Of a stretch of 20,000 bases of DNA, positions 1 to 20,000 are shown in pieces. The notes beneath the pieces are model-generated. The model was not told where the DNA came from, did not search any database, and was given only the letters and a program-made list of their open reading frames with translations. The stretch lies in NCBI GenBank assembly GCA_001724265.1, contig MEDY01000025.1, positions 115,777 through 135,776 on the forward strand. The letters are read 5' to 3'. The translations under genes were made by a program, and so were the position numbers. Numbering within the stretch: the first letter of the stretch is position 1; each line of letters starts with the position of its first letter. Source of the DNA: Rhizaria sp. SCN 62-66. Lineage: Eukaryota.

Positions 1-1
1 G

Positions 2-2038
2 GCGGCAGCGGCTTACTTTACCGATGTAAGGGCCTTCGCGCTCACACTGCTTGAGCGTGCTGTGTCACTCAACAACAGTACAGCCAGCAACAACAGCAGC
101 AATGCAACAAGCGCCACGAGCCGCTTTAAGGGCTCTGCTAATGCGACTGCTGCGAGCAATACGGGCGCTAATGTAAGTGCCTCATCTGCCTCAGGTGTAA
201 GTGCTGTCACGAACCGTGTTGCGACGCTGTTAGCTGCTATCTCTGCCTTTGACAGCTTTTGCGCTCAAAGCCACGATAACAAGCACAACTTCAACACTCT
301 GAACTCTGTCGCTGGCGGTGGTGGCAGCGCGACCCCGCCCTCACCCAATCGCAATAACAACAACAACAGCAGCGCTAGTAGCAGCTCTAATACCACTGCT
401 GCTGCTGCTGCGGCAACTGTTGTCGCGCGTGCCTTAGCCTCGCATCTAAGGACCAGCTCCAAGAACAATCTAAGTTCCTCCTCTGTGAGCAGCAGTAGTC
501 TAAGTAGTACCACCCCCCTTAGTTACGTCAACCTCGCCCGCGCTCTTCGTTTTATCGCCTTGATCGCCCACCGCCGCCGCACCCCGGCCTCTCCAGCCCA
601 CGGTCACCCCTCCAGTTTGCCGTCGCCGCCTTGCTCTCACGCCCGCGCGTCCCGCCCCGTCGGCGGTCTGCGTACAGTCTCGCTCAACGTGCCGCTGCCG
701 CCGCCGCTGGCCGCCACTGCTGCGGCGGCCGCGGCGGCGGGGGCCGTGGCCGGTGTGCTGGCGGGGGTGGAGCGGGCTCTGGCAGCGCTGCAGACTGAGA
801 TCAGGGACGCGGCGCTTGCTCAGGGCGGCACGGGTACCGGCAAGACTGCGAGTGCTGTTGCTGCGCAAGTCACGAGTACTCACCATATCACGGACGCTGC
901 TGCTGCTGTTGCTCATCAGCATGGTGTTGTGAATGGAGCTGGCTTCACTGCGATTGATATGGGGGCATTGGGGATGAGTGATGATGTTGATGCTGATCAT
1001 GATGACAGTGATGGCCAATTTGACCGCGCCAACAACAACAACAACAAAAACATTACATCCAATAGCAAGAGTAAGTCTGCTGCTGCTGCTGCTAAAGCGA
1101 GCAACAAGATGAGTTATGCATCAAGTCGTAACATTGATAACTACGCCACCGGTAATCACAGTAATGATGACGACGATGACGACGACGCTGAGGCCGGTAT
1201 CCGTTCTCTTTCTCGTGACGCTGCTGCCAGTGAAGATGATAACGACGTGTTTTACGACTTGGACGCTGCCGTTCTTCAAGAACTTGAAGATGCTAACGGC
1301 GACGAGGACGATATGGACCTCGATCTCGACAGTATTCAAGAACTTGAAGAAGATCCTGCTACTACAGCAGCGCGCGCGCAAGCGCTTGCATCTCGCCAGC
1401 TTGGAAACACCGGCACCGACACTGGCACTGGAGACGGCGCGAACGTTGCGACTGTCACCCATGCAGACACCACCATGAACGCGAACAGCATTGCCTCCAA
1501 GTCTAAGCCTCGCACACAGGCTCAGTCCAACACAGCTAAGCGCACTGCTGCTGTTAATGCATCTTCGCAGTTTCTGTCGTGCTCACAGTTGCAACTGCCG
1601 TCTCATGTCCCCGCCACGGCCCTGAGTGCGTTGCTCTCTCAGTCAGCCCGTGTCGCCCCCGCCCGAGCGCCCGCCCTCCCCGCACCCACACCCAAACCCA
1701 AGGCGCTCTCCTCTTCGTCGGCGACCGTGGGCGGCGCGCATAGCAGCGGTGTGACCGTGAGCAGCGGTGGTGGCAGTGACGTGCTGACTGAAGAGACGGT
1801 AAGCAAGGGCCGTCTCCCGGCTGAGGCGGCTCCCCCGACCGCTGACACGCTAGGACTGATCAAGCTCTTGGCCAAGATGACTGCGCAGAGCGCCGCGGTT
1901 GCCGCCGTGGGACTTGCACTGCCGCTGCCGTGGGCGGTGTACGCGTGGAGTGAGGAAAAGGGGCGCAAGAGGGCCGCTGTGACCGGCGCGGCGTGGGTGC
2001 AAGCGGCCCTGTTCGTTGACGTCAACACGCTTTCATAA
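2..2038 (+). CDS. Hypothetical low-complexity protein, 3' part (open at the window's left edge)
   Basis: The frame is open from position 2 (AAAAYFTDVRAFALTLLERAVSLN...) to TAA at 2036-2038. It is GC-rich with poly-A/S/N/D tracts between helical-looking segments, and composition drops abruptly to AT-rich after the stop. No family recognised. Confidence 0.75.
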   Translation, partial: AAAAYFTDVRAFALTLLERAVSLNNSTASNNSSNATSATSRFKGSANATAASNTGANVSASSASGVSAVTNRVATLLAAISAFDSFCAQSHDNKHNFNTLNSVAGGGGSATPPSPNRNNNNNSSASSSSNTTAAAAAATVVARALASHLRTSSKNNLSSSSVSSSSLSSTTPLSYVNLARALRFIALIAHRRRTPASPAHGHPSSLPSPPCSHARASRPVGGLRTVSLNVPLPPPLAATAAAAAAAGAVAGVLAGVERALAALQTEIRDAALAQGGTGTGKTASAVAAQVTSTHHITDAAAAVAHQHGVVNGAGFTAIDMGALGMSDDVDADHDDSDGQFDRANNNNNKNITSNSKSKSAAAAAKASNKMSYASSRNIDNYATGNHSNDDDDDDDAEAGIRSLSRDAAASEDDNDVFYDLDAAVLQELEDANGDEDDMDLDLDSIQELEEDPATTAARAQALASRQLGNTGTDTGTGDGANVATVTHADTTMNANSIASKSKPRTQAQSNTAKRTAAVNASSQFLSCSQLQLPSHVPATALSALLSQSARVAPARAPALPAPTPKPKALSSSSATVGGAHSSGVTVSSGGGSDVLTEETVSKGRLPAEAAPPTADTLGLIKLLAKMTAQSAAVAAVGLALPLPWAVYAWSEEKGRKRAAVTGAAWVQAALFVDVNTLS

Positions 2039-2465
2039 GCACAAAACACATATATATCACACCGAACTAATATTATAATTTGTTACTTAGTATATTATTG
2101 GATAAAACATCAGAATACAAACAATTGAACTACTCAGCAACGATTAAGTCTCTTTTCAAGTTCTGTTAGCTAAACTTAGACCGGTTGCTCTGTTTTGTGG
2201 CGGCTGGGTGGGGACAAGGGGGTCGTCGAAACGAGGTAAGATTAATGATCATTATCACTCTCTTCTGATCGACAGAAGCTTGCGTTACGCTGATGTCTGA
2301 GCATGAGCGTTGTAAATTTAGATAAAACTTTTACCATATCCTCATAACTGCAAAAATTGTGATGTTTTATCTACCCCTCGTCCTCCTTCCTAGAGCGCTC
2401 TCGCCCCGTCTCCGCAGCCTCTCTCTCCCCGCTCTCAGCGCCCTCCAGCTAGGCCCCCGAGCAAG

Positions 2466-5400
2466 ATGTCCGCGCCGCAGACCGCCATCAGTGACGTCTC
2501 CGTCACCTTCCACCTCTGGTACGGCAATCTATCTTGAACCATTCTCTCGAACCAGCTCCAGCACACCTCATCACGCTCGTTACTTGCCCTCTCTTGTATC
2601 CACTCGCTCACACTCGAATCTCTCCCTTTCTCCGCAATGTTACTCTCTGCGCAGGACTGGTGCGGCTCAGACGCTGCTGGTCAATGGCAACACAACCGTT
2701 GCTGAGGTCAAGCAACGTCTCTGGCGCACTCAAAAGCTCCCTGGAGGTATGTTACTCTGACACAAAGCTCACCATCAGAACTTATCTTTTACGACCTGAT
2801 TGATCACGCTGATCACATTAGACGCCATGTAACTTCAGAATTCAGTTCAGATTCGTTGATTTGCTTTGAATCCGGCATATTTTGTCTTGTTTTTAACTCA
2901 TCTTCTATCAATTATTTAATTCCAATCGCTGCTTTCTTGATACCACCGCACCACCAACACCACCAACACCGGAAACTCTACAGAGATCGACTCTGCCTCC
3001 TACGTCATCGCTCTGTCAGACACACGCGTCTACTTCCCCGACCCCACCCCGATGGCCGACGTGTTCGACTACTCGCTCCTCATCGACCCGTTCCCGAACT
3101 CCAACGTCCACAACAACAACCCTGCCAACGCCTCCAACGCCACCACGTCGTCAGTGACTGAGCTCACCATCGATGTGGACTTTCTCCCCGCTAACTGGCG
3201 TCTCGACCACGACCAGCGCACGCGCGGCCTTCCCAGCGCGCCCCTTAACACGCTGCGGTGCTTCCCGGCCTCGCGCCGTGAGGCTAAGGCACTGTTGAAC
3301 CTATACATGTGGGAGCAAAGGTACCTCGTCTTTGAGGGATACACTCTCTATGTGTTCAAATCGCAGAAACACGCCCTAGCCGGCGAGAAGGCGCAGGTTG
3401 TCGTGCCGCTGGAGGGAGCCCACGCGTACTCGGTGTCTAACTTGACGCTCACGGGCTCCAGCAGCGGCGGCGGTAGCGGACCCGGGGGGATTAGAGGCGA
3501 CTCCACCCCACTGATGGCTGAGTCAACTTCCTCACACCAGAACCTGCTGTTGATCAAGCAGCACGACGCTGTCACCGCCACGCCATCGCCGATGGCTCTC
3601 ACCGCGCACTCCCGCTCCTCCAAGGCGGTGCTGTTGGCCCGCAGCACGCCTGGTAACCCCGTGTTTGCGTCCATGTTCACCAAGGATGACTTGGCCAAGC
3701 CCAGGGAGGGCGTGCTTGTCTTCTCCTTTGAGACGATGGGGGCCCGCGATGCCGTGGCCACGGTTGTTTCAGACCGCCACTTTAAGCACTGCAGGGCGGT
3801 GTGGGCTGCTGGTGCCCGTGAGCTCGCTCGGTACGTTTTTGAGCTTTGTTCTGAACCTAGACATATAACTCGTTGATAAGTTGTCTTGTAACGAATTATT
3901 CTGCTGTATTCGACGAAATAAGTTTCATTTAAATCTAAGAAATGTCGTTTACCTTGAAAATACGCTCCTTACATTATTCTTCATTCTGTTTCATTCTCTT
4001 TGTTTTGCCTCTATCCAGCCGCAACGCGTTGAACGAGCAGGGCATCTTCCGCCTTGCTGGCAACGGCGAGCACGTGGGCCGCGTTACCGCAGACCTCATG
4101 ATCGGCACTCTTGACCGCCTGCCCTACGTGCGCGACTCCAACGCCGTCGCCGACGCCATCAAGCGCGCACTTAGGAACATGCCGGAGCCGCCGATGACGT
4201 ATGCTTTGTACTCTGACTGGTTAGCCCTCGTCCCCAAGCCCCCTGCCGCGGGCGCTACTACGGCTGCGAACACGACGGACTCTGCGGTCAATTTGACTGC
4301 GATGCAGAGCGGGGTCGCCGAGCTCATGAAGCATCTCCCCGAACAAGTACGTCTCCTATCTCTAACTTCCACGTCATTTTGTGACTTGAGATATGTATCA
4401 ACGAGACTATTGTTAATGTATTCAAAGATATAAAACTAAATCTGATTAAATTATCGTATTTGACTATCAGTTCACACCGTATATATATATCAAAATATCG
4501 TTTTTCTTGTTTTCGCCCCTAATCTACGATAGAACCGTGCGCTGGTCCGCTCCGTGCTGCTCTACTGCCACCGCGCTTCGTCCCCCTGCCACGCACCCCA
4601 CTCCCTGATGACTCCCCGCAACCTCGCCGTAGTCTTCGCGCCCGTCCTGCTCCGCTCCCTCGCCGAGCTGCCTCACCAGGCGATCGCGAACCAGAAGCGC
4701 GCAGTCGAGCTCGTCGCCGTCCTTATCCAGCAGGCCCCTCTTCTGCTCACGCTGCCGCCCAAGGTCGGGCCGTACTCAGACTTCTCTTTCACCACCACCG
4801 CCGCTGCGGCCCCTGTGCCCGCCGCCGCCGCCCGCGCCGCGCTTCCGCCCTCCCGCCCCCAACAGCAGCAACAGCAGCAGCAATTGCCGCCCCCGCTGCC
4901 GCAGACCTCGGGCCCCCCCGGCTTGACTTCCGTCACCTCGGGCGGTCCACCCCCCTTGCCCGCCACCGCCCCTGGCAGCAGCATGGGGGGCCCTCCCCCG
5001 CTCACGGTCATTGCGGGCGCCCCCATGGTGACGCCTTCGGCCGCCGTCTCCCCGTCCAACACCGCCTACCCCCCCACTGCGCCGGCTACCACAACCAACG
5101 CCGGCTTTGTCGCCAACGCGGTGGCGCCGCCGCCGCTGCCGGCGCTGGCGGGCGTCAAGTCCACCGACGTCTACTCGACCTTCTCGGAGGCCGAGGCCGA
5201 CGCCGCCGCCGCCTCGGCCGGCGTGCCTCCGCCGCTGCCCGCGTCTTCCATCCCGCCGTCGCTCCCCAACAGCAGCAGCGCGAATATGCGCCGTTTCTCA
5301 GGCATCGTCGGCGTCCCCATCGCCACCCCGACCCCCTCGGCGGCTGCGCTCGCCGCCATCGTCAACGGCGCCGGCGCCAACGCTGCGGGGGGCGTAGTCG

Positions 5401-6095
5401 TGGGCGGTATCAAGCTGCCCCCGCCGCTGCCGCCGGCGTCTTACCCCGCTCCTGCCTCTGCCGCTGCCGCCGCTGCTGCTCCTGCTGCTCCTGCTGGCCC
5501 GCCAGCGCTGCCGCCGTCGCTGCCGCCGCTGCCGGCCGCCCCAGCCAATGACGCCGCCGCTGCTGCCGCGGCCGCTGCGGCGGAAGCTACCGCTGCCCAG
5601 GTAAGTCCTCAACGACGATTGTCAAAACAAGGACACCTCATGCTAATGAAAGAACATCACGATTCCATCATGCATTGCCTTAACTGTTTATGTACTGTTT
5701 TATTCCTATGCTCGTTTAAAACTTATTTCATAACAATATGATCTCACTGTATTCACTTTTGTTTCCTCTCGTAACTCTGTTTCACCACAAATCGTGTTCT
5801 GCAGGCGCGTCAGGTCCAGGCCCTGCGCCAAGCCTACCTCGAGCAAGCAGCCGCCGCGACGGCCGCCGTGGAGGCTCTGGCGCACGTCGTCGAGGAAGCC
5901 CTGCGCGCCGCCGAAGACAACGACGATAACAGCCTGAGCAACGGCGGCGTCGCGGCCGGGGGGTCACAGGAGCTCGGTGCCGCTCTCGAGGGGGTCTATC
6001 GCCGTGCGCAGGGGTACGCCAAGGCGCTGGCTGAGGGCGTGGGGAGCGAGATTGCGCAGGTTAAGGCGTGGACGGAGAAGGCGAAGCGGTATTGA
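2466..6095 (+). CDS. Rho GTPase-activating protein: ubiquitin-like N-terminus, PH domain, RhoGAP domain, Pro-rich region, C-terminal helix; 6 exons, 892 aa
   Basis: join(2466-2518,2655-2746,2984-3830,4019-4346,4533-5600,5805-6095) = 2679 nt, all GT-AG and phase-compatible. RhoGAP motifs: NEQGIFRLAGN (arginine finger), VADAIKRALRNMPEPPMTYALY, LPEQNRALVRSVL, MTPRNLAVVFAPVLLR. PH motif: WEQRYLVFEGYTLYVFKS...VVPLEGA. Ubiquitin-fold-like segment: VTFHLWTGAAQTLLVNGNTTVAEVKQRL. Confidence 0.9.
2519..2654 (+). other. Spliceosomal intron 1 of RhoGAP gene
   Basis: GTACGG...pyrimidine tract...GCAG; the join restores the Trp codon tg|g. Confidence 0.75.
2747..2983 (+). other. Spliceosomal intron 2 of RhoGAP gene
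   Basis: GTATGT...CTACAG; phase 1, joins in frame with the 3052 ORF. Confidence 0.75.
3831..4018 (+). other. Spliceosomal intron 3 of RhoGAP gene
   Basis: GTACGT...ATCCAG, AT-rich; the join gives ELARRNALNEQGIFR. Confidence 0.85.
4347..4532 (+). other. Spliceosomal intron 4 of RhoGAP gene
   Basis: GTACGT...CTAAT...GATAG; the join gives LPEQ|NRAL, matching the RhoGAP LP..N...L pattern. Confidence 0.9.
5601..5804 (+). other. Spliceosomal intron 5 of RhoGAP gene
   Basis: CAG|GTAAGT...TCTGCAG, AT-rich, phase 0. Confidence 0.85.
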
Positions 6096-6330
6096 GGCTG
6101 AGAATTAGTGATACAATGGTTATGGTATGTTCTGTCACTCTTGTTCTGTATCTTGTGTGAGTGTACTTGTGATGGATAACAATTTTTTGTTGGAATAAAT
6201 CCACGTTATATCTGTGAAACATGGCACTTCGAATAGCAAATCTCATAGTTGTGTCAACATAATAAGATTTCATGAAGATATAGACAGCTTCGTGACATTT
6301 TCAAGTTCTTGACTGCAATTGCTGGAGGCC

Positions 6331-6366
6331 AAGTGACCGTGAGCTGCCAGGCGCTCACGGTCACTT
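6331..6366. repeat. Perfect 14-bp inverted repeat (hairpin) in intergenic DNA
   Basis: AAGTGACCGTGAGC (6331-6344), an 8-nt spacer TGCCAGGC, then GCTCACGGTCACTT (6353-6366). Confidence 0.9.
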
Positions 6367-6626
6367 AGAAAATGCTTGCTGGGCGACCGAGCAACAGTCG
6401 AGCTGGCCCCGAATGGGAGAGCCTGTAGCGCGAGACAGCGTCATCTGGATAAATTGTAATTAATGGATTAAATAGTGTGCATCATGTAGAAATTGTGAAT
6501 ATTACCCAGAAATCTATCCTTGTTCAGGAACGCGATCTGGAAGCTTTGTTTGTGCCCAACGCAGTGCGACTCACCCTAGCCTTGCTCCCCGCTCTCCCAC
6601 GTTTCCCCCACCTCGCCATTCTTCAG

Positions 6627-7140
6627 ATGCTCGGTCGCTTCGTCGCTCAGGCTGCTAACAAGGGTATGTTGTATCCGCCTATTATTCACATTTACTATTA
6701 CATCCTCGTTTCGATGCAAACAATCCCCTCAAAGCCCAGCCCTCGCCCCCAAACCCACGCTTCTCTCACTGAACTCTTCAATCTTACCCCCTCGTCTCTG
6801 CTCTTGCTTTCGCCCTCTCACAGTCGTCCAGGGCCCCGCCCGCTCGTTCCACGGCACCCCCGCCGCGGCCGCTCACGGCTACAAGATGCCTTCCGAGGGC
6901 ATCGTCGCCCGCGCGTCGGACCCCTACGCTTCCCGCACCGCTGCCATCCGCAACTTCCTCTACACCAACTTCGTCCAGAAGGCCTCGTCCTCGGCGCTCA
7001 TGGTCGCCGGTCTCGCCGTTGTGTTCGAGCAGGCATACGAGAACGTCATGGAGTCGGCCTGGAAGAGCTCCAACGCTAACATGCAGTACGAGGACGTGAT
7101 CGCCACGTTCCCCGAGGTGCCCCCCAACTGCGACGAGTAA
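6627..7140 (+). CDS. QCR9: Cytochrome b-c1 complex subunit 9 (QCR9/UQCR10-like) with N-terminal extension; 2 exons, 117 aa
   Basis: join(6627-6663,6824-7140). The core LYTNFVQKASSSALMVAGLAVVFEQAYENVMESAWKSSNANMQYEDV fits the QCR9 pattern (Y..f.r.s.......g...FE.........w...N.g..y.di). The N-terminus MLGRFVAQAANKVVQGPARSFHGT resembles a mitochondrial presequence. Confidence 0.8.
6664..6823 (+). other. Spliceosomal intron of QCR9
   Basis: GTATGT...CTCTCACAG; phase 1, in frame with the 6886 ORF. Confidence 0.8.
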
Positions 7141-7885
7141 ATTCTCTCACACTCCTCCGCTACCCCCTGTACTGCGCCTCCCTTGTTGTGAAATCATGAC
7201 GGGGAAGCGTGTGATGGGGGTGCGTGGCGCCGGGACGCGGGATTTGTGGTTGAAAATACGTGTTTCACCGTCATTTGCGGGAAACATTTCTCTACATCAC
7301 AACGCTTGTGAGGCTATGAGTTTGACTCTGATCGGTTGCTCTTAACTCGCACCCGTGTCCCGGAGGCCCACACCTGGGGGCGCTGCGCCGAACACACGCC
7401 GCCTTATCGTTGTGGTGTGTTGCGGGCGCCCTCGCGCGACTCTGTCTCTCCTAGTTGAACACACAAACAAACTCCCAAACCATCCAAGTATGGCACGTTG
7501 GCTTGAGTCCAACGGCGTTGCTTTGGATGGTGAGGGGGGCCAGAGTCAAGCTATCTATTCGATTTTATTTTGTTCATGCTCTTATTGCGTTTAGCTCAAT
7601 ACATTGTGCTTTATGTCATGCAACCACCGTTTTGTGGTTTATATCGCTTCAATTGATGCTTGTGAGACTTGAGTTTTTCGGTCCCGGCTGTCATGGGCAG
7701 CTCGCTCGCGAGATGAGCGATAAAGCAATTTGCGCAGCGACCTCTAATGCCCTCTCTAAGAGCACCCTACCTGCGTTGAATAGTAATGCGTCACTAAAGT
7801 TACAATAATTACGAGCGCTTTTATAACATATTTTACTCACATTCTCTCACACCCACAACTCTACCTCTAAACAGACACTTCTACC

Positions 7886-8564
7886 ATGGCTGGTATGAAC
7901 AAGAGCAAGGTACGTTAGTCATCCCTTTCCACCCGCTTCTGAGCCTCCCCGTCTCTGTTTTTTCGTCTACCATTGCACATCCGCGTTGCCAACGTGTGAT
8001 TCTACGTAAATAGCGAGGCTATATCCCTTGAAACCGTGGCCATCCACTCACATATCATTTTGTTGTATCTCCCACGCTCGCTCTCGCTCTCGCTCTGTTT
8101 CCGCCCTGCTTCCTTAGATCCTGACGCTCGCCAAGGGCTTCCGCGGACGCTCCAAGAACTGCCAGATGCTTGCCCGCAACCGTGTGGAGCGCGGCCTGCA
8201 GCACGCCTACGTGAACCGCAAGCTCAAGGCGCGCAACTTCCGCGCCTCGTGGCTCCAGTCGATCGGCGCGGGCGTCCGCGAGACCGGCTTTAACTACTCC
8301 CGCTTTATCAACGAGGCGTCCCAGGCCAAGGTCGGGCTGAACCGCCGCGTGCTGGCGCTGCTGGCCGAGACGGAGCCGCTGTCGTTCCGCGCCGTCGCCA
8401 TGCACGTCAAGGAGAACACCCTCGCGCGCGGCGCGACCCTTCCCGGCGTTGACCAGCTTACTGACTACGGACACGTCTGCTCGTCGATCGTTGTCTCCAC
8501 GGTTCCCGTCGGCAAGATCGAGGTCAAGCCCAAGGCGCGCCGTGCCTCGATCAATTACTACTAA
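7886..8564 (+). CDS. MRPL20: Mitochondrial ribosomal protein L20 (bL20m); 2 exons, 156 aa
   Basis: join(7886-7909,8118-8564): MAGMNKSK|ILTLAKGFRGRSKNC...VERGLQHAYVNRKLKARNFRASW...YSRFI...LNRRVLALLAETEPLSF, the classic bL20 signature. The short MNK-type N-terminus resembles eukaryotic mitochondrial L20. Confidence 0.95.
7910..8117 (+). other. Spliceosomal intron of L20
   Basis: AAG|GTACGT...TTCCTTAG, phase 0. Confidence 0.9.
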
Positions 8565-9430
8565 GCGGAAACGGCGAAGCACAGCGTTGCTGCTCTTGCT
8601 CTGCAGCAACGATGAGGATTGCATAAGGATGTTCTTCCGTTGACAAGTCTCAATCGCCTTTGGTCACGGCAGCGTCCATTGCGTTTTTGCAGGTAATCCG
8701 TAGTAGTAAACGTGTGTTCACTAAGCGTATGCGCGATTTGGTTTAGCATGCGCACGTCTCAAGGTAAACACAACAAGTCTTAATTTATACCAATGACATC
8801 AGTCTCCTCTAAGCAGCCACACTCTATGTGGTGCTTAATAACGTGAACGACCATTGGTTCTCTCTATCTTTTCATCACTTTCTTACTTTCTCTAGCATAA
8901 CACACGTGCTATCCGATCACAGCAACAAATGCCAGTTGCGTACCCCGTACATTGGCACTGTTTGCTGTGTGTAAGTATGCACAACAAGTGTTCTGTTACC
9001 CCCTCCGTTACACAGTTATATCAGTCTCTCTGACACTCTGCTTTGTGAACTCGCAATACCTACTTGCATATGCACGTGCAGCATTCGATAACATTACCAA
9101 CAACTGGCACTCTCAACCAGGTTGTTGTCCGTCGTCTTTGCTCTTGGCTTCAGCAGTTGGGACTGTTTGTCATATTTGTAGTGTGCCGTATTTTTAATCA
9201 CATTGAAAACGATACTAATACACAACATTAAACACAAAACAATGTCAATTGTTCATTATGTATTCAAATTGCTTAGTTCTACAACACTTTGGCCATCATA
9301 CAGCAGACTCGCATTGCAGTCTCTCAACTTTTCACAATAACCGCCTTGCCTTCATTGCTAGCGCACAGTCAGTCACACGCACTCGCTTACAGTCACATTT
9401 TTTGCTGACTCAGCATGTTTGCCGACTCAC

Positions 9431-12400
9431 TCAGCGGTTGGCCGCTAGCATCGCCGTCGCAGCCCCCACATGCCCCCCTGTCGCCTCGAGGGCCCTGACG
9501 GCGGCGGCCTTATCATAACCCAAAAGCACGAGATTCTCAGCCAAACCAGCGTACCGCGACTGCGACACAGCCGCCCCCGCCCCCGCCCCCACCGCCGCCG
9601 CTACCGCTACCGCTGCACTGCCGCTGCCACCCGCCAGCGACTGTGGCCCCAGAGGCGCCATCAGAGCCGACGGTGTGGCGGCAGCGGCCGCGGCGGCGGC
9701 GGCGGGGTCAGTCCGCCTGGGGTGGGTGGTGAGCCCGGCTACAGAGGCGTAGGGCAGCGGCGGCGCCACAGCGGCACCAGCGCCAGTGGGAATGTTAGTC
9801 GCGTGGACACTCGAAGTATAGCCGCCTCCGGAGAGGGGCGGGCGGGCACTATTGGTGCTGTTTCCGTAATTATTGTTGTTGTTATTGCTACTGCTAGTCC
9901 CCAGAGCCCTCGCAATCGCACTACTCGCATTAGCGTTAGGATTAGCAGTGTTGGAGTTGGTGTTGCTCTGAGATGAGGCGATGGTTGCGACCGAGATGCA
10001 AGGTCCCGTGATGACACTGAGATCCCGACCGAGGCCCATCGCGTTCTGTAGCATCCCTCCAGTGCCAGCGCCAGAGCTGGCGCCAGAGCTGTTGGGGTTA
10101 CGATTACGGCGCTGTCGCTGCTGAGAACGATGCTTCTGCTGCTATTTAGCTCCAGCAGCAGCAGCATCATCAGCAGCAGGACTCGCTCCAGTCGCAACAT
10201 GCTCACGAGCATTAACGTCATTGCTGCTGCTGCTGCTAATGTTGTTGTTGTTGTCGGTAAGAGCTGCGGCCACGGCGGAGATGTCACTGTCGCTTCCACC
10301 GGTCACCGTCCTGGTGAGGCCACCACTTGTTGTCGCGCTCGCACTCGGACTCGCAGTCCCGGACGCAGTCGCATTAGAGGCGGCGGCGGCGGCAGAGGCG
10401 GCGGCAGAGGCGGCGGCGGCAGCAGGGTTGGTATGTGACTGTGGCGTTGGCAAAGGCACACCATCCTTATCAAAGTTAAGCCGCGCGCCACCAGTCTCCT
10501 CGTCATCGTCGTCGTCATCATCATCATCATCATAGTAGTCTCCATTACCATCATCATCGTCAGCGTCGTCGTCATCATTGGTGTCGTTCAAATTGCCGTA
10601 GGTGTTATTGCCCCACGGCGGCTTAACTTCGGAACTGCCCGCAGTTGCGAAGTGAAGCGGCGCAATACACTCGGCAGAGGGCGGCCTAACTTTAAACACG
10701 ACACCACCCTTGTACCCACCAGTACTAGACGTTGTCACAGCAGGAGGAGCATTCGCATCAGCAACAGCTGTGTTGTTGTTGTTGTTGTTATTGTGGTGAT
10801 CACTCTTACTTGTTGCTACACTGCTCGTATTGGCGCTACTTTTACTATTGGTGTTGTTGTTGTTATAGACAGCGTTGGGGGGAGCGACTGTGAGCGCCAC
10901 GAGTCCCAGTCGCGGGTACCACACCGACGCCGGCTGCGAAGTTAAGCCGCCACAAGCGTAAAACATAGTCGCACATCCCCGAGCACAGTCATCCAATAGC
11001 CCGGGACCATCTTCATCGTCGTCGTCATCGTCGTCGTCGTCGTCGCCGCGACCACGATTGTCGTCTTCCGAGCTCAGGTCCGTCAAGCGACCGCCACCAC
11101 CATCGTCATCGTCGTCGTCGTCTTCGGCGGTGCGAGTGCGGGAGTACTTAGAACCGCCGCGGCTTGACTTTGAGACGGCGGTACCCTTACCCGGGGTCAT
11201 GTTTACACCAGAGCCAGAGCCAGTCGCAGTAGAATTCGCATCGGAAGTACCGGCATTCTTGTTGCTCTTGCTCTGACTCGGGTCAGTTTCAGAGTCGATA
11301 CCAAGCGCCAAAGCAACATTGGTGCCAGTACTAGCATCAGTAGTAGAGCTTGAACTGTTCGTCTTCGTTCCCCTCGGCTTGCGACTACTACTGCTCCGCC
11401 TCTGACGCTGTTGCTGCCGCTGCCGCTGCCGCTGCCGCTGCCGAAGCTTCTCAATAGCAGTCAAAGTATCATCATCGTCGTCATCGTCGCCGCCGTCGAC
11501 GGCTGCGGCGCAGCTCAACTGACCGTGAGCGCCGCGGGTACCGACCGTGGTCGTCACGAGTGCCGCCGCGGGCACCACGACGCCCCACAGCACAAGCCTC
11601 ACCAGCGGCGACTTCTCCACGGCGGTCAACGTGCGCAGCGACGGCCGCAAGAACATGGTGTACACTGCGGCAGCGGCGGCGCCGACGAGCGGCTCAAGCC
11701 GGAGCGCAGGGTAAAAGAGGCAGTATCCGAGCGCGGCCGCCGCCGGGAAAGCGACGGTCGCCGAGAGCGGCAGCGGGCAGCCTGGGAGGCGGCGTGACGG
11801 GAGAGCGCGGCCGGCGGCGTCGATGAGCAGGAGCGCAAACAGGGCGGCGTCGGGGCCCGAGAAGCAGAGCGGAGTGGCGAAGCACGTGGCGGCAGCGGGT
11901 AGTGCGGCCGCGGCGGGGAGGGAGCCGTTGGAGGAGAGCGACTGGGCTGCCGACAGCGACTGGTCAGTGGCGATGTAAAGAAAAGCGGCCAGAGATGGGA
12001 ACAAGCGGGTGGTGACTGCGAAGAGGAGGAACGTGAAGAGCGAAATGAGGGCCGTGACGGCGGCAAGGGCGTGGAGCAAGTAGGCTGACCCGCGCCAGAG
12101 CTCTAAGGGTGTCCCGAGGCTAAGGGTCGCCACTGATGCCAAGACGGCGCGCAGTGTCGAGGCCGGGACGAGGGGGAAAAGGGCCAAACGGGCGAAGACG
12201 GTGACTGTCCGCCATAGGGATGGAGCAACTGCAGCAGCAACAGCCCCCGCAGCACTAGCGGCGGTACCAGTGGGTGTACCCGTGCCAGCGTCAGTACTCG
12301 TGCCAGCTCCGGGCGTTGTTGTCGCTGCAGACGCGGAGGCGGAGGCAGAGGAAGGGTCTAGCAGGGCTTGGAGCGTGTGCGCGCAGAAGCTCGTGTGCTG

Positions 12401-12538
12401 GGCGAGGGTGTACACTGTGCTGATGAGAGCGACGAGCAGGAACCAAAGCACAAGCGAGCGCGTGATGGCGGGCACGGAGCGGAGCTGGGAGATAGCGGCG
12501 CCGCGGAGGCGGCGGAGCAGGTCCGCGGGAAGACCCAT
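9431..12538 (-). CDS. Rhomboid-like pseudoprotease with C-terminal UBA domain (RHBDD/UBAC2/Dsc2-like architecture), interrupted by one in-frame TAG at 10142-10144
   Basis: Probable ATG at 12538 (MGLPADLL). Rhomboid-superfamily motifs: VPAITR, LWRTVT, LGTPLELWRGSAYLL, SGPDAALFALL, FPAAAALGYCLFYP. The same frame continues past the TAG to a UBA domain (AENLVLLGYDKAAAVRALEATGGHVGAATAML) and TGA at 9431-9433. The product is 798 aa to the TAG, or 1035 aa if it is read through. Confidence 0.8.
11410..11443. repeat. Coding microsatellite (CTGCCG)n encoding QR dipeptide repeats on the minus strand
   Basis: ctgccgctgccgctgccgctgccgctgccg, one of many GCT/AAC/GAC-type coding repeats in the window. Confidence 0.8.
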
Positions 12539-13534
12539 CTGCGTGCAGAGGGGGAACGGGCGGCCGCTGTTGCTGCTTCTGCGCAAGCGTCGCTGAGGGC
12601 TTTGGTGACGAGCGAGGCTTGGCGCGAGGCGGGTTCGAGTTAGGATCGGGTGTTGGTTTCCAAGATGAGATTCTATAGACGTGAAAAAGATGTGGTGAGT
12701 TTTTACACATATGGTAACAGCGTGATGTGAGTTTTGTTGTGAATAGAGGCGATGGTGGATCGCTGCAGACATAATGGTACGGGAGACAGGGTCGAGGTGG
12801 ACTGTGACCATCGCCATGACTTGAGTTGTGGATTGTGAAACATAGCATGCCATTGTAGAGCTATAATTAGATCAAAGAACATAATATTGCGTATAAATAT
12901 CGCTGTCGTTATTATGTGCGAGATTGACGTTCGTAAGATGCCGATATCGCTATCTGAAAGGTTGCTGCCGTTGCCACCGCTCCCCTTTGCGGTGGTCACA
13001 GATCGATCTGTCTAGTCCATCAGGCATGTCCAATTTTCAAGTCGTCTGTAGGGACTGAACAGTATTCCAGAAGGGCAAACACCTGATATACTGTGTAACA
13101 ATTTGTAAAATATAATATACTTCAAATTTAGTGACAGAGCTTTCTATTTTATTGAGATATCTTTGATATAGTAACCGTAAATTTTCTTTAGAAGCTGATG
13201 AAATTCTAATGATATGATGGTCTTAAAAAACGGCATAACTTGTGAAATTATGATATTATATAGGAAGTGTTTGTTCCAAAAGGAATTTTAATTGGGACTT
13301 TTGTAGCCTTCTGTTACATTGAGATATCGCTAGATATTCTCGCTCACCACAATCACGTTTTCGCTTTTTTCGCGAACCTGACCGAAGCTTCCGACCTTAC
13401 CTCGATTCCAGCCCCAGTCAAGTGGAGTTGGCTTCAAATATCATCTCTGTTTCCTGACTTCCCGACCGTCAACACACACAAGACATCTCGAATCAGTTTT
13501 TTCAATCCGGTAAACGGCATTTTTCTACCCGAAA
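12539..13534. promoter_or_regulatory. Divergent intergenic/promoter region between the rhomboid-like gene (-) and the SET gene (+)
   Basis: Head-to-head gene arrangement with a strongly AT-rich core at about 13090-13300. No specific element identified. Confidence 0.45.
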
Positions 13535-16224
13535 ATGACCCGCCCCACTCTCCTCGCGGCAGCTATCCTCGCCGTTCTGGCGCTGCTCCCGGCTGCTTTG
13601 TCATCAGCCCCCGCCGCCGCCGCCTCCGCCGCCTCCGCCATCCCCGACTTCGCGCACGCCCTGCCCTCGTGGCTGCGCGCGCACGGCGCCTCGGTTGCCC
13701 CCGTCACCGTCGGCTCGGCCTCGGGCGCGGTGTTCGACGCCGCCGACACCACCTTCGCCCGGCCGGGTCTGTGGGCGGAGACTGACCTCTTAGCGGGCGC
13801 TATCGTCGCCGAGCTGCCGTCCTCGCTCTTCCTCTACAGCGACTCATCTTTCGCCCCCGCCAGCTCCTCCTCTGCGGCGGCGGCGGCGGCGGACTGGTCC
13901 CCTGCGGAGGGTTCGTCCGCGGCGCATATGGCAGCGTTACTCGCATCGCTGGGCGGCACCAACGTGACTGACCCTCTGGCTCTGCTGGCCACCCGCGTCC
14001 TCTACGAACACGCCCACTCTGTGAACAACAACAATAAGAAGAAGAAGGGCACGACTGGTGCGACGACGCCGACCGCCGCCTTCTCCCCTTTCATGTCTTC
14101 CCTCGCCCCCGCGCCCGCCGGCCACGTCGCCCTCACTCCCTCCGACCTTGCGGCCCTGCACCTCTCCCCGGCCTCCGCGCGCTCCTCCCCGCTCGCCGCC
14201 GTCTCCGCCGAACACACTGCCCTGTGCGCCCGCATGGCCACGGTGCTGCGTTCGCTGGTCACGCCTGATCTGTCGAACGAGCTGCTGGCCGAGCTCCGTA
14301 ACGACCCAGACACAGCTGCCGCGCTCGCCGCCGCGGGCCTTGCCGGGGACGGGGCCGCGGCCACCCCGGAGGCGGTGGCGGCCGCGCTGGGCGCGGGCCG
14401 GATCGAGGAGACGCCCTACGCCCGCGCGCTGCCGCACGGGCCGGAGGGGCTGGCTCCGGAGGCCTTCACCCGGGCGTATGCGCAGACTCTGGCCAGCGCG
14501 GTCGCCCTACCCCCTCGCCACCGTCGCCGTCGTCACCGTCACTCGAGCTCTCAGTCGAAGACTGATCGCGCTGAGGATCACACTGAGGATGAGTGGGAAT
14601 GGGGCATGGTGCCGTTGCTCACGGTCGTGAACCACGTCGCCAGTCTAAGTACCCCCTTAGAGCCGCGCGCAGTGACCGCCGCCACCGCCACCGCTCTGAA
14701 CGTTGTCATTGACGATGATGTGAACACTGCGGCTAAGGGGTACTTAGCCAAGGGTAAGGGTGCGGCTTCACGTGACGGCCCCAGTGCAGAGATCCGTGTC
14801 ATTCCTGTTCAGACTCGCAAGGCTGCTACTGCTACTGAGACTGAGACTGAGACTGTTGAGTACAAGGTAGTGCTTGTGGCGAAGCGTGACATCCCTGTCG
14901 GCGCTCAAATCACGGTCGACTACGGCCAGTTCATGCGGAGTCCTCTTGAGGACGAGAGCACGTCTAACAATGGCAACAACAGTACGGAGGCGAAAGCTAA
15001 CGCTCTGTTAATCAGTGGTAAGAGCACTCTCCCCTTAGATAGCGACGGTGTGAATGCTTCGAACACCGATGCGGACTATTACTACCCTCTGCCTGCCATT
15101 CCTGTTTCTAACCCGCTGCTGTTGATCCACTTCGGCGCCGCGCTGCCCGCCAACCCCCACGAGGGCGTGCTACTACAAGCCGCCGTCACCGCCGCCGGTG
15201 ACGACGAGGCTACTAACTCAACTCCTACCCCCCCGAATGGTAAGCCGCCAGCGGCGATGAGTGCAGAAGCGAAGCTCGATGAGAAGGAACGGGTCGCCCT
15301 CCTCACCCGCCTCCTTTCAGTCAATGCGTTTCCGTCGGCGGCGTCACTGACTCTGGCGTCACCGCTGCGCTCACGGTCACAAAAGGAGTTTATGCAGGCC
15401 TTGCGGGCGGCGCAGCTGTCCCTGCCTGAGCTCCAGTCGCTCGAGAGTACGTAACGCAACTTAACATTTCTCGATGATATAAAACGTTTGTAGAAAGATA
15501 AGTGTATAGTTAGTGAAATATATCGAATCTACATATGTATGTACCGTTTTGTGTTTATTTCACTCACATCGCCGTCCTCATGTATATCTTCTGTATTTTG
15601 TGTTTAGGCATGCTCGAGCTGCGTTTCGACGCTGACAAGGGTTATTTCTCCCTCCACAACGAGCTTGCCACGGCCCTCGGCGCGTTCGGCTCTATGGAAG
15701 AGGCCCTCGCTGGCTCCACGGCCGCGTTTGAGGACGACGCCTCTGAGTGGGCCCTCGTCGTCAAGAAGTTAGGCCGCACCGCCGCTGAGGCGCACAAGGC
15801 CCGTCTCCTCCTCTCTCACAGTCAGAGCGCCAACGCCAACACTGCCGCGAATGCTGCTGCTGCTGCAAATGCGAATGCGAATGTGGAGGCGTTGTTGGCG
15901 AGCCTTGAGGGCTCTCTGGCGCTGCTGCAGGAGCAGACCTGGGAGGCTCAGCGGGTGGCATCGCGCCTCGCCACCGCCCGCGCCGTCCGCTCCGTCGCTC
16001 TCGACGCGCTGGCCGCCGTGGCCGACGTGTTCGCCGACCTCTCGGGCCGCTGGCGGCGCGACGCGCGCGCGCTGGCGGGCGACGCGGAGGCGCCGCAGGA
16101 TGTGCGGGCCGCAGCGGCACGGTGGGAGGCCGAGGTCGCCGGGTGGGAGGCTGAGGCGGGGGCCTGGGCCCAGGGCCACGCCAAGTGGGGGAAGGAGCTC
16201 GTCGAGGTCATGGTGCCCAAGTGA
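13535..16224 (+). CDS. SET-domain protein (Rubisco LSMT/SETD3/SETD6 class) with N-terminal signal peptide; 2 exons, 842 aa
   Basis: join(13535-15446,15608-16224). SET motifs: GLWAETDLLAGAIVAELPSSLFL, MVPLLTVVNH, LVAKRDIPVGAQITVDYG, SNPLLLIHFGAALPANPHE. LSMT substrate-binding-like segment: SLHNELATA...AFEDDASE. Signal peptide: MTRPTLLAAAILAVLALLPAALS. Confidence 0.85.
15447..15607 (+). other. Spliceosomal intron of SET gene
   Basis: GTACGT...TGTTTAG, AT-rich; phase 1, joins in frame with the 15535 ORF. Confidence 0.85.
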
Positions 16225-18064
16225 GTCAGTGAGTGACTAAGGGGGGTACTTAGACGGGTAAATGCGAGATGGTTAGACGAGGTGTTGTCCCGAGATCGCT
16301 TTTGCTGTCAGAAGGTGGTGTGTACATTTTATGGTAATAATGCACACTACTGAATGATGATAGATGCGCAAGGTGGACGTATACCTCTCTCGTGTTCGCC
16401 GTCGTAAGAATCTCGTTGACTCTAAGTAGAATCAATGGCGGGTCAGACCTACTGTGACATCATATTAGTACATAATACAATAATGTAACTGTTTTTGAAC
16501 GCAGCATGATGTAGTCTCTCGAATTGAAATCTCTTTGTGAGAACGTGTATCATAATCAGGCAAGAGCGATTATATGACTTATCTGGTGCAGAACGTAGAC
16601 GTGTTGATGATGCAGGGATATTATGCACTGATTGTATTAAGCGACGAGTGGTGTACGTGACAGCTCAAGACATTGACTTTAGGACACCCGAAAACACACA
16701 CGGACGCAGCCTCAAACACGACAATCACATAAACACACGCATTGTTAAATGCCCAAGTTTAAATGACTATGCGTGCCAATGAAGCAAACGACGGAAGTTG
16801 TGTGCAAGCGAGTGCAAAAGACAAGCGAGAGTTGGAAACGTGCGATATTAACGATGTTAAGACAAAGCGCGTACGTACTCAGTCAGCGCTGAGAATAACA
16901 CATCATTGGTACGGCTTCCGTGTGTCCAGTGATGCGATACGAGAGCAGCTGACTGAAACTACGCGTAAAAGATAAGAGTTCACTGAAGACACGGCAGATT
17001 AAACACTTACATTCCTTCTTTTGACGGGGAATACTTGCACTGACTGTGACATTATGATGACGAGACAGCAGAGCAAGTGTTGGATAAGGGAGAGATGATA
17101 AGGCGTGAAATGCTATGTGAAGCAGTAGACTGTGAAAAACAATGGAGGGCGAACCTTTCCATATATGCGTTGCGACATGAACAAATAAACCATTGGACAC
17201 ACCACATGGAACCACTCTATACACTGCAAAACTGTGCAAAGCAAGAGAGAACAGGAAATGAAACCCAAACACGTAATGTAAAAGCTTCATTTCTTTCATT
17301 CATGCATCGACATAGCCCTGGAGTGCGCAAGCAATGTTGATCGAGAGTGAGAGATACAAGTGAAAGCGCACTAGCGTGCACAAACACTTGGAGATCCACA
17401 TAAGCAAGCAGAGATCCACACAGACAGTAATTTGTCGCATTTTTAAGGAACCAAATATAAAAAATATAAAAGCTACAATTAAACGTTGATTGCCGACCCA
17501 CAACCTCTCTCAAAGCTAAGCCGCCGACTCACACCCACAACAGACCGACTGACAGTGGTGTGCGTATGCGACGAGCAGAGAGAGTGGGAGATACACTGGG
17601 TAAAACGGGAATCATGAGTGAAAACGATGAGGTAACCGACGCCGCCGCCTCCCTCACGTGTTGTACTGTTCTGTGGGGCGGGGTGTCAGTGAAAGTCGCG
17701 TCCAGTCAAGAGCTGCAGAGAGTATCATCCAAAGTGGTTGCATGTCGCGTCGCTAAAGCTATCATTGAATGCCGCTGTGTGTGCGCGTGTGTGTAGACGG
17801 GGTGTGTTTGCTTAACGGGTGATGCAAAGTACGCTGTCGCGTACTTAGTTCAGACCGCAGAGATAACCACAACCACAAAACAACCACCAAACAACAACAA
17901 CAACGTCAACACAAAGACAGAAACCAGTAGTGACCCAAGAGCATTGACTGGGAGTAGACGATGGATGACATAGCTAAACTACAGCAAAACACAGTACGAA
18001 AAAGAGAGACCGCGAACTAGCTCTCATCGCTTTCGCTGTACAGTCACACGCGCACTGCGTGTGC

Positions 18065-19999
18065 TTAGAAGCCGACAGCAGCAACGGCAATGGCCACGAG
18101 CACAGCCACGGCGGCGGACAGCGCGGCGGTGGCGGCGCTGTTGGGGTTGGCGCACTTCAGCGTGGAATCGCAGGTGGCAGTGACGCAGTCGGTGTCGATC
18201 TCGCACGAGTAGAGCAAGCTACAGGCGTTGCAGCCGTCACTGCCGCCGCAGTCAGTCGCGGTCTCGGTGCCGTCCTTGACGCCGTTGGAGCACGAGGCGG
18301 GCACAACGGCGGTGCTGAGGGCCGAGGCGCGCAGCACGGGCTTGTCGGCGACGTTGGACACGGCGGTGTTGAGTTCGTCCTGCTTGGCGGCAAGCTGGGC
18401 CTTGACGTCGCCCTCGGTCATCTTGGCAGCGACGGCGAAGGTGAGCTCGAGCTCGACGTGGGTCGGCGTGCCAGTCTGCGCGGCGGCATCAAGCGCGGCG
18501 TCGGTGGTGCCGACGGCGCCCGTGTAGACGAGCTTCTGCGACTTGACCACGATGTCGGCGAAGTCACTGCCCGGCAGACGGCGCTGGTACTCGAGGCGGA
18601 TGGCGTTGAGCACGGGCTTGGTGAGCAGCGTCGTGGAGATGATGCTCAGAGTCATGGTCACAACGTTGGTGCCCTGCTTGACGGCGGACACGGCGGGGAC
18701 TTGGACCGACGGGATCTGCGCGATGGGCGCGCCGGCGGCGTTGGAGATGATGATGTTCTCCAGCGAGCCCTCGAAGGCGGTGGTCGGCACGGTGAGACCG
18801 GTGCAACGGATGCGGAAGGGCGCGTCGGCGATGGCGTCAACGGCGGACTTGAAGGTGAGCGCAACGGTGGTGGACTCGGTGAAGCCGCCGTTGTTGGCAG
18901 GCACGGAGACGGTGAGGGCGGACACCTTCTTGTTCCACTTGAGCGCCTGGCACTCGATGTCGCCGCTGGCGGACACGACAGCGGGCAGACGGAAGTCGAC
19001 GACGGCGCCGGCCGGGATGGCAACGCTGAGGGGCGCGAGCGAGAGCGTGTACGCAGTGGTGGTGGACTCGCCGGCGACGGTAAGGTCGGGCATCAGGTAA
19101 GCGTACTCGGTGCCGATCGAGGGGACGCCGATGGCAGCGAGGATGACGGACGAGGAGCGGGCGACGACGGCGTGCTGGCTGGTGTAGACAGTGGCGCTGG
19201 TGACAGTGGACGTGGTGATGCCGGCGGGGCGAGTGATGCCGACGCAGACAACGCTGGAGCTGGCACTGGGCGCGGCGCGCGCATCGAGACCGGCCTTAAA
19301 GCTGAGCTTGAGCTGCGTGCCCTGCGCGGTGGTCTTGGCGATGCGGGCAGTCGCGATGGGGACGGCGTCGAGCAGAGGCAGGGTCGCGTTGTAGCAGTCA
19401 ACAGCCAGGTCGGTCGCGACGGTGTGCGAGTACTGGAAGGCGGCCGGAAGAGTGATGTGGACCTCGCCCGCGGCGGTGATGACGCGCGCGAGGCTGCCGA
19501 TGGTGATCGTGACAGAATCGGTAGGTGCGAGGAGAGCAGTGCGCGGCTTGTAGCCCTCGATGTAGTACGCCTTGAGCGCCTCCAGCTTGGGGTCGATGTC
19601 GCTCGCCTGCAGCGGTGCGCCGGCAGAGACCTGCGCAGTGAAGCGGGCAGCGGTGACAGCGCCGAAAGGCACAGCGACGGCGTCAACGACGACGTTGCCG
19701 GCGGCGGTCAGGACGCGGACAGTCGCGGTGTTACCGACAACATTAGCATCAACCTCGGACTCGTTGTTGACAAAGCCGGAGCACGTAAGCGCAACAGCAG
19801 CGTTGGCAGCGGTGGTCTTGGCGACGATGACGGTAAGCGCGCGCTGCTCGGCGTTGTACGCGGCGGCACCGAGCGAGCACGTGACGGCACCCGCGACGGA
19901 GACGGCGGCGGAGGGGCCGAGCGTGACGGAGACGACGGAGCCCTGCTCGAGAGCGAGGTACTTGGGCATGGTGAAGACAAGCGAGAAGCGGGACGCGGA
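18065..19999 (-). CDS. Repetitive cell-surface protein with Cys-rich module and probable GPI-anchor signal, 3' part (open at the window's right edge)
   Basis: The frame is open to the window edge (SASRFSLVFTMPK...), so ATG 19969 is probably internal. It has strong codon bias, Ala/Val/Thr-rich beta repeats with paired Cys, and the module CSNGVKDGTETATDCGGSDGCNAC...DC...C. The C-terminus PNSAATAALSAAVAVLVAIAVAAVGF* has no cytosolic tail. Confidence 0.85.
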   Translation of the reverse strand, partial: SASRFSLVFTMPKYLALEQGSVVSVTLGPSAAVSVAGAVTCSLGAAAYNAEQRALTVIVAKTTAANAAVALTCSGFVNNESEVDANVVGNTATVRVLTAAGNVVVDAVAVPFGAVTAARFTAQVSAGAPLQASDIDPKLEALKAYYIEGYKPRTALLAPTDSVTITIGSLARVITAAGEVHITLPAAFQYSHTVATDLAVDCYNATLPLLDAVPIATARIAKTTAQGTQLKLSFKAGLDARAAPSASSSVVCVGITRPAGITTSTVTSATVYTSQHAVVARSSSVILAAIGVPSIGTEYAYLMPDLTVAGESTTTAYTLSLAPLSVAIPAGAVVDFRLPAVVSASGDIECQALKWNKKVSALTVSVPANNGGFTESTTVALTFKSAVDAIADAPFRIRCTGLTVPTTAFEGSLENIIISNAAGAPIAQIPSVQVPAVSAVKQGTNVVTMTLSIISTTLLTKPVLNAIRLEYQRRLPGSDFADIVVKSQKLVYTGAVGTTDAALDAAAQTGTPTHVELELTFAVAAKMTEGDVKAQLAAKQDELNTAVSNVADKPVLRASALSTAVVPASCSNGVKDGTETATDCGGSDGCNACSLLYSCEIDTDCVTATCDSTLKCANPNSAATAALSAAVAVLVAIAVAAVGF

Positions 20000-20000
20000 G

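Follow-up and report, generated by a model that had tools for sequence, protein, structure and literature searches.

Analysis of the window (the whole stretch of 20,000 nucleotides under study) confirmed that a gene on its minus strand, encoding a putative rhomboid-like membrane protein with a C-terminal ubiquitin-associated (UBA) domain, is split by a single in-frame TAG codon. We tentatively propose, with a probability of roughly 0.4, that this is a real UAG stop of the standard genetic code, that the main product would be devoid of the UBA domain, and that a minor full-length form would arise by near-cognate read-through.

The minus strand at the site reads GGA GCT AAA TAG CAG CAG AAG CAT CGT (Table 1). 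No homopolymer is present there. The TAG is preceded by 798 codons (counted from the ATG at 12538), and the upstream frame comprises 909 open codons from stop to stop (10142..12871). As claimed in a previous sequence-only reading, with which the coordinates and the open reading frames agree, the same frame then stays open for 236 codons (9434-10141) up to a TGA. This openness was kept in only 39 of 20,000 mononucleotide shuffles of the 708 bases concerned, and the next in-frame stop lies 1-29 codons after the seven putative natural terminators of the window, compared with 236 after the TAG. These terminators (four TAA, three TGA and no TAG, in line with the earlier claim that genes of the window end only in TAA or TGA) are taken, like the exons used to train the coding score, from our own putative, sequence-based gene models of the window. 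With regard to the other end of the gene, the open reading frames called as P0002 and P0004 in the protein collection begin at another in-frame ATG, 93 codons upstream of 12538; the GC content is 0.52 in 12539-12871 versus 0.67 in 12238-12538.

Table 1. Features of the split gene, in order of translation (positions in the window).
Feature	Position	Strand	Basis and remarks
Probable start ATG	12536..12538	-	Putative start; first ATG giving a product alignable with the N-terminus of P0003
Multi-pass membrane domain, residues 1-334	11537..12538	-	Rhomboid-like by look-alikes; conserved catalytic His absent
Upstream low-complexity linker, residues 335-798	10145..11536	-	Composition, repeats, coding score
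In-frame TAG	10142..10144	-	Direct sequence reading; 5' flank AAA, 3' flank CAG CAG
Downstream linker, 196 codons, same frame as upstream part	9554..10141	-	Coding score, alignment with P0003
C-terminal UBA domain	9434..9553	-	Pfam match 9446-9538
Terminal TGA, next base G	9431..9433	-	Aligned position corresponds to the end of P0003; following in-frame stop 6 codons further

The piece downstream of the TAG scores as protein-coding, and does so in the frame used upstream. The frame-0 coding score per codon was 0.178 downstream of the TAG (0.182 for the downstream linker alone, for which the other frames were negative); for the linker and the membrane domain upstream it was 0.233 and 0.175, respectively. 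Both other frames gave negative scores, as did all three past the TGA. Only in frame 0 is the score after the TAG level with that before it, in line with the earlier remark that coding-like composition does not change there. The upstream linker abounds in Ala, Asp, Ser, Gly and Asn and consists to a large extent of triplet repeats, alongside hexamer repeats. The downstream linker is the better conserved of the two, with 35% identity (68/195) to the orthologous protein P0003 versus 26% (123/469) for the upstream one. It includes two conserved blocks (10001-10066 and 9722-9766), and G.GGML..A.GL.R..SV..GP and APPLPYA.V.GLTTH are the blocks invariant between the window and P0003. Coding constraint is thus visible downstream of the TAG; a recent stop would look the same.

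The UBA domain, described earlier as intact-looking, was recognized by Pfam above the curated cut-off: in the piece after the TAG, residues 202-232 fit PF00627 (E 2.9e-6, 27.4 bits, cut-off 22.4). The last 40 residues share 26 identities with the end of P0003, and among PDB sequences the best match to the domain comes from UBE2K, in its C-terminal UBA (E 0.005). We consider it to be, judging by these matches, a bona fide UBA domain.

A search of 1.84 billion cluster representatives identified only three relatives outside the species. Two distant relatives, P0003 (945 aa) and P0006 (769 aa), are continuous proteins with a membrane domain, a long linker and a UBA-like C-terminus, encoded by sense codons throughout, with the stop in neither. 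A profile search found no relatives of 147-595 aa, no related loci were found in metagenome contigs, and a search for the exact sequence around the TAG, its first base being left free (N), gave no match. In the alignment, the TAG fills exactly one sense-codon position of P0003, as each of the two proteins has 20 residues from the anchor AAGA to the anchor SGAS.GA. Since P0003 and P0006 are continuous, the TAG corresponds to one codon position, and the downstream piece is coding and conserved, the comparison supports one ancestral gene, in whose product a domain crossing the membrane several times would have been joined through a long low-complexity linker to a UBA at the C-terminus. The proposed architecture of a membrane domain joined to a UBA was in this way borne out by both orthologues, although in the window the two domains would share one polypeptide only upon read-through of the TAG.

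The same build is known from UBAC2, fission-yeast Dsc2 and RHBDD3, which are listed as inactive rhomboid-like members with a ubiquitin-associated domain in passages of PMC12615303. The protein studied here resembles them in its N-terminal multi-pass domain, which is nearest to Rhomboid/DER1 clusters (several of these also UBA-bearing), in its C-terminal UBA above the Pfam cut-off, and in the absence of a conserved catalytic His. It differs from them in that its membrane domain is unrecognized by Pfam and its frame is broken by a stop; moreover, its inter-domain low-complexity linker spans about 660 residues, whereas the look-alike clusters measure 300-450 aa in total. Proteins of this type associate with a UBX protein (UBXD8/Ubx3) and an E3 ligase complex; no gene for such a partner was identified in the window.

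The membrane domain displays 50% identity (163/329 residues) to that of P0003 and 29% to that of P0006 (163 aligned positions, E 5e-10). Its hydrophobic segments lie at residues ~24-46, 118-136, 150-185, 224-242 and 310-334; the hydropathy profile, with five clear segments and one weaker, can be compared with the six-helix rhomboid fold. The label 'rhomboid pseudoprotease' of the sequence-only reading was not confirmed by Pfam for the window's own protein. That protein gave no Pfam match to Rhomboid (PF01694) or DER1 (PF04511) at E<=1, the full-length relatives likewise had none, and searching the PDB with a profile built from the four sequences gave no rhomboid chain at E<=10. Comparison with E. 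coli GlpG by hhalign was non-significant (probability 0.5%, E 0.11). In favour of the label, PF01694 was weakly matched in one of four members (E 0.0037) when the cut-out domains were scanned, and Rhomboid PF01694 accounted for 17 of the 30 Atlas clusters nearest by features to residues 1-320 of P0003 (top score 0.93, 188-191 features in common). P0003 as modelled in the Atlas, although the model is poor (whole-protein pLDDT 0.47), reached TM 0.51-0.61 to models of Rhomboid+UBA, RHBDD2, RHBDD3 and Der1-like proteins, all classed as 'under the bar'. What makes the domain 'rhomboid-like' is thus its language-model and predicted-structure look-alikes, found through the orthologue P0003, and not Pfam.

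Alignment of the four sequences (A2) revealed no His among its 29 invariant columns, and the Ser of a C-x-S-G stretch is replaced by Ala in P0003. Based on these four sequences and an unverified helix assignment, the Ser-His catalytic dyad appears to be absent. A WR (or xR) motif in loop L1 is among the rhomboid-like features in the definition quoted from PMC12615303. All four sequences of A2 share R117, whereas the residue before it varies (A, A, L and H), and the sole local hhalign match, itself non-significant, sets FARLAL on FWRYFT of GlpG. The ELWRGS stretch was also tried as the WR motif and dropped; the sole local GlpG match falls on the LGGAVEKRLGS stretch instead.

The context of the TAG is AA|UAG|C, with A at -1 and -2 and C at +4. 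Adenines at -1/-2 and a cytosine at +4 are textbook determinants of read-through. Such a context (AA before, C after) is offered by only 21 of 4198 coding positions of the window and by three of 93 CAG codons, the features compared having been chosen post hoc, after the site had been seen; AAA makes up 14 of 117 Lys codons. At the seven putative terminators the +4 base is G in six cases and A in one, never C, and AA precedes none of them. Passages of PMC4615788 describe stimulation of UAG read-through in yeast by adenines at -1 and -2, as well as a +4 order of C>U>G>A, which puts C first and agrees with the earlier claim that the C after the stop favours leakiness. Judged by these rules, AAA UAG C can be regarded as a classic leak-prone stop context. 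It shares the UAG, the +4 C and a CAR codon following the stop with the viral type I signal, given in the same source as UAG-CAA-UYA, and the two upstream adenines with the yeast rule; in contrast to the viral signal, its second downstream codon is CAG, not UYA.

The events may be envisaged as follows. The ancestral single protein would have begun with a catalytically dead membrane domain of rhomboid-like type and, beyond a long linker, ended in a ubiquitin-binding UBA. A sense codon in the disordered linker, most simply CAG or AAG, would then have been replaced by UAG. Most ribosomes would halt there and release a membrane protein without the UBA, which is plausible as a working protein. A minority would be expected, owing to the adenines at -1/-2 and the cytosine at +4, to decode the UAG with a near-cognate tRNA and to continue for 236 codons, producing the full-length, UBA-bearing form. 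In yeast, the amino acids inserted at UAG were 92% Tyr, 5% Gln and 3% Lys, as excerpted from PMC4150775. We infer that read-through is frequent enough to be of use, and that the downstream frame owes its intactness to read-through and not to the recency of the stop.

Programmed read-through, which was one of the options offered by the sequence-only reading, gains from the leaky context and the coding character of the downstream piece, but the stop is unconserved in the orthologues and no stimulatory RNA fold, a feature required by certain classes alone, follows it. The 123 nt comprising the TAG and the next 120 gave a z of +0.53, with 142 of 200 shuffles folding at least as well, and Rfam gave no match in the window. 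The usual hallmark of programmed read-through is conservation of the stop in evolution; here only near-identical contigs of the same species carry the TAG. In the Drosophila genes syn, kelch and hdc, the stop itself is conserved between species. The present gene resembles them in having a single in-frame stop followed by a long, conserved, protein-like extension, and differs in that both orthologues are without the stop. All three are named in passages of PMC4615788 as documented cellular read-through genes with a stop between long coding parts. Among the 8 best of 65 literature matches for stop codon read-through combined with a rhomboid or UBA domain, none contained the read-through term.

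The split was seen in all four same-species contigs of the protein collection, and in two repeat-length alleles: P0002 (one contig) and P0004 (three contigs) are one RQ repeat unit apart, and both end in ...GAK. P0007, the downstream open reading frame of 202 aa, is present on four contigs, and no full-length form of the same species was found among proteins of 569-1812 aa. The organism's contigs in the public collection include one of 174 kb. The contigs are 100% identical except for the one repeat unit. The allele may consequently be of very recent origin, which would by itself account for an undamaged frame after the stop.

This brings up what is nearly as likely as read-through, although in itself on the doubtful side: a plain, recent nonsense allele, in which a change of CAG or AAG to TAG in a near-clonal population removed the UBA, and any read-through is at background level and irrelevant. 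Such an allele would interrupt an ancestrally continuous frame, as observed, with the stop in neither orthologue; the near-identity of the contigs gives no time depth, the TAG adjoins a stretch rich in Gln and Lys, in which one substitution suffices to create a TAG, and a stimulatory RNA structure is absent after it. Loss of the UBA is also tolerated in yeasts, according to passages of PMC11555709. However, a random substitution would seldom hit upon AA|stop|C, and the 708 repeat-rich bases are free of frame damage, though variants of repeat length occur in the gene (the RQ unit, and three extra bases behind 10851 in run X4). It is the rare AA|UAG|C context that leads us to favour read-through over a nonsense allele.

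Reassignment of UAG, as a rarely used sense codon (probably for Gln) or an ambiguous stop of the nuclear code, is improbable. UAG-only changes are known in several eukaryote lineages, as related in passages of PMC5304391 and PMC11687900, the TAG adjoins Gln codons, and TAG is absent from the seven putative terminators; yet, if TAG made up 15-25% of stops, its absence from seven would be expected 13-32% of the time. Frequent in-frame UAG, the mark of a reassigned code, was not observed: there is one in-frame TAG in 4218 codons of this window (1035 in the gene and 3183 in other stretches of open reading frame), against 117 CAG/CAA, so that the share of TAG among Gln positions has a 95% upper bound of 4%. 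The known UAG-only codes contain far more. Reported figures are 384 in-frame UAG over 71 genes for the rhizarian exLh (UAG=Leu) and UAG in 348 of 730 contigs, there called scarce, for Iotanema (UAG=Gln); for ciliate genomes with a UAG-only code they are 1131-2431 UAG at conserved sites. Like Iotanema, exLh and the phyllopharyngean ciliates, the window has an in-frame UAG in a conserved gene and terminators seen only as TAA and TGA, but in those genomes roughly half of the transcripts or more contain UAG. Nor would a sense codon be expected to stand in the rare leaky context. The argument that a lone internal TAG speaks against a heavily used reassignment has accordingly held, and even a rarely used UAG=Gln, consistent with the lack of TAG terminators, is disfavoured by the codon counts. 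No tRNA genes were found in the window. If reassignment were nevertheless true, this would be an early-stage UAG-only code change outside the known lineages, in a wastewater eukaryote that is uncultured and whose exons are GC-rich, and the rhomboid-UBA gene would be among its first visible uses.

It is still less probable that two separate products are made, the UBA piece being translated from an internal ATG by reinitiation or from its own transcript. The downstream piece does contain the ATG-started frame of 202 codons (P0007), but the 34 codons between the TAG and its start (236 minus 202) score as coding and align to P0003 as far as the conserved GGML block. Reinitiation is, furthermore, not expected after an open reading frame of 798 codons.

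Removal of the TAG at the RNA level, for instance within a short, atypical in-frame intron, is very improbable. There are 59 GT..AG pairs of 30-400 bases that would remove it in frame without making a stop, such as 10216-10142 (75 bases) and 10198-10142 (57 bases). The local type of donor (GT[AG][ACT]GT) occurs in none of these pairs, being absent from the minus strand of the gene, and the GC content of the candidates is 0.53-0.62 compared with 0.30-0.33 in the three inferred introns of the window; the equal residue count between the flanking anchors in P0003 leaves no surplus to be spliced out. The previous statements that the TAG is not covered by an intron of the local type and that the nearby GTGAGC donor is out of phase were thereby corroborated: the distances from the latter, at 10206, to the AGs at 10142, 10139, 10136 and 10133 are 65, 68, 71 and 74 bases, and its only in-frame AG partners within 30-400 bases are 10057 and 9826. 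A contig of an RNA library (X5, record 28) is colinear with the window on 9571-9933. Since record 26 of the same library (3801-4052) is colinear, unspliced, through the inferred intron 3832-4018, this library contains unspliced RNA or DNA and is no proof of transcription.

Equally improbable is an error of sequencing or assembly, or the choice of a minor allele by the assemblers. Of the contigs listed for runs X2, X3, X4 and X5, compared with the window at 90% likeness, with thousands of foreign contigs attracted by low-complexity repeats, none covers 10142-10144. In addition, some 'independent' records may be a single data set, runs X2 and X3 having given identical contigs, but the stop is found on four contigs in two allelic forms, which makes a one-off assembly or base-call error unlikely, the full-length form is absent from the record, and the site lacks a homopolymer. 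Of the earlier option of a CAG>TAG mutation or base-call error, the second half is thus unlikely, and the nonsense allele remains.

Whichever explanation holds for the TAG, the family would represent a very divergent lineage of rhomboid-like proteins with a UBA, missed by Pfam. If the TAG is a nonsense allele only, the gene would be an ordinary case of natural UBA loss, and this domain is dispensable in yeasts too. If, on the other hand, the read-through proposed here is real, one stop codon would set the share of a membrane quality-control adaptor that carries the ubiquitin-binding module. It would act as a simple translational dial on a component of ERAD or Golgi degradation, newly arisen via the interruption of an old gene and not by its extension.

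The gene is interrupted by a single in-frame TAG, most likely a real UAG stop in an organism using the standard code, and the sequence-only reading proved correct in that the same frame continues to a UBA domain and a TGA (see the table). The UBA domain constitutes the last ~40 residues (PF00627, E 2.9e-6, 27.4 bits against a cut-off of 22.4); its closest solved relative is the C-terminal UBA of UBE2K (E 0.005). The openness of the downstream frame, retained in 39 of 20000 shuffles, is not due to chance. The next in-frame stop lies 236 codons after the TAG, and 1–29 codons after the seven putative natural terminators. A codon-usage score trained on 3183 codons from other ORF stretches in the window gave, per codon in frame 0, 0.175 for the membrane domain, 0.233 for the upstream linker and 0.178 for the downstream piece, and was negative in the gene's other two frames and in all frames beyond the TGA; as had been claimed, the coding-like composition continues across the TAG. 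A 187-codon ORF in another frame (9739-10302, minus strand) is also open across the TAG. Its product is unlike the orthologue, both frames other than the gene's score negative in the flanking segments covering it, and we read it as a probable by-product of repeat-rich sequence.

Features of the window, with coordinates as window positions
Feature	Position	Strand	Remarks
Long Ala/Ser/Thr-rich ORF	2-2038	+	678 codons, cut by window end; no Pfam family
Inferred intron	3832-4018	+	ORF break; starts GTACGT
RhoGAP-domain exon	3939-4430	+	E 1e-10
Inferred intron	4436-4532	+	ORF break; 5' bound set from ORF end
QCR9/UQCRX-like subunit of complex III	6580-7137	+	E 1.3e-7
Ribosomal protein L20, presumably organellar bL20	8118-8561	+	E 8e-26
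Frame 3' of TAG	TAG to TGA 9433-9431	-	236 open codons
In-frame TAG	10144-10142	-	GGA GCT AAA TAG CAG CAG AAG CAT CGT
Frame 5' of TAG	ATG at 12538 to TAG	-	798 open codons
Inferred intron	15448-15607	+	ORF break; starts GTACGT
Long Ala/Ser/Thr-rich ORF	18065-19999	-	644 codons, cut by window end; no Pfam family
Putative terminators	2036, 6093, 7138, 8562, 16222	+	TAA or TGA
Putative terminators	9433 (gene's TGA), 18067	-	TAA or TGA

The C-terminus of the minus-strand Ala/Ser/Thr-rich ORF, a stretch rich in Cys plus a hydrophobic tail, resembles that of a surface protein.

As had also been proposed, no AT-rich intron of the local type spans the TAG. The three inferred introns are 97–187 bases long, with a GC content of 0.30–0.33 within exons of 0.6–0.8 (the 5' end of the middle one is not fixed, since another GTACGT occurs upstream, at 4347). 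No GTACGT-type donor was found on the minus strand within the gene, and the 59 GT..AG pairs that would excise the TAG in frame have a GC content of 0.53–0.62. Moreover, the anchors AAGA and SGAS.GA are exactly 20 residues apart in both the window protein and its distant orthologue P0003 (pairwise alignment), which indicates that the TAG occupies the position of one sense codon, with nothing surplus to splice out around it. A contig of the RNA library X5 (record 26, 3801-4052) is colinear through the first inferred intron; this library therefore contains unspliced RNA or DNA. GTGAGT occurs right after the gene's TGA (9425-9430, minus strand) and at 16221-16226 (plus strand), overlapping the TGA that closes ORF 15517-16224. 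These sites may represent 3'UTR introns, or this ORF may extend into a further exon, in which case the TGA at 16222 is not a terminator.

When the first 340 residues were searched exhaustively with HMMER against 1.84 billion representatives, four relatives emerged: the same-species record P0002, P0003 (945 aa), P0006 (769 aa), and P0005 (389 aa), which stops within the membrane domain and may be truncated. Both P0003 and P0006 are uninterrupted proteins with a long low-complexity linker. The membrane domain of P0003 is 50% identical and 26 of the last 40 UBA residues match (identities by segment: membrane 163/329, upstream linker 123/469, downstream linker 68/195, UBA 26/41); 3' of the TAG, the window protein and P0003 have the blocks G.GGML..A.GL.R..SV..GP and APPLPYA.V.GLTTH in common. 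P0006 matches in the membrane domain (E 5e-10) and weakly in the UBA (E 0.018).

The TAG is flanked by A at -1 and -2 (codon AAA, 14 of the 117 Lys codons in the window's coding stretches) and by C at +4. Among 4198 coding positions, 62 follow an AA-ending codon, 966 precede C, and 21 combine both, as do 3 of 93 CAG codons. Passages of PMC4615788 state that UAG read-through in yeast is stimulated when a pair of adenines precedes the stop, and that it ranks C>U>G>A by the +4 base. The seven putative terminators carry G (six) or A (one) at +4 and never AA before the stop; this purine is a strong-termination context, the opposite of that of the internal TAG. The viral type I signal described there is UAG-CAA-UYA, whereas in the gene CAG follows, with no UYA after it. 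For the 123 bases beginning at the stop, folding is no better than in shuffled sequences (z +0.53). Part of PMC4150775 reports that the residue which yeast inserts at UAG is Tyr in 92%, Gln in 5% and Lys in 3% of cases.

We tentatively favour the UAG as a leaky stop that would gate the UBA domain by read-through (probability about 0.4). A stop selected for, or tolerated only owing to, leakiness would fall in the AA|stop|C context, and a random nonsense mutation seldom would; it is mainly this context that places read-through above a plain recent nonsense allele, a young knock-out of the UBA, which we consider only somewhat less probable. The preference is slight, since the stop is conserved in neither orthologue, the same-species contigs lack time depth (both as expected of such an allele), and the context was examined after the site had been seen.

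A base-call error, which the sequence-only reading had grouped with a CAG>TAG mutation, fared worse. Near-identical records of the upstream ORF, P0002 (889 aa, one contig) and P0004 (891 aa, three contigs), both terminate at ...AAAAGAK, and the downstream ORF P0007 (202 aa) is present on four contigs. In the range of 569–1812 aa, only two relatives came up in a word-indexed search across 5.8 billion proteins, neither a full-length same-species form. This makes a one-off assembly error unlikely, although some of the contigs may be non-independent. P0002 is one unit shorter than P0004 and the window in the RQ repeat (~11400-11440). Long window pieces are difference-free in the runs X2 and X3 (labelled bioreactor and wastewater metagenome) and show few differences in X4; the source organism is an uncultured eukaryote. 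One X4 contig carries an in-frame repeat-length variant (TGT inserted behind 10851, Asn run). X2 and X3 carry the labels of separate samples and studies, yet have identical contigs, depths and differences; the same data set may have been deposited twice.

That UAG is a sense codon (Gln) or an ambiguous stop in the nuclear code is very improbable: TAG closes none of the seven putative frames (four TAA, three TGA), as had been observed, but this is expected 13–32% of the time under ordinary use, and the lone in-frame TAG among 4218 codons, against 117 CAG/CAA (<4% of Gln positions, 95% bound), argues, as suggested earlier, against heavily used reassignment. Known UAG-only codes carry far more, according to passages of PMC5304391 (384 in-frame UAG in 71 genes of the rhizarian exLh; UAG in 348 of 730 contigs of Iotanema, where it is termed scarce) and PMC11687900 (>1000 UAG at conserved sites in ciliate genomes). 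No tRNA gene was found in the window.

With this gene, the rhomboid-like plus UBA kind gains a highly divergent new member. Of the label "rhomboid pseudoprotease plus UBA", the second half stands. For the membrane domain, no family was recognised by Pfam, no rhomboid chain was found in PDB with a four-sequence profile, and hhalign against E. coli GlpG was not significant (probability 0.5%). The Pfam Rhomboid family matched one of four relatives (E 0.0037, domain scanned alone). In the ESM Atlas, the clusters nearest to whole P0003 are Der1-like/UBA and Rhomboid+UBA families (0.90, 194 shared features), Rhomboid accounts for 17 of the 30 nearest to residues 1-320 (0.93), and the Atlas model of P0003, a poor one, gave TM 0.51–0.61 against Rhomboid+UBA, RHBDD2, RHBDD3 and Der1-like models. 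These leads from one source provide some evidence that the domain may belong to the rhomboid clan. If so, it would be inactive, since the four-sequence alignment has no invariant His and P0003 carries Ala in place of the Ser in the C-x-S-G stretch. Such a putative inactive domain joined to a UBA resembles RHBDD3, Dsc2 and UBAC2, which part of a review (PMC12615303) lists among inactive members carrying a ubiquitin-associated domain; UBAC2 is an orthologue of Dsc2 according to passages of PMC11555709, from which we also conclude that a UBA-less product can be functional. By analogy, the protein would belong to a quality-control complex built around a ubiquitin ligase, as a subunit that recognises substrates and thins the membrane, and its UBA would hold ubiquitin chains.
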